From assembly GCA_019057795.1 (NCBI GenBank), contig JAHLWS010000062.1:1-64000 (forward strand): a DNA stretch of 64,000 nt. Reading direction: 5' to 3'. Shown here one piece after another: positions 1 through 64,000 of the stretch. How positions within the stretch are numbered: position 1 is the first letter of the stretch; every line of letters begins with the position of its first letter. The notes beneath the pieces are model-generated. The model worked only from the letters and a program-made list of their open reading frames with translations. It had not been told where the DNA came from and made no database searches. Made by a program: the position numbers and the translations under genes. The DNA is from Promethearchaeota archaeon. GTDB lineage: Archaea > Asgardarchaeota > Lokiarchaeia > Sigyniarchaeales > SOKP01.

Positions 1-9213: not shown

Positions 9214-10038
9214 TTATTTTAAAAATTTCAAGTGAACTATTTTAGCTGCTTTCACATGTTCAGATTTCTTAATCGCAGATATCGACTTTTTATCCCAATT
9301 AGGATTTATTTTTGTTCTAGCCCAAATTGTATACCAATCATGTATTTGAATATTAGGCGACCACTTAGGAAAAATCTTCGTTGGGTTGCCAACTCCAAAG
9401 TGTAATCTCAATTCTTTTTCACCAGCTTTTTTGGCTCTCAGGTTGACAACTTTATTAGCAAGTTTAGAGGTCGCATCAAAAATCATTTCAGCTCTTGGGA
9501 ATCGTTTCGCCATTTCAATAATTAAAGATGATATTTCATCTTCTTTAAAATAATAAACAAAACCACCAGCAATGAAAAAGATTCCATTGTTTAGGTCATA
9601 TTCAATTTCGTCGAACCAAGAATAATCGAGGGCAGATTTTGAAATGAATTTATTTCTTTCGGATTCAGATAAGAGGGTTTTACGGAATGAGATAGCTGAA
9701 GGCAAATCTAAATCATACCACTTGATTGTACCATTATCAACTCTATAAAAAGTAGTGTCTAATCCGGCTCCAATATTAACGATTGTAGCTGATGGATGGT
9801 TTTCAATAAATTCTTTAACCGCTATATCAAAATTTTTAGCTCTTGCCATTAATCCTAATCCACGCCATTCACCAAGATAATTTTTGATATTTGAGAAATC
9901 ATAATCCACATTTTTAATGATATCTATAGCTTTTAAATCGTTTAGTAATTCAGGATATAACTGACTATATTTCGCTCGAGCCCATAATGGCCCTAACATT
10001 GTTTCCTCCACTTTTTCATCAAAAATCGTATCAGTCAT
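9214..10038 (-). CDS. SAM-dependent methyltransferase (LCM/O-methyltransferase family)
   Basis: ETMLGPLWARA, VNIGAGLDT, WYDLDLP motifs. Confidence 0.8.
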   Translation of the reverse strand: MTDTIFDEKVEETMLGPLWARAKYSQLYPELLNDLKAIDIIKNVDYDFSNIKNYLGEWRGLGLMARAKNFDIAVKEFIENHPSATIVNIGAGLDTTFYRVDNGTIKWYDLDLPSAISFRKTLLSESERNKFISKSALDYSWFDEIEYDLNNGIFFIAGGFVYYFKEDEISSLIIEMAKRFPRAEMIFDATSKLANKVVNLRAKKAGEKELRLHFGVGNPTKIFPKWSPNIQIHDWYTIWARTKINPNWDKKSISAIKKSEHVKAAKIVHLKFLK

Positions 10039-11039
10039 TTCTGATCTTTACTCTGGAGTTGCTTTATAAGTTCTTCTTTTTCTCTTTCTAATTTCTCAAT
10101 GTGTCTGTCCTTCTTTCTCATTTTTAAATCTTGGATGGTAACGCCTTGTAAACTGAGTAATTTTTTAATTAGTATATATGAAGCGAAAGAAATCCCGAAT
10201 AGGTAAAAGAGATTTATCGTCCAGATGAATGGGGCAATCGAAGTATAAAATGGTAAATTTATAAATGGTGCTACTAGTGCAAAGATTCCTATTATCGCAA
10301 TTGCAATCATAAGTACATATCTTTCATATTCTTTACGTTCAGATCTAAAAAAGACATATAATCTTAACCAGTAAAATATACACAAAAAAGCTAATGGGGT
10401 AAAGATTAAAGAGCCAATAGCTATCACCAATAAAAAATTTATTGCGAACTTGATTCTCCATGATTCAAGTAAATCCTTTACAGTTAGTTGATCTTGTTTT
10501 TGAACCTGAGCATAATCACCCTTAAGAGTGAAAAACTTTTTCTTAACTTTTCTTGCGGCCCCCTTTGCTCCCTTTTTGACTGCCGAGAATTTACTTAATT
10601 CTATTCCTTTATAGAATTTATCTTTCATCAATGGAAAAAGATAAAGCGTTAGAAGCAGAGATAGGATTCCGTAGAGGTATATTAAAATTTCAATTACTAA
10701 CCAAAAACCTTCTGAAGAGAATAGAGTATTTCGAAAATAACTTGAAATAATCAAGTAAATTGCATAACCAATAAAAACAAATGGAACAAAGATTTGTATA
10801 ATAATTACAATATTAGTTCCTCTTTTATCCAATTTTTCACTAGCTTGATCTAAAAGAATTAGAAATCCATTCGCAATACTAAAAATCAATCCAAACCCTG
10901 ATAGAAATTTAACAGCATAGAAGAATATAATTGCTGTTAGATTTAGGGTAGTATTCCCAAAAATCATTAAAATCAACATTAAAACGAAAGATATCGATAA
11001 CCCTAAAATAAAAAAGATTCTTAAATTTTTTTCTTTCAT
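10035..11039 (-). CDS. Multi-pass membrane protein, hypothetical
   Basis: Multiple hydrophobic segments, C-terminal coiled coil. Confidence 0.65.
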   Translation of the reverse strand: MKEKNLRIFFILGLSISFVLMLILMIFGNTTLNLTAIIFFYAVKFLSGFGLIFSIANGFLILLDQASEKLDKRGTNIVIIIQIFVPFVFIGYAIYLIISSYFRNTLFSSEGFWLVIEILIYLYGILSLLLTLYLFPLMKDKFYKGIELSKFSAVKKGAKGAARKVKKKFFTLKGDYAQVQKQDQLTVKDLLESWRIKFAINFLLVIAIGSLIFTPLAFLCIFYWLRLYVFFRSERKEYERYVLMIAIAIIGIFALVAPFINLPFYTSIAPFIWTINLFYLFGISFASYILIKKLLSLQGVTIQDLKMRKKDRHIEKLEREKEELIKQLQSKDQK

Positions 11040-11233
11040 TGTAGGTTATAATAAGAGTATAGGATTAATAATCTTTAGTATGGATCTAATGCTAATTAAA
11101 AATTCCATTCAATTGCTTTTCAATGAAATATCAAGAGATTATAAGACATATATTTAAATAATATTCGAGAACAGTTATTTTTATAAGTATTTCTTAAATC
11201 AATAATCAAACATAATTTAAGGTAAATCTCATA

Positions 11234-12895
11234 ATGGTTAATGATGTCTTTACATTTTTGGTTGGAGGAAAGGCGGGAGAAGGCGTGAAGAAAGCTGGAT
11301 CAGTGGCAGCTCATATATTTTCTAGTATGGGACAGCGTGTATTTCAAATGGACGATTATATGAGCCTAATTAGAGGAGGACACAATTTTTCTATAGTTAG
11401 TACTTCCACTAGATGGATTACTAGCCATTACATGAAAGCGGATCTTCTTGTTAACTTTGATAAGCGAAGTTGTGAAACTCATATTAACGATGTTGCTGAT
11501 GGTGGAATTATTATCTATAACTCAGACGAACAAGAAGATGTTGATGGTGTTGGAATTCCATTCAGTTCAGAAGTTGAAAAATATCCCATGAAAAGCCTGA
11601 TGTACGGTGTAGGGGCTGTAGCAATTTTAGCATCAACAATAGGATTCAAAAAAGAGCAAATGAATCAAAGTATAAAGAATCAATATCCAAGAGGTATCGA
11701 AGATAACATTAAATTTGCAAATACCATCTACGATATGGTAAAAGGCGGCTGTCAAGATAAATTTTTAATAAGTAAAGAAGAAAAAGAAAGACCAATTATT
11801 ACAGGTAACGAAGCAATAAGTCTGGGAGCTATAGCTGGCGGGTTAGATACGTATTTTGGATATCCAATGACGCCAGCATCTTCAGTATTGCACTTTTTAG
11901 CAAAGAAAGCAGAAAATTTTGGGTTAGCAGTCGTTCATGCTGAAAGCGAACTTGCTGTAATTAATATGGCTATTGGTTCCACGTTTACTGGGGCAAGATC
12001 AATGGTTGGAACCAGTGGCGGAGGTTTCGCGCTTATGACCGAAGGCATTTCCTTAGCAGGGATTACTGAAGCTCCTATTCTCATAGTCTTATCACAAAGA
12101 CCCGGACCTGCTACAGGGGTACCTACTTATACCGAACAAGCTGATCTAAGTTTTGCTCTTTCTGCTGGTCACGGTGACTTTTTGCGTATAGTAGCATCTC
12201 CTGGAACGATAGAAGAAGCTTATTATTTAACTGCGGAAATGCTTGATCTTGTCTGGAAATTTCAAACACCAGGAATTCTACTCACGGAGAAACATTTATC
12301 AGAATGCAGCATGACAATTCATATCGATGTAGATAAGGCAAAATGGGCAAAACCTAAAATACATCAAGGGGATAATTATAAAAGATATCATGACGCTGAA
12401 GATGGAATTTCTCCAATGCTATTTCCACCGTCGAAAGAAGTAATTAAGTGGAATAGCTACGAACACGATGAATTTGGTGTAACGACTGAGAATGCCGAGA
12501 TGATAGCAATAATGCATGATAAGAGAAATAAAAAACTTAAAACACTAGTAGAATATTTAAAGAGTCAATATACTGTTAATATTATTCGAGGAGAGATGAC
12601 CACTAATCTTTTTGCGTATGGTTCGACTTACATGAGCGTTTTAGAAGCTCTTAGGTATGGGGGATTAAACCCTACAATCGTTCAACCAATATATTTGAGC
12701 CCATTACCAATATGGGAATTAGAGGAATTTAGAAATCAAGACAATGTAGTAATTGAACAAAGCTCTACAGGACAATTTACAGCTCTTTTAAAAGAAAAAG
12801 CAGGGTTAAAAATAAGAAGTACGATTAAAAAGTATGATGGACGACCATTTGATCCAATTGAATTATCAAAAAAGATTAAGGAGGTGCTGCATTAA
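11234..12895 (+). CDS. korA: 2-oxoacid:ferredoxin oxidoreductase alpha (gamma-alpha fused)
   Basis: GGKAGEGV, IRGGHN, GYPMTPAS, TSGGGF, RPGPATG, YDGRPF. Confidence 0.9.
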   Translation: MVNDVFTFLVGGKAGEGVKKAGSVAAHIFSSMGQRVFQMDDYMSLIRGGHNFSIVSTSTRWITSHYMKADLLVNFDKRSCETHINDVADGGIIIYNSDEQEDVDGVGIPFSSEVEKYPMKSLMYGVGAVAILASTIGFKKEQMNQSIKNQYPRGIEDNIKFANTIYDMVKGGCQDKFLISKEEKERPIITGNEAISLGAIAGGLDTYFGYPMTPASSVLHFLAKKAENFGLAVVHAESELAVINMAIGSTFTGARSMVGTSGGGFALMTEGISLAGITEAPILIVLSQRPGPATGVPTYTEQADLSFALSAGHGDFLRIVASPGTIEEAYYLTAEMLDLVWKFQTPGILLTEKHLSECSMTIHIDVDKAKWAKPKIHQGDNYKRYHDAEDGISPMLFPPSKEVIKWNSYEHDEFGVTTENAEMIAIMHDKRNKKLKTLVEYLKSQYTVNIIRGEMTTNLFAYGSTYMSVLEALRYGGLNPTIVQPIYLSPLPIWELEEFRNQDNVVIEQSSTGQFTALLKEKAGLKIRSTIKKYDGRPFDPIELSKKIKEVLH

Positions 12896-12896
12896 G

Positions 12897-13742
12897 ATGG
12901 ATAATCTTAAAACATACGCCGAAATTACTTGGTGCAAAGGGTGTGGAAATTTTGGAATCTTTACAGCTTTAAGAAAAGCCATTCCAAAACTCGAAGAAAA
13001 AGGAATTAAAAGGGAGGATATTGTAATGACGGCGGGCATAGGATGCCACGCAAAAATCTTCGATTATTTAAACTTGAGCGGTCTTTATGGGCTACACGGT
13101 CGAAATAGCTCGAATTCTGAAGGAATGAAAATCGCAAATCCCGATTTGAAAGTGATTACTTTTTCTGGAGACGGAAACGGATTAGGTGAAGGTTTAGCTC
13201 ACACAATTTTTGCGGCTAAAAGAAATCAAGAAATGACTATGATTTTGCATAATAACAGCGTTTATGCCTTGACCACAGGACAATTCTCGCCTTTAACTGA
13301 AAAGGGTTGGAAGGGACCATCTACTCCAAGAGGAAGTTTTGAAACCCCCTTTAACCCGCTATCTTTAATGCTTGAAGTTGGAGCTACATTTATTGCCAGA
13401 GCGTTTGCTGGTGAAATCAATCACCTTACAGAAATATTAGTTCAAGCGATTCAACACGAGGGATTTTCGTTTATCGAAGTATTACAACCCGCAGTACCAT
13501 ATCATTCTTGGAGCGAATATAGCGAAAAAATTGAATTTCTTGAAAATGAACCTGAGACTTATGAAGAAGCAATGAAAGCTGTTAAAAATAAACATAAATT
13601 CACTTTAGGCGTATTCTACAGAGCTCAAAAGCCTGTGTATCATAAAGGATTATATGGAGCCCATAACCCTATTACTAACAGACTGTCGAGGGATACTCGA
13701 TTAGATAAAATCCGTAAAATTTTAGGATTTAATAGTTTTTAG
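12897..13742 (+). CDS. korB: 2-oxoacid:ferredoxin oxidoreductase beta
   Basis: WCKGCGNFGI, GIGC, LHGR, GDG, YALTTGQFSP; ATG at 12897 after the korA stop. Confidence 0.9.
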   Translation: MDNLKTYAEITWCKGCGNFGIFTALRKAIPKLEEKGIKREDIVMTAGIGCHAKIFDYLNLSGLYGLHGRNSSNSEGMKIANPDLKVITFSGDGNGLGEGLAHTIFAAKRNQEMTMILHNNSVYALTTGQFSPLTEKGWKGPSTPRGSFETPFNPLSLMLEVGATFIARAFAGEINHLTEILVQAIQHEGFSFIEVLQPAVPYHSWSEYSEKIEFLENEPETYEEAMKAVKNKHKFTLGVFYRAQKPVYHKGLYGAHNPITNRLSRDTRLDKIRKILGFNSF

Positions 13743-13997
13743 TTTAATTGTTTGATGTTTGCTTGAGGTAAATATCCATTCGTTTTTACATTTTTTAGAA
13801 CAAAAATAGTGTTTTGCTGGTTCTTGAGCGATATTTATAAAGACAAACTTGTAAGATCTATTATAATTCTTCTGATATAGTTTTAAAAGTTTTCCACACA
13901 ATTCACAATTTTTTTTCAAGATGATCATACTTCCATTTATTTCGTCTGCGTAATCTTTAAATAATTTCATTTTTTTTGGTTTTCTAACATTTTCCAT
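13722..13997 (-). CDS. Small zinc-finger protein (TRASH/MYM-like)
   Basis: CELCG...YFCSKKC. Confidence 0.55.
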   Translation of the reverse strand: MENVRKPKKMKLFKDYADEINGSMIILKKNCELCGKLLKLYQKNYNRSYKFVFINIAQEPAKHYFCSKKCKNEWIFTSSKHQTIKLKTIKS

Positions 13998-14107
13998 TTT
14001 CTCTTCTTAATGGTATTCTAGTTTACCTATAAAATTATTGTTTCTTTATATAATAGATAAAAAGATAAAATGAGAAAATAACAATAATGAAAGAAAACCT
14101 TAAAATA

Positions 14108-14272
14108 TTATTCTAAATCGGTCCGACCTATTGCTCTAAAAGGTAAGAGTCTATTAAAAACATAGTAATCGAAAAGTCTTCTTCCATCAATTATAGTAGG
14201 TAATTTCATGCTTTTTTTAAAATCTTCTGGTGTTAGGGCTTTAAACTCGTCCCACTCCGTAATTAATATTGC
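14108..14272 (-). pseudogene. Duplicated 3' end of UDP-glucose dehydrogenase (54 codons + stop)
   Basis: Direct repeat of 15563-15727 encoding AILITEWDEFK...IGRTDLE*; no start codon at its 5' end. Confidence 0.9.
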
Positions 14273-14522
14273 TCGAGCTGCTTTTTAATTTTATGAAAGT
14301 AGATTATTTTAAAAAATTTAGGATATAAATTATCAAGTCAGCTTAATAAGAATTTATAACATTATAACACTTTTGTAAATCATGTGTAGGAAGGGAATTT
14401 TGAGATGATAAAAAAATAAAGATTTTTATACAGAGATGTACTCACTTAGAAGTGAGTAATATAAATTGTATTTTGATATGAAATAAAAAAGATGTTGAAT
14501 AAGTAGAGTAGAGGGAAATCGA

Positions 14523-15035
14523 ATGATAGAGGAATTTGATCGTGTCTCTTATATTTTTAGAGATTATTTATATAATTTTGTAAGATTAATGAAAGAGAAG
14601 TATCACGAGGATCTGCTTTCAATTATATTGTTTGGTTCTGTAGCGAGGGGAAAATGGAATAATGAATCCGATATTGACCTTTTTATAATATTTACTAACA
14701 AATCATCGATAAAAAACGGTTTAAATAATCAACTAACGAAAATAATCTCAGATTACGAGAGAAAATCAAAATTAAAAAATTCCAAAGGTGATCGTCTATT
14801 TTCTACTATACAGGATATATCATTGTTATTAAAAGATCTACATACATTTAGAACAATATTTTATGATATTGCGATGGATGGAATCATTATATTTGATAGA
14901 AATAAAACAGGATTTCATTTTCTTAAAAGAATAAGAAAAAGAATCGAAGAAAAAGGACTAAGAAGGGTTTTCATAAAAGAAAATGATTATTATTGGGAAA
15001 GAAATGTTAAGTTTGGAGAAATTATTGAACTATGA
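14523..15035 (+). CDS. Minimal nucleotidyltransferase (MNT)
   Basis: LFGSVARG...SDIDL. Confidence 0.85.
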   Translation: MIEEFDRVSYIFRDYLYNFVRLMKEKYHEDLLSIILFGSVARGKWNNESDIDLFIIFTNKSSIKNGLNNQLTKIISDYERKSKLKNSKGDRLFSTIQDISLLLKDLHTFRTIFYDIAMDGIIIFDRNKTGFHFLKRIRKRIEEKGLRRVFIKENDYYWERNVKFGEIIEL

Positions 15036-15490
15036 ATAATTTAGATACTTCAAAAGGAGCAGTTGAAAGAGCGTTTCGTTGGTATCAAGGTGCTATACGA
15101 GCATATGAAGATGAAAGATGGGATGATGTTATTTATTCCTTACAAATGTCAGTTGAGCAAGCCTTAAAAGCGGTCTTAATTCTTTTTGGGATTGAATATC
15201 CAAAAAAGCATGATGTATCTACAATTTATGTCGATCTAAAGCAAAAATTGATTCCAGAATGGTTCAAAGAAAAAATTGATAATCAAGTAGACATGTTAAA
15301 GGATCTAGTTAAATTAAGAGGTAAAGCGTCATATGGATATGTTGATGGACTAAAAAAAGACGATTTTAAAGATGAAGCATCCAGTTTTAAAGATCCTGTT
15401 AGAGATATAATAGAAGAATGTAATAATCTAATAATTGAATTTTCTAAAAATGAAATTCAAGAAAATAATTCAAATGGTTCTAATAAATGA
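15032..15490 (+). CDS. HEPN domain protein
   Basis: QMSVEQALKA, PKKHDV; ATGA overlap with MNT gene. Confidence 0.8.
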   Translation: MNNLDTSKGAVERAFRWYQGAIRAYEDERWDDVIYSLQMSVEQALKAVLILFGIEYPKKHDVSTIYVDLKQKLIPEWFKEKIDNQVDMLKDLVKLRGKASYGYVDGLKKDDFKDEASSFKDPVRDIIEECNNLIIEFSKNEIQENNSNGSNK

Positions 15491-15562
15491 AATTTTTCTA
15501 AGGAGTCCAGAAAATATTATAGAAATTAGTTAATTAGAGAAAATTTTAGTTTTAATTATTCT

Positions 15563-16933
15563 TTATTCTAAATCAGTCCGACCTATCGCTCTAAAAGGTA
15601 AGAGGTTGTTAAAAACATTGTAATCGAAAATTCTTCTTCCATCTACAAGGTTCGGAGCTTTCATTTGCTTCTTGAAATCGTCTGGTGTTAGGGCTTTAAA
15701 CTCGTCCCACTCCGTAATTAATATTGCACACTCAGAATCTTTTAAAGCTTCTTCAATTGATTCGGCATATTGAATTTTATCTCCCAATTCCATTTCAGCA
15801 GTTTTATTTGCTTTAGGGTCATATCCGATGATATCAGTTATACCTCTTTTTATTAATTCATTAACAACCCTAATACTAGCAGCTTCCCGCATGTCGTCCG
15901 TACCTGGCTTGAAAGCAAGACCTAATAAGGCTACTTTTTTACCAGCTAATTTTCCTGCCAATTGTTCAGCCATATCGACGATGTGGATTGCTTGATCGTC
16001 ATTAATGCCTAAAACTGCTTCTAATAATCTTGAAGTATATCCTTTTGATTTAGACCATGCTTTTATTGCGTTCACATCTTTATGAAAACAAGAACCTCCA
16101 AAACCAACTCCAGCATTTAAAAACCGAGAATTTAATCTGTAATCGAGCCCTACTCCTTTCATAACTTGGGCTACATCTACATTTGGTACTAACTCAGCAA
16201 AATTCGCGAATTCATTAGCATAACTGATTTTAGTAGATAAAAGGCAATTATTACCATATTTAACTAATTCAGCGCTTTCTAGATTCATCCTTAACACAGG
16301 ACAATTTTGTAAGTGGTCACCATAGAAATATTCGTAAAACTCCTGAAGCATGGCGCCACTCTTCTCGTCAAACTCACCTATTACGATCCTATCTGGACGA
16401 AGCGTATCTTCAATCGAACGACCCTCCGCTAAAAATTCAGGTTGCATGCATAAGCCAAAATCTTTTCCTGGAACCTTTCCAGAAACTTTAGTAATTATTT
16501 TTCCAACCAGATTCCTCGTAGTACCGGGAACTACGGTAGATCTTACAACAACTAAATGATATTCCTTTTGCTTTAGAGCCTCTCCTATTTCCCTAGCCGT
16601 ACTTTCAATATAGCCTAAGTCTATGCTTTTATCTTCTCGCATGGGAGTACCTTGAGTAATCATAGAAATATCCGTTTCGAGTATCGCTTTTACGGGATCC
16701 AACAAGCACTGTAATAGTTCTGGTTTGTTAGCTTTAATATTGTTCATTATTTCTTGTAAATCTGCTTCGTAAAATGGTGCCTTTCCTTCATTAATCATTT
16801 TAGCTTTCTTCTCATTATGAGTGGATGCTAAGACTTGTATATCTTTCTCGGCAAAACACGCAGCACTACATAAACCAATAAATCCAGTTCCTAAGATCGA
16901 AACGCTATACTTATACATTTTCATTACACTCAT
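15563..16933 (-). CDS. ugd: UDP-glucose/nucleotide-sugar 6-dehydrogenase
   Basis: GTGFIG, STVVPGTT, PEFLAEG, GFGGSCF, GLAFKPGTDDMRE, DGRR. Confidence 0.9.
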   Translation of the reverse strand: MSVMKMYKYSVSILGTGFIGLCSAACFAEKDIQVLASTHNEKKAKMINEGKAPFYEADLQEIMNNIKANKPELLQCLLDPVKAILETDISMITQGTPMREDKSIDLGYIESTAREIGEALKQKEYHLVVVRSTVVPGTTRNLVGKIITKVSGKVPGKDFGLCMQPEFLAEGRSIEDTLRPDRIVIGEFDEKSGAMLQEFYEYFYGDHLQNCPVLRMNLESAELVKYGNNCLLSTKISYANEFANFAELVPNVDVAQVMKGVGLDYRLNSRFLNAGVGFGGSCFHKDVNAIKAWSKSKGYTSRLLEAVLGINDDQAIHIVDMAEQLAGKLAGKKVALLGLAFKPGTDDMREAASIRVVNELIKRGITDIIGYDPKANKTAEMELGDKIQYAESIEEALKDSECAILITEWDEFKALTPDDFKKQMKAPNLVDGRRIFDYNVFNNLLPFRAIGRTDLE

Positions 16934-17129
16934 GAAATTAAATTCTTTTATTTATCAATTTTGGATATTGTTAAAACTTTTTGTAATTGTATAAATAAAT
17001 TTATAATATAATGAAACTAGTATTAAATTTATGGTCTTTTCCAATGAAAGTTGGAAGTATGGGAATTCTTTGGGTAGAATTCAAAATTCATATATAAAAT
17101 ATTAACAAAAAAATAAGGTAAATAATAAA

Positions 17130-18416
17130 ATGAACGATTTAAGAAAAAAATTGAAAATTCCAGACGGCGCATTAAAAGTAATAAACGATTTCTTACTGGA
17201 CGAAAAAAATCCACTGATAAACGATCTCTTAACTATCATAGATAAATATGGCGGAGTAGAAGAAATTAATAAAAAAGCAGAAGAAGCGAGTAAAATAGAA
17301 AACTTACTCGAAAAGTTAAAAAAGAAGAAACCAGAATATGTTAAGGATATTGAGTGGTTAATTTCTCAACGCGACAATAACTCTTTTATTAGCATAGCAG
17401 ATTATAGAAAAAAGATTTTAGGCGAAAAAGCATCTGAAATGACTTTCGACGAAGACTTTGCGATAACATTAGAACTTTCTGCGTGTCAATACTTTCCTTT
17501 CTTGATGGATATGGTAAGAGACGCCGTTGAAAATCAAACGATAGTACCTGGGAGAATAATTCGCGTAAGATACATGAAAGAACAGGAACAAGATGGGGAT
17601 TTACTAGCTATGGCAGCGGCAATGCAAATAATAGGTGCAACATGGGTTGAGACTCTTGATACAAAGGGAACTGCCCCTGGTCCAGATGGCATGCCTGTAA
17701 ACATACATCTGGGAGGCCCTGATACAATTACTGGATATTTTGGAGGTGTTGGACAACCAAACGATTTTGCGTTAAAATGGATTGACGAATTTCTTTACTA
17801 TTACACTAACTACGGCATTAAACAGGTTCTTAACGTAAATCCGGGCACTGTTTTATTAGGATATTTTATCCATAAACTTGGTATCAACAACGAATTTAAA
17901 ATTAGCGTATACATGGGTAACGATAACCCTTATTCTTGTCTTTGGACATTATTGACCGCTAAATTGTTTGCCCGGGAGGATGGAACTAGTCCCTTGATTG
18001 GCTTTAACCTTGCCAATTCAGTTAATAATGAAACTATTGAAGTAACTGCCTATATTAGAAAAAAATTTGGGTTTGAAGATGTAGTACGAATAGAACACCA
18101 TATAACTGAAACATGGAAAAGTATTGTAAGGCAGCCTTATGACCGTCGAGATGAATTAATGGAATTGGCTAAGAAAGTGAAGAATGTAAGTGCGAAGCAT
18201 GAGGGTGCAAATGTTGATGTTGACGAAAAACGGGAACATCCCACAGATATCCTTGAATATTTCATGACTAAGGAAGATATTGAAGAAGCGGGAATATGGG
18301 AAGCATTACGCATAAACCTTCTCGACCGATACGAAGCTATTAATACTACAGCTGAAGCTCTAACTAAAAAGGGACTAACATTTATAGCTGCTAAAAATTT
18401 ACATCATCGGGAATAA
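17130..18416 (+). CDS. Conserved hypothetical, enzyme-like protein
   Basis: 428-aa ORF with motif-like segments (ETLDTKG, NIHLGG, GYFGG, EHH, KHEG); 19 nt from the next gene. Confidence 0.65.
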   Translation: MNDLRKKLKIPDGALKVINDFLLDEKNPLINDLLTIIDKYGGVEEINKKAEEASKIENLLEKLKKKKPEYVKDIEWLISQRDNNSFISIADYRKKILGEKASEMTFDEDFAITLELSACQYFPFLMDMVRDAVENQTIVPGRIIRVRYMKEQEQDGDLLAMAAAMQIIGATWVETLDTKGTAPGPDGMPVNIHLGGPDTITGYFGGVGQPNDFALKWIDEFLYYYTNYGIKQVLNVNPGTVLLGYFIHKLGINNEFKISVYMGNDNPYSCLWTLLTAKLFAREDGTSPLIGFNLANSVNNETIEVTAYIRKKFGFEDVVRIEHHITETWKSIVRQPYDRRDELMELAKKVKNVSAKHEGANVDVDEKREHPTDILEYFMTKEDIEEAGIWEALRINLLDRYEAINTTAEALTKKGLTFIAAKNLHHRE

Positions 18417-18435
18417 AAAATAGAGGTTAATTTAA

Positions 18436-19926
18436 ATGGGTAAATTTGATTTTAGACCAACAGGAGTTATGCCAGCATTGGTAACTCCTTTTAACAAAGA
18501 AGATGAATCAATTAACGAAGAAAACCTTAGAAATTTAGTAAACTATCTCATAGATCAAGGAGTTACGGGACTTGTTCCGGTAGGAACGACTGGAGAGTTC
18601 GTTAACATGACTTTTGAAGAACGTTTGAGGGTCATAGAAATAGTCGTCGACGAAACGAATGGTAGAGTTCCTGTGATTGCTGGGACTGGAGAAACGGGAA
18701 CAAAGTTGGTAATTGATGCTACTAAAGCTGCAACGGACATCGGTGCAGACGCAGCTATAATTGTAACGCCCTATTATCTCAAACCTAAGGCAAAAGGGTT
18801 GTACGACCATTATTTTACTATAGCAGAAAAAACCGATATACCCTTGGTGTTGTATAATATTCCCGTCTGTACAGGAGTAGAATTGCCTTGGACTGTTGTA
18901 GAAGATCTAGTTGATATTGATAACTTCGTCGCGATAAAGGATTCTAGCGGTGACTACAAATACTTCTCTGCGTTATTAGAGAAAGTAAGCGATAAAATTT
19001 CCGTTCTAATAGGGTGGGACGAAAACGTATTAGGTGCTTTAGCTGGTGGCGCTGCGGGTTGCATACTTGGTTCTGCTAATGTTATTCCTAAAGTATGGCT
19101 CGAACTTTACGACCATGTAAAAAACAATCGGTTAATTGAAGCACAAACTCTACAAAAGAAAGTGCAAAAGCTAGCTCGAATGCTAATCAATTCTGGAGCT
19201 TTAGGCGCCAAAGAATGCTTGAATTTGATGGGCATTCCAGTAGGCACAACTAGACGCCCGATCATTTTAGGAGACGCTCTTTCATACGAACTACAAGACG
19301 AATTTAGAGTTGAACTTGAAAAGTTAGGATATATCGAAAAGAAAGAAATTAAGTTCGAGATCGATGATAAAGAACTAACGGGTCGTTTTTACGCAGTGGG
19401 TGTTACGCCTGAAAAAATTTCTGATTTCAGCTTAAAAGTCGGAGAATCGCTTGTTGGCAGTAGAGCAGAGTTAGCACATATTGATCTTTTAATAGGAAAT
19501 AAAAAGGGACCCGTAGGTGATGCTTACGCTCGTGCTTTAACTCATCCAGCGAAAGGGCGTGAAGGATTACAGGTAATTCTCGAACCAAACATGCAAGTTA
19601 AACCTGCGACTGTTATGCTCCCTACAGTTAAAATCACTTCGCTTCGCCATGCAAGTTTAACTTATGGACCTGCTCAAGCAGCTGTAGCAAAAGCGGTAAT
19701 GAAATGTGTAGAGGATGGAATTCTTCCTAAAGAGGCCGCAGAGGATATTTTAATAATTGTAAATGTATTTGTACATCCTAGCGCGAGCGCTCGAAAACGC
19801 GTTTTTATTAATAATTATAAAGCTACAAGAAATGCCATTCGAAAGGCAATGGAAGGATTACCAACGGTAGATGACGGTATTCAAAACGCTGAAAATGCAC
19901 GTCATCCCTTCAGGAACGATCCGTAA
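18436..19926 (+). CDS. DapA/NAL-family aldolase fused to formaldehyde-activating enzyme (Fae)
   Basis: N-term GTTGE, PYY, YNIP, IKDSSG; C-term GESLVG, AHIDLLIG, KPATV, GPAQAAVAKAV, HPF. Confidence 0.88.
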   Translation: MGKFDFRPTGVMPALVTPFNKEDESINEENLRNLVNYLIDQGVTGLVPVGTTGEFVNMTFEERLRVIEIVVDETNGRVPVIAGTGETGTKLVIDATKAATDIGADAAIIVTPYYLKPKAKGLYDHYFTIAEKTDIPLVLYNIPVCTGVELPWTVVEDLVDIDNFVAIKDSSGDYKYFSALLEKVSDKISVLIGWDENVLGALAGGAAGCILGSANVIPKVWLELYDHVKNNRLIEAQTLQKKVQKLARMLINSGALGAKECLNLMGIPVGTTRRPIILGDALSYELQDEFRVELEKLGYIEKKEIKFEIDDKELTGRFYAVGVTPEKISDFSLKVGESLVGSRAELAHIDLLIGNKKGPVGDAYARALTHPAKGREGLQVILEPNMQVKPATVMLPTVKITSLRHASLTYGPAQAAVAKAVMKCVEDGILPKEAAEDILIIVNVFVHPSASARKRVFINNYKATRNAIRKAMEGLPTVDDGIQNAENARHPFRNDP

Positions 19927-20284
19927 TTAGAATGTTAAAAATAAATAATTTATTTTTTTATATTTCTTTATCTTTTTCTTTTTGTGTACTTTTGTTTCTC
20001 TTCGACTTTCTTGATAAACAAATGAACGCTAAAATAAATTGAAATCGCCCCAATTAATAATCAAAATACTGATAAAAGAACTGGCTGTTCCCCAGAGATT
20101 GAATATCTTAACTCTTTATGATACTAAATTTATATTTTATTAATTTTCGAATTTTGTAATATTATTAATTAAAAGAATGTAGTTAAAACTTTTATAATTG
20201 ATAATCTGAACATTGAAATTCTTTTCATAAAATTCTACAATAACAATAAAAATAAAATCCAAAATCTTTAAGAGGAGAATCATT

Positions 20285-20764
20285 ATGAACGAGAAAAAAG
20301 TAGAATTAAAGGTTGGAGAAACTGCTCCCGAATTTTGTCTTCCAGATAAAGATAACAAGGAAGTATGTCTAAAAGATTTCAAAGGTAAATATGTTATCGT
20401 ACATTTTTATCCTAAAGATAATACTCCCGGCTGCACAATTGAGGCAATTGGTTTTACAGGAATTTTACCCGAATTTCAAAAGCTAAACGCAGACGTTATT
20501 GGTATAAGCCCTGATAGTCCCGAATCTCACGCTAAATTTGTTGAAAAAAAGAATTTGAAAGTTATTTTGTTAAGTGATTTGGATAAAGAAGTATTAAAAA
20601 AATATGGAGCGTGGGGATCAAAAGCTTATCGAGGTAAGACTTATATGGGAGTTACTCGAAGCACTTATTTAGTAAATCCGGAAGGTAAAATTTCTTATAT
20701 GTGGCCAAAAGTTAGAGTGAAAGGACATGTTGAAGAAGTTAAAAGTATTTTAGCGGGTTTATAA
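20285..20764 (+). CDS. bcp: Peroxiredoxin Bcp/PrxQ
   Basis: FYPKDNTPGCTIEA, GISPD, RSTYL. Confidence 0.9.
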   Translation: MNEKKVELKVGETAPEFCLPDKDNKEVCLKDFKGKYVIVHFYPKDNTPGCTIEAIGFTGILPEFQKLNADVIGISPDSPESHAKFVEKKNLKVILLSDLDKEVLKKYGAWGSKAYRGKTYMGVTRSTYLVNPEGKISYMWPKVRVKGHVEEVKSILAGL

Positions 20765-20830
20765 ATAAAACCTTTAAAACATCTAAACATATTAAAATTA
20801 ATTAAAATTAAAAGAGAATTAAGAATTTAC

Positions 20831-21271
20831 ATGATTGATAGAAAATTCATTGGCTACGAATTTACACCAAATGAAATGGTTATTACTCGTTGGCGAATCT
20901 CTCATTTTGCTAACGCGATAAGGGAATCGAACCCAATTTATTACGACATCAATGAAGCCAAAAATCAAGGTTTTAAAGACATACCAGTTCCTACTACTTT
21001 TTACACGAGAATGACCTTCTCAGATAATAATTTTTTTTCAACTATGGGGATAGATTTTAGAAAATTATTAGATGGTGGCAGAGAAATTAGGTATTACTCT
21101 CAAGGTTGTGCAGGAGATACCATTATATATCAAACCAAAGTCGAAAATATTGTTGAAAAGGAAGGCAAAAGAGGTAAAATGGATTTAATAACGGTGGTCA
21201 CAAGTGGAAAAAACAAGGATACTGGAGAAAAGGTTTTTGATTTAATCATTTCATTAATCGTGTTCCATTAA
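20831..21271 (+). CDS. MaoC-like dehydratase, N-terminal-type subunit
   Basis: FANAI, NPIYYD, PVPTTF; paired with next gene. Confidence 0.8.
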   Translation: MIDRKFIGYEFTPNEMVITRWRISHFANAIRESNPIYYDINEAKNQGFKDIPVPTTFYTRMTFSDNNFFSTMGIDFRKLLDGGREIRYYSQGCAGDTIIYQTKVENIVEKEGKRGKMDLITVVTSGKNKDTGEKVFDLIISLIVFH

Positions 21272-21292
21272 ATTAAAAAGGTGATTTGAAAA

Positions 21293-21724
21293 TTGTCTAA
21301 AGAAGAATTGTTTTTTGAAGATATTTCAACGGGAATGGAATTACCTACATCAAAAAGGGGACCAATTGTTCGACAACAATTAATAGATTACGCATCAGCA
21401 TCTGGAGATTATAATAAAATTCATTACGACGAGGGATTTGCGAAAATAGCTAAACTACCTGGATGTATTGCCCATGGAATGCTTGTTATGTCAATAGTCG
21501 GGTCCTACATTACCGATTGGGCAAAGGGAGGAGTATTAAAAAACTTCAAAATAAGATTTGCTGGTATGACAAATGAGAACGATACTTTAACGTTAAAAGG
21601 AAAGGTATTGAAAAAATACTCTGAAAACGACGAAAATTTGGTCGAAATTAGCGTTCTCAGCGAAACTCAAGACGAAAGAATTACAACGCAAGGTTCCGCA
21701 GTTATAGCCCTGAAAACAAAGTAA
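21293..21724 (+). CDS. MaoC family (R)-hydratase
   Basis: YASASGDYNKIH, IAHGML hydratase motif. Confidence 0.85.
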   Translation: MSKEELFFEDISTGMELPTSKRGPIVRQQLIDYASASGDYNKIHYDEGFAKIAKLPGCIAHGMLVMSIVGSYITDWAKGGVLKNFKIRFAGMTNENDTLTLKGKVLKKYSENDENLVEISVLSETQDERITTQGSAVIALKTK

Positions 21725-21929
21725 TTTTAATTTTTTCCTAATTATTTCTTTATGAATTATTTATATTCCAAATAAAAGAGCTATAACTCAAAATAATTCA
21801 TTTAGAAAGTTAATATCTAATAAGGCTTATATTGATATTCTTTAAATATTTCTTAATTAATTAGGTTTCAATCATAAATGAAATCTTCAGACTTAAGGTT
21901 TTAAAACATTTTTTTAAAGGTGTAAAAAT

Positions 21930-22502
21930 TTGGATGTAAAAATTGCGATTGAAAAGAGAAGAGCATATAGATCTTTTGAACCAGTTGAAATCTCCGACGA
22001 ACTAATAGAAGATTTAGCCGGATCAGCGCGATTAGCGCCATCTTGTTTTAATAAACAGCCATGGAGATATGTATTTGTTCGCGATAAAGAGCAACTAGAA
22101 AAACTTCACGGGTCATTATCAATAACTAATAAGTGGGTAGAATTAGGTTCGTTAATTATTGCAGTGTTTAGCGAAGTAGAAAATGATTGCATTATCAAAG
22201 AAAGGCAATATTATCTTTTCGATACGGGTTTAGCGAGCGCCTTTATAATGCTCCGAGCTACAGAATTAGGTCTTGTTGCGCACCCTATCGCAGGTTTTAA
22301 TGAAGATGGGGCGAAGAGAGTGCTTGGCATTCCAGAACACATGCGATTAATTTCCTTAATAGTAATCGGTAAACGCTCTAAAGAAATTAAAGAAGAATTA
22401 ACAGATATACAAAAATCCAAAGAGGATCAAAGACCAGAAAGAAAGCAATTTAAAGAATTCGTTTACATAGATGAATTTACCAAACCATTTAACAAGTCAT
22501 AG
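21930..22502 (+). CDS. Nitroreductase family protein
   Basis: RRAYRSF, APSCFNKQPW. Confidence 0.85.
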   Translation: MDVKIAIEKRRAYRSFEPVEISDELIEDLAGSARLAPSCFNKQPWRYVFVRDKEQLEKLHGSLSITNKWVELGSLIIAVFSEVENDCIIKERQYYLFDTGLASAFIMLRATELGLVAHPIAGFNEDGAKRVLGIPEHMRLISLIVIGKRSKEIKEELTDIQKSKEDQRPERKQFKEFVYIDEFTKPFNKS

Positions 22503-22505
22503 AAG

Positions 22506-24635
22506 GTGAAAATCATAGAAGAAAACAAAAAACAAAAAGATGAGCGTCAATCTAATAGAAAATTCAATAAATTAATAACTGAAAAAAGCCCTTATTTACT
22601 GCAACACGCTGAGAATCCAGTAGATTGGTATCCTTGGGGGGAAGAGGCTTTTGAAAAAGCAAAAACAGAAGATAAACCGATATTTCTTTCAGTTGGCTAC
22701 TCTACTTGCCATTGGTGCCATGTAATGGCACACGAATCTTTTGAAGACACTATTGTTGCTAAATTAATGAACGATGTTTTTGTATCTATTAAAGTCGATC
22801 GGGAAGAACGACCTGATATCGATAAAATATATATGACCGTCTGCCAAATTATGACTAATTCCGGGGGCTGGCCACTAACGATTCTAATGACTCCAGATAA
22901 AAAACCTTTCTTTGCCGGCACATATTTTCCCAAAGAAAGCCGTTTTGGAAGAATTGGCTTAATTGATTTAATAAATCGCGTAAATAATTTGTGGAAAAAC
23001 GAAAGAAAGGAGCTGTTAGCGTCGAGCGAAAAAATTACATTTGCATTACAAGACATCAACATTGAGTCTCCAGGAAGAAGTCTTGAAGAAAAAGTTATAG
23101 AAAACGCTTATTCTCGGTTAAGTATGCGATTTGACGAAAAGAGAGGTGGCTTTGGTAGCGCACCAAAATTTCCTTCTCCTCATAACTTATTATTCTTATT
23201 AAGATATTGGAAAAGAACAGAAGATAAAAACGCTTTAGATATGGTTAAAAGTACTCTTAAGGCTATGAGGCGAGGCGGTATTTACGATCAAATTGGTTTT
23301 GGATTTCATCGCTATTCTACTGATGTTAACTGGTTAGTACCTCATTTCGAGAAGATGTTGTATGATCAAGCCCTTTTAGCGCTCAGCTATATAGAAGCTT
23401 ATCAAGCGACTGGAAATATTGAGTATGGAAACACTGCTAAAGAGATTTTTACATATGTTTTGCGAGATATGAGCTCTCCTGAGGGAGGATTCTATTCGGC
23501 CGAAGACGCGGATAGCGAAGGAGAAGAGGGAAAGTTTTATGTTTGGACTAAAGAAGAGATTGAAAATATCTTAGAAAAAGAGGATGCTGAGCTAATAGAA
23601 AGTATTTACAATGTTGAAACTAATGGTAATTATTTAGATGAAGCTACTAGAGCGAAAACTGGCAAAAATATTCTTCATTTGAAGGTTGATTTATCTAAAC
23701 TCGCTAACCCTCAAGACGAAAGTTTTCATAGTTCTATAGAATCTATGAGACAAAAGCTTTTCAATTCGCGAGAAACCCGGATTAAACCTCATCGGGACGA
23801 TAAAATATTAACTGATTGGAATGGATTAATGATTGCCGCATTAGCTAAAGGTGGTTTCGTATTGAATGAACAAAAATACATTGAAGCCGCGAAAAAAGCC
23901 GTAGCTTTCATCCTTAAAGATTTAAGGAAGTCAAATGGGCGTCTTTTACATAGGTATCGCGACGGGACGGCTGAAATTGACGCTTATGTAGATGATTATT
24001 CGTTTCTTATCTGGGGTTTAATTAATTTATATGAGGCTACATTTGACACATTTTATCTAAAAACGGTTATAGATTTAACTGAAGACCAAATAAATCATTT
24101 TTGGGACTCGTTTATAGGGGGGTTCTTCTTTACTGCGGAAGACGGAGAAAAATTGTTAGCTCGTCAGAAAGAGATTTATGACGGTGCTATTCCTTCTGGA
24201 AACTCTGTTGCGATGTTGAACCTACTCAAGTTAGCTCAACTTACAGGAAATCAAGATTACGAGAAAAAAGCTGATCACATTAGTCGAGTTTTTGCTGAAA
24301 ACATTCGAAAGTCGCCCGTAGCACATACTTTTCTTTTGTCAGCTGTCGATTACGCCGTTGGACCGACTTATTCTCTCGTTATTGCAGGAGACACAGGCAA
24401 AGAAGATACTAATGATATGTTGTCTGAGATAAAGAAACATTTTTTGCCTAATAAATCGTTAATCTTTCGGCCCACAGAAAAAACAAGTCCAAAAATAGAC
24501 GAGTTTTCTAATTTCGTTCAATATTTTGACAAATTCGACGGAAAAGCTACTGCGTACGTATGCATTAATAAAACTTGTAAGACACCAACAAATGATGTGA
24601 ACAAAGCTTTAGAATATTTGAGTTCAAAAGGATAA
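22506..24635 (+). CDS. Thioredoxin-domain YyaL/DUF255 protein
   Basis: [42 protein letters not shown]. Confidence 0.9.
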
Positions 24636-24688
24636 ACAAATTATTTCAATTTTTTCAAAAGTAGGGACAGAAAAAAAAGATTTAGAGC

Positions 24689-25066
24689 TTATTTTAATTT
24701 TGAAGAGACGAGTTTTTCCATTTCATTAATTGATGCTACTTTATCCATCTCTTCTTGCGTTATCAATAACTTTAGGATACCGTTCTTTAAAAGATAAGCA
24801 GAAGGATATTTAGCATCTTGAATGTCGTACTTATTCAAAAATTCGTCCTTATGCAGAAATTCAGTCTCTATGTTTAATGTGCCAAGAAAAGATTTCCATT
24901 CTTTCTTCATGCCGAAGGGGCTGAATGTTTGGGCACAAAGATTACATTTATAAGTACTGGGTCTTAAAGCCTTATGCCAGAAATCTTTTACAGTATTTAC
25001 TATTCCCGAATCTGCATTATATATAAAAACCAACTTTTCTTCGTTATTTTTACTCATTATTATCAC
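24689..25066 (-). CDS. Conserved hypothetical protein
   Basis: FIYNADSG, CNLC, FLHKDEF. Confidence 0.65.
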   Translation of the reverse strand: MIIMSKNNEEKLVFIYNADSGIVNTVKDFWHKALRPSTYKCNLCAQTFSPFGMKKEWKSFLGTLNIETEFLHKDEFLNKYDIQDAKYPSAYLLKNGILKLLITQEEMDKVASINEMEKLVSSKLK

Positions 25067-25194
25067 CCGTGATAAACAAAACCTATCTAAATAATTAGAA
25101 ATTAACTGAAAATTTTAATCTGTTCCTTATTATTCATAAATTTTATTGATAAATTGAAATAATTTATTTGAATTATGTTGAGATTTTTTTCCTT

Positions 25195-25581
25195 TTATTT
25201 ATTAATAAACACTTCTCTTATTTTTTCCATTCTTTTTCTATTAACTCCCATGTCGCTGTGACCTGACCTTGCGCGAGAACGAAACTGGATAATCTTTTCC
25301 CTATCATCAAAAAGAAATTCCACATCATCGACGAACTTGAATGTAGCTGTTCGAACTTCGGCATGAATGTAATTTTCTGTATTTGTTATTATCTTGGTTC
25401 TTTTCAATGAGTTTACGATTTTAATTATTTTTTCTTTTGCTTCACTCATCGTCCCAGAATAACTAATAGGACTTATTATGTGTTTAGCGTCTGTAGCTTG
25501 GGTAGAGACGCAGTTTGGTGTATTTGGACACGGATAAAACTTTCCATCGACAATCCCTACAGGTTTTTGTGTTTTTACCAT
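25195..25581 (-). CDS. DUF1499 family protein
   Basis: CPNTPNCVS, FVDDVEF, RSRARSGHSDMGVNRKR. Confidence 0.85.
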   Translation of the reverse strand: MVKTQKPVGIVDGKFYPCPNTPNCVSTQATDAKHIISPISYSGTMSEAKEKIIKIVNSLKRTKIITNTENYIHAEVRTATFKFVDDVEFLFDDREKIIQFRSRARSGHSDMGVNRKRMEKIREVFINK

Positions 25582-25754
25582 TATTTAACCACCATCATTA
25601 ATATGCTTAATAAAATAAGATAAAAATAGGTTTAAATTAATTCTGGTTTTAGATTAAAAAGAGACAAGATATATCGCTTAAAGTAATAATCTAAAATCTC
25701 GAACTATATTATATTTTAAACGCTTAAAATTTCCTTAACGAGTTCAATTATTCT

Positions 25755-27026
25755 TTATTTATCAAAAATTGAAGTATTCCCAATTTCTTTAAAATTTAAA
25801 ATTTGATCATGGTAATGTTCTTCAAAATGGTTTAAAAAGTATGTTAACCTCTCTTTTAAACTCTGACTGGCCGGTTTTGAAAGAAATAGAGCTAATTTAA
25901 CGTACTCTCCATAGACCGCATGAATATAGAAACCTTTATAATTGATTTCATTCATTGATGTAGTTCCGCCTATTTCTGAAACAAATGAATCCATTGCTGA
26001 TAAGAATCCAGAAACTAATTCTTTATCCATTGGAATCTCCTCGCTGGAATGCGATATCATAGCTAATCCAGAAGCCTTTTCGATAATCAGTAGTGTTCTA
26101 AACAGGTCTTTATATTTTGGCTTTACGCTTACAGCGTGTTCTTCTATAATTAATTTTTCCTTTGGAAAAAGCTCAAACATTACAAAATATTTAGGATTGT
26201 ACGACTCGTTTTCTTTGAAATAATACTCAGAAATTTTAGCTAACTGTGAAGGTGTTCTTATTGGTTCGTGAGGTAATTTCTTGATATATTCATCTCGAAT
26301 TGAAGAATCATGAGTTCTTGATTTTTTACCTTTAATAATTCTTAAGATTTTTTGGTGAATTGGATCAATTACATACATCCACACATTCAAATTTATCATA
26401 TCGCTCTTGAGTCTTTCATAACCGATATTACAAACTCCTCGAGGCGTTGTTACAAAAACCGTCCATATAGCTACTTTTGACGCTTCGTTAATTAGGTAAA
26501 AAGTTTCTTTATAGTTCTCTTCTGTCATTTCTGCTCCTGTTCTTACGAATACGGCCTCAGTTCTCAGAAAAGGTTTTTTCTTAATTAAGTATAAATCTAA
26601 CGAAAAATCTTTGATATCAGCCGTATTGAATACAGAAATTCCATAGTCAGCACAGTAATCAGCAAACGCATCGATAAGTTCTTGTTTAGATATGAAATCA
26701 AACCTTGTTAAATAATCGCTTAATTTTTCATCGCTAATTATAAAATTTCCAATGTATTCAATGGGACTCTTAAATTGTTTTTTAAGCGTTGGGCTTTTTA
26801 GATATTGATTATAAAAATGAATACTAATGTAATCAAGGAGATCTAGTTTTGATAACTGATTTTCTTCTGGAAGTGGAATATTGTGTCTGTTCATAAATCC
26901 GTAAATTTCTTTGAACCGACTTCTAACAATAAGACAATTTAGACATATAATTCCTTTTTTACCTTCGCTATCACTTCTTATAATCTTTAAAAATTCCTCT
27001 GCTTCAGTTAATTTTTCAGAACTCAT
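25755..27026 (-). CDS. Hypothetical protein with C-terminal longin-like domain (paralog 1; TAA 12 codons before the homologous end)
   Basis: LVSGFLSAMDSFVSEI..INYKGFY pattern; collinear with 27115-28419. Confidence 0.7.
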   Translation of the reverse strand: MSSEKLTEAEEFLKIIRSDSEGKKGIICLNCLIVRSRFKEIYGFMNRHNIPLPEENQLSKLDLLDYISIHFYNQYLKSPTLKKQFKSPIEYIGNFIISDEKLSDYLTRFDFISKQELIDAFADYCADYGISVFNTADIKDFSLDLYLIKKKPFLRTEAVFVRTGAEMTEENYKETFYLINEASKVAIWTVFVTTPRGVCNIGYERLKSDMINLNVWMYVIDPIHQKILRIIKGKKSRTHDSSIRDEYIKKLPHEPIRTPSQLAKISEYYFKENESYNPKYFVMFELFPKEKLIIEEHAVSVKPKYKDLFRTLLIIEKASGLAMISHSSEEIPMDKELVSGFLSAMDSFVSEIGGTTSMNEINYKGFYIHAVYGEYVKLALFLSKPASQSLKERLTYFLNHFEEHYHDQILNFKEIGNTSIFDK

Positions 27027-27114
27027 TAGTGATATAATATCTTTTGAGTTTTAAAATATTTTTATAATAAACTAAAAATAGTAGAATTAGTGAATTAGTT
27101 GTCGAAATGTTTTT

Positions 27115-28419
27115 TTAAACGTCTATAATTTCTTTTATTAGATAAATTATTTCACTACTGTCAAATAATTCGGTATTACCTGATAACTTAAATTTTTCAA
27201 TCTCATCTTCGTACCGTTCTTCGAATAATCCTATTAGATGTTTTAATCTCTCCTTTAAACTTTTGTCTGCTGGGATAGACAGAAAACAAGCTAATTTTGT
27301 AGATTTTCCGTAGGCTGCTTGGACATAAAACCCTTTATAATTAATTTCTTCCATTTTTGAGCCGCCAATTTGTGTAACAAAGGAATCCATAGCTGCTAAA
27401 AATCCTGATGCTAAAGCTAGCTCTTTAAAATTATCACTTGCGTAAGAAATAATAGGCGTTCCAGAAGATATTTCCATAATAATCAAATCTCTGAACATTT
27501 CTGCATATTTAGGAGTCTCCTCTTCCTTAAGAAGCAATTTATTATGTTCTAAATCGTTGTAAATATCAAAAAGCCTAAAATCAATCGGATCATATGAGTT
27601 TGACTCATTAAAATAATAGTCTGATAGTTCAAAAACATGAGAAGGCGCTCTCATGGGCGCTCTAGGAAGTTTTCGAATTAATTCTTCTCTCAATTCATCA
27701 TCTTGTTCTTCATTTTTCTTGTTTTTTGTAAGACCATAAATTATCTTCCTTGAGGGGTCGACTACATAGAGTTGACAGTTTAATTTATTCATATCATATA
27801 ATAGTTTACTTAATCCAATTTTAAGAATACCGATAGGTGTAGTCACAAAAACACTTCCATTTGCAACTGAATTGGCTTTCTCAATCAAATTTTTAGTTTC
27901 TAAATAAGTTTTATCGTTGATATCAAAACCAGTCATTGCAAACATCGATTCTGTTCTAAGCGCTGATTTCTTCCTCACTGAATACATATCCATTTTAGGT
28001 GTAATGGAATCAGTTGATGTATTATACACTGTAATTCCTAAATCTGCATATAAATCCGCAAATGTATCAATTAGATCTTGTTTAACTATAAAGTCGAGGT
28101 TAATTAGATATTTAGAAAAAATATTTTCGTTTAATATCGCATATCCTATGTATTCTAGCGGATCTTCGTACTTTTTCTGAATATCGGTAGTATAATACAT
28201 TTTTGTGAGGTGCAAAGCAATCATTTTTATGTATTCAAAACGAGTAATAAAAGATTTATCCGGAAGCGAAATTCCATAATTTCTAATAAAAGTTAATAAA
28301 TCCTCCATTCGACAGTTTATTAAGATATAATTTATGCTGATTAACCCGTATTTGGACTTACTAATTTCTTTTAATCGAGAAATTATAGTTTTTTCTGTAA
28401 ATGAATTATATTCGAACAT
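27115..28419 (-). CDS. Hypothetical protein with C-terminal longin-like domain (paralog 2)
   Basis: LASGFLAAMDSFVTQI..INYKGFY; tandem paralog. Confidence 0.7.
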   Translation of the reverse strand: MFEYNSFTEKTIISRLKEISKSKYGLISINYILINCRMEDLLTFIRNYGISLPDKSFITRFEYIKMIALHLTKMYYTTDIQKKYEDPLEYIGYAILNENIFSKYLINLDFIVKQDLIDTFADLYADLGITVYNTSTDSITPKMDMYSVRKKSALRTESMFAMTGFDINDKTYLETKNLIEKANSVANGSVFVTTPIGILKIGLSKLLYDMNKLNCQLYVVDPSRKIIYGLTKNKKNEEQDDELREELIRKLPRAPMRAPSHVFELSDYYFNESNSYDPIDFRLFDIYNDLEHNKLLLKEEETPKYAEMFRDLIIMEISSGTPIISYASDNFKELALASGFLAAMDSFVTQIGGSKMEEINYKGFYVQAAYGKSTKLACFLSIPADKSLKERLKHLIGLFEERYEDEIEKFKLSGNTELFDSSEIIYLIKEIIDV

Positions 28420-28563
28420 TTTTACAAATTTAGTTTAGCTTGGAAAAAACAATAATAAAATGATATATCAATAGTAAAATCAGATCTTTTAAATTTATAA
28501 GTTTAATTTTTTCAATAGAATTCTTAGGATATAACACGAACTAAATATGTGGTATACTGACAT

Positions 28564-29193
28564 TTAGGAATTAAAGATTTTGTATGCGCCTCTTAACCTT
28601 AATAGCGCTGTGAGGAATACTAAAGCTGTAAAAATCCACAATATAATCAAACGCCATGGGATTAAGACAATTAACGCTAATAAAAAGAGAAATGTTTCAG
28701 ATCGCTCCATCAATCCACTTTGATATGTGATTACTTTTAAATTACTTTCTAAATTGTCTCTTTTAATAATTCCTCCTACAACAAGAAACATAGAGATACA
28801 CAAAACGATAGCGGCTAAAGAAAACAAACCTGGCCAAATTAAATTCGTAGGGTCTGTTGTTACTATAGCGATTATTATGGAAATCTCGACGAGCCGATCG
28901 CAAAATATATCTAATATCCCTCCAAAGATAGTAGGACCCTCTAATCTTGCTATAGAACCATCAAGGGTATCAATATAAAAAGAAACGGTCATAACAATTG
29001 CGGAGCATACCATAAATGTTATTGTTAATACTAAGAAAATCCCACTAAGGTATATCAAAAATGAGCTTACTAAACCAAAAACCAACCCAAGAATAGTAAG
29101 TTGATTAGCAGATATTTTCCCAAGTAAGACTTTCTTTACAAATTTCTCGTAAGCTTCTTTAAATTTCGTTTTCGAGAGCCAACTATCTAACAT
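28564..29193 (-). CDS. CDP-alcohol phosphatidyltransferase
   Basis: DTLDGSIAR...GGILDIFCD signature. Confidence 0.88.
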   Translation of the reverse strand: MLDSWLSKTKFKEAYEKFVKKVLLGKISANQLTILGLVFGLVSSFLIYLSGIFLVLTITFMVCSAIVMTVSFYIDTLDGSIARLEGPTIFGGILDIFCDRLVEISIIIAIVTTDPTNLIWPGLFSLAAIVLCISMFLVVGGIIKRDNLESNLKVITYQSGLMERSETFLFLLALIVLIPWRLIILWIFTALVFLTALLRLRGAYKIFNS

Positions 29194-29286
29194 AAATAAA
29201 TTAATGTTTTTTGAATGTTTTTAGTCTATTAATACTTATTGTCTTTTATCTAAATAAAAATTGCATTAAAAACGAGTTGTAATTAT

Positions 29287-29892
29287 TCAGATCATTACAT
29301 TAAATTTTTTTAATTCTTTGCGTAAATCCGTATGAGGGCGGTTCCAAATTGTACTTATACCTAGCTTTTTTGCTGGCTTCAAAAAAAACAAGATATCGTC
29401 GATAAATAAACTTTCTTCTGGTTTTAATTGGTAGCGTCTAAGTAAAGATTCGTAAATCGCTTTCTCTGGTTTAATAACTTTTTCTTCTCCAGAAATGATT
29501 TGACCGTCGAATAACTTAAAAAAATCGAATTTATCTTTTACAAATTTAAACGCTTCCATAATGAAATTTGACAAAATATAGGTTTTATATCCTGACTCGC
29601 TTAAATCCAATAAAATATTAATATTCTCCTCAATTGGAGTAAGCATTTCCATCCAATGATTAAAAAATAGCGAAATAAGCTCTTTTTCTTCAGGATATTT
29701 AGATAGAAAAATAATTTCCGCGTTTTCTAACGATTCGTAACCCCTATCTAAATCTAACCACAATTTACTGCGGGTGATCTTTGGAACGAATTTTTTAATA
29801 TATTCTTTGTCGCTCGTAAACTGTAATAAGAATTGCTCGGGTTTGAATTTTAGTAGAACGTTTCCTAAATCGAAAATAATGTTCTTTATCAT
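29287..29892 (-). CDS. HAD-family phosphatase
   Basis: FDLGNV, LSN, KP, FIDD. Confidence 0.85.
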   Translation of the reverse strand: MIKNIIFDLGNVLLKFKPEQFLLQFTSDKEYIKKFVPKITRSKLWLDLDRGYESLENAEIIFLSKYPEEKELISLFFNHWMEMLTPIEENINILLDLSESGYKTYILSNFIMEAFKFVKDKFDFFKLFDGQIISGEEKVIKPEKAIYESLLRRYQLKPEESLFIDDILFFLKPAKKLGISTIWNRPHTDLRKELKKFNVMI

Positions 29893-29934
29893 GTCTCAAT
29901 ATAATAAAAGTAGAAAGAATAAAAAAATTTAGAA

Positions 29935-31953
29935 TTATTTTCCTCCATTTTCAACGGGAGGTTGTTTTACTGCAAAATTAATTATCGAATTGAGTTGAAT
30001 ATCAGTAAAATGATTTTGAACCATGGCTCCGGAAGGGCATGCGGACACGCAAGTTCCACATCCTTTACAAAGAGCTGAGTTCACAACGGCGATCTTTTTA
30101 AATTCATCAAAATCTATAGCGTTAAATGGGCATAGGGATTGACAAGTTCTACAGCCTGAACATAAGTGATCCAATACAACGGAATAATACGGTTCAATTT
30201 CGACTTCTCCTTGCGCCATTAACGCTGATGCGCTTGAAGCAGCTCCTTTTGCTTGAGCTACCGCGTCAGGGATATCTTTCGGTCCTTGAGCGACTCCTGC
30301 AATAAAAATACCATCGGTTAAAGTATCTACGGGTCTAAGTTTTGGATGAGCTTCCATAAAGAAGCCATCTTCGGATCGCTGAACGCTTAATAAAGAAGAG
30401 ATTTTGTCTGCGTCTGCCATAGCTTCTAACCCAATAGATAAAACAAACAAGTCGACTGTTAATTCGATTGGCGTTTGCATTAAAGTGTCTTCAGCTCTAA
30501 TTACAATATTATGATCTTTATCTTCCCAAACTTCAGCAATTCGTCCTCTAATATAATTTATTCCGTAGTTTTCTGCTGCAGATTCGTAAAACTCTTCGTA
30601 TCCCCTGCCAAACGCTCGTATATCCATGTAAAATATATAGACATCGCTTTCTGGATGTTTTTCTTTGTATTGTCTCGCTTGTTTTGTGGCATACATGCAA
30701 CAAACTCTAGAACAATATTTATTTCCACCTTCTCTAAAGTTTCTACTTCCAACACATTGGAGAAAGGCAATACTGTGCGGGGCTTTGAGATCTGAAGGTC
30801 TAACTGGCTTTCCTAATACAGGTCCGTATGAACTTAATAGCCGTTCCATCTGAAACGCTGTGATAACATTAGGATATCTTCCATATCCATATTGCTTGAG
30901 TGGAGTTGGGTCGTAAGGATCCCATCCTGTAGCAATAATTATAGTGCCTACTTTTACTTTGAGATACTCTGGTTTATCATCGTATCTAATTGCGTCTGGT
31001 TCACACACATCAGGACGTGCGCAAATCCCGCATTGAATACAACTCTCCATGTCAATAGTGTATTCTCCTGGTACTGCTTGTGGAAATGGAATATATATAG
31101 CTTTTCTTGGGGCTAATCCAAGTTCAAATTCATTACCAACTGATACTGGGCAAGGCTCAACGCAGGCACCGCACCCTGTACAAGCTTCTTGATCGACGTA
31201 ATGTGGTTTTTTCATTATGGTAACTTCAAAATTACCAACATAACCGGCGACATCTACAACCTCCGAATAAGTAAGAAGTTCGATATTTTTTTCTCGGGCA
31301 ACATCAACCATCCGTGGAGTGATGATACAAGCCGAACAGTCCATAGTTGGGAAGGTTTTATCAAGCTGGGCCATGTGACCCCCGATAGTCGGAGTTCTTT
31401 CGACAAGATAAACTTTATATCCTTCTTTGGCTAAGTCTATAGCAGAATTCATTCCAGCGATTCCCGCTCCAATAATTAAGCATGAAGGTTCTACACTTAC
31501 TTTTTGAACTTCTAAAGGTAATAACATCCTCGCTTTCGCAACTGCCATTCTGATATGGTCTTGAGCAATTCTATAGGCACCTTCAGAGTCATTCATGTTT
31601 ACCCAAGTAGCGTGTTCACGTATGTTTGCCATTTCAAATAAAAATTGATTCAACCCAGCTTCCTTACAGACCAACCTAAATGTTGGTTCGTGCATTCTAG
31701 GGGAACATGCAGCAACAATTACACGATTGATTAAACCTGCTTCAATATCCTCTTTAATAATATTTTGACCGTTATCTGAACACATAAATTTATATTCGCG
31801 TGCTAACACCACATCGGGAAGACTTAACGCGTAATCTTTAAGTGCGTATACATCAACTACGCCTGCAATATTAATACCGCAATGGCATACATAAACTCCA
31901 ATTTTAGGTCTCGTTTTTCTCGTAACTTTGATTTTCTTTTCACTTTCCGTCAT
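29935..31953 (-). CDS. hdrA: Heterodisulfide reductase subunit A
   Basis: CHCGINI, ACSPRMHE, NIRE, GAGIAG, KTFPTMDCSAC, QCVGSR, CSRVCC, EAHPKLRP, ferredoxin inserts. Confidence 0.95.
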   Translation of the reverse strand: MTESEKKIKVTRKTRPKIGVYVCHCGINIAGVVDVYALKDYALSLPDVVLAREYKFMCSDNGQNIIKEDIEAGLINRVIVAACSPRMHEPTFRLVCKEAGLNQFLFEMANIREHATWVNMNDSEGAYRIAQDHIRMAVAKARMLLPLEVQKVSVEPSCLIIGAGIAGMNSAIDLAKEGYKVYLVERTPTIGGHMAQLDKTFPTMDCSACIITPRMVDVAREKNIELLTYSEVVDVAGYVGNFEVTIMKKPHYVDQEACTGCGACVEPCPVSVGNEFELGLAPRKAIYIPFPQAVPGEYTIDMESCIQCGICARPDVCEPDAIRYDDKPEYLKVKVGTIIIATGWDPYDPTPLKQYGYGRYPNVITAFQMERLLSSYGPVLGKPVRPSDLKAPHSIAFLQCVGSRNFREGGNKYCSRVCCMYATKQARQYKEKHPESDVYIFYMDIRAFGRGYEEFYESAAENYGINYIRGRIAEVWEDKDHNIVIRAEDTLMQTPIELTVDLFVLSIGLEAMADADKISSLLSVQRSEDGFFMEAHPKLRPVDTLTDGIFIAGVAQGPKDIPDAVAQAKGAASSASALMAQGEVEIEPYYSVVLDHLCSGCRTCQSLCPFNAIDFDEFKKIAVVNSALCKGCGTCVSACPSGAMVQNHFTDIQLNSIINFAVKQPPVENGGK

Positions 31954-31965
31954 TTTTCATTCCTC

Positions 31966-32916
31966 CTAAATTAATTGCTCCTTTACCATATCTAAAAAGG
32001 GTTGTATGGAAATAAATGGGCTCACGCCTTTTAAATCGTGGTTCTTTATGAGTCCAAGTCTACTAGGATCCATTCCCATGGCGACGCCTAGCAACTGCGT
32101 AATATAAATTACAGGAATATGGAACTGTTCTCCAATTACATCTTTATAAAAGTCATTGACTTCGAGCTGTCCGAGGTCCAATTGAAGGTGACAGAAGGGA
32201 CAGCAGTTTATTATGATATCTGCGCCAGCTTCCCTCATATTAACCAGTTTTTCGCGCGTAAAATCAGCTGCGACTTCTTTTACGGCTGTTCTGACGGCAC
32301 CACCAGCACCACAGCACATGAACTTTTCCTTATATTCAATACTAGTTGCCCCAGTGAGCTCAACTATCTCGTCAAGGAAGGTGGGATTCTCGTATTCTCC
32401 ATCCCATGGACGCTTATCGCTAGGTTTAACGATGTGGCATCCATAATGCACTGCAACTTTTAAATCCTTAAATTTGTGCTTAATAAAGCCTCTGATGTAT
32501 TCTTTTCCCATATCTAAGTATAAAGCTTGAATGACGTGTTTAGGCTCAAAATTACCTTTATATTCTTTCCCTATTTTAGCAAGGAGTTTGTTTACGTGTT
32601 TTTTTTCTTCCTTGTCATGTTCTAAGTCCCACCAAGCGTCGCGTAGCGTACCGTAACATCCATTACACCCGGTCATGGTACTAACACCCAACTCTTCTGC
32701 TATTGCTATATTACGAGCAGCAATAACGAGCCAAGTAGGAATATGAAAACTCCTAAATACACCCGGGGCGGGACAACACGATGCTCCAGGCATGTCCAAT
32801 AGTTCTGCGCCTAGTTCTTCGAAAACATCGCGTATGCTACGTTCTATCATTGGATATCTATTTGGAATAACGCATCCTAAAAAAAAAGCGTATCTCCACT
32901 TTTTTTGTTCGCTCAC
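31966..32916 (-). CDS. hdrB: Heterodisulfide reductase subunit B
   Basis: Two CCG domains: GC..SCCPAPG..CNGC; HYGCH..CCGAGG..CPFCHLQ. Confidence 0.93.
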   Translation of the reverse strand: MSEQKKWRYAFFLGCVIPNRYPMIERSIRDVFEELGAELLDMPGASCCPAPGVFRSFHIPTWLVIAARNIAIAEELGVSTMTGCNGCYGTLRDAWWDLEHDKEEKKHVNKLLAKIGKEYKGNFEPKHVIQALYLDMGKEYIRGFIKHKFKDLKVAVHYGCHIVKPSDKRPWDGEYENPTFLDEIVELTGATSIEYKEKFMCCGAGGAVRTAVKEVAADFTREKLVNMREAGADIIINCCPFCHLQLDLGQLEVNDFYKDVIGEQFHIPVIYITQLLGVAMGMDPSRLGLIKNHDLKGVSPFISIQPFLDMVKEQLI

Positions 32917-32917
32917 T

Positions 32918-33532
32918 TTATTTACCCTCCTTTTCGTTTTCTTCTTTTTCTTCTTCTAGCTTTCTTTTATCCTTTAATTTTTTTGCGTTATCCAGTAAAG
33001 CTCTGAAACCAACTTCTTTCATTAAAGTTTGACATTCTTTCACGGCTTCTGGATAGGAATGAACTGTGGGAGGTAGTGGTGGTAATCCATAAGATTCACG
33101 TAAGTCTCTCCACTTTTTGTTATTTTCACCATTAGCCGGTACACCATGACCTGTTTCATAGAAAATAGTACTAGCTAAACCAAAGTGAGAATCTAAAATA
33201 TAGCCTTCTTCGACAGCAATGTTTCTAAGTTTTATAATCATATCGGTTACAGGTATGTCTCGTGGGCATCGCTCATAGCAGTAATAACAAGTACTACAAA
33301 GCCAGATGTCAATATCACTTAATATCGACTCATCTCCTGTTAACGCGCGCCTGAGAGCAGAACGCGTTCGATATGCTGTGCGCCGCCCAGATGGGCACGA
33401 GCCTGTGCACGTTCCACAATTAATACACGCTCTAAGCTTCTCTAAACCGGCTTCAACAAACTTTTGAGAAATCTTAGAGCTCGTGCCTTTATAAACCTTG
33501 CGCTTGATATATTTTTCTATATTATCGCTCAT
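32918..33532 (-). CDS. hdrC: Heterodisulfide reductase subunit C
   Basis: CINCGTCTGSCPSG, WLCSTCYYCYERCPR. Confidence 0.93.
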   Translation of the reverse strand: MSDNIEKYIKRKVYKGTSSKISQKFVEAGLEKLRACINCGTCTGSCPSGRRTAYRTRSALRRALTGDESILSDIDIWLCSTCYYCYERCPRDIPVTDMIIKLRNIAVEEGYILDSHFGLASTIFYETGHGVPANGENNKKWRDLRESYGLPPLPPTVHSYPEAVKECQTLMKEVGFRALLDNAKKLKDKRKLEEEKEENEKEGK

Positions 33533-33932
33533 TATAAATACAAGTCTCTTTTATTGTTTTTAAATTGATTAGTAATTGAGTAAAAAAGTACAGATTTTAC
33601 TTTTTTAATTGTTTGATCAAACAATTTTAATTTATAATATTAAGAAATGAAAAGAACTTTTTAATAAAAAATTTGTTATTGAATTTGGTAATTTAAATGA
33701 GAGTATTAATTATCTGCAATATCTAAATGTTTTTTAAGTGGAATAATTCGCAAGAAAATTATGTTAATTCGAAAAAATTTGCCTTTTTTTGTTTAACTTA
33801 AAAAAAAAACATAGAATTTCTACAGTGAAAACCTACTAAACCCTTTCGACAAAATTGTAAAAATATTTAAAAATAAAACTTGTTATATTAAATTTAGAGC
33901 GATTAAATTACTTTTTAGAAAGAGGTCGAATT

Positions 33933-34211
33933 TTGAAAGAAAAACTAATTGTAGGTAATAACGATCTAAAGCAACCAACCGCGAATGGAATAAGTGATGG
34001 TTCTAAAAAGATTAATAAAATTATTGAAGTAAGTAAAATCATGAATGACATGGAAAAGTCCGGAGAGGACAAAGAAAAACTCATTAAAATTCTTAGAGAA
34101 GAGATAAATTTAATAAAACAACTAAATCAAAAAATTATCGAAGAAAAAGATAAAACGATAGAACAACTTAAAAGAAGACTAAAAAAGGAAACGAACTTCT
34201 CGTTCTTATGA
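33933..34211 (+). CDS. Small coiled-coil hypothetical protein
   Basis: ORF preceded by GAGG; EEKDKTIEQLK coil. Confidence 0.5.
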   Translation: MKEKLIVGNNDLKQPTANGISDGSKKINKIIEVSKIMNDMEKSGEDKEKLIKILREEINLIKQLNQKIIEEKDKTIEQLKRRLKKETNFSFL

Positions 34212-34214
34212 TTT

Positions 34215-34694
34215 TTACTGAATTCTATCTTCTTTTAAACCACTTAAGAGTTTTTTAGCTTCAATATTTGCTGGGTTAATTTTAAGGACTTCAGCAAAAC
34301 ATAGCATTGCTTTCTTAAGATCACCTAACGACTTGAATAATCGCCCTAAATTAAACCAAGTAGCACTATCCTGTGGGTCTATTTTAATGGCTTCTTCATA
34401 GCTCAAAATCGAATCTTGAGATTTACCTAATTTTTCATACGCTACTCCTAAATTATACCAAGCCCAATTATCCAAAGGATCGATACTCACTGCTTTTTTG
34501 CAGCATTCTTGTTCTTTATCGAAATTCTCTAATTTTTCATAAGCAACTCCCATGTTACTCCAGGAAACGCTACTTAACGGGTTAATCTTGACTGCTCTTT
34601 CAAAGTTCTCTATTGCCTTTAGGTAATCTCTTGCTTTAAAATATTTCATTCCTAATTTGGACCAATACAAGGCATTTCTTTTGTCTTTTGTCAA
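34215..34694 (-). CDS. TPR repeat protein
   Basis: Four 34-aa W..LG..Y...A....P repeats. Confidence 0.85.
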   Translation of the reverse strand: MTKDKRNALYWSKLGMKYFKARDYLKAIENFERAVKINPLSSVSWSNMGVAYEKLENFDKEQECCKKAVSIDPLDNWAWYNLGVAYEKLGKSQDSILSYEEAIKIDPQDSATWFNLGRLFKSLGDLKKAMLCFAEVLKINPANIEAKKLLSGLKEDRIQ

Positions 34695-34706
34695 TTTATT
34701 TCAACT

Positions 34707-34931
34707 TTATTTTTTCATAGATAATTCGTTCAAGTATTCTTTCTGTTTTTCATCAGATAAGAAAACCAATTCTTTTTTTACTTCTTTTAATTCTCCTTTT
34801 GATAGGTTTAAATCCATCAGTTGTTCTCTAACATCTTTGGACATTACAGTGAATATTTTTTGGAAATATTTTTTTACTACATCTAATTTTTCAAATCCCC
34901 TTTCTTTACCATTGTTACTTATGAGTACCAC
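34707..34931 (-). CDS. Hypothetical small protein
   Basis: ORF with protein-like composition, co-oriented with neighbours. Confidence 0.5.
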   Translation of the reverse strand: MVLISNNGKERGFEKLDVVKKYFQKIFTVMSKDVREQLMDLNLSKGELKEVKKELVFLSDEKQKEYLNELSMKK

Positions 34932-35036
34932 CTAAAGTTTTTTGATAAAAACAATATTATGTTTTTCTCAATTCTATTTAATAAAGTAAGAAAGGGACTG
35001 TTAATAAAAAATATGGAGTCCAATAGTTTAATTTTT

Positions 35037-37892
35037 TTATATCGGCAAAGAAAAAAAGAATGTGCTACCTCTGTTCCGGCCTTCTGATTCGACCCATATT
35101 TTCCCGTCGTGAAGGTCAATTAATTCTTTCGAAATATATAGTCCTAATCCTGTCCCTTCGATGTTTACGTCCCATCCCTGGCCGTATCTTTCAATTTTAC
35201 CAAACTGGGTAAAAAGTTGCGCTATTTCTTCTTTAGTTAATCCAATGCCGGTGTCTTTTATCGAAATTATATAATGATTGTTTTTTTGTTGAGAATCAAT
35301 AAAAATTGTACCACCAATAGGAGTATACTTTATTGCATTTATCAATAAATTGTTGATAACTTCGAATATTTTCTCTTTATCAAAATGTGCATATAAATTA
35401 TTCTTTATGTTTAGTTTAACCTTCTGTTCTCTTAATTTGGCCATACCTTGTAATTGCTTAACGCAATATTTGATTAAAAATGTAAGATTCTCTCTTTTTT
35501 TTTTTAATTTCAACAACCCTTGATCTAATTGGGAACTTTCGACAAGTGTGTTAATGTAATCCTCAAGACGCTTACTCCCGCTCTTGATTTCTTCTAAAAT
35601 CGAAATAACCTCGCTGTCCAACTTATCTGAGTGTAGTTTTAACAATAATTCGGTGAATCCTTTTATAGAAATTAAAGGCGTTTTTAATTCGTGCGAAGTT
35701 CTTGAAAACAAATCACTTTTTAATTTATTTATTTCGCTTAACATTCGGTTTTGTTCTTCTAAATGTTGTTGAGATTCCCACCTTCTTTGCTCTATCTCGA
35801 GAGCATCGCATATTAAAAATAACACTAACTTATTTTGGTTAGTAATAATTGGATTTTGTTTAAACAAAACGCAGAGTAAACTATTTAAGTCGTTTCCAGA
35901 TAGGATTAATTTACCATAACAAGCTTCAATGCTGTTTTCAATTATATAAGGATCAGATTTGGCATGCTTCGTTTTATGGATGTCAAAGAATTCCTGAGTA
36001 AAGTCGTGATTTTCTTTAAATAATTCGCTTACAAACATATCTCTCGAAAATTCTTCCGAAGTATATAATGTGATGTCCCCTTTACTACTCATTACTCTAT
36101 ATTGCTCTTTTTCTTCATGATCGCTTTTAGTGATGTATAATACAACGTCACCATTAAGTAATTTTAAGCAAGTTTTTAGCAATAATTCAATATTTTGTTG
36201 AATGTCCGGTGTGTAGTTTAAAAAATTAATATTTAACTCATAAATCAATTCTTCGTATATTTTTTTTTCAGTGACGTCTTCTAACCATAATCTAAAGCTA
36301 ATTAGATTGTCTTTATCGTCGTATTGATTTAATCTTTTTCCTTGTAACCATTTTATTTTTCCTTTATTAGTCACAATTCTAAATTCGATATCCTTTCCTT
36401 CTTCTGAATTTAACAATTTTAGCAGATCGTCTGGATGAATTATTTCATCCATCAATTTTTTGTTGACATAGTAAACATCTTGATACCCAATAAATTCTAA
36501 TAATTTTGGATTAATGTAAGAAACGCTATTGTTTTCCAGTTCTATTTCTAAAATACCAATTGTTGATGTCTCTAATAAGTCCTTATATTTTTCTTCTGAT
36601 TCTTTAATCTTTTTTTCAGCTAATTCTTTTTCAGTAATATCCTCTACTGTAAAAATTATATTCTCGATTTCTCCGTTATTCTTTAATAAAGGTGTACCAT
36701 TGATAGAAAGTAGAATATTTTCATTCGTAAATGATTTAAAAGTTACATGATAATCAAATATTGGTTTTTTCGTATTCGTAATAATTTGAAACGGTAGCTT
36801 ATTTTTAGGAATAAGCTTGCCTTCTGAGTCTAAAAATTTAAATTTAGTTTTTATAAATGATTTTTTTAATAATTCTTCTTTAGGATAATGTAACACTTTT
36901 TCGGCTTGAGAATTAACGTATATAATATGACCGTTTTTATCAACAGATAAGATCCCCGCGGGATTAGTTTCCATAATTCGTTCTAATCTATCATGTTGTT
37001 TACGCAAATTCTCTTCAGCGTTCTTCCGTTCGGTAATATCTTCAAATGTAATTAAAAGTCCTGCAACATTTCCATCAGAGTTTAACAAAGGAATTCTATT
37101 TATGTCTATCCAAATATTTTCTCCGTTTCTGAGGGTCCAAGATTCATTAGTATGAAAAACAACTTTATTAGATTCGATAACTTTCCTTTCTTGTTCTTTG
37201 TTAAATTGTATTTGATTCTTATCTAAAAGCAATTCTTCATCAGTTTTACCTATAATATTTTCAGGGTGTTCAATCTCAATTAATTTTGCGTAATTATCGT
37301 TACATCCGAGATAACTCAGATCAATATCCTTCCATATAATATATTGTGGGATATTTTCTATTACCATCTGTAGCATTTCATAGCTGCTCTGCAAAGCTTC
37401 CTCATATTTTTTAGGATTAAATAATTTCCAAAAGCGTATTTCTGGGATCGTTTCTGTTATTTTTTTAAATCTATCTTCAGTTTCTCTTAAATTTACTTCG
37501 ATTTTTTTTTGTTTTGTAATATCTTTCAAAATAATTAAGATTTTCTCGTTTTTATCATCGTCTGTAAATTTTCTTGCTTTTATTTCCGCCCAAATTATTT
37601 CATCCTTCGTTGAAAATAGCTTTATTTCTTGAAAATTACCAAAAGTGTCGATCCCCTTTTTTAAAAATTTTACTACTTTTTTTATATCTTCCGAAAATAG
37701 TAATTTTAGTAATGTATTTCCGACTAAATCAACTTTAGCGTACCCTAATTTTTCCAATAAGGGGCAATTGTTAATTAGCTCAATTCTGAAATCTTCTGTT
37801 TGATCAATAATCATCACCAAATCGTTAACAATTTCCATAAATATTTGAAATTGGATCTTAAAATTTTCGCTCTTGTTATCGTCGGCAATCAT
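35037..37892 (-). CDS. Multi-PAS sensor histidine kinase
   Basis: Repeated DITE/DVTE PAS ends; SHELKTPL, NAIKYT, DTGIG, GTGLGL. Confidence 0.9.
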   Translation of the reverse strand: MIADDNKSENFKIQFQIFMEIVNDLVMIIDQTEDFRIELINNCPLLEKLGYAKVDLVGNTLLKLLFSEDIKKVVKFLKKGIDTFGNFQEIKLFSTKDEIIWAEIKARKFTDDDKNEKILIILKDITKQKKIEVNLRETEDRFKKITETIPEIRFWKLFNPKKYEEALQSSYEMLQMVIENIPQYIIWKDIDLSYLGCNDNYAKLIEIEHPENIIGKTDEELLLDKNQIQFNKEQERKVIESNKVVFHTNESWTLRNGENIWIDINRIPLLNSDGNVAGLLITFEDITERKNAEENLRKQHDRLERIMETNPAGILSVDKNGHIIYVNSQAEKVLHYPKEELLKKSFIKTKFKFLDSEGKLIPKNKLPFQIITNTKKPIFDYHVTFKSFTNENILLSINGTPLLKNNGEIENIIFTVEDITEKELAEKKIKESEEKYKDLLETSTIGILEIELENNSVSYINPKLLEFIGYQDVYYVNKKLMDEIIHPDDLLKLLNSEEGKDIEFRIVTNKGKIKWLQGKRLNQYDDKDNLISFRLWLEDVTEKKIYEELIYELNINFLNYTPDIQQNIELLLKTCLKLLNGDVVLYITKSDHEEKEQYRVMSSKGDITLYTSEEFSRDMFVSELFKENHDFTQEFFDIHKTKHAKSDPYIIENSIEACYGKLILSGNDLNSLLCVLFKQNPIITNQNKLVLFLICDALEIEQRRWESQQHLEEQNRMLSEINKLKSDLFSRTSHELKTPLISIKGFTELLLKLHSDKLDSEVISILEEIKSGSKRLEDYINTLVESSQLDQGLLKLKKKRENLTFLIKYCVKQLQGMAKLREQKVKLNIKNNLYAHFDKEKIFEVINNLLINAIKYTPIGGTIFIDSQQKNNHYIISIKDTGIGLTKEEIAQLFTQFGKIERYGQGWDVNIEGTGLGLYISKELIDLHDGKIWVESEGRNRGSTFFFSLPI

Positions 37893-38089
37893 TCGTATTC
37901 CTTCACCTATAAGAACAAATTTTTTTATAATCTCTAAATTTGGTGATTACTCTTCAAATACTGAAATGAAGATTCTTTTATTTATATATTAGTATAATAT
38001 CAGGTTTTTTTCGTAATACTTATATGTACAATTAAGATAAATTTCATTTTTAAAATTAGAGAGTAGAAAAGATTATGAGTTTTGATGAT

Positions 38090-39952
38090 TCAATAACTTT
38101 TGGTCCAACTAATATCGAGTTCATCCAATTTTATTTTTGAAGGAACACCATTTTTGTCCCAGCCCATCATTTCGTAGTAGATCTTTTTGGCTTCACTAAA
38201 ATTCTCTAAATCGATAGCTGTTTCAGCTAGAGCTCCTGAAGTGTGAGGTTGGAAAAATCTATCCGGTAAACAATCGTCATCACTCGTAAAACCTTCTCTT
38301 AAGTTAAATATTCGGGTCATATTCATTATGCGCTCGCCTACTTTCATCAATTCGAAAGTTGAGGTATTCCAACCAGTAACCGCTCTAACTACTTCTGTTA
38401 GCTCAAATGGATTCCACGGCACAAAATAACACATTACGAGAGCATTACCTAAAGCACACCAATTCATTTGATATATTAAGGCTCGAACCTTTTTTGCGCT
38501 TAAATCATCAAGTCGGAGTGGTGTTAAAATTCCAAATGTATTAAAATTAGCAATCGAGCCTTCATTTGCAATAACTGTATCGTGGAGATTATGCATATGT
38601 TCTGCTCCTGTTGGTGAAATCGTGTATCCCAGTCCCAATCCTTGCTTTAAGCGTGGTTCGTGCATCGGAAGTTCTTGACCCTTCACATGGATGGCGAATT
38701 CTTGCGCTCCGTTTTGAATATGTTCAGCGGCTCTTTTTACGCCTTCAGCCAAAATATTTCCTAAACCTTCTCGCTTAGCAATTTTTTCAATCATTTGAAT
38801 CATGGCTTTGGAATTACCAAACTTTAAAATTATCCCTCCAGTATCGGACTCATTTAATATATTATTTTCAAAGCACTCCATGGCAAAACTAATGCTCATA
38901 CCAGTAGAGATCGTATCAATTGAGTACTTATTACAAAGTTCATTAGCCTTACACACTGCTTTAAGGTCGTAAATTCCACAATTAGAGCCGAAAGCAGCAA
39001 GTGTCTCGTATTCTGGACCACCATATTTTGGATCTACGACCCACGGTTCTTTAATTTGTACGACCTTTTTGCATTTAATTGGACACGCAAAACAAGTTTC
39101 CATTTTTAGATCAATTTCTTCTTTGTTAATTTGTGGGTCTAGAGTCTTAGCACTACCTATTCCTCCTGCTTTAAAATTGCGAGTCGGAAGGTTCCCCATA
39201 GAGGCAAACATTTCCATTATACCTCCACCAGTTCCATGTGAGAAATATTCTTTATAATATTTCAAGTAGTTATTACTAAAAGAATTCCTTAATTCTCTTA
39301 ATTTTTCCTTGTTAGCCACTTTAAGTTTCTTATTACCTCTTACAACTACGGCTTTAAGGTTTTTAGAACCCAGGACGGCTCCCATACCCGTTCGACCCGC
39401 AGCGCTACGAAGATCATTTATCACACAAGCATACCGCACCAAATTCTCGCCTCCTGAGCCAATTTGACTTATATGCACAAGCTTATCGTCTAATTCTATT
39501 TTTATTATTTTTTGAGCTTCACCGGTTGTTTTTCCCCAAATATGGCTAGCGTCTCTTATTTCTACGTTTCCATTTTTTATCCAAATAAAAATTGGGCTTT
39601 TTGCTTTTCCCTCAATGATAATTGCATCGAAACCAGCTTTTTTCAACTCTGGCCCCCAATATCCCCCCACTTCTGCTTCACCAAATCCATTTGTTAAGGG
39701 TGATTTTGCACCAACGCTATTTCTCCCCGCTCCTGCAATAGATACTCCCGTTATAGGACCTGTAGCAAATATTAACTTGTTTTCTGGACCAAGAGGATCT
39801 ATGTTAGGTTTTAATTCTTTTAGAAGGTAATACGCAACAAAACCCTCTCCACCAATATATTTCCTATAGAATATTTCTTCGGGATGTTCAAATTTAATCT
39901 TATCATTTGATAAATTAACTCTTAATATTTTGCCACTATAGCCAAATTCCAT
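38090..39952 (-). CDS. aor: Tungsten-containing aldehyde:ferredoxin oxidoreductase family
   Basis: KSPLT, AGRTGMGAVLGSKNLKA, CFACPIKC, PEYET, DTISTG. Confidence 0.9.
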   Translation of the reverse strand: MEFGYSGKILRVNLSNDKIKFEHPEEIFYRKYIGGEGFVAYYLLKELKPNIDPLGPENKLIFATGPITGVSIAGAGRNSVGAKSPLTNGFGEAEVGGYWGPELKKAGFDAIIIEGKAKSPIFIWIKNGNVEIRDASHIWGKTTGEAQKIIKIELDDKLVHISQIGSGGENLVRYACVINDLRSAAGRTGMGAVLGSKNLKAVVVRGNKKLKVANKEKLRELRNSFSNNYLKYYKEYFSHGTGGGIMEMFASMGNLPTRNFKAGGIGSAKTLDPQINKEEIDLKMETCFACPIKCKKVVQIKEPWVVDPKYGGPEYETLAAFGSNCGIYDLKAVCKANELCNKYSIDTISTGMSISFAMECFENNILNESDTGGIILKFGNSKAMIQMIEKIAKREGLGNILAEGVKRAAEHIQNGAQEFAIHVKGQELPMHEPRLKQGLGLGYTISPTGAEHMHNLHDTVIANEGSIANFNTFGILTPLRLDDLSAKKVRALIYQMNWCALGNALVMCYFVPWNPFELTEVVRAVTGWNTSTFELMKVGERIMNMTRIFNLREGFTSDDDCLPDRFFQPHTSGALAETAIDLENFSEAKKIYYEMMGWDKNGVPSKIKLDELDISWTKSY

Positions 39953-40088
39953 CTTTAAACCTCTATTTAATAAAATTTTGATTATTCTAAAAATTTATTA
40001 TTCATAAACATAAATTATTTGATAAAACAGATTTTTTAGTTAAGTATGAATATTTAAATTTCCAAAAAAAAATGGGAGGGATAACTTA

Positions 40089-40934
40089 ATGGAAACGGAT
40101 GATTTTCTTAAATGTTTATCTTGTGGCAAAAAGTTGGGTTTAAAATCAATAAATGGAGGGACCCAGTGCCCAGATTGTTTGTTAAAATTAGAATTTAAAA
40201 CGGAAGATTTGGATTACAGAGAAATTAACAAGTATCTTCAAGGTATTTTAAATTTCTTTGTTTCAGATGTGAATGCTGCGTTTAATAAAGATCCCGCTGC
40301 ACGCACCTTAATTGAAGTATTAACAAGTTATCCTGGGATTAAAGCCGTGTTACTATATCGCATAGCACATTTTTTTTGGAAATTAGGACTACCATACATA
40401 CCTAGATATATTTCCGGTATCGCACGAGATCTAACGGCCGTAGAAATTCATCCAGGAGCAGAAATTGGCAGCGACTTCTTTATAGACCACGGAGCAGGAG
40501 TAGTTATAGGGGAAACCGCTGAAGTTGGAAATAACGTAACAATTTACGCAGGTGTAGTTTTAGGTGGTACTAATTTGGAACAAAAAAAAAGACACCCCAC
40601 TTTAGGTGATAATGTTGTTGTTGGTACTGGCGCAAAAATTTTAGGACCTATTACTCTTGGAGATAATGTGAGAGTTGGCGCGAATTCTGTAGTTGTTAAC
40701 GATGTGCCTTCAAATTGCGTAGTCGTAGGGGTTCCTGCGAAAATTGTATCGAAAAAAGGAGAAAAAATCGAAAAAATTGATTTGCGCCACGGTGACCTTC
40801 CCGACCCAATTTCAATCGCTATCTCGAGTTTAAATAAAAGAATCAAAGAATTAGAGAAACATTTTCCTCATAGTTCGAAACCAACAAAAGACAATATCGA
40901 AATATTTTACGGAGAAAATGGTAGTGGAATATAA
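40089..40934 (+). CDS. cysE: Serine O-acetyltransferase with N-terminal CxxC..CxxC extension
   Basis: DPAAR, YPG, EIHPGA, FIDHGAGVVIGET, RHPTLG, VGVPA. Confidence 0.92.
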   Translation: METDDFLKCLSCGKKLGLKSINGGTQCPDCLLKLEFKTEDLDYREINKYLQGILNFFVSDVNAAFNKDPAARTLIEVLTSYPGIKAVLLYRIAHFFWKLGLPYIPRYISGIARDLTAVEIHPGAEIGSDFFIDHGAGVVIGETAEVGNNVTIYAGVVLGGTNLEQKKRHPTLGDNVVVGTGAKILGPITLGDNVRVGANSVVVNDVPSNCVVVGVPAKIVSKKGEKIEKIDLRHGDLPDPISIAISSLNKRIKELEKHFPHSSKPTKDNIEIFYGENGSGI

Positions 40935-40977
40935 AGTGGAAATTATTTTTAATGATTCATGATTGTGAAATAAAAAG

Positions 40978-41916
40978 GTGAATTTAATGGCAAATTATTA
41001 CAATAATATAGTTGAAGCAATTGGGAAAACGCCCTTAGTGAAACTAAACAGAATCACTGGAAGTGTTAAGCCAAATATATTTGTAAAATTGGAGTCTCTT
41101 AATCCTGGGGGTAGCGTTAAAGATAGAATTGGAATGAACATGATACAGAAAGCAGAAGAGGAAGGTCTTATTGATAAAGATACAACCATAGTAGAGCCTA
41201 CTTCTGGAAATACGGGCATTGGTTTAGCGCTCGTGTGTGCGTCAAAAGGATATAAAATAATCTTAGTAATGCCAGAAAGCGTAACTATCGAGAGAGTTCA
41301 AATCCTTAAGGCTTATGGTGCTGAAGTGGTTTTAACACCAAAAGAAGGTGGTATGAAAGGATCAATTTCAAAAGCGGAAGAAATAGCTAAAGAAAAAGGA
41401 AAAGTTTTCATCCCTCAGCAATTTAAAAACCTAGCAAACCCAGATATACACCGAAAAACTACGGCTATAGAGATATTTAACGATTTAGCGGGCCAAGTGG
41501 ATGGGTTTGTTGCGGGAATAGGAACTGGGGGAACAATAACAGGAGTCGGTGAGGTATTAAAAGATAGGGTTGGGGCGAGAATGAAGGTTTACGCAGTAGA
41601 ACCTAAAGATTCTGCGATCCTATCTGGTGGGAAACCAGGACCTCATAAAATTCAGGGTATAGGGGCGGGTTTTATCCCTAAAGTGCTAAATATCAAAATT
41701 TACGACAGAATTATAACGGTTGACTACAAAGATGCCAGCGAGACGGCTAGAAAATTAGCTAGAATGGAGGGCATATTCGTTGGAATTTCAGCAGGAGCTT
41801 GCGCATGGGCAGCAATTCACGACGCTTCAAAAGATTTCGTAGAAGGAGAAAACATCGTGGCACTCTTACCTGACGGAGGAGAGAAATATCTCTCAACAGA
41901 ATTGTATCGCTTTTAA
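40978..41916 (+). CDS. cysK: Cysteine synthase A (O-acetylserine sulfhydrylase)
   Basis: SVKDRI, TSGNTG, GTGGT, PHKIQGIG, YLST. Confidence 0.93.
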   Translation: MNLMANYYNNIVEAIGKTPLVKLNRITGSVKPNIFVKLESLNPGGSVKDRIGMNMIQKAEEEGLIDKDTTIVEPTSGNTGIGLALVCASKGYKIILVMPESVTIERVQILKAYGAEVVLTPKEGGMKGSISKAEEIAKEKGKVFIPQQFKNLANPDIHRKTTAIEIFNDLAGQVDGFVAGIGTGGTITGVGEVLKDRVGARMKVYAVEPKDSAILSGGKPGPHKIQGIGAGFIPKVLNIKIYDRIITVDYKDASETARKLARMEGIFVGISAGACAWAAIHDASKDFVEGENIVALLPDGGEKYLSTELYRF

Positions 41917-41963
41917 GCAAAACTACTAAATAAATGCATAAAATGAGTAAAAATATTTTTATA

Positions 41964-42860
41964 CTATTCTATTAGCGTTGTTTCTGTCAATAAAATATCG
42001 TAAATTCTATTCCAATATTCCTCGATGTTCCAATTCAGTTTGTTTTTAATCTTATCAGATAAATCAGTAAATACATCTTTAATCTTTAAAGTGTGAAAAT
42101 AGTTAATTAATGGAGCGATAATTGCAATCATATATTGTTTTTCTCCAAATCTTTCTTCTTTATCAGGATATGAATCAAAAAAAAGATATCCACGACTATT
42201 TAAGTTTTCAATATTTAACAAAACACCTTCAGCCTTCGTGATTTTGTCGTGACCATAAATAGAAGTTGCTACCGTAAACAATTGATTTGCGATGTCGTCT
42301 AAGGATATGGAAAAATCTTTCTCTTCAGGGTAATAACAATTTAATTCGGGACCAAACTTGTCGTCCCAAAATGTTAGTAATAAGCACATAAATTCTCCTT
42401 GGTCACTAGTAGCTGGCATTTTCATTTCGATATTCATAGTTGAAAAGACTTCGTCGATTCTGTTGTTTAAAGCCTTTACTCTGTTAATACGGGCAATTCT
42501 ACCAGATATTATAGCTAACAAATCTTTCTCGTCAAAAGGTTTTGTTAAATAATCGTCTACTCCTAGCAACTTTCCAAGCCTAATATCTTTAGGAGTAGTG
42601 CGGGCGGAAAGAAACACGAAAGGAATTCGATTCCATCGTGGTTCGCTGGATATCGCTCTAAAAAATTCATAACCATCCATTTCAGGCATCATTATATCGC
42701 TAATGATAATATCAGGAACCTGTCCAAGTTCCGAAAGAATTTTTAGAGCTACTTTTCCATTTCTTGCTGTAACTGTTTTATAATTATTCGATTCTAACAT
42801 TAAATTTAAATTATACAACAAATCAACATTATCCTCAACAACAAGAATTAGAGGTTTCAA
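41964..42860 (-). CDS. Response regulator receiver fused to a uDENN/longin-like domain
   Basis: VEDN, SDIMMP, DYLTKPF; C-terminal FWDDKFGPEL..YP. Confidence 0.8.
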   Translation of the reverse strand: MKPLILVVEDNVDLLYNLNLMLESNNYKTVTARNGKVALKILSELGQVPDIIISDIMMPEMDGYEFFRAISSEPRWNRIPFVFLSARTTPKDIRLGKLLGVDDYLTKPFDEKDLLAIISGRIARINRVKALNNRIDEVFSTMNIEMKMPATSDQGEFMCLLLTFWDDKFGPELNCYYPEEKDFSISLDDIANQLFTVATSIYGHDKITKAEGVLLNIENLNSRGYLFFDSYPDKEERFGEKQYMIAIIAPLINYFHTLKIKDVFTDLSDKIKNKLNWNIEEYWNRIYDILLTETTLIE

Positions 42861-42924
42861 ATCGAATCTGACTGAATTTGTGTTTTTTTAATTACCTATT
42901 AGAATAGAATAAGGAGAATTTAGC

Positions 42925-45144
42925 TTATATTCTTTTTTCAATTATCGGCAGAAAAATAGAAAAAGTTGATCCTTTACCATAATCGCTTTGAGCCCATACT
43001 TCGCCACCATGAAGATCTAATAGCTCTTTCGCTATAGATAATCCTAAACCCGTACCTGGAATGTCGCTTACTTGTTCAGATCTAAAAAATCTTTCAAAAA
43101 TAGATGGCAAATCTTCTTCCGAAATTCCTACTCCATAATCTTTAATCTGAAATAAAACACCGTCTTTTTCATCTATGTTGTATTTCCCTTTGTAATGATT
43201 AATAGCTCTAATCTCTATTTTATTACTCTCCCTTGAATATTTTATGGCGTTATCGATAAAAATACGAAATATTTGGTCAATTTTTGTTGGATCCCCATAT
43301 AATTTAATGTTTTTATCTACATCTACGCTAAAAGTAATATTTTTCGCATTTCCAATAGGCTCCATTAAAGTTAATATATCATCAATAATAGTAAGTAGAT
43401 TATATTCTTCCCACTTTAACTTTATTTTACGCTCGTCTATTCTTGATAGCGTCAAAATATCGTCAACTAATTCTTTTAGAAGATAAATATTTCTTTTAAT
43501 TCCTTCTTCCAATTTTTTAATTACATCTGGAGTAACAGAATCAGAATGATTATTTAAAAAATCAAGCGACATAATTAAAACCGAAATTGGTGTTCGTAAT
43601 TCATGCGATACCGTTGAAACAAAGCGTTCCAAGCTTTCCTCAGCTTCTTTCCGAGCCGTTGTATTCATACCATATATATTTGCATATCCCCTATCTTTCA
43701 TTGGTACAATGAAAAGAGTATAAATTTGACCTTTAACGTTCAACTCTATTTCTAAATTTAGGTTCTCAGAAAAGGACTTATTGACGTGTTCCTCTAAAAC
43801 CTTTGGGATCATACTTCCTTCTCCAATTAAGAATAATTCTTGACTCACTTTATTTGCTAAAAGAATATATTTGTTACTAACTCTTAACACGGGGTTAGGA
43901 TTTTCTAATGGAAACCTTGCCATATCCTCAACTTTTTCTTGCGCGATCTTACGCTCAGTAATATTAGTATAATTTTGTATAATTCCAATGAATTCGCCAT
44001 TTGTGTTTCTATGAGGAACTGTCCTTACAAGACTAACAATCTTAGTACCGTCATCGAATTTTGTAACTAATTCGTATTCATAATGGTCTTTTCCTTCTCG
44101 TATTTGATTCCTTGAACATGATTCGGTATGACATCGATGTTCGTACCCTAATTGAAGGTCGTAACATTTTTTACCTATAAGGTCTTCTTTGGATAAGCGG
44201 AAAAGAGAAGTGTATGTCTCGTTAACGCGCAGAATTTCGCAGTTATTACTGATTACCCTTAATGGTAGAGCTGCTTTAAATATTTGGTTAAATTCAGAGT
44301 ATGCTTGTTCTAATTGGTTCGCTTTTTCAATCGAAGATTCCTCACTCAACTTCAACTTTCTAAATAATAAATCAAAGGGGGTTTCTATGCCCAATTCAAT
44401 TACTGCCTTGTAGACAAAGAAAAAGGCAATTACTTTAAAAATATGACCAATAAAATTTGAGAAGCCAAATACACTAATATAGAAAGTAAACGCCAATTCT
44501 GAAATCATTGTCGCAATAATGGATATTACAATTAAAAAGAATATTTTCTCAGCAAACTCGTCTTTATGCTTGTATAACACAATTAGTGTAACGAAAAGAA
44601 TTATATCAATTATGTATTCACTAATTATTTTAAAAGGAGTTAACCCCGAACCTTCGATATAACATACAGGGAAGAAACCTTGAAATATAGTGGTTAATAA
44701 AATAATAATTATAAAGATATAGCCTACGAATAAATAATTAGCTTTAATCTTTTTTCTAATGACCATAGTAGCAAATAAATAGGAGAAAGCTTGCCAATAT
44801 CGGGCTACAATCCACAATTGCGTCGGAAGATTAGCGTCAAATTCAAGGAATACGCCCATTCCTGAGTAAGCTAAGGTGTGAATTAAATCTATTACACTTA
44901 TGAAGAGAAAAGAAACACCTAATACCAAAAAGAAGGAGCTATTCATATATTTTCTTGAGTGCCAGCCAATAAGAAAAACACCTCCTGCAATAACAATACT
45001 GAATACTTCTATAATCGAATGAAAAAGTAAGAAACTGTAGAGGCTTGCTAAATAAGTAAGAAATAACCCTACAATTAATATCATATATTCGATTGAATCA
45101 CGCCGAAGTATCGATACTTCTGAATCTTTCTCTTTGCTAAGCAA
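42925..45144 (-). CDS. Membrane (MASE3-like) PAS sensor histidine kinase
   Basis: TM region with HTLAY/SELAFT; PAS; SHELRTP, NAIKYS, GTGLGL. Confidence 0.88.
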   Translation of the reverse strand: MLSKEKDSEVSILRRDSIEYMILIVGLFLTYLASLYSFLLFHSIIEVFSIVIAGGVFLIGWHSRKYMNSSFFLVLGVSFLFISVIDLIHTLAYSGMGVFLEFDANLPTQLWIVARYWQAFSYLFATMVIRKKIKANYLFVGYIFIIIILLTTIFQGFFPVCYIEGSGLTPFKIISEYIIDIILFVTLIVLYKHKDEFAEKIFFLIVISIIATMISELAFTFYISVFGFSNFIGHIFKVIAFFFVYKAVIELGIETPFDLLFRKLKLSEESSIEKANQLEQAYSEFNQIFKAALPLRVISNNCEILRVNETYTSLFRLSKEDLIGKKCYDLQLGYEHRCHTESCSRNQIREGKDHYEYELVTKFDDGTKIVSLVRTVPHRNTNGEFIGIIQNYTNITERKIAQEKVEDMARFPLENPNPVLRVSNKYILLANKVSQELFLIGEGSMIPKVLEEHVNKSFSENLNLEIELNVKGQIYTLFIVPMKDRGYANIYGMNTTARKEAEESLERFVSTVSHELRTPISVLIMSLDFLNNHSDSVTPDVIKKLEEGIKRNIYLLKELVDDILTLSRIDERKIKLKWEEYNLLTIIDDILTLMEPIGNAKNITFSVDVDKNIKLYGDPTKIDQIFRIFIDNAIKYSRESNKIEIRAINHYKGKYNIDEKDGVLFQIKDYGVGISEEDLPSIFERFFRSEQVSDIPGTGLGLSIAKELLDLHGGEVWAQSDYGKGSTFSIFLPIIEKRI

Positions 45145-45170
45145 AATATATCCCTTCCTTTTCTTATTTT

Positions 45171-45722
45171 TTATATTCCAAATTTTTGAAAAACAGTATA
45201 AATCGATGTTTTGTAAATTTGGTAAGTAAAATCGTTTGGAATTAACTCTTTTATATTTCTGATTAAATCAGGAACCACTTTGTCGCTAAATTCTTTATTT
45301 GTGAATTCCAAATCTGGATCGTATTTATGTAAAAATATAGAGAAATCAATATTTACTTTATGTTTCCTTAATAGGATAACGATTTTATCTAAGTAGTCTA
45401 ACGAAATATCAAACCGCTCCTGATCTTGGATGTCCAAAACATAAATAAACTTATTGGTTTTTTTTATGTGGTTTTGAAAGTCGTTTAAATAACCCTCTCG
45501 AAATTGTTCTTGCCCACCGAAATCCCAGATGCTATATTCTGACCCTAACGCTTGGAATTTATTGATCTTAAACCCTCTCGTAGGATTTAGCGAGGAAAAC
45601 GACGAAAGATTCTTCACACCCTTCAAACATAACACGATAGATGTTTTACCGGAATTATCTAACCCCATGATTAATACTTTTTTTGCGTTAATTGTTGTGT
45701 TTTCTCTCATCGCTGTATTCAT
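45171..45722 (-). CDS. Small GTPase (Rag/Arf-like)
   Basis: GLDNSGKTS (G1), PT (G2), WDFGGQ (G3), HKYD (G4), TSI (G5). Confidence 0.88.
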   Translation of the reverse strand: MNTAMRENTTINAKKVLIMGLDNSGKTSIVLCLKGVKNLSSFSSLNPTRGFKINKFQALGSEYSIWDFGGQEQFREGYLNDFQNHIKKTNKFIYVLDIQDQERFDISLDYLDKIVILLRKHKVNIDFSIFLHKYDPDLEFTNKEFSDKVVPDLIRNIKELIPNDFTYQIYKTSIYTVFQKFGI

Positions 45723-45749
45723 TTTAATAAGGGATTAAAAATAGATTAA

Positions 45750-46085
45750 TCATGATAACGTATCTATAACATCTAAATCTCTCAAGTCTTTGAGTTTTTC
45801 TTGATTGATTTTCACAACAAAAGATTTAATTTCTTCTATGAGCTTAAAGATATTTGGATTCTTAATTTTATAGGATTTAACATTATTAATTTTATCAAAA
45901 TTAATGAGATTTTTGTTACTTAGAGCCTTTAAGTGTTGAGAAATCGTAGATTGAGACTTATCTAAGGTTGTTTGAATTTCAGAAGAAGTCTTTTTCTCAT
46001 CTCGTAATAAAACTAGTATATCCAATCGAGTCTGATCTGCTAAAACTCTTAAAAACTCAATAAAATCTATTTTATTTTCACTCAT
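45750..46085 (-). CDS. ArsR-family transcriptional regulator
   Basis: LADQTRLDIL, SQSTISQHL. Confidence 0.85.
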   Translation of the reverse strand: MSENKIDFIEFLRVLADQTRLDILVLLRDEKKTSSEIQTTLDKSQSTISQHLKALSNKNLINFDKINNVKSYKIKNPNIFKLIEEIKSFVVKINQEKLKDLRDLDVIDTLS

Positions 46086-46250
46086 TTAATAATATCCTAT
46101 TGTATTTTAGGTATATTGATTTTAATCGCTTTTAAAGATATTTTTAATGATTTATTAATATTAATTAAGATTTTATTAATAAACCATCGTAACATTTATA
46201 TATCGGCATATCGTTATTAATGAATATAAGTAAAAAATAAAAAATTTAAG

Positions 46251-46778
46251 ATGGAGATAATGGAAAGTCAAGTCTTTAAAATCGACGAGATAGATCGGAA
46301 CATAATTGAATTAATTCAAAAGGAACCTACGCTTACTCATACAGAAATCGCAAAAAGAGTTGATCGGAGCCAACCCACAATCGGAATGAGGATTCGGAAA
46401 CTCGAAAAAGCGGGAGTCTTAAAATTTCAAGCGGGTATAAATGTAAAAACTATGGATTTAATCCTTGCACGAGTCGAAATTCAAACTTTAGAACCAAACG
46501 AAACCATAGAATTAGTTAAAAAATGTCCATACATGCTAAACGCATTTCGATTGAGTGGCACTTTTAATCTTAGTGTTCTTGTAATAGGTTCTAAACTAGC
46601 TCATATTGATGAGATGGTTAATAGCCATTTTAGAAAGAATCCTAACATCTCTTCGGTTTATATGGATATAATTACCGATGTTACAAATGATTTTGTATTA
46701 CCATTTGATTTTAATTTCGAAAGTTGTAGTTTAAACTCAAATTCAAATGGTCAATGTTGTGGAAAATGTTTTAAATAG
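46251..46778 (+). CDS. Lrp/AsnC-family regulator with Cys-rich tail
   Basis: DEIDRNII, HTH RIRKLE, C-terminal C..CCGKC. Confidence 0.85.
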   Translation: MEIMESQVFKIDEIDRNIIELIQKEPTLTHTEIAKRVDRSQPTIGMRIRKLEKAGVLKFQAGINVKTMDLILARVEIQTLEPNETIELVKKCPYMLNAFRLSGTFNLSVLVIGSKLAHIDEMVNSHFRKNPNISSVYMDIITDVTNDFVLPFDFNFESCSLNSNSNGQCCGKCFK

Positions 46779-47021
46779 CCAATTTGATCTAAATTTTTTT
46801 ATATAATTTCTAATTTTAATGATTATAATTAAAGAGTTAGAACAAACATTTTTATTACATTAACAACAAATTTTTAGCATAATTTACCTTTTAAAAATAA
46901 TATATATTGATTTTCTAAAAAAAATAAATTAAAAAAAATAAAAAAAATAGAAAAGTAAGGAATCTTATCTGCCAGAACTTAATCCCAGAAGAGCAGATTC
47001 ATCAGAATTGAAGCCAAACTC

Positions 47022-47131
47022 GCCAGCGTATCCGAGATAAATAAAGGATTTATCCTATTACGGAAATAGTAAGGAGGCGGCCTGCAGAGCCGTTGCTTTC
47101 AGCATCATGGGTGCAAATCCCATCGCTGGCT
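47022..47131 (+). tRNA. tRNA-Cys(GCA), with predicted intron 47037-47066 and long variable arm
   Basis: Acceptor GCCAGCG/CGCTGGC, U73, anticodon arm GCGGC-CTGCAGA-GCCGT, T-arm ATGGG/CCCAT; adjacent to cysS. Confidence 0.88.
47037..47066 (+). other. tRNA intron at non-canonical position 15/16 (relaxed BHB)
   Basis: Central helix UCCG/CGGA, bulges AG^A and AA^U, intron stems UAA/UUA and AUAAA/UUUAU; removal gives D-loop GAGUAGUAA. Confidence 0.75.
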
Positions 47132-47184
47132 CTTATACCCATCTTATCACTAATAATGCGCTCTTTTAAAGTGTATAAATTATC

Positions 47185-48627
47185 ATGAAAGTTTATAATA
47201 GCTTAACATATAAAAAGGAAGAATTTAAGCCAATCGAACCCGGAAAAGTCAAAATGTATGTTTGTGGTGTTACAGTGTATGGTTCGCCTCACCTTGGTCA
47301 CGCAAAGTCCGCAGTTGCTTTTGATTTAATTCACAGATATTTAAAGTTTAAGGGCTATAAAGTTAATATCGTTAAAAATTATACTGATATTGACGATAAA
47401 ATAATTAAGAGTTCTAAAGAAAGAAACATCGATTTCAGAACTTTAAGCGATCAACATATTGCTGAATATGAGGAAATCATGGAAATGCTCAATGTTGAGA
47501 AAGATACACGAAATCCACGAGCAACCGAAGTAATAGATTTTATAATTAATTTTATTAAAGAATTGATTTCTAAGGGACACGCTTACGAAAAAAATGGATC
47601 CGTGTACTTTTCAGTTAAATCATTTCCGGGATATAGTTCCGTTCTTCAAAAGAGTAAAGGTGAAGGAAAGGAGAGCGAAGAAGAAGATTACATAGTAGAT
47701 CAAGATACAGCATTTGGAGAAGATAAGTTAGATAGTCGAGATTTTGCGTTGTGGAAAAGAATGAAAGAAGGAGAGCCTTTTTGGGAAAGCCCCTGGGGTG
47801 AAGGGCGTCCTGGATGGCACATTGAATGTTCTGCTATGATCTTGAACTTTTTAGGCGAAACAATTGACATACACGGGGGCGGTCAAGACTTGAAATTTCC
47901 ACACCATAGGAACGAAATCGCGCAATCAGAATCTTACACTGGTAAAAAAATTGCAAATTATTTCCTTCATAACGGTTATGTTAATGTAAAAGATGAAAAG
48001 ATGTCTAAAAGTCTCGGAAACTTTTTCACAGTAGCAGATATTGCCAAACAGTATGACCCAATGATTATTCGTTGGTATTTGATATCGAGTCATTATCGAA
48101 GTTCAAATAATTATACTATTGATAGCATGGAGCAAGCTAAAAATACTTACAACAGACTAATAAACACGATTAAAAAAGTAAACGATGCTGAATTTGCTGA
48201 AGCGAAATCAAAGCAACTTAACGATTTAATTGCAAAAATTGAAAATGCGGAAAATAAAATTATTGACGCTATGGAAGATGATTTTGACACTCCTGTAGCT
48301 TTGGCAGAGTTATTGACGCTATTTAGAGAAATTAACAAAGCTATACTACAAGATGGCTTGAAAATAAACCAAGAATTTAAGGATCGATTTTTCAAATTTA
48401 TAGAATTCAATGAAAAGATTTTCGGAATTTTTCCATCCTTAATCGCTAAAATGACACCGTTTTCGTTTGAAAGCATGGATGAGAAAGATAAACTCATCAA
48501 AAGTCTCGTTAATTTAATAATCGAAATGCGCGCTAAATTAAGAGATAAAAAAATCTACGATCTAAGCGATATAATACGCGAACGGTTAAGAGAATTAGGT
48601 ATCGATATCGAAGATAAAAAGACATAA
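47185..48627 (+). CDS. cysS: Cysteinyl-tRNA synthetase
   Basis: YVCG, HLGH, GRPGWHIECS, HGGGQDLKFPHH, KMSKS. Confidence 0.95.
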   Translation: MKVYNSLTYKKEEFKPIEPGKVKMYVCGVTVYGSPHLGHAKSAVAFDLIHRYLKFKGYKVNIVKNYTDIDDKIIKSSKERNIDFRTLSDQHIAEYEEIMEMLNVEKDTRNPRATEVIDFIINFIKELISKGHAYEKNGSVYFSVKSFPGYSSVLQKSKGEGKESEEEDYIVDQDTAFGEDKLDSRDFALWKRMKEGEPFWESPWGEGRPGWHIECSAMILNFLGETIDIHGGGQDLKFPHHRNEIAQSESYTGKKIANYFLHNGYVNVKDEKMSKSLGNFFTVADIAKQYDPMIIRWYLISSHYRSSNNYTIDSMEQAKNTYNRLINTIKKVNDAEFAEAKSKQLNDLIAKIENAENKIIDAMEDDFDTPVALAELLTLFREINKAILQDGLKINQEFKDRFFKFIEFNEKIFGIFPSLIAKMTPFSFESMDEKDKLIKSLVNLIIEMRAKLRDKKIYDLSDIIRERLRELGIDIEDKKT

Positions 48628-48650
48628 TTATAAATTATTTTTTTAAAAAT

Positions 48651-49445
48651 ATGAAGCGATTTAAAATTTTATTTTTTACACCTCATATCGACGACATCGA
48701 ATTTGGCGTGCCGTTTACATTTCTAGAATCGTTAAGGTTAGGAAATGAAGTTGTAGAAGTGCTGATGACTAATTGTGAATTTGGAACGCATCGCATTGAA
48801 TTCAAGGGGGCTCGTTTAAAAAGAATTCGAACTAGAGAATTAGAAAACGCAAACAATGTGTACGCTAAATATACTAAAAACCATGTTCGAGTTTTAAAAG
48901 TAGGTTATATCGATGGGTACCTTCCAATGAATAAATTGGCATTGAATAAAGTTGTAGACATAATTCGTACTGAAAAACCTGATCTTATTTTCGCACCAGA
49001 CCCTTGGTATGCTCTTGATTATCATCCAGATCACATAAACACTGGTAGATTGCCTTACTTTGCTCTTAAGAAGATAAACAAAAACGAGCTACCTACTCGT
49101 GTTTTTTATTACTACTCTTTTAAACCAAATTTCAAATTAAAATGCAGATGGAAAGACATCCAAATCATCGTTGAAGCATTGTCTCAACATAGAAGCCAAG
49201 TAACTCCATTAAGCGCTAAATTAATAGGAGTTTTTAGAAAACTCCTTTTCTTAAGGAGATTTTTTAGTACAGGCCACTTCACAGAAAATTTTCGGGAGCA
49301 AATATTTAACGACGGATACCCCGAATTTCCAAAGAAACATAATTTTTTGGATAATATAAAATATCTATTTTTTACAAGAATGACTGTACCTGGATATGAA
49401 AAATTTCATAACATAACACCAGAAGAATTAGGGTTAAGGAATTAA
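48651..49445 (+). CDS. PIG-L/LmbE family deacetylase
   Basis: PHIDD, RTRE, HPDH, HRSQ. Confidence 0.82.
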   Translation: MKRFKILFFTPHIDDIEFGVPFTFLESLRLGNEVVEVLMTNCEFGTHRIEFKGARLKRIRTRELENANNVYAKYTKNHVRVLKVGYIDGYLPMNKLALNKVVDIIRTEKPDLIFAPDPWYALDYHPDHINTGRLPYFALKKINKNELPTRVFYYYSFKPNFKLKCRWKDIQIIVEALSQHRSQVTPLSAKLIGVFRKLLFLRRFFSTGHFTENFREQIFNDGYPEFPKKHNFLDNIKYLFFTRMTVPGYEKFHNITPEELGLRN

Positions 49446-49463
49446 ATATACATAATTTTGGCT

Positions 49464-49868
49464 TTAAATACGGGGTGGACTACTTACTATTTTTTCGCCC
49501 TCTTCTAGTTGTTTATAATGCTTGTATAGGATTGGTGCGAGCTTAACGTCTTTTGTAGTAGACACACTTAAAACTCTATCTTCCCCGGCATGTAAAATCA
49601 ATAGGTATCCCTTACTACCTTTTATGTACGATTGTTCAAATTCGCCAAGACCCATTTCTCCAATAGCACGTTCACTCAATGAACAAAGTGCCGCAGTCAT
49701 GGCTGCTAATCGCATATCATCTGTGCTTGCGGGTAGTATAGAGGCGAGTGGTTGACCGGTATCCGCCGTAAGCTGCGCTGCTTTCACACCTTCGATATTA
49801 TCCATAATATCTTTTAACAAGTTTTCAAGCGAAGTTTTAAACTCCCGCCTTTTCTTTAACCCTTTCAT
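49464..49868 (-). CDS. Roadblock/LC7 domain protein
   Basis: DTGQPLAS, RLAAMTAALCSLSER, IKGSKGY. Confidence 0.85.
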   Translation of the reverse strand: MKGLKKRREFKTSLENLLKDIMDNIEGVKAAQLTADTGQPLASILPASTDDMRLAAMTAALCSLSERAIGEMGLGEFEQSYIKGSKGYLLILHAGEDRVLSVSTTKDVKLAPILYKHYKQLEEGEKIVSSPPRI

Positions 49869-50236
49869 TGAACTTGACGTTTATTTAATAATTATGCGAT
49901 TATATTTTCGAAATAGCTTTACTGCTTAAAAAAGAGCCTTTATAATATAAATTTTAGCACAAATTCTTAATATTTGTCTAATAAATCTTAATATCTCTTT
50001 AAGATTAAGCGTTAAAATAGTTAAAAGAAGTGAAATCCTTTACGGCTTTAATTTTAAGGGTTGTGAAAATAATTACCAAAATATCAACCAAATCAACGAA
50101 TCCTGCGTTGCTGCCTATACCGGAATTTTCTTTACTTATATCGCCAAAGTGCTTTCTGATAATTGATCGAGATCATAAAATCCTGAATTAAAATCTAATA
50201 AAGAATGACTTTAGAAAGTTTCAATGTGAAAAAGGA

Positions 50237-50346
50237 GACTCCTGCAACCAAGACCTAATAAGAAGGTCAGAAATAAAATAGGGGGAGTATTAGATGAGTG
50301 CTTTACGCACTACCAAAAGACAAAAATCCAGGGTGGTGCAGGAGTC
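50237..50346. other. Intergenic structured element closed by a perfect 10-bp inverted repeat
   Basis: gactcctgca/tgcaggagtc enclosing hairpins gacct/aggtc and agtgc/gcact. Confidence 0.5.
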
Positions 50347-50642
50347 ATGGTTGTATTTCCCTATTTAATTTTTTTATTTAATTCACATTACTTAAATTTA
50401 AATTCAAAAGTGTTGTCTTACTTTTGTCTTACTTTACCATAACTAATAATTTTCTGTTATTTAAATCTTTTCTCTTATTTAGTTTTTTAAGTTATTAGAT
50501 GTAAAGTGTAAAATAATATTTTTGTATAAATAAATACTATGCAAAAATGTACGCAAAAGAATAGTTCAAAAATGTCAGTTGCCTATCGAAATCTAATATC
50601 AAGTCTAAAATATTCTCAGAAAAAGTAAGAAATAAAAAAGTT

Positions 50643-52364
50643 TTATATTCCGTTGACAATCTTTTCTTTTGGAGCATACGCGTCTTGTACCGCGTAGTTG
50701 TTAAAATTAATGCTATAGTGGTCCCGCCAGGATGCTTTCATGTCTTCCATCATATCTTCGTGGACGCTTTCCTTGAATTTCCCTTCAGCGCGAATCAATG
50801 TTCCCATAGGCGCCGCTATGATTTCACCGTTTTTCACTACTATTTGACCTTCCTTTATCGTATACGCTGCGCTCGAAAACGCCTTCTCTATTGCTTTACC
50901 GTCCATCTTGTTCGGATCTAACTTATAAACCGCCACGTCGCCGATAGCTCCAACTCCAAGATGACCTCGATCTCTTAGTCCCAAGGTTTTTGCGTTTCCT
51001 GCTCTTGTAACAATGCACAACTCACTTAAAGTGTATTCTCGGTCTAAATCTGGAAGCGTTGACGCTGTACTTGCTTTCTTTGAAACCACATTCTCTAGCA
51101 TATCCTTCCGGGATTTGCGATCCATTAACCATTTGAATACAATTGGATAGGTTGTAAATGGCGCTCCGTTGGGATGGTCTGTCGTGTGGCTAATCTGCCA
51201 AGGATCTTTGATTAAGAGCATTAACTCGAGGGCAATTGCCCATTGGACGGCGTTTACACCCGTCTTCGGAGAAAAGAAATAGGGTACTACTCCCGATCCT
51301 GACTCTGCTTCGATTTGACCATTTATCCATTTCATACCTGGTTTTGCGCCCCAAGGACTCATCCCTCCAAGATGGTGGAGGGCGTGCTCCCACGGACCGT
51401 CTCCAGTCATCGTAGTAGTAGCGTATTTTGTAAATACAACTTGGCCAGTATCCAGAGACATGTGTTTGTGCGAATTGACATACTCTGCTATTTGGGATGC
51501 TCCAGATTCGAAATTTCCCCAATTTGTGCCGGCGTACGCATTGAATTGGCAATGAGTAACGTGAAATGATCGCTCTCTCTCACCATAGGGTTCGATTCCT
51601 TCACATATTTTAAAAGTCTCTATTGAATGCTCGTAATTTCCAGGGTGACCTAAATTATTACAATGGACATGAATGGAGTGAGGTAATTCTAATAGTTCAT
51701 TTGCTTTCGCTAAACTTTCGACAATCTGCCTTGGTGTAACATCCCAATGCAAGACGGGTGAATCTACACTATCGCAATTCTTGCCCCATGCCCAGTTTTC
51801 CACGCCTCCTGGGTTCACAATTTTAATCGCATAACCTTTCGTAGCTTTTAAAATCCAATTTACGTAGGCTGCTAATTTATCGATATCGTTCTCCCTTACA
51901 AATTTGAGGACATACCAGTTATTTCCAAGGATAGGCATCGCTAATTTATCGATAATAGGCATTTCTAGAAACTCTTCGTGAGTATGTCGGGCCTCCAATA
52001 AAGGCATAGCAGGCTCACATACGGTCGTATATCCTAACTTAGCGTATCTATAACCCGTAGCCCATGTGCTTGGTACGCTAAATCCCGTGCCAGATCGCCT
52101 TATTTTAGTTTTTTTCTCGTTACTTTCTGGCACTTTATCTTCCGGTCGTAATGTTCGTCCAGCATTTACTTTTGCCCCGGCGATGTGTGAATGAATATCA
52201 ACTCCTCCCGGCATAATTATCATGCCCTTGGCATCGATAACTTTTGCGTCTCCATTAACCTTATTAACAACCACGCCATCTTTAATGTAGATATCCTTCT
52301 TTTCGCCGTCAATGTTGTTCAAAGGGTCGTAAACTAAGCCATTTTTTATTATTAAATCACTCAT
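50643..52364 (-). CDS. fwdA: Formylmethanofuran dehydrogenase subunit A
   Basis: DIHSHIAG, RPED, KIVNPGGVE, HVHCNNLG, TDHPNG. Confidence 0.95.
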   Translation of the reverse strand: MSDLIIKNGLVYDPLNNIDGEKKDIYIKDGVVVNKVNGDAKVIDAKGMIIMPGGVDIHSHIAGAKVNAGRTLRPEDKVPESNEKKTKIRRSGTGFSVPSTWATGYRYAKLGYTTVCEPAMPLLEARHTHEEFLEMPIIDKLAMPILGNNWYVLKFVRENDIDKLAAYVNWILKATKGYAIKIVNPGGVENWAWGKNCDSVDSPVLHWDVTPRQIVESLAKANELLELPHSIHVHCNNLGHPGNYEHSIETFKICEGIEPYGERERSFHVTHCQFNAYAGTNWGNFESGASQIAEYVNSHKHMSLDTGQVVFTKYATTTMTGDGPWEHALHHLGGMSPWGAKPGMKWINGQIEAESGSGVVPYFFSPKTGVNAVQWAIALELMLLIKDPWQISHTTDHPNGAPFTTYPIVFKWLMDRKSRKDMLENVVSKKASTASTLPDLDREYTLSELCIVTRAGNAKTLGLRDRGHLGVGAIGDVAVYKLDPNKMDGKAIEKAFSSAAYTIKEGQIVVKNGEIIAAPMGTLIRAEGKFKESVHEDMMEDMKASWRDHYSINFNNYAVQDAYAPKEKIVNGI

Positions 52365-52672
52365 CGTAAATTTCCTTAGTTATAAGTTTAGTTTTGATTA
52401 ATCTTAAATTGACAAATAAATTTGAAATTGTACTATTAGTATTAAAAATCTATTATTTTTATAAAGATTTATTATTTAATTTAATTTAATATGAGAATTG
52501 GATTATCGGTATTAAAAGATCGTTTTAATAAAAAATTAAGATGTGAATTTTGAATTCATAAGCCAAAAATTAACAAATAAAATCTAAATTTTTTTAAGAA
52601 TGAAAAAATATATTTATAAATTAATAAACTTTTTTTATAAAAAAATTAAAAATAACTTTTAGGTGAAAAAAT

Positions 52673-53188
52673 TTGGCATTAGGTAAAATTTTTATAATAT
52701 TAGGAGCGCTCCTTAGTATACTTGGTACGTATGTTTTTGCTATTTATGGTGTTACGGGTTCTGTAGGTTCTGGTATTGGATTCATTCTGAATACATTTGG
52801 AGGGGGTCTGGCGGATCCTACGTTATTTGCAGGTTCAAGTACATATGCTACTATCTTAGGTATCGAAGTTTGGCTTTTTTACATTCTTTTGGGCGTGTTT
52901 CTGATCTTTCTTGCTGCTGGCGCACTACAATTAATAGGGGTGAAATCCAGAGTTGCTGGCTTGATCTTTTCTCTCTTTCCACTTGGTGTAGGAATAATGT
53001 TAATACTTGTCTTTTATACAGATATTTTAGGTCTTAAATCGTTCTTTTTTACAATTTTCTTTGTAGGTGAACAATTAGGAGACTTTTTCCCAATTCTTGT
53101 AAACCTCGGAGACTTAGCTTTGGGAACTTATCTGCTACTTGGTGGAGGCGTTTTAGGAGTGATCAGTACATTTCTTCCACGAGAATAA
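52673..53188 (+). CDS. Gly-rich membrane protein, hypothetical
   Basis: About 4 hydrophobic segments. Confidence 0.65.
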   Translation: MALGKIFIILGALLSILGTYVFAIYGVTGSVGSGIGFILNTFGGGLADPTLFAGSSTYATILGIEVWLFYILLGVFLIFLAAGALQLIGVKSRVAGLIFSLFPLGVGIMLILVFYTDILGLKSFFFTIFFVGEQLGDFFPILVNLGDLALGTYLLLGGGVLGVISTFLPRE

Positions 53189-53225
53189 TTTAATTTTAAA
53201 ATATTTCTTTTTTATTTTATATTTT

Positions 53226-53876
53226 TTATAGATTCTTGTCAAAGACCGATTCTAATGTCTTAATATCATCTGGTTTGTTAATGTTTTTAAAGGATAATAG
53301 ATTTGGGTCGAAATATTTGATATTCTGTTCAATTGAGACATATTTAACTGTCCAATCTTCACCGATTATTTTCGTTAATTTGTATTGCTTCTGCTTTAAA
53401 TTTCTTAATGAGGTTTTATAAGCTTTTTCAACGGGATAAATAGCAAATAAAGGCTCTCTAAAATCATTATTCCATTTGGGCATATAGCAATCATATCGAC
53501 CACATTCCTTTATCATATAATCAATAACTTCATAGCTAAAAAGGGGATTATCGCAAGATAATACAAAAACTTTTTGATACTTGAGTTTTTTTAACTCTTT
53601 AAACGTAGAATATAAACCTAAAATAGGTGAACGTACATTTTGGTTTAAAATTATATCGTAATCATCTAAAACAAAAGCCATTATTTTAGTTATATCAATT
53701 TCATTTATGTAATTCTGAATTTGATGATGAGAATTAGCTACAAGAAAAATATCGTGATTAAAACGAGATAACGTTTCTAACTGATACGAGATAAGAGGTT
53801 TACCTTTAAATTTAAAAAGTCCCTTATCAGTCCCGAATCGAGTGCTTTTTCCACCAATAAGAATTGAAAAAGCCAT
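53226..53876 (-). CDS. mobA: Molybdenum/tungsten cofactor guanylyltransferase
   Basis: IGGKSTRFGTDK, SCDNP, EPLFAIY, NINKPDD. Confidence 0.85.
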   Translation of the reverse strand: MAFSILIGGKSTRFGTDKGLFKFKGKPLISYQLETLSRFNHDIFLVANSHHQIQNYINEIDITKIMAFVLDDYDIILNQNVRSPILGLYSTFKELKKLKYQKVFVLSCDNPLFSYEVIDYMIKECGRYDCYMPKWNNDFREPLFAIYPVEKAYKTSLRNLKQKQYKLTKIIGEDWTVKYVSIEQNIKYFDPNLLSFKNINKPDDIKTLESVFDKNL

Positions 53877-54023
53877 GTATTTATTTTTATCGCTAATTTC
53901 CTAACAACTTTCTCTTAAATTAATAAATAATCTATTAAACCAATTATTAAAAATTATAAATCATTTAAATTAGTTATAGTTATAGTAGATTTTAAAAATC
54001 TTTTTCTTTACTAAAGTAATATT

Positions 54024-55547
54024 ATGGCTCCAAAGCATAAAACCAGTCTTAAGAGAGATAAACCTTTAGAACAATGTGCGGTTTTTGGTATAGCTTGCAA
54101 CGATATTACCTACTCTGTTTCTAAATTATTATATAGCGGTTTAATTTCTCAACAACATCGCGGTCAAGAATCTACGGGAATTTCTATTCTTAAAACAGGC
54201 GGAAGAATTTTTACTTATAAGAAAAAAGGATTAGTTTCCACAGTGTTGAACGATAAAGTTTTGTCCAAGTTATGGGGCAATGTTGGCATTGGGCATAATA
54301 GGTACGCTACAACCGGAGCTCAAGAGTTTGAATCTCCTGATTACATGCAACCTTTTCACTTTAATAACAATGAAATCGAGTTTTCCTTAGCCTTTAATGG
54401 AACCATACCTAATTATACAGAAATAAAACAAAACTTAGAAGAAAAGGGAAGAATTTTTGTCACAAATACAGATACAGAAGTAATAGCCCAATTGATAGCA
54501 TCTATAGCTTTAAGGACTGAAGGTTGGCCCAACATTCTGAAGACTGCAAGTAGTTCTTTAGATGGGTCTTATTCGCTTTTAATATTAACAGCTGAAGGAG
54601 ATATTTACGCCATTAGAGATCCCTTGGGATTTAAACCCTTATGTATAGGAGAATTAAAAACTGAAGAAAGACATCATTACATCGTTTCCTCTGAATCTTG
54701 CGGTATTGATGTTTTAGGTGGAAAAATTATTAGAGATGTAGAACCCGGAGAAATTCTTCATTTGAGCCACCAAAAAGGCATACATTCAGAAATGGTGTTG
54801 AAAAGCGAAAGAACAGCTCTATGTCAGTTTGAATTCGTATATTTCTCTCGCCCTGATTCAATTATTGATGGAGTTTCCGTTGCTCAGACAAGGTTGCAAT
54901 TAGGGATAAATTTAGCCAAAAACGATCCCTTATTGGATGACCCTAAGTTTAAAGAAAACACAATCGTAGTTCCAGTACCTGATTCGGGGAGAAGTGTTGC
55001 TGTAGGTTACGCACAAGAAGCGAAATTACCTTATGTAGAGGGATTAATGAAGAATCGATATGTGTGGCGCACTTTCATAATGCCTGGACAAAAAAATAGG
55101 GAAGCGGCTGTAAAAGAAAAATTAAATCCAATTAAAGCCTTTGTCAAGGGTAAGAATGTAATCATACTGGATGATTCGATCGTAAGAGGAACAACCACAG
55201 AAAAGATTATTAACTTGATTAGAGAAGCTGGTGCGATAACTGTTAATGTAAGAATTAGCTGTCCTCCTGTAATAAGACCATGTTACATGGGTATTGACTT
55301 TCCTACAACCTCAGAATTAATTGCAGGACGCTTCAAAAATCTTTATGGTGAGGAAAACTATATCGAAGAGATTAGAAAGAAAATAGGAGCTGATTCTCTA
55401 CGATATCAAACTATTGATGATCTCGTCAGTGCGATTGGAAAAAGTAAAAACCAGTTGTGTATGGCGTGCCTAACGGGGGAATATCCCCTAAAATCTGTAA
55501 ATAAAATAATTGAAATGGAAAGAGCTATATCATCAGATAGAAACTAG
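54024..55547 (+). CDS. purF: Amidophosphoribosyltransferase (propeptide + catalytic Cys)
   Basis: EQ-CAVFG, QHRGQES, GHNRYAT, PVPDSG, DDSIVRGTT, CYMGIDF, CMAC. Confidence 0.92.
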   Translation: MAPKHKTSLKRDKPLEQCAVFGIACNDITYSVSKLLYSGLISQQHRGQESTGISILKTGGRIFTYKKKGLVSTVLNDKVLSKLWGNVGIGHNRYATTGAQEFESPDYMQPFHFNNNEIEFSLAFNGTIPNYTEIKQNLEEKGRIFVTNTDTEVIAQLIASIALRTEGWPNILKTASSSLDGSYSLLILTAEGDIYAIRDPLGFKPLCIGELKTEERHHYIVSSESCGIDVLGGKIIRDVEPGEILHLSHQKGIHSEMVLKSERTALCQFEFVYFSRPDSIIDGVSVAQTRLQLGINLAKNDPLLDDPKFKENTIVVPVPDSGRSVAVGYAQEAKLPYVEGLMKNRYVWRTFIMPGQKNREAAVKEKLNPIKAFVKGKNVIILDDSIVRGTTTEKIINLIREAGAITVNVRISCPPVIRPCYMGIDFPTTSELIAGRFKNLYGEENYIEEIRKKIGADSLRYQTIDDLVSAIGKSKNQLCMACLTGEYPLKSVNKIIEMERAISSDRN

Positions 55548-55575
55548 TATTTTTTTTTAAATTACTATTCTATTA

Positions 55576-56973
55576 CTATTCTACACCATCCCAACAATAG
55601 GTACATAGTTTTTCTTTAGGTAATCCAATAGCTTTAACTAGGTTTTCTAGCCTCTGATATTTCAATGTCGTTAAATGCAACTTTTCGCGTATAACATTGA
55701 CCATTGCTTTATAATTATCAGACTCAGGATCGGTATAATCCACAGGATTTTCGAGATCTTCTCCAATTAATTCTTTAATGGCCCATCTTCCTGCTAAATC
55801 TAGCTCAGAACGAGATCGAGAGAAGTTTAAAAATTTACATCCATAAACAAGTGGAGGACAAGCAGGTCTCATGTGTACTTCTTTTGCTCCTGATTCAAAC
55901 AACCTCTTAACTTGCCTTCTCAATTGAGTACCTCTCACGATTGAGTCCTCGCAAAAAAGAAGACGCTTGTCCACGATAAGTTCTTCAATCGGTATAAGTT
56001 TCATCTTTGCGACTGTATCCCTAATGGATTGTTCTTGAGGCATGAAACTTCGAGGCCATGTTGGCGTATACTTTACAAAGGGTCGGGCATAAGGAATTTG
56101 TGCTTCGTTAGCATAACCTAATCCATGAGCTGTACCAGAATCTGGGATCCCTGCTACGAGATCAATTTCCAGATCATCCTCTCTCCGTAAATAAGCACCA
56201 CATTTATATCGAACAGATTCAACATTTATTCCCTCATAACTAGAAGCAGGATATCCATAATAGACCCATAAGAAAGCACAGATTTGCAATCTACTACCCG
56301 GTGCAACCTTTTGTTCGAGACCCTTTTCACCTAGAAAAACGATTTCTCCAGGTCCTAGATATTTTGTTATCTTATAACCAAGATTTGGGAATGCACAAGT
56401 TTCCATTGCAACAGCATAAGAAGCGGGCTTTTTACCTATAACGAGAGGCGTTCTACCTAGTGAATCACGTGCAGCGAATATCCCTTCATCAGTTAAGATA
56501 AGAATGGTACACGAACCAACGATCATATCTTGAACCTTTTGAATACCTTCTTCAAATGTAGCAGCTTGGCTAATTATTGTTGCTACCATTTCTGTAGGGT
56601 TAATTTCTCCTCCATGCATTTCTGAGAAATGAGTTCCATTTTGTAGCGCTTCGCTTGCGAGTTCTTCTATGTTATTAATTTTACCTACTGTTGAAATGGC
56701 AAAAACACCTAAGCGCGAACTTATTATTAAGGGTTGATCTTCGTAATCGCTTATTACTCCTATCCCTTTATTTCCATGCATTTTCTTGATATCTTTATCG
56801 AATTTAGATCTAAATTGGCTCTTCGTTATATCCTTAATGAACCTTTGAAAACCACCAGAGTTTTTTACCGCTAAACCACCTCTTTTGGTTCCTAAATGGG
56901 AATGATAGTCTGTACCATAAAATAGATCATCGACGCAATCTTTATCTGAAAAAACCCCGAAAAGACCTCCCAT
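55576..56973 (-). CDS. Second amidophosphoribosyltransferase-like protein lacking the N-terminal Cys
   Basis: MGGLFG start, HSHLGT, GIPDSG, EDSIVRGTQ, CTYCW. Confidence 0.8.
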   Translation of the reverse strand: MGGLFGVFSDKDCVDDLFYGTDYHSHLGTKRGGLAVKNSGGFQRFIKDITKSQFRSKFDKDIKKMHGNKGIGVISDYEDQPLIISSRLGVFAISTVGKINNIEELASEALQNGTHFSEMHGGEINPTEMVATIISQAATFEEGIQKVQDMIVGSCTILILTDEGIFAARDSLGRTPLVIGKKPASYAVAMETCAFPNLGYKITKYLGPGEIVFLGEKGLEQKVAPGSRLQICAFLWVYYGYPASSYEGINVESVRYKCGAYLRREDDLEIDLVAGIPDSGTAHGLGYANEAQIPYARPFVKYTPTWPRSFMPQEQSIRDTVAKMKLIPIEELIVDKRLLFCEDSIVRGTQLRRQVKRLFESGAKEVHMRPACPPLVYGCKFLNFSRSRSELDLAGRWAIKELIGEDLENPVDYTDPESDNYKAMVNVIREKLHLTTLKYQRLENLVKAIGLPKEKLCTYCWDGVE

Positions 56974-57132
56974 AATATATCCACTATATATTAAATCGGA
57001 ACAATATTTTTAAATTAAATTATTAATCTGAGAAGGTTAGAAAAAGCTAAGAAACGAGAAATAAAATATCAGAAATCAGCGAATTTATTTCTAAAAATCG
57101 AAGTTAAGTCTTTTTATGAATTTTTTGATATT

Positions 57133-58218
57133 TCAATTGGATTCCATTTCACCTGGAATTTTTTCACGTTTAAATCTTACCATAGTTATAGCGTCATTGG
57201 GGCAAGTAACAGCACATAATCCACAGCCTAAGCACTTATCCCTGTCTATGTGAGCAACCCCATCTACAGTTATCGCATTAAATTTGCATCGTTCTAAACA
57301 TGTCTCGCAGCCCGTACATTTTTCTTCGTTTATAAGTGATATATAATTTGCTTTGGCGATAGCTCTAGGGTTGTCAAATCGAGTAATTCCTTTTAACATT
57401 CCACAACAACATTCGCAACACGCACAGAGTATATTGCAGTTAGTCGCATCGTTATCTGTAGCGTGAACTAATCCAATTTGTGCAGCCTCTTCAGTTAGTC
57501 TTATTATATCTTCTTTAGAAGCTGCTTTTACATCTGGGTCTCCCATTTCCAATACTGCTTTAGCGTTTGGTCCCAGCAAAATACAATTGTGAATGGGATA
57601 TTTATCTTTACACTCTCTAATCCCTTCAACTTCCGCTCTTTTTCTGCAAGGGCAAGGAATTACAGCAAAATCCGTATTGGATTCAATAATATTATAAACC
57701 TCTTCAATTGGAATTATCTGATGACCAGGTTCAACTTGTTCGCTAACAGTTAAAACTCGCATGCGAGGCGTGCCATCCCTTTTATTTTCCCATGTCTTAT
57801 AATACTTATCGTTGGTGTAAAACTCTCTACTTAATTGGGCAAACTTAACAATGTCGTCTCTGGAATAATTTTCTTTTATAATAAAAGGCATGTCGTAAAT
57901 AAACAAAGGCGTTGGTAAAGAGTAATAATTCCCTATTTTTATTAGAAATCCTCTCTTACAGGTTTCTGCAAGTTTGGCAGATATTTCTGCTTTTTCCACA
58001 CCAATCTTTTTCGAAAGTTTTGATAATGATGTAGATTTTGGAAAAACTTCTAAATGGAGAATAATCTTAATTATTTCTGGATCGTACATTAAACTTAAAT
58101 ATTCAAGATACTTTTCGGTTGGCTCTCCATTCTCGTCCTTAGGAAATGATTGAGCTTTATATTTTAATTTTTTAGTAAACTCAATTAAATTTTCCTGATG
58201 TTCTTTTGAGGCTATCAT
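57133..58218 (-). CDS. Iron-sulfur protein with C-terminal 2[4Fe-4S] domain
   Basis: CPCR, CACCECCC, two CxxCxxCxxxC motifs. Confidence 0.8.
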   Translation of the reverse strand: MIASKEHQENLIEFTKKLKYKAQSFPKDENGEPTEKYLEYLSLMYDPEIIKIILHLEVFPKSTSLSKLSKKIGVEKAEISAKLAETCKRGFLIKIGNYYSLPTPLFIYDMPFIIKENYSRDDIVKFAQLSREFYTNDKYYKTWENKRDGTPRMRVLTVSEQVEPGHQIIPIEEVYNIIESNTDFAVIPCPCRKRAEVEGIRECKDKYPIHNCILLGPNAKAVLEMGDPDVKAASKEDIIRLTEEAAQIGLVHATDNDATNCNILCACCECCCGMLKGITRFDNPRAIAKANYISLINEEKCTGCETCLERCKFNAITVDGVAHIDRDKCLGCGLCAVTCPNDAITMVRFKREKIPGEMESN

Positions 58219-58478
58219 TTTTAATTTATTTTTTTTTATTTATTAATAATTATTAACAATAATATTAAGCTACGCTAGTAAATAACTAAAATACCTTCTT
58301 TTTGAAACCTTTTTTATACTTATTCTCCTAATATATATCATGGAGTGATTCTAAAAACGACCCTAATTCCCGCTCGTTTCGCTCGAAAAAATGTAAAAAT
58401 TTTGAGTTTATCGCCTTTTGGTCGAAAAAAATCACCGATTTTTTTAATCTAATTGAAAAAACGGGATCTAATGCTCAT

Positions 58479-59051
58479 GTGACTCATCATGATCTGCTCG
58501 TCAAATTCGTTAACAAAGAATACCTGAGCGGCGCGGGTGAAATGGACCACAAAAAGCGGGAAAAAGATTCGAAACACGACGATCTAACCACGCCTTCAGG
58601 TGTTATAGAATTTAAATTCCGTTCAAACGCATTGGAATCATTACCTGGCGTTTTAAGAAGTGCCGAGGAGATTTTCAAGCGCAACGATTTAATCCATTTT
58701 GCGTACTTTCGAAGAAGGCTCAAGAAAGACAAAACAAAAATTATAAAAACCCGAGGTTGCATATATTACTTAATAATCGTAATATTTCCTAAAGATGTCG
58801 AGCGTCTAAATTTAAAAGCTCTTTTGAAGGAAGTAAGAAAGGAGGAGATGGACTTTACCAAGGAAGTAGCTAAAGAAAGCGGCATTGATATGGACGACGA
58901 AGAATTATACGCCGTCGGCAACATGATTAATGAGATTAAGCTTGAACGAGAGCTAGAAGAGAAAGACAAGGCGTTAAAAGAAAAAGATAAGGCGTTAAAA
59001 GAGAAAGACAAGATTATTAAGCAGTTAAAAGAACAAATAAAGAGTAAATAG
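58479..59051 (+). CDS. Hypothetical protein with PD-(D/E)xK-like motif and EKDKALK coiled-coil repeats; reading frame open upstream to 58332
   Basis: DLTT..VIEFK; tandem 21-nt repeats near the 3' end. Confidence 0.6.
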   Translation: MTHHDLLVKFVNKEYLSGAGEMDHKKREKDSKHDDLTTPSGVIEFKFRSNALESLPGVLRSAEEIFKRNDLIHFAYFRRRLKKDKTKIIKTRGCIYYLIIVIFPKDVERLNLKALLKEVRKEEMDFTKEVAKESGIDMDDEELYAVGNMINEIKLERELEEKDKALKEKDKALKEKDKIIKQLKEQIKSK

Positions 59052-59192
59052 GTAGACTTTTTCTTTCCTGTTCAAATTTTAAATTACTGATTCAATCATC
59101 ATAGAGAAGCCTAAAATCAAATAAAAGATGATTCATTTATTAAGCGGAATTCAGTAAAGTTGATAACTAGCTTAACTGAATAATAATAATTA

Positions 59193-61595
59193 TTAATTAT
59201 TTTTATTATACTTGAATATTCCCCCTATTAATTGTCCTACACTTATTCCCGCGTCCCCAGGTGGCACTAAGTTGTGTTCAATGAAATTAAATCCCCGTTT
59301 AATGATTCGTTCTTTTATCGCCTTTGAAAAAGTACCGTTATAAGCAACGCCCCCAGTTAATCCTATTATTTCCACACCATTTTCTTTGGCAATTTTAATC
59401 GCAACTTTCGCAAATACTAATCCAATTTCTTTTTGAAATTTTGCGGCAATATCTTGTCTTTTAGAATCTTTAATTTCTAGTAAATTTATTATATCTAAAA
59501 TTAAATCTGAAGTATTAATAAGATAACTTCCATTTTTCTTCGAATATGTAATGTCTAAATTAATCTTATCTGGATTTCCTTTCGACGCCAAACCCTCCAG
59601 TCTCATTGCCGGTTCTCCTCTATAACTTTTTAATTTCGATGCTCCTAAAATATATGATACGACATCAAAAATCCTACCTGTGGAGCTTGTTAATGGGATG
59701 TTTTCGTTAGGAAATTGATAATCAGCGCGCTCAAATTGAGAAATAATCGTTTTCAATTCCGTGGTTTTATATTCCAAATCGTTTTCTAAGGCAATTAGTT
59801 TGAATATTTTTACTGATTTTTCAACACCGAGAGCGTTAAGGATGATGGAAGCCGTCATTCTGGCGGGATATTTAGTACATCGGTCTCCTCCAATCATAGG
59901 TTGATTTTCTAAATGACCAAGACGTGAATAACCGTGATAAGAACTTAGTAGAATTTCACCGCCCCAAACATTCCCATCTTCACCGTAACCAACTCCATCT
60001 GTGCAGATGCAAACGATTTTTTCGTCTAATGCAACTTTATTTTCCACCATTAAACTTAAAGCGTGAGCGTAATGGTGTTGGATACCGTATAAATTAATAT
60101 TTAATAGTTCAGATAACTCCTTTGCTAATCTTGTCGTGACGAAAGCTGGATGAGCGTCGCAAGCGATAAATTTAATTTCAGAATCTTTTATCTGGAGCAA
60201 TTTTTTCATATGATGAAGCGCATTTTTTAAAAAATCGTATGTTTCAAGGTGCGTTACGTTTCCAATATGTTGAGTCGGAAATATTCGACTTCTTCGTAAT
60301 ATGGCACCTGTCACTGCTAATTCTGGGCCTGTAGCTATAGCGCTTGGGATTTTAACTTCAAAAGGTAATGGTAAATATTCTGGTACATAACCTCGCGACC
60401 TTCTAATCAGCTTCACCTTGTTGTTATGAACCCTTAATACACTATCGTCTGCTCTTTGGTATATGGGTCTATTATGAAGTAGAAAGAAATCGGCTAAATT
60501 GTTGAGTTGATCAATTATCTTTTCATTTTCTATTGCCATAGGAATATTCGATTTGTTCCCACTTGTATAAACTAATGGCTGTTTTCCAATATGGTCAAAA
60601 AGTAAATGATGAATACCTGAATATGGAAGCATAATCCCTATGTTGTTTAAACCGGGCGCCACGAATTCGCTAATGTCAGATTTATCGAAGTTTTTATTTT
60701 TCTCTAAAACAACAATTGGTCTGCGAAAAGATGTAAAAAGCTCTCTTTCTTTATTTGAAATTTTTAGATAATCTTCAAGAATATTCAAATTTGGAACCAT
60801 TAAAGCAAATGGTTTATACTTACGTTTGCCTTTCCTCTTACGTAGTTTTAAAATTGTTTTGTCATCGTTAGCAAGGCAAACCAAATGGACACCACCTATT
60901 CCCTTAATTGCCGCAACTTCTCCTTCTTTTATCCTTTTTGTAGTTATCTTTAATATTTCGTCAATCGAATCTGTTTTAATGAAGTTTTTTCCTTTATCGT
61001 AAAGCTGATAATTAGGACCGCAAACGGAACAAGCAAATGTTTGAGCGTGAAATCTCCTGTTTTGAAAGTCAGAATATTCTGCCATACACGATTCTGGTTT
61101 TGCCTTTTTGCAGAAAGGAAATTTTATCATTGTGCTCCTTTCTCTATCGTAGGGTAGTTCTCTTACTGTCGTAAATCGTGGTCCACAAACGGCACAAGCA
61201 ATAAAGGGATAATTGTAATACTTTTGTAGATCTGGATTTCGCATGTCTCTAATACAATTTTCACAAATTGCAATATCAGGTGGTAAAGTCAAACTTATAC
61301 CCCTCCCCTCTTCGCTTTTTCCTATAGTTAAACTAGAAAATATCTTACCAGATTCAGCTTTAATAACTTTAATACTCTCAATAAAAGCTATTTTTGGTTT
61401 TGCTTTCTCAATTTCCCCCAAAAATGCTTCAAGATTCTTCCCTTCACCTTGTAAGGTTAATCTAACCCCAGCATTGCCTCTATTTACTATTTGACCATTT
61501 AAGTCAAACTTTCGAGCCAAATTGTAAAGGAAGGGTCGAAATCCCACCCCTTGAACTATTCCTGTGATCTCTACATTATAATTAATTTGCTTCAA
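59193..61595 (-). CDS. hypF: [NiFe]-hydrogenase maturation carbamoyltransferase
   Basis: VQGVGFRPF, CGPRF, RRFHAQ, KGIGG, RRSRGY, QHHYAH, DGVGYG, GDAGISVGQ. Confidence 0.95.
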   Translation of the reverse strand: MKQINYNVEITGIVQGVGFRPFLYNLARKFDLNGQIVNRGNAGVRLTLQGEGKNLEAFLGEIEKAKPKIAFIESIKVIKAESGKIFSSLTIGKSEEGRGISLTLPPDIAICENCIRDMRNPDLQKYYNYPFIACAVCGPRFTTVRELPYDRERSTMIKFPFCKKAKPESCMAEYSDFQNRRFHAQTFACSVCGPNYQLYDKGKNFIKTDSIDEILKITTKRIKEGEVAAIKGIGGVHLVCLANDDKTILKLRKRKGKRKYKPFALMVPNLNILEDYLKISNKERELFTSFRRPIVVLEKNKNFDKSDISEFVAPGLNNIGIMLPYSGIHHLLFDHIGKQPLVYTSGNKSNIPMAIENEKIIDQLNNLADFFLLHNRPIYQRADDSVLRVHNNKVKLIRRSRGYVPEYLPLPFEVKIPSAIATGPELAVTGAILRRSRIFPTQHIGNVTHLETYDFLKNALHHMKKLLQIKDSEIKFIACDAHPAFVTTRLAKELSELLNINLYGIQHHYAHALSLMVENKVALDEKIVCICTDGVGYGEDGNVWGGEILLSSYHGYSRLGHLENQPMIGGDRCTKYPARMTASIILNALGVEKSVKIFKLIALENDLEYKTTELKTIISQFERADYQFPNENIPLTSSTGRIFDVVSYILGASKLKSYRGEPAMRLEGLASKGNPDKINLDITYSKKNGSYLINTSDLILDIINLLEIKDSKRQDIAAKFQKEIGLVFAKVAIKIAKENGVEIIGLTGGVAYNGTFSKAIKERIIKRGFNFIEHNLVPPGDAGISVGQLIGGIFKYNKNN

Positions 61596-61734
61596 ATGTC
61601 GACTCTCATTATCATTCTACAAATTAAATCTAATATATTAAAGAATCCTTAAAAGATAAAATTAATAATTTATTAGAATAAGAAATATAGAATAAATATG
61701 TAATCTCTAAGTAACAGCACTTTTTTAATTTATT

Positions 61735-62607
61735 ATGACAAATAACGATTTAGGATGGGACGTACCTTATCATCGAGCTTTTTTCAAAACCAGTCATAAT
61801 TCTTTCAGCATTTCTGTTCGAAAACAACTCAATCATGGTGTTAGAGGTATAGAATATGACATACACGACGACAGGATTCAAGAAGTTGGTGATTTTGAAG
61901 TATATCACCTGCCCAAACATGTTGATGTTGCAATTAATGTAGATGGAAATCCAGGAGATCTATTGTTATCGAGCTGGCTCACTTTATTGAAGGACTGGTC
62001 CAACGACCAGAATAATGAACACGCTCCAATCACGCTTTTTATTGAATTAAAAGATTGTATTGTTGACGCGAATAATGATCCGAGCGAATTATATGGAATT
62101 AAAAGGTTAAATAAGGTGATTCTTGATACATTATCACCTAAATACTTATATTCCCATGGTGATTTTAGGAAAAACGAATACCAATGGCCAACAGTAGGAG
62201 AATTAAAAGGACTCGTAATTATTGTATTAACCAGTTATTGGGGCGGTTACTGGGCTTCCAGTGAAGGTGGGTTCGAGTCTCGTTTACAATATTTAAACAA
62301 TTGTCTGAAGGGTGAGGATGACATTTGCTTCGTATCTTGGATCGAAGAAGATCGTGGAAAACAGAAACTGTTTATGAAAGAAAAAGCAACATTTTGGAAA
62401 TGCAGTATAGAATATAGCACCAAATATTACGAAGAGAATGTAAAATTACAACGATCCACAAGAGTCGATTTCGATAAAATACATTGGGGGCGCCATGTGA
62501 AAACTTATTATGAGAAAAATTATGAAAGTGGATTTAGAGCCAACTTTTTTGCTACAGATTCATGGGCCGAGGAAAAATACGATAAAGTTTTTCCATGGTC
62601 AATTTAA
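61735..62607 (+). CDS. PI-PLC-like phosphodiesterase domain protein
   Basis: SHNSF, QLNHGVRGIEYDIH, VYH, WPTVGELKG. Confidence 0.7.
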   Translation: MTNNDLGWDVPYHRAFFKTSHNSFSISVRKQLNHGVRGIEYDIHDDRIQEVGDFEVYHLPKHVDVAINVDGNPGDLLLSSWLTLLKDWSNDQNNEHAPITLFIELKDCIVDANNDPSELYGIKRLNKVILDTLSPKYLYSHGDFRKNEYQWPTVGELKGLVIIVLTSYWGGYWASSEGGFESRLQYLNNCLKGEDDICFVSWIEEDRGKQKLFMKEKATFWKCSIEYSTKYYEENVKLQRSTRVDFDKIHWGRHVKTYYEKNYESGFRANFFATDSWAEEKYDKVFPWSI

Positions 62608-62608
62608 G

Positions 62609-63706
62609 CTATCTATGATAATTATAAAATATCGCACATGTACCCTCTTGAGAAACCATACATGGTCCAATAGGATTGAGTGGAGTACACATTTCGCCAA
62701 AAAGCTCGCACTCGTTTGGGTATAGTTTACCTACCATTATTAGATGGCATGAACATCCCGGTGGAATATCTTGCGACTTTTGAATTTTAATATCGAATTT
62801 TTTATCAGCATCAAATTCTTCGTACTTGTCTCGTATTGCTAATCCCCCGTCAAGAATTCTTCCAATCCCTCTCCAAGGGGAGGACACGGATTCAAAAACT
62901 TCTGAGATAACATTTTGAGCGATTTTATTTCCTTCTGGTTTTACTACTCTCGAATATTCGTTTAAAGTTTCGAATTTTTTGTTCTTAATTTGTTGGAGTA
63001 GCATTAGAATACCTAATAAAACGTCGTTAGGCTCAAACCCGGCGATTACATTTGGCACTTTATAAGCGTCTGAAAATATTTTAAACGGCTTTAAACCAAT
63101 TATAGTAGATACATGCCCTGGCGAAATAAAACCATCAATCCTTAGTTGTGATTGACTTATTAATAGTTCCAACGCTGCGGGAATGAGTTTATGAGCGCAA
63201 ATTACCGAAAAATTAGAGGGGGGCCCGCTCTTTATTTCGTAACCGATTAAGGGGGCTGTAGTTTCAAAACCAATAGCAAAAAAAATTACTTCTTTATCGG
63301 GATTCTCTCTCGCAATTTCGACCGCTTCGTGAGGCCCATAAACGATTCTTACATCGGCTCCCATTGCTTTTAATTCTGCTAAGGAAAGGTTGGTGGCTGG
63401 TACGCGTATCATATCCCCAAAAGTAGTTATTATGGTGTCGTCTCGTTTCCCAAGCTCGATTGCCTTGTCGATATCTGCAGCGGGACATACGCAAACAGGG
63501 CAGCCCGGACCTGAAAGGATTTCAATCTCTTTAGGTAACAACGGTCTTAGCCCATACTTAGAAAGAGTATGTTCGTGAGTGCCACAAACATGCATAAACT
63601 TAACTGGTTTTTTTATTTCCTTTACAGTTCTATTTATTGACTTAATTATTTTATCTGTGAATTCTTTGCTTCTTAACATTTCTATTCCAGGAATATCCAT
63701 ATTCAT
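62609..63706 (-). CDS. hypD: Hydrogenase maturation protein HypD
   Basis: CGTHE, GPGCPVC, GFETT, PGHVS, GPCMVSQEGTC. Confidence 0.95.
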   Translation of the reverse strand: MNMDIPGIEMLRSKEFTDKIIKSINRTVKEIKKPVKFMHVCGTHEHTLSKYGLRPLLPKEIEILSGPGCPVCVCPAADIDKAIELGKRDDTIITTFGDMIRVPATNLSLAELKAMGADVRIVYGPHEAVEIARENPDKEVIFFAIGFETTAPLIGYEIKSGPPSNFSVICAHKLIPAALELLISQSQLRIDGFISPGHVSTIIGLKPFKIFSDAYKVPNVIAGFEPNDVLLGILMLLQQIKNKKFETLNEYSRVVKPEGNKIAQNVISEVFESVSSPWRGIGRILDGGLAIRDKYEEFDADKKFDIKIQKSQDIPPGCSCHLIMVGKLYPNECELFGEMCTPLNPIGPCMVSQEGTCAIFYNYHR

Positions 63707-63842
63707 TTAATCAATTGTTTATTAATTAAAGTTTAAAATCAAAAAAAATTTAACACATAGTAGTATATTAAATAATTAGGATTAATTTAAAAATACTAAA
63801 TTATAATAAAAATATTCCTACTATAATAAATCGGCATGTATA

Positions 63843-64000
63843 ATGAAGAATAATTTGATATTAACTAATGAAATTGAAGAAAAAGTCATTTCGTTTTTAA
63901 AAGAATGTGGGGCTAAAAAAATTTCCATTTTTGGATCATATGTAAGAGGAGAAGCTACTCCTGATAGTGATTTAGACATTATTGTAGAGTTGGAGGAAAA
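63843..64000 (+). CDS. Minimal nucleotidyltransferase, 3' truncated by window
   Basis: Manual translation MKNNL...IFGSYVRGEATPDSDLDIIVE. Confidence 0.8.
   Translation, partial: MKNNLILTNEIEEKVISFLKECGAKKISIFGSYVRGEATPDSDLDIIVELEE

Follow-up and report, generated by a model that had tools for sequence, protein, structure and literature searches.

What does an archaeal aldolase labelled DapA in the databases do when it is fused to a Fae domain, and what is the protein encoded in front of it? Both genes lie in the window analysed here, a 64,000-nt stretch (forward strand) of contig JAHLWS010000062.1, assembly GCA_019057795.1, from a Promethearchaeota archaeon (Lokiarchaeia; Sigyniarchaeales; SOKP01). 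Our best overall reading, which is tentative and falls somewhat short of an even chance, is that the upstream protein, designated U, would make 4-hydroxy-2-oxobutanoate (HOB) and that the fusion would cleave HOB to pyruvate and methylene-H4MPT at the end of a catabolic route.

A DHDPS-family aldolase fused to a complete Fae domain

The locus comprises the following features:
5023..8390, − strand: formylmethanofuran dehydrogenase genes, context outside the operon (fwdC and fwdB above cut-off; fwdD-like and fwdF-like)
17130..18416, + strand: ORF of U, 428 aa (ORF list)
18417..18435, + strand: intergenic gap of 19 nt with an AGAGGT ribosome-binding-like site (sequence)
18436..19926, + strand: DHDPS-family aldolase::Fae fusion, 496 aa, the gene labelled DapA (ORF and domain profiles)
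18457..19266, + strand: class I (Schiff-base) pyruvate-aldolase barrel (PF00701, alignment to DHDPS structures, motif survey, tree)
19438..19911, + strand: Fae domain (methylene-H4MPT forming hydro-lyase), His348 retained (PF08714, TIGR03126, PDB 1y5y alignment)

Pfam profile searches revealed that residues 8–277 of the fusion match PF00701 (DHDPS; E 1e-74) and residues 335–492 match PF08714 (Fae; E 5e-57), the latter covering 158 of the 159 profile positions; the TIGR03126 Fae score is 189.7 bits against a cut-off of 118.05. The aldolase part contains GTTGE at residues 50–54 (T51 and T52), Tyr114, Tyr140 within YNIPVCTG, and Lys168, and the Fae part contains an AHIDL motif whose His348 coincides, in an alignment with M. 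extorquens Fae (PDB 1y5y; E 8e-31), with the His of that enzyme. The initial annotation, made from the sequence, had described a NAL/DHDPS barrel of about 300 aa with GTTGE, Tyr and Lys fused to a full Fae and preceded by a co-oriented 428-aa ORF; profiles and alignments bear out both domains and their motifs, and the two genes lie as described, on the + strand with 19 nt between them. Both Pfam domains are present in all of the 120 best database matches, and thus the fusion is no assembly artefact. We infer that U and the fusion form a two-gene operon. A T-rich tract lies 3′ of the fusion stop codon, and a sigma-70 promoter scan of the locus, with a bacterial model ill-suited to archaea, gave matches at chance level.

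The host genome encodes an H4MPT C1 pathway (mch, mtd, fwdB and fwdC). The initial annotation had placed this pathway nearby, which is broadly right: the fwd genes are about 9 kb away, and a different contig carries mch and mtd. The same genome encodes a separate Fae-Hps (538 bits) and its own PanB, which rules out that the fusion fills a PanB gap in CoA synthesis.

The aldolase domain is very probably not DapA

The database name would make the fusion a true DapA of lysine synthesis with an appended Fae. It arises because the barrel exceeds the NCBI DapA cut-off (TIGR00674; 233.5 against 206.15 bits), and the best PDB sequence matches of the barrel are likewise DHDPS enzymes. The barrel shares with DapA the fold, the Thr-Thr motif, the Schiff-base Lys161 (K168 in the fusion) and the Thr44/Tyr107/Tyr133 triad (T51, Y114 and Y140), and its pyruvate-binding GTTGE motif is unaltered. 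By contrast, (i) Arg138 (E. coli DapA numbering), which binds aspartate semialdehyde in DHDPS (PMC4977564), is Cys145 in the alignment to DHDPS structures and is Cys, Val, Leu or Thr, never Arg, in about 100 fusions, with the Asp187 and Asn248 positions also changed; (ii) in a tree with a small outgroup set and long branches, a branch with a support of 98/100 sets the 28 fusion domains apart, whereas two Arg-bearing DapAs pair elsewhere; (iii) a Fae domain is attached; (iv) a standalone DapA with the Arg (338.6 bits) is encoded elsewhere in the same genome, adjoining dapB-like and lysA-like genes; and (v) in the fetched loci, the genes that recur around the fusion include no recognisable dap gene. 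By these comparisons, the fusion is very probably not DapA, and a role in lysine synthesis is highly improbable. The initial annotation had doubted that the barrel was a true DapA, and its separate clade agrees with that doubt.

The fusion also scores below the cut-offs of the NCBIfam non-DapA families (NanA, KdgD, archaeal KDG aldolase, HpaI-like; 182/281, 157/382, 109/374, 105/390 and 190/397 bits). In the tree, unfused Asgard paralogues and other family members that are not DapA have also commonly lost Arg138. Half of the sampled Asgard genomes carry the protein misnamed DapA, and the misnaming distorts lysine-synthesis reconstructions for the archaeal relatives of eukaryotes.

The fusion is accompanied by U or V

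The fusion is present in 100 of 201 Asgard genomes and also in Bathyarchaeia, so that it is widespread in related genomes, a point on which the initial annotation had made its reading depend. These and the following genome counts are not independent, owing to shared ancestry, and come from presence lists transcribed by hand in which many genomes are incomplete. Of 80 U loci, 56 have the fusion within the fetched flanks, in almost every case as the immediate neighbour of U; the two genes are divergently oriented in Bathyarchaeia. Where families lack U, most of the fetched fusion loci have a different gene, designated V, directly upstream of the fusion. U or V is carried by 95 of the 100 fusion genomes, and U and V never occur in the same one of those genomes. 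The 2 proteins are distant homologues (hhalign 88%, E 3e-6). This comparative genomics supports the earlier suggestion that the 428-aa protein is a functional partner of the fusion. One operon of a Bacillota genome (L220) contains both U and V, and the two may therefore be something other than simple isoenzymes.

U is predicted to contain a helical N-terminal region and a (β/α)8 barrel (approximately residues 107–425; AlphaFold pLDDT 93). It has at least 8000 homologues, and searches of Pfam, NCBIfam and PDB sequences, with U singly and as a profile, gave no match. Ten residues are near-invariant in 169 U sequences (E115, R142, R147, H193, K257, E322, H324, K356, H357 and E358), among which E322, H324, H357 and E358 could be metal ligands. 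Fold searches with U and V gave best Z scores of 12–15: for U, only generic TIM barrels (best Z 12.2), none standing out; for V, generic barrels with Mk0906 at Z 14.4. The nearest predicted-structure clusters for U are U32 “peptidase”-like barrels (Mk0906; UbiU/UbiV/TrhP), the clusters of 312–316 aa giving TM values of 0.74–0.75 and Mk0906 itself giving Z 11.5, level with other barrels. The U32 proteins have 4Fe-4S cysteines, whereas no Cys is found at the positions conserved at 98% in the 169 U sequences, none is invariant in V, and neither protein matches PF01136. Foldseek ranks class II aldolases first for both U and V, and for U it also lists the UxaE epimerase; the leading U matches have a TM of about 0.33 at an rmsd of about 10 Å, and the fold matches are weak (TM 0.33–0.47 by the query). 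An Atlas feature search of U retrieved only unnamed clusters with a low recognition score, and a metagenome scan with a divergent gut homologue retrieved only near-identical loci. In NCBI, homologues of V carry the name “U32 family peptidase.” Relatives of V from other bacteria adjoin sugar-acid dehydratases or 4-hydroxy-2-oxovalerate aldolase, which counts against our best reading.

Partner sets of U and a candidate shared metabolite

Besides the fusion, U has 2 other partner sets. One consists of an aminotransferase, a homoserine dehydrogenase (HSDH) and AOR, which lie beside U in 17 of the remaining 24 loci and also occur in Thermoplasmatota; a distinct HSDH clade is found in 25 of the 31 genomes that have U without the fusion. 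An NAD(P) aldehyde dehydrogenase (ALDH) takes the place of AOR in two Thermoplasmatota cassettes, and a PatB C-S lyase is the last gene of three cassettes. The other set is a PanB-family gene, beside U and mostly directly adjacent in 12 of 20 other loci (Bacillota). In all 4 genomes tested, the U-linked PanB comes in addition to another copy; 9 of 11 U-linked copies form a clade separate from the panC/panE-linked ones, and the U-linked copies score above the PanB cut-offs. Four U loci lack all three sets, and their neighbours are uninformative.

HOB is proposed as the shared metabolite because it is the simplest one fitting all three sets, and on balance it is the plausible substrate of the fusion. 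The initial annotation had suggested a pyruvate aldolase, for example for HOB = pyruvate + formaldehyde, analogous to Fae-Hps; comparative genomics favours both the analogy and, through the partner sets, HOB as the most likely substrate. In engineered pathways, pyruvate and formaldehyde give HOB, which an aminotransferase links to homoserine (PMC8879981, PMC11259041, bioRxiv 2025.02.17.638773), and PanB of P. putida showed partial activity as an HOB aldolase (bioRxiv 10.1101/2025.02.17.638773). The idea that U might itself be the HOB aldolase was set aside; it would duplicate the fusion and PanB.

Neighbouring genes offer hints about the source of HOB. A methionine gamma-lyase above cut-off is directly upstream of U in one locus (L218), amino-acid dehydrogenase or oxidase genes are in the U operon of three (L217, L219 and L220), and homocysteine methyltransferase or MetE-like genes are among the U neighbours. 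No Asgard genome exceeds the TIGR01328 methionine gamma-lyase cut-off, and gamma-lyase-like genes occur both with and without U. The methionine hints are single loci. Methionine gamma-lyase makes 2-oxobutanoate, a product that points equally to the 3-methyl homologue of HOB.

A tentative route into the H4MPT pathway and its alternatives

In our best reading, the first and least secure step would be deamination of a gamma-substituted C4 amino acid, likeliest methionine or homocysteine, to its 2-oxo acid, in which U would swap the C4 substituent for water (elimination to 2-oxo-3-butenoate, then hydration), yielding HOB. Judging from the chemistry of its family and from the gene context, the aldolase domain would then form a Schiff base between HOB and Lys168 and release pyruvate and formaldehyde. 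Condensation of formaldehyde with H4MPT is established chemistry for Fae, and the Fae domain would by this step pass methylene-H4MPT into the host Mtd/Mch/Fwd branch. The fusion would in net terms be an H4MPT-dependent HOB hydroxymethyltransferase and would correspond to the U-linked PanB paralogues of Bacillota. Methionine as the source of HOB is doubtful overall. It is possible, though we would not call it likely, that the locus belongs to a natural, undescribed catabolism of methionine (or another gamma-substituted amino acid) via HOB, in which U and V would be a new lyase/hydratase family serving three interchangeable sinks: the aldolase-Fae fusion in H4MPT archaea, the PanB paralogues in folate bacteria, and the aminotransferase/HSDH/AOR set leading to aspartate.

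Given HOB, net cleavage is the probable direction. The initial annotation had left open whether the aldolase feeds or draws from the H4MPT pathway; feeding is favoured by the ALDH that replaces AOR together with the missing threonine genes of the host, in which profile searches gave no match to HSDH, ThrB (homoserine kinase), ThrH or operonic ThrC. The homoserine kinase profile TIGR00191 is of little use in this Asgard family, which uses a ThrH-like gene, and ThrH was therefore checked directly. The opposite direction, in which the fusion builds HOB from pyruvate and methylene-H4MPT and supplies homoserine and threonine in place of HSDH, draws on the reversibility of the aldol step and on the scarcity of HSDH in fusion-bearing families (2/43 genomes in family f7, 0/19 in f12, and 0/3 each in f13, f21 and f27); in the host's family, HSDH is absent from 22 of 29 fusion genomes and present in 10 of 12 fusion-less ones. 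Two relatives (G040 and G198) keep ThrC without an HSDH match, G040 combining a ThrH-like protein with ThrC, and one Armatimonadota locus unites PanB, U, homoserine kinase and threonine synthase; these fit biosynthesis instead. A 476-aa ThrC-like protein, below all cut-offs, provides a further loophole. However, operonic ThrC is absent too in 20 of the 22 HSDH-less fusion genomes, such that the entire route looks lost rather than re-fed, while seven genomes retain the fusion, HSDH and ThrC together; threonine supply would also leave U with no evident role, and the ALDH-containing cassette runs oxidatively. We regard it as rather unlikely. The host genome further contains an ASA-to-homocysteine enzyme (PF01837).

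Hydroxymethyl transfer on another 2-oxo acid (2-oxobutanoate/4-hydroxy-3-methyl-2-oxobutanoate, hydroxypyruvate/3,4-dihydroxy-2-oxobutanoate or ketoisovalerate/ketopantoate), with U as its epimerase or dehydratase, is unlikely. The native donor of PanB is a 3-substituted 2-oxo acid, and a chiral substrate would account for a partner enzyme; the PanB scores of the U-linked copies, the class II aldolases and UxaE in the Foldseek results, and the single loci in which methionine gamma-lyase or an IlvD-type dehydratase adjoins U point the same way. Against this, the HSDH cassette best fits an unbranched C4 compound, the host's own PanB covers ketopantoate synthesis, the pyruvate-binding motif is intact, and the fold matches are weak. 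The 2 domains could also be chemically uncoupled, the barrel cleaving a larger 4-hydroxy-2-oxo acid (4-hydroxy-2-oxoglutarate or a 2-keto-3-deoxy sugar acid) and Fae detoxifying stray formaldehyde or acting as a scaffold. The commonness of Arg138 loss outside DapA, the V homologues that follow sugar-acid dehydratases in two bacteria, and the mismatch between a DHDPS tetramer and a Fae pentamer speak for this reading. However, the fusion and its Fae His have been conserved in many Asgard families and in Bathyarchaeia, tandem fusion copies retain complementary halves of the Fae motifs, another Fae is already encoded by the host, and the PanB substitution indicates C1 transfer; uncoupled domains are improbable.

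Comparison with known systems

Fae-Hps (NF009833, H4MPT hydro-lyase/3-hexulose-6-phosphate synthase) likewise joins a formaldehyde-releasing or -fixing aldolase to the same Fae family. Its Hps/OMPDC barrel is C-terminal, whereas the fusion has an N-terminal class I DHDPS-family barrel with a putative 2-oxo acid substrate and scores 155 against the NF009833 cut-off of 274, the Fae part alone matching.

The proposed reaction is the same as that of the engineered HOB aldolases (RhmA/YfaU, GarL and partly PanB), which are combined with a transaminase in the synthetic homoserine cycle. In those enzymes, which have other functions, it is a side activity, and HOB has been called non-native (PMC8879981, PMC11259041, bioRxiv 2025.02.17.638773), whereas the fusion would have a natural class I activity that is dedicated to this reaction, coupled to H4MPT and probably used for cleavage. 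Splitting of a C4 breakdown product into pyruvate and a carrier-bound C1 unit has probably been described only for engineered pathways, judging from the papers found, and a literature search mostly outside subscription papers returned nothing on the fusion, the function of U or V, or a natural methionine–HOB route. If our best reading is true, synthetic methanol-assimilation designs, which now depend on side activities for this reaction, would have in the fusion an HOB aldolase that is both natural and dedicated. Amino-acid carbon would then also have one entry into the H4MPT pathway of non-methanogenic Asgard archaea, a link to amino-acid fermentation. That reading also offers testable chemistry for the U family, which includes thousands of “hypothetical proteins,” and for PanB paralogues that may not make pantothenate.

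PanB (ketopantoate hydroxymethyltransferase), whose paralogues replace the fusion beside U in bacteria, similarly has a net reaction in which a hydroxymethyl unit passes between a pterin carrier and a 2-oxo acid. It differs in being a single-domain enzyme of an unrelated barrel family with a folate carrier, whereas the fusion would need two steps via formaldehyde. In the canavanine catabolism of Pseudomonas canavaninivorans, a gamma-substituent is replaced by water and the resulting homoserine is converted to aspartate by HSDH and ALDH (PMC9533460), a module that matches the alternative cassette of U; the canavanine route uses a PLP class I/II enzyme acting on the amino acid, whereas U is an orphan barrel without a recognised cofactor site.

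Structure of the gene pair

The two genes lie on the same strand of the window and are separated by 19 nt:

17130–18416, + strand: ORF of 428 aa, an orphan TIM-barrel protein designated U
18436–19926, + strand: ORF of 496 aa, a DHDPS-family aldolase joined to Fae, designated the fusion

A profile search located PF00701 at residues 8–277 and PF08714 at residues 335–492 of the fusion. The DHDPS catalytic set is matched in the barrel (T51/T52, Y114, Y140, and K168) and the Fae histidine is matched by His348, which bears out the initial annotation of an aldolase fused to a complete Fae domain. The 496-aa protein is predicted to be a non-DapA pyruvate-type aldolase joined to an intact Fae domain. 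Its closest relatives are Promethearchaeota (Lokiarchaeia) proteins that are labeled DapA in their source, because the barrel clears the DapA HMM cut-off (233 bits versus 206 bits). However, Arg138, which binds aspartate semialdehyde in Escherichia coli DapA (PMC4977564), is replaced by Cys145 and is missing in every one of about 100 fusions examined. The standalone DapA of this genome, at 339 bits, retains the Arg, and its gene adjoins dapB-like and lysA-like genes. In a tree of the aldolase domains, which has few outgroups and long branches, a 98/100 branch separates 28 fusion domains from 11 unfused members, the two Arg-bearing ones among them. Given the absence of Arg138, the separate branch, and the standalone DapA elsewhere in the genome, we rejected the DapA assignment, in agreement with the initial reading of YNIPVCTG in place of the Arg motif; the fusion is a DHDPS-superfamily member that fails DapA-specific tests.

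The fusion resembles Fae-Hps in coupling an aldolase to Fae, and PanB in net terms, but belongs to neither family; because this genome encodes its own Fae-Hps and its own PanB, the fusion fills neither role. The H4MPT pathway claimed earlier is represented in this genome by Mch, Mtd, and Fwd, which are available users of methylene-H4MPT.

U is homologous to V, a protein of 310–340 aa (hhalign 88%, E 3e-6), and both fold as TIM barrels. The predicted-structure clusters closest to U are U32-like, but both U and V lack the U32 cysteines, and fold searches singled out no solved structure for either. At least 98% of 169 U sequences keep a polar set including E115, R142, R147, K257, E322, H324, K356, H357, and E358, as would be expected of an active site.

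Distribution and partner genes

According to hand-compiled counts over 201 sampled Asgard genomes, many of them incomplete and related ones not independent, the fusion (full-length or fragmentary) occurs in 100, U in 103, and V in 28; U or V is present in 95 of the 100 fusion genomes, and the two occur together in none of the 201. The fusion also occurs in Bathyarchaeia. In most fusion loci fetched from U-less families, V lies directly 5′ of the fusion. The sole place where U and V were seen together is a Bacillota operon (L220:3624–8083) of a leucine-dehydrogenase-like gene, V, PanB, and U.

U has three partner sets. (i) At 56 of 80 archaeal U loci, the fetched flanks include the fusion, almost without exception as the immediate neighbor of U (divergently oriented in Bathyarchaeia); U is a conserved partner of the fusion, as had been proposed. 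(ii) In 17 of the remaining 24 archaeal loci, including those with a partial set where the contig ends, U accompanies a class I/II aminotransferase, homoserine dehydrogenase (HSDH), and aldehyde:ferredoxin oxidoreductase (AOR). This cassette was found again in Thermoplasmatota, and its HSDH belongs to a clade of its own, which is represented in 25 of the 31 Asgard genomes with U but without the fusion. (iii) Among bacterial or unassigned loci, 12 of 20 combine U with a PanB-family gene (directly adjacent in ten). The U-linked PanB is an additional copy in 4 of 4 genomes checked, and 9 of 11 fall in a clade separate from panC- and panE-linked copies. One more fusion-less Asgard genome has a divergent unfused DHDPS-family gene immediately 5′ of U.

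Tandem fusions, two each, occur at L091–L095, L105, and L106 (Asgard families f7, which includes Thorarchaeia, f9, and f21). The first copy has lost the Fae His motif and kept LEPN/YGP-type motifs, whereas the second has kept the His and lost those motifs; these complementary losses suggest a single Fae site formed by two subunits. In family f12 (L098–L100 and L107), a CitG-like gene and an M20 peptidase gene come next after V and the fusion, which in some genomes face a D-serine dehydratase/threonine aldolase-like gene. A U homologue of 385 aa (48% identity) lies amid phage-like genes at L111:9001–10158; the name of that contig identifies it as VirSorter output.

4-Hydroxy-2-oxobutanoate as the proposed substrate

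The three partner sets favor the initially suggested substrate, 4-hydroxy-2-oxobutanoate (HOB), which we infer to be the simplest compound fitting all of them: HOB equals pyruvate plus formaldehyde (aldolase–Fae), pyruvate plus methylene-folate (PanB type), and the 2-oxo acid of homoserine (aminotransferase and HSDH). Judging from gene context, for substrate and direction alike, the fusion most likely serves in HOB cleavage, which would yield pyruvate and methylene-H4MPT. The substrate may instead be a homologue of HOB that carries a 3-methyl or 3-hydroxy group. Aldolase and transaminase reactions of HOB are established in engineered strains, for which HOB is termed non-native (PMC8879981, PMC11259041), and Pseudomonas putida PanB has partial HOB-aldolase activity (bioRxiv 10.1101/2025.02.17.638773). 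A literature search found no paper on the fusion, the function of U or V, or a natural HOB route, and the pathway around the fusion could be new.

The initial annotation allowed the aldolase to feed or to draw from the H4MPT pathway. Drawing would suit replacement of HSDH by the fusion in threonine synthesis: HSDH is seldom present alongside the fusion, two relatives retain ThrC without an HSDH match, one bacterial U locus contains threonine synthase together with homoserine kinase, and this genome encodes a ThrC-like protein of 476 aa that scores below all threonine synthase cut-offs. This replacement is not favored, since in this genome's family HSDH and operonic ThrC are gained and lost together (20 of 22 HSDH-less fusion genomes also lack that ThrC), and this genome, 100% complete by markers with 7.5% contamination, has no match for HSDH, ThrB, ThrH, or operonic ThrC. 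It does encode the PF01837 enzyme, which forms homocysteine from aspartate semialdehyde (two homologues, on contigs C46:30438–31451 and C53:50312–51502). In two Thermoplasmatota cassettes, AOR is replaced by an NAD(P) aldehyde dehydrogenase (ALDH), a type of enzyme that works in the oxidative direction. An HSDH–ALDH pair is the proven homoserine-degrading module in canavanine catabolism (PMC9533460). The oxidative substitution and the co-loss of HSDH and ThrC favor feeding by cleavage over drawing; the most probable role of U is thus to supply its partners with HOB or homoserine.

The ThrC-like protein (476–500 aa) is paired with an ECF S-component in this genome (contig C74, L168:573–2634) and in Thorarchaeia (L072, L076, L077, L080, and L223), where the pair adjoins U.

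Possible sources of HOB

Loss of the C4 leaving group from a 2-oxo acid gives 2-oxo-3-butenoate, and addition of water then gives HOB; U may convert a C4-substituted 2-oxo acid into HOB by this route. The genes around U give weak hints, each from individual loci, of 2-oxo acids and sulfur amino acids. In one genome, a methionine gamma-lyase that clears its cut-off is located immediately 5′ of U and PanB; a PatB C–S lyase is the last gene of three cassettes; at three loci the operon of U includes an amino-acid dehydrogenase or oxidase; and at two, homocysteine-methyltransferase or MetE-like genes are near. V relatives precede a 4-hydroxy-2-oxovalerate aldolase on a Mycobacterium plasmid and follow sugar-acid dehydratases in Thermomicrobium and Streptomyces, so that methionine does not suit every family member; action of the U/V family at C3–C4 of 4-hydroxy-2-oxo acids fits. 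Methionine is the leading candidate source of HOB, but less likely than not.

A Cys/Met-metabolism PLP gene of this genome (contig C65:50112–51311), gamma-lyase-like and below cut-off, gave a two-part profile match that includes one TAG; in its relatives, too, the match begins only near profile position 100. No Asgard genome reaches the TIGR01328 cut-off for methionine gamma-lyase, and genes resembling this lyase are present whether or not a genome has U. Across unrelated lineages (L091, L126, L128, and L192), a 4-hydroxybutyryl-CoA dehydratase-like (HpaB-family) gene repeatedly lies in the vicinity of U or V. On an Enterobacter plasmid (L117:7910–16873), a V homologue is part of what looks like a small-molecule biosynthesis cluster, together with kinase, oxidoreductase, aminotransferase, diiron-type enzyme, and MFS transporter genes.

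Other genes in the window

The window also contains an hdrA-like/hdrB/hdrC-like cluster (29935–33532) and a separate AOR gene (38090–39952), which is unlinked to U and shares 36% identity with the cassette AOR. Judged by eye from the translations, a nucleotidyltransferase-like and HEPN-like pair of the MNT–HEPN toxin–antitoxin type is located at 14523–15490, and two paralogous proteins of 423 and 434 aa with a C-terminal longin/roadblock-like domain are encoded at 25755–28419.

Follow-up and report, generated by a model that had tools for sequence, protein, structure and literature searches.

A putative 30-nt D-loop intron with a relaxed splicing motif in the only detected tRNA-Cys gene of a Promethearchaeota archaeon

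An interrupted tRNA-Cys gene next to cysS

Reading the cloverleaf from the sequence of the window (the whole 64,000-nt stretch of DNA analysed here, which begins contig JAHLWS010000062.1), we found a tRNA-Cys(GCA) gene at 47022–47131 on the plus strand, the strand of all of its parts given below. The gene includes discriminator U73 (T at 47131) and has no encoded CCA. Its acceptor stem is a perfect 7 bp (GCCAGCG, 47022–28, with CGCTGGC, 47124–30) and is followed by U8 A9 (47029–30), a 3-bp D-stem (UCC, 47031–33, with GGA, 47073–75), a 5-bp anticodon stem (GCGGC, 47077–81, with GCCGT, 47089–93) whose loop CUGCAGA presents the anticodon GCA (Cys) at 47084–86, and a T arm at 47107–23 with a 5-bp T stem. 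Anticodon and U73 are conserved in all aligned tRNA-Cys orthologues. Between the two strands of the 3-bp D-stem (TCC/GGA) lies a D-loop that, with its insert, measures 39 nt (47034–47072); the usual spacing between D-stem strands is 8–10 nt. Downstream, the cysteinyl-tRNA synthetase gene cysS (47185–48627, plus strand, from the list of open reading frames) starts 53 nt after the tRNA-Cys gene on the same strand, an adjacency that tblastn recovered at no fewer than 57 related loci. Orthologues of the tRNA-Cys gene are present in 97 of the 154 genomes of the order.

Evaluating the locus with standard tRNA finders, we obtained no tRNA call from the window as it stands, whether by ARAGORN (intron mode on or off) or by Rfam at its gathering threshold, and at a permissive threshold the unspliced locus gave a 13.8-bit partial match to the Rfam tRNA model over its 3′ two thirds. 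With 47037–47066 deleted, ARAGORN calls an 81-nt tRNA-Cys(gca), and the intron-less orthologue of genome G005, whose sequence equals that of the joined exons, reaches 54.7 bits against the Rfam tRNA model. The cuts predicted by the splicing motif described below thus leave a sequence that is recognised as tRNA-Cys, by ARAGORN directly and in Rfam through the identical intron-less orthologue.

Two further parts of the mature molecule vary among relatives. The variable region (47094–47106) is 13 nt long with a 4-bp hairpin; its stem carries compensating changes across relatives (GCU/AGC, GCC/GGC, GGC/GCC, GUC/GAC), and the region measures 12–14 nt in about 51 tRNA-Cys genes and is a 5-nt loop in 25. 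As a candidate second intron this hairpin was rejected, as it has no bulges and BHB-type cuts (those of a bulge-helix-bulge motif) would not leave the 5-nt loop of the relatives. The T-loop (47112–47118) reads UGCAAAU, with G55, and this form is always accompanied by A-G in the D-loop, not G-G; of the eight relatives in which the T-loop is of the UUCAA or UUCGA form, six have G18 G19.

Boundaries and splicing motif of the insert

In a search of 40 relatives of the host (genome G000), the tRNA-Cys genes of several congeners run from the first 15 nt of the gene straight into the sequence from 47067 onward. In G005 (L007) and G139 (L023) the intron-less genes have the sequence TCCGAG|TAGTAAGGA across this point and match the host exons joined at 47036|47067 with 100% identity. 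The 5′ exon (47022–47036, tRNA positions 1–15) equals the first 15 nt of both genes, the 3′ exon (47067–47131, tRNA positions 16–73) is 100% identical to query positions 16–80 of the G005 gene, and the intervening 30 nt (47037–47066) are exactly absent from both. When both cuts are shifted by one nucleotide in either direction, the orthologue sequence is no longer reproduced. Because the intron-less orthologues are identical and the shifted cuts fail, the junction is unique at 47036|47067, between G15 and U16, and the comparison establishes the exact boundaries of the putative 15/16 intron; the original prediction, which had placed an intron at this position with 47037–47066 removed, is confirmed by these genes. 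From this alignment we read the 30 nt as a genuine intron, of a kind already described for Asgard archaea.

The predicted splicing motif is built around a central helix in which the exon bases U10 C11 C12 G13 (47031–47034) pair with CGGA of the intron (47061–47064). On one side lies the 5′ bulge A14 G15|A (47035–47037, cut after 47036), which is unpaired in the constrained folds of 9/9 orthologues; the constrained fold then forms an intron hairpin (47038–47060) from UAA/UUA and AGGA/UCCU with a UUUA loop. On the other side lies the 3′ splice triplet A A|U16 (47065–47067, cut after 47066), which no outer helix closes, as the sequence beyond it is D-loop with at most a 2-bp U8A9/U16A17 contact. 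Both cuts obey the BHB rule, falling after the second base of each triplet and four pairs apart. By the strict hBHBh′ definition (a 4-bp helix, two closed 3-nt bulges and outer helices) the motif falls short, with the 3′ AAU unclosed; under the relaxed definition (HBh′/hBH/BHL, a central helix with at least one proper bulge), it is included. To judge from its sequence, the motif is a relaxed BHB of the HBh′/BHL type, as defined in PMC5829648. The coordinates originally given for these elements, the UCCG/CGGA pairing, the AGA and AAU triplets, the 39-nt D-loop and the absence of an outer exon helix from the relaxed motif all proved correct on re-reading.

Comparing the host gene with the eight other intron-bearing orthologues (L002–L006, L018, L055, L073), we found that CGG opposite exon C11 C12 G13 is kept in 9/9, that the 3′ site is A-R|U16 in 9/9, and that all inserts end in C-G-G-N-A-R. 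In every one of the nine, the internal intron helix starts right after the A14 G15|N bulge and stops right before CGG. Across the alignment of the nine inserts, 92% of the motif cells are paired in register, and sliding the partners lowers this to 24–52%. The central helix is looser at its first pair (U-A in the host, U-G or U-U in relatives, with U-U in 3/9). The alignment shows the predicted motif to be conserved across the intron-bearing orthologues. An alternative register with the bulge at G13 A14 G15, which the minimum free energy (MFE) favours in some orthologues, was discarded, its product being 2 bases shorter than the intron-less genes.

Folding the host by itself gives a less favourable picture. 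The intron hairpin, claimed originally as a paired intron body, keeps its first three pairs in the orthologues (one of them changing from A-U to U-G), but in the host it is weak (3 + 4 bp with an internal loop), and a tandem duplication of AUAA in the host intron allows the 5′ bulge either a 3-nt or a 7-nt register (compare L003 and L004). Single-sequence folding of the host D region yields two small hairpins, not the splicing motif, as its local MFE structure (−6.5 kcal/mol, versus −4.9 kcal/mol with the motif imposed), and with a z-score of −0.33 the fold is no more stable than those of shuffled sequences; the constrained motif folds of the nine orthologues lie 0.3–2.6 kcal/mol from their local MFE. 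Because the single-sequence fold misses the motif and is not significant, we took the structural support from the eight other orthologues.

These two hairpins had been foreseen as an alternative fold, and they lend some substance to the reading in which the 30 nt are retained and the mature tRNA-Cys carries a 39-nt D-loop, perhaps folded in just this way; a recent preprint also warns, in the portion of its text available, that some D-arm inserts may be non-introns (10.64898/2026.10.13.758758). We nonetheless consider retention very improbable, since the comparative data favour the splicing motif over the hairpins. Orthologues with the same exon sequence lack precisely the insert, and the sequence of the insert varies freely yet keeps its complementarity to the D-stem and its cut-site triplets, which is the behaviour of sequence that is removed. 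A retained 39-nt D-loop would, moreover, abolish the D/T elbow, and the 18:55 contact still co-varies in the gene family.

Predicted processing and comparison with known introns

The host genome encodes two paralogues of the PF01974 family (the splicing endonuclease EndA), each of about 200 aa. One, designated alpha and encoded at L021:1453–2055 on the minus strand, most resembles the catalytic alpha subunit of Aeropyrum pernix EndA (3P1Z_B, E 4e-34); it keeps the Tyr/His/Lys triad and aligns without gaps across the Crenarchaea-specific (L1) specificity loop, with K58-P59-R60 opposite K44-P45-R46 of A. pernix. In the second, encoded at L022:1435–2040 on the minus strand, Asp occupies the position of the catalytic His (His125 in M. 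jannaschii), and this paralogue is probably the structural beta subunit. The closest relatives of the host EndA protein carry the names Promethearchaeota or Lokiarchaeota, and the genome also encodes the RNA ligase RtcB (E 1.7e-168). In A. pernix EndA, K44 is needed to cut D-loop and bulge-helix-loop substrates (PMC3241643), and an (alpha-beta)2 EndA that includes the L1 loop has been reported for Asgard archaea (PMC5829648), although we found no biochemically characterised Asgard EndA in the literature. The protein sequences of the host are consistent with the (alpha-beta)2 type, and because the two paralogues fit the published (alpha-beta)2, L1-loop Asgard EndA, they support the permissive endonuclease that had been predicted from the intron, an alpha subunit with the K-P-R of the L1 loop and a paralogue lacking the catalytic His being what the examination of the EndA architecture returned.

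Such an enzyme has to accommodate about 30 nt of insert at a non-canonical site with an open 3′ bulge. The original prediction saw in this independent support for an intron of similar size in fwdB; that support is circumstantial, in that the enzyme must accept relaxed substrates of about 30 nt, and nothing here bears directly on the fwdB mRNA. The putative fwdB mini-intron itself (7148–7229, minus strand) is 29 nt long and seems to have an NCCG/CGGN central helix, a design like that of the tRNA-Cys intron.

Drawing these observations together, we infer with high confidence that the sole tRNA-Cys(GCA) gene detected is interrupted at 15/16 by a 30-nt endonuclease-type intron that is cleaved out and its exons ligated. 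In the proposed precursor, the 5′ strand of the D-stem (U10–G13) would pair with the CGGA at the 3′ end of the intron, displacing its normal partner, and this pairing would constitute the 4-bp central helix of the relaxed bulge-helix-bulge. The 5′ cut site, A14 G15|A, would sit in the bulge between the central helix and the intron hairpin, and the 3′ cut site, A A|U16, would lie four pairs off on the opposite strand in an open loop instead of a closed bulge. An (alpha-beta)2 heterotetramer would cut both sites with the aid of the specificity loop that its alpha subunit carries, and ligation of the exons by RtcB would create the junction UCCGAG|UAGUAAGGA, after which a normal D-arm could form.

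The insert might instead be removed by another route or at other sites, for instance by staggered cuts followed by trimming or by a nuclease other than EndA. What invites this reading is the relaxed motif, the position of the 3′ site outside a closed bulge and the two registers of the 5′ bulge in G000. No cuts other than 47036|37 and 47066|67 yield the sequence of the orthologues, however, and both agree with the BHB rule; such D-loop substrates are also known to be processed by EndA enzymes that carry the specificity loop, and we give this route as little credence as we give retention of the insert.

Placed among known systems, the tRNA-Cys 15/16 intron extends a kind already known from the D-arm of Asgard tRNAs and is not a new kind. 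Asgard tRNA genes were reported in 2024 to be heavily interrupted at non-canonical sites (Valentin-Alvarado et al., PMC11291895), with D-arm introns described both there and in 2026 (Goswami et al., preprint 10.64898/2026.10.13.758758) and, on this published evidence, frequent. The accessible part of the latter text presents D-arm inserts as the class that tRNAscan-SE misses most often. So far as the accessible text of these two sources goes, the present intron resembles their 'hidden' D-arm introns in its Asgard host, in an insert size of about 20–30 nt, in being missed by standard tRNA finders, in its discovery through compact orthologues, in repeated gain and loss, and in the two EndA paralogues per genome. 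It differs, within the same limits, in that those studies focus on Freyr-, Jordi- and Atabeyarchaeal families whereas our host belongs to a Loki-type (Promethearchaeota) genus, and in that comparison with orthologues whose exons are 100% identical here places the boundary at an exact nucleotide; neither tRNA-Cys nor position 15/16 is mentioned in the portion of Goswami et al. that is available.

Among experimentally studied introns, the closest in design is the HBh′ intron at 20b/21 of Methanopyrus kandleri pre-tRNA-Glu(UUC) (PMC5829648), which likewise lies in the D-loop and has a relaxed motif with one good bulge, and whose efficient cleavage requires an (alpha-beta)2 EndA that has the specificity loop. 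The two introns differ in their position within the D-loop, in the tRNA that they interrupt and in phylum; M. kandleri has, in the same gene, a canonical 37/38 intron as well, and the EndA of that organism is without the specificity loop (PMC5829648). The pre-tRNA-Thr(UGU) of A. pernix (PMC3241643) shares with our locus a D-loop intron, and its (alpha-beta)2 EndA, which needs K44, shares the K-P-R motif; its intron has a full BHB and removal shown by experiment, in contrast to the host intron, which has an open 3′ bulge and for which we infer removal. Another known tRNA-Cys gene also has a relaxed non-canonical intron, but at a T-loop site and with an epsilon2-type EndA.

Gene number and intron alleles among relatives

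The host genome (4.95 Mb, 31% G+C, 87 contigs) is rated 100% complete, and only about 27 of its tRNAs score above the Rfam cut-off. Within it, no second tRNA-Cys came to light when we ran ARAGORN in a mode that permits introns, the Rfam model over the whole genome, a custom scan for a GCA anticodon arm combined with acceptor and T arms, and a BLAST search whose query was the intron-less gene. The gene at 47022–47131 is apparently the functional tRNA-Cys(GCA) gene of the host, and the only one as far as these scans show. Without the 30-nt intron call the genome seems to have no cysteine tRNA, and the annotation is thereby corrected.

Since 87 contigs with only some 27 tRNAs above the cut-off mean that tRNAs can escape detection, one could suppose that the locus is a copy disabled by insertion and that a working tRNA-Cys resides in an unassembled or undetected region. 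We rate this as slightly less probable still than retention of the insert or its removal by another route. The exons show no decay and match those of relatives at 100% identity, nine genomes keep the insert at 15/16 with its motif intact, the linkage to cysS is conserved, and neither BLAST with the intron-less gene nor the anticodon-based scans reveal a second host copy. That the locus is instead a tRNA-like leader regulating cysS, as its place 53 nt upstream on the same strand and the widespread adjacency might suggest, is scarcely credible given its full set of tRNA features (7-bp acceptor stem, GCA anticodon, U73), its standing as the only tRNA-Cys candidate in the genome, and the inverted orientation of the tRNA relative to cysS in several relatives, by which co-transcription is not required.

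Other host tRNAs are also interrupted at non-canonical sites, with partial Rfam hits that are broken in the D-loop or T-loop. One, with anticodon CAU (G000:C65:137711-137848), has both a D-loop and an anticodon-loop insert, and in several host tRNA genes the Rfam match breaks off within the T-loop.

Across the order, we found tRNA-Cys inserts in at least six places, with about 50 genes free of inserts: at 10/11 (8 genomes), at 15/16 (9 genomes), at another D-arm site (1 genome, L020), at 33/34 (5 genomes), at 37/38 (8 genomes) and in the T-loop near 58/59 (8 genomes). The nine inserts at 15/16 form three families that are 55–67% identical to one another. On a tree of the CysRS protein the presence of introns is patchy, and three pairs of sisters differ in having one. 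In one tight CysRS group, G000 has a family A intron, G020 a family B intron and G005 none, although their exons are identical and their flanks 92–94% identical; the introns of G000 and G020 differ at ten positions in 30 nt, well above what the divergence of the flanks leads one to expect. That family A, family B or no intron should be found at such near-identical sister loci indicates rapid turnover, to judge from these alignments, and three intron families and an empty site at near-identical loci offer useful material on intron gain and loss.

Introns of family A are found again in G012 and G014, two genomes further removed from G000, with only about 80% CysRS identity to it. These two genomes, like G016 and G022, have their intron-bearing tRNA in inverted orientation with respect to cysS; in their respective sisters G024, G015, G006 and G020 the orientation is direct, and of these four G020 has the family B intron and the others have none. 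Comparing the inverted loci (L003, L004, L005, L006) with the direct ones (L012, L013, L002, L008), we found flanks that are 78–95% identical, and G012 and G014 (L003, L004) have in common an intergenic cassette of about 390 nt. The 15/16 intron might on this evidence have been exchanged between lineages as a tRNA-Cys allele, through replacement of the small gene or cassette, and not just inherited, an interpretation that we offer tentatively and regard as on balance doubtful. D-arm inserts have, by the available text of Goswami et al. (10.64898/2026.10.13.758758), been gained many times by a route of arrival that is unknown; if the exchange is real, the locus would record the arrival of introns in Asgard genes by replacement of whole small genes or cassettes from relatives.

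We saw no evidence in the host genome that the intron is a repeated mobile element, as searches for further copies there returned only chance AT-rich matches. Directly upstream of the tRNA 5′ end, an insertion of about 68 nt (46953–47021) is unique to G000 in comparison with G020 and G005, and it displaces an AT-rich, promoter-like stretch to about 70 nt from the tRNA-Cys gene. This insertion has no match elsewhere in the host genome or in 134 genomes of the family, and the same 134 genomes contain no donor of the intron together with the insertion, the intron part alone being matched, in G012 and G014.

The genes with an intron at 10/11 show a different arrangement. In L026, L027, L053, L054, L081 and L085 (also L068 and L083), the central helix uses acceptor bases 5–8, and part of the acceptor 5′ strand (GCCAGC or GCCAGCG) is present a second time 0–5 nt upstream of the true 5′ end. 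This duplicate may be a stand-in pairing partner in the precursor, or the footprint of an insertion.
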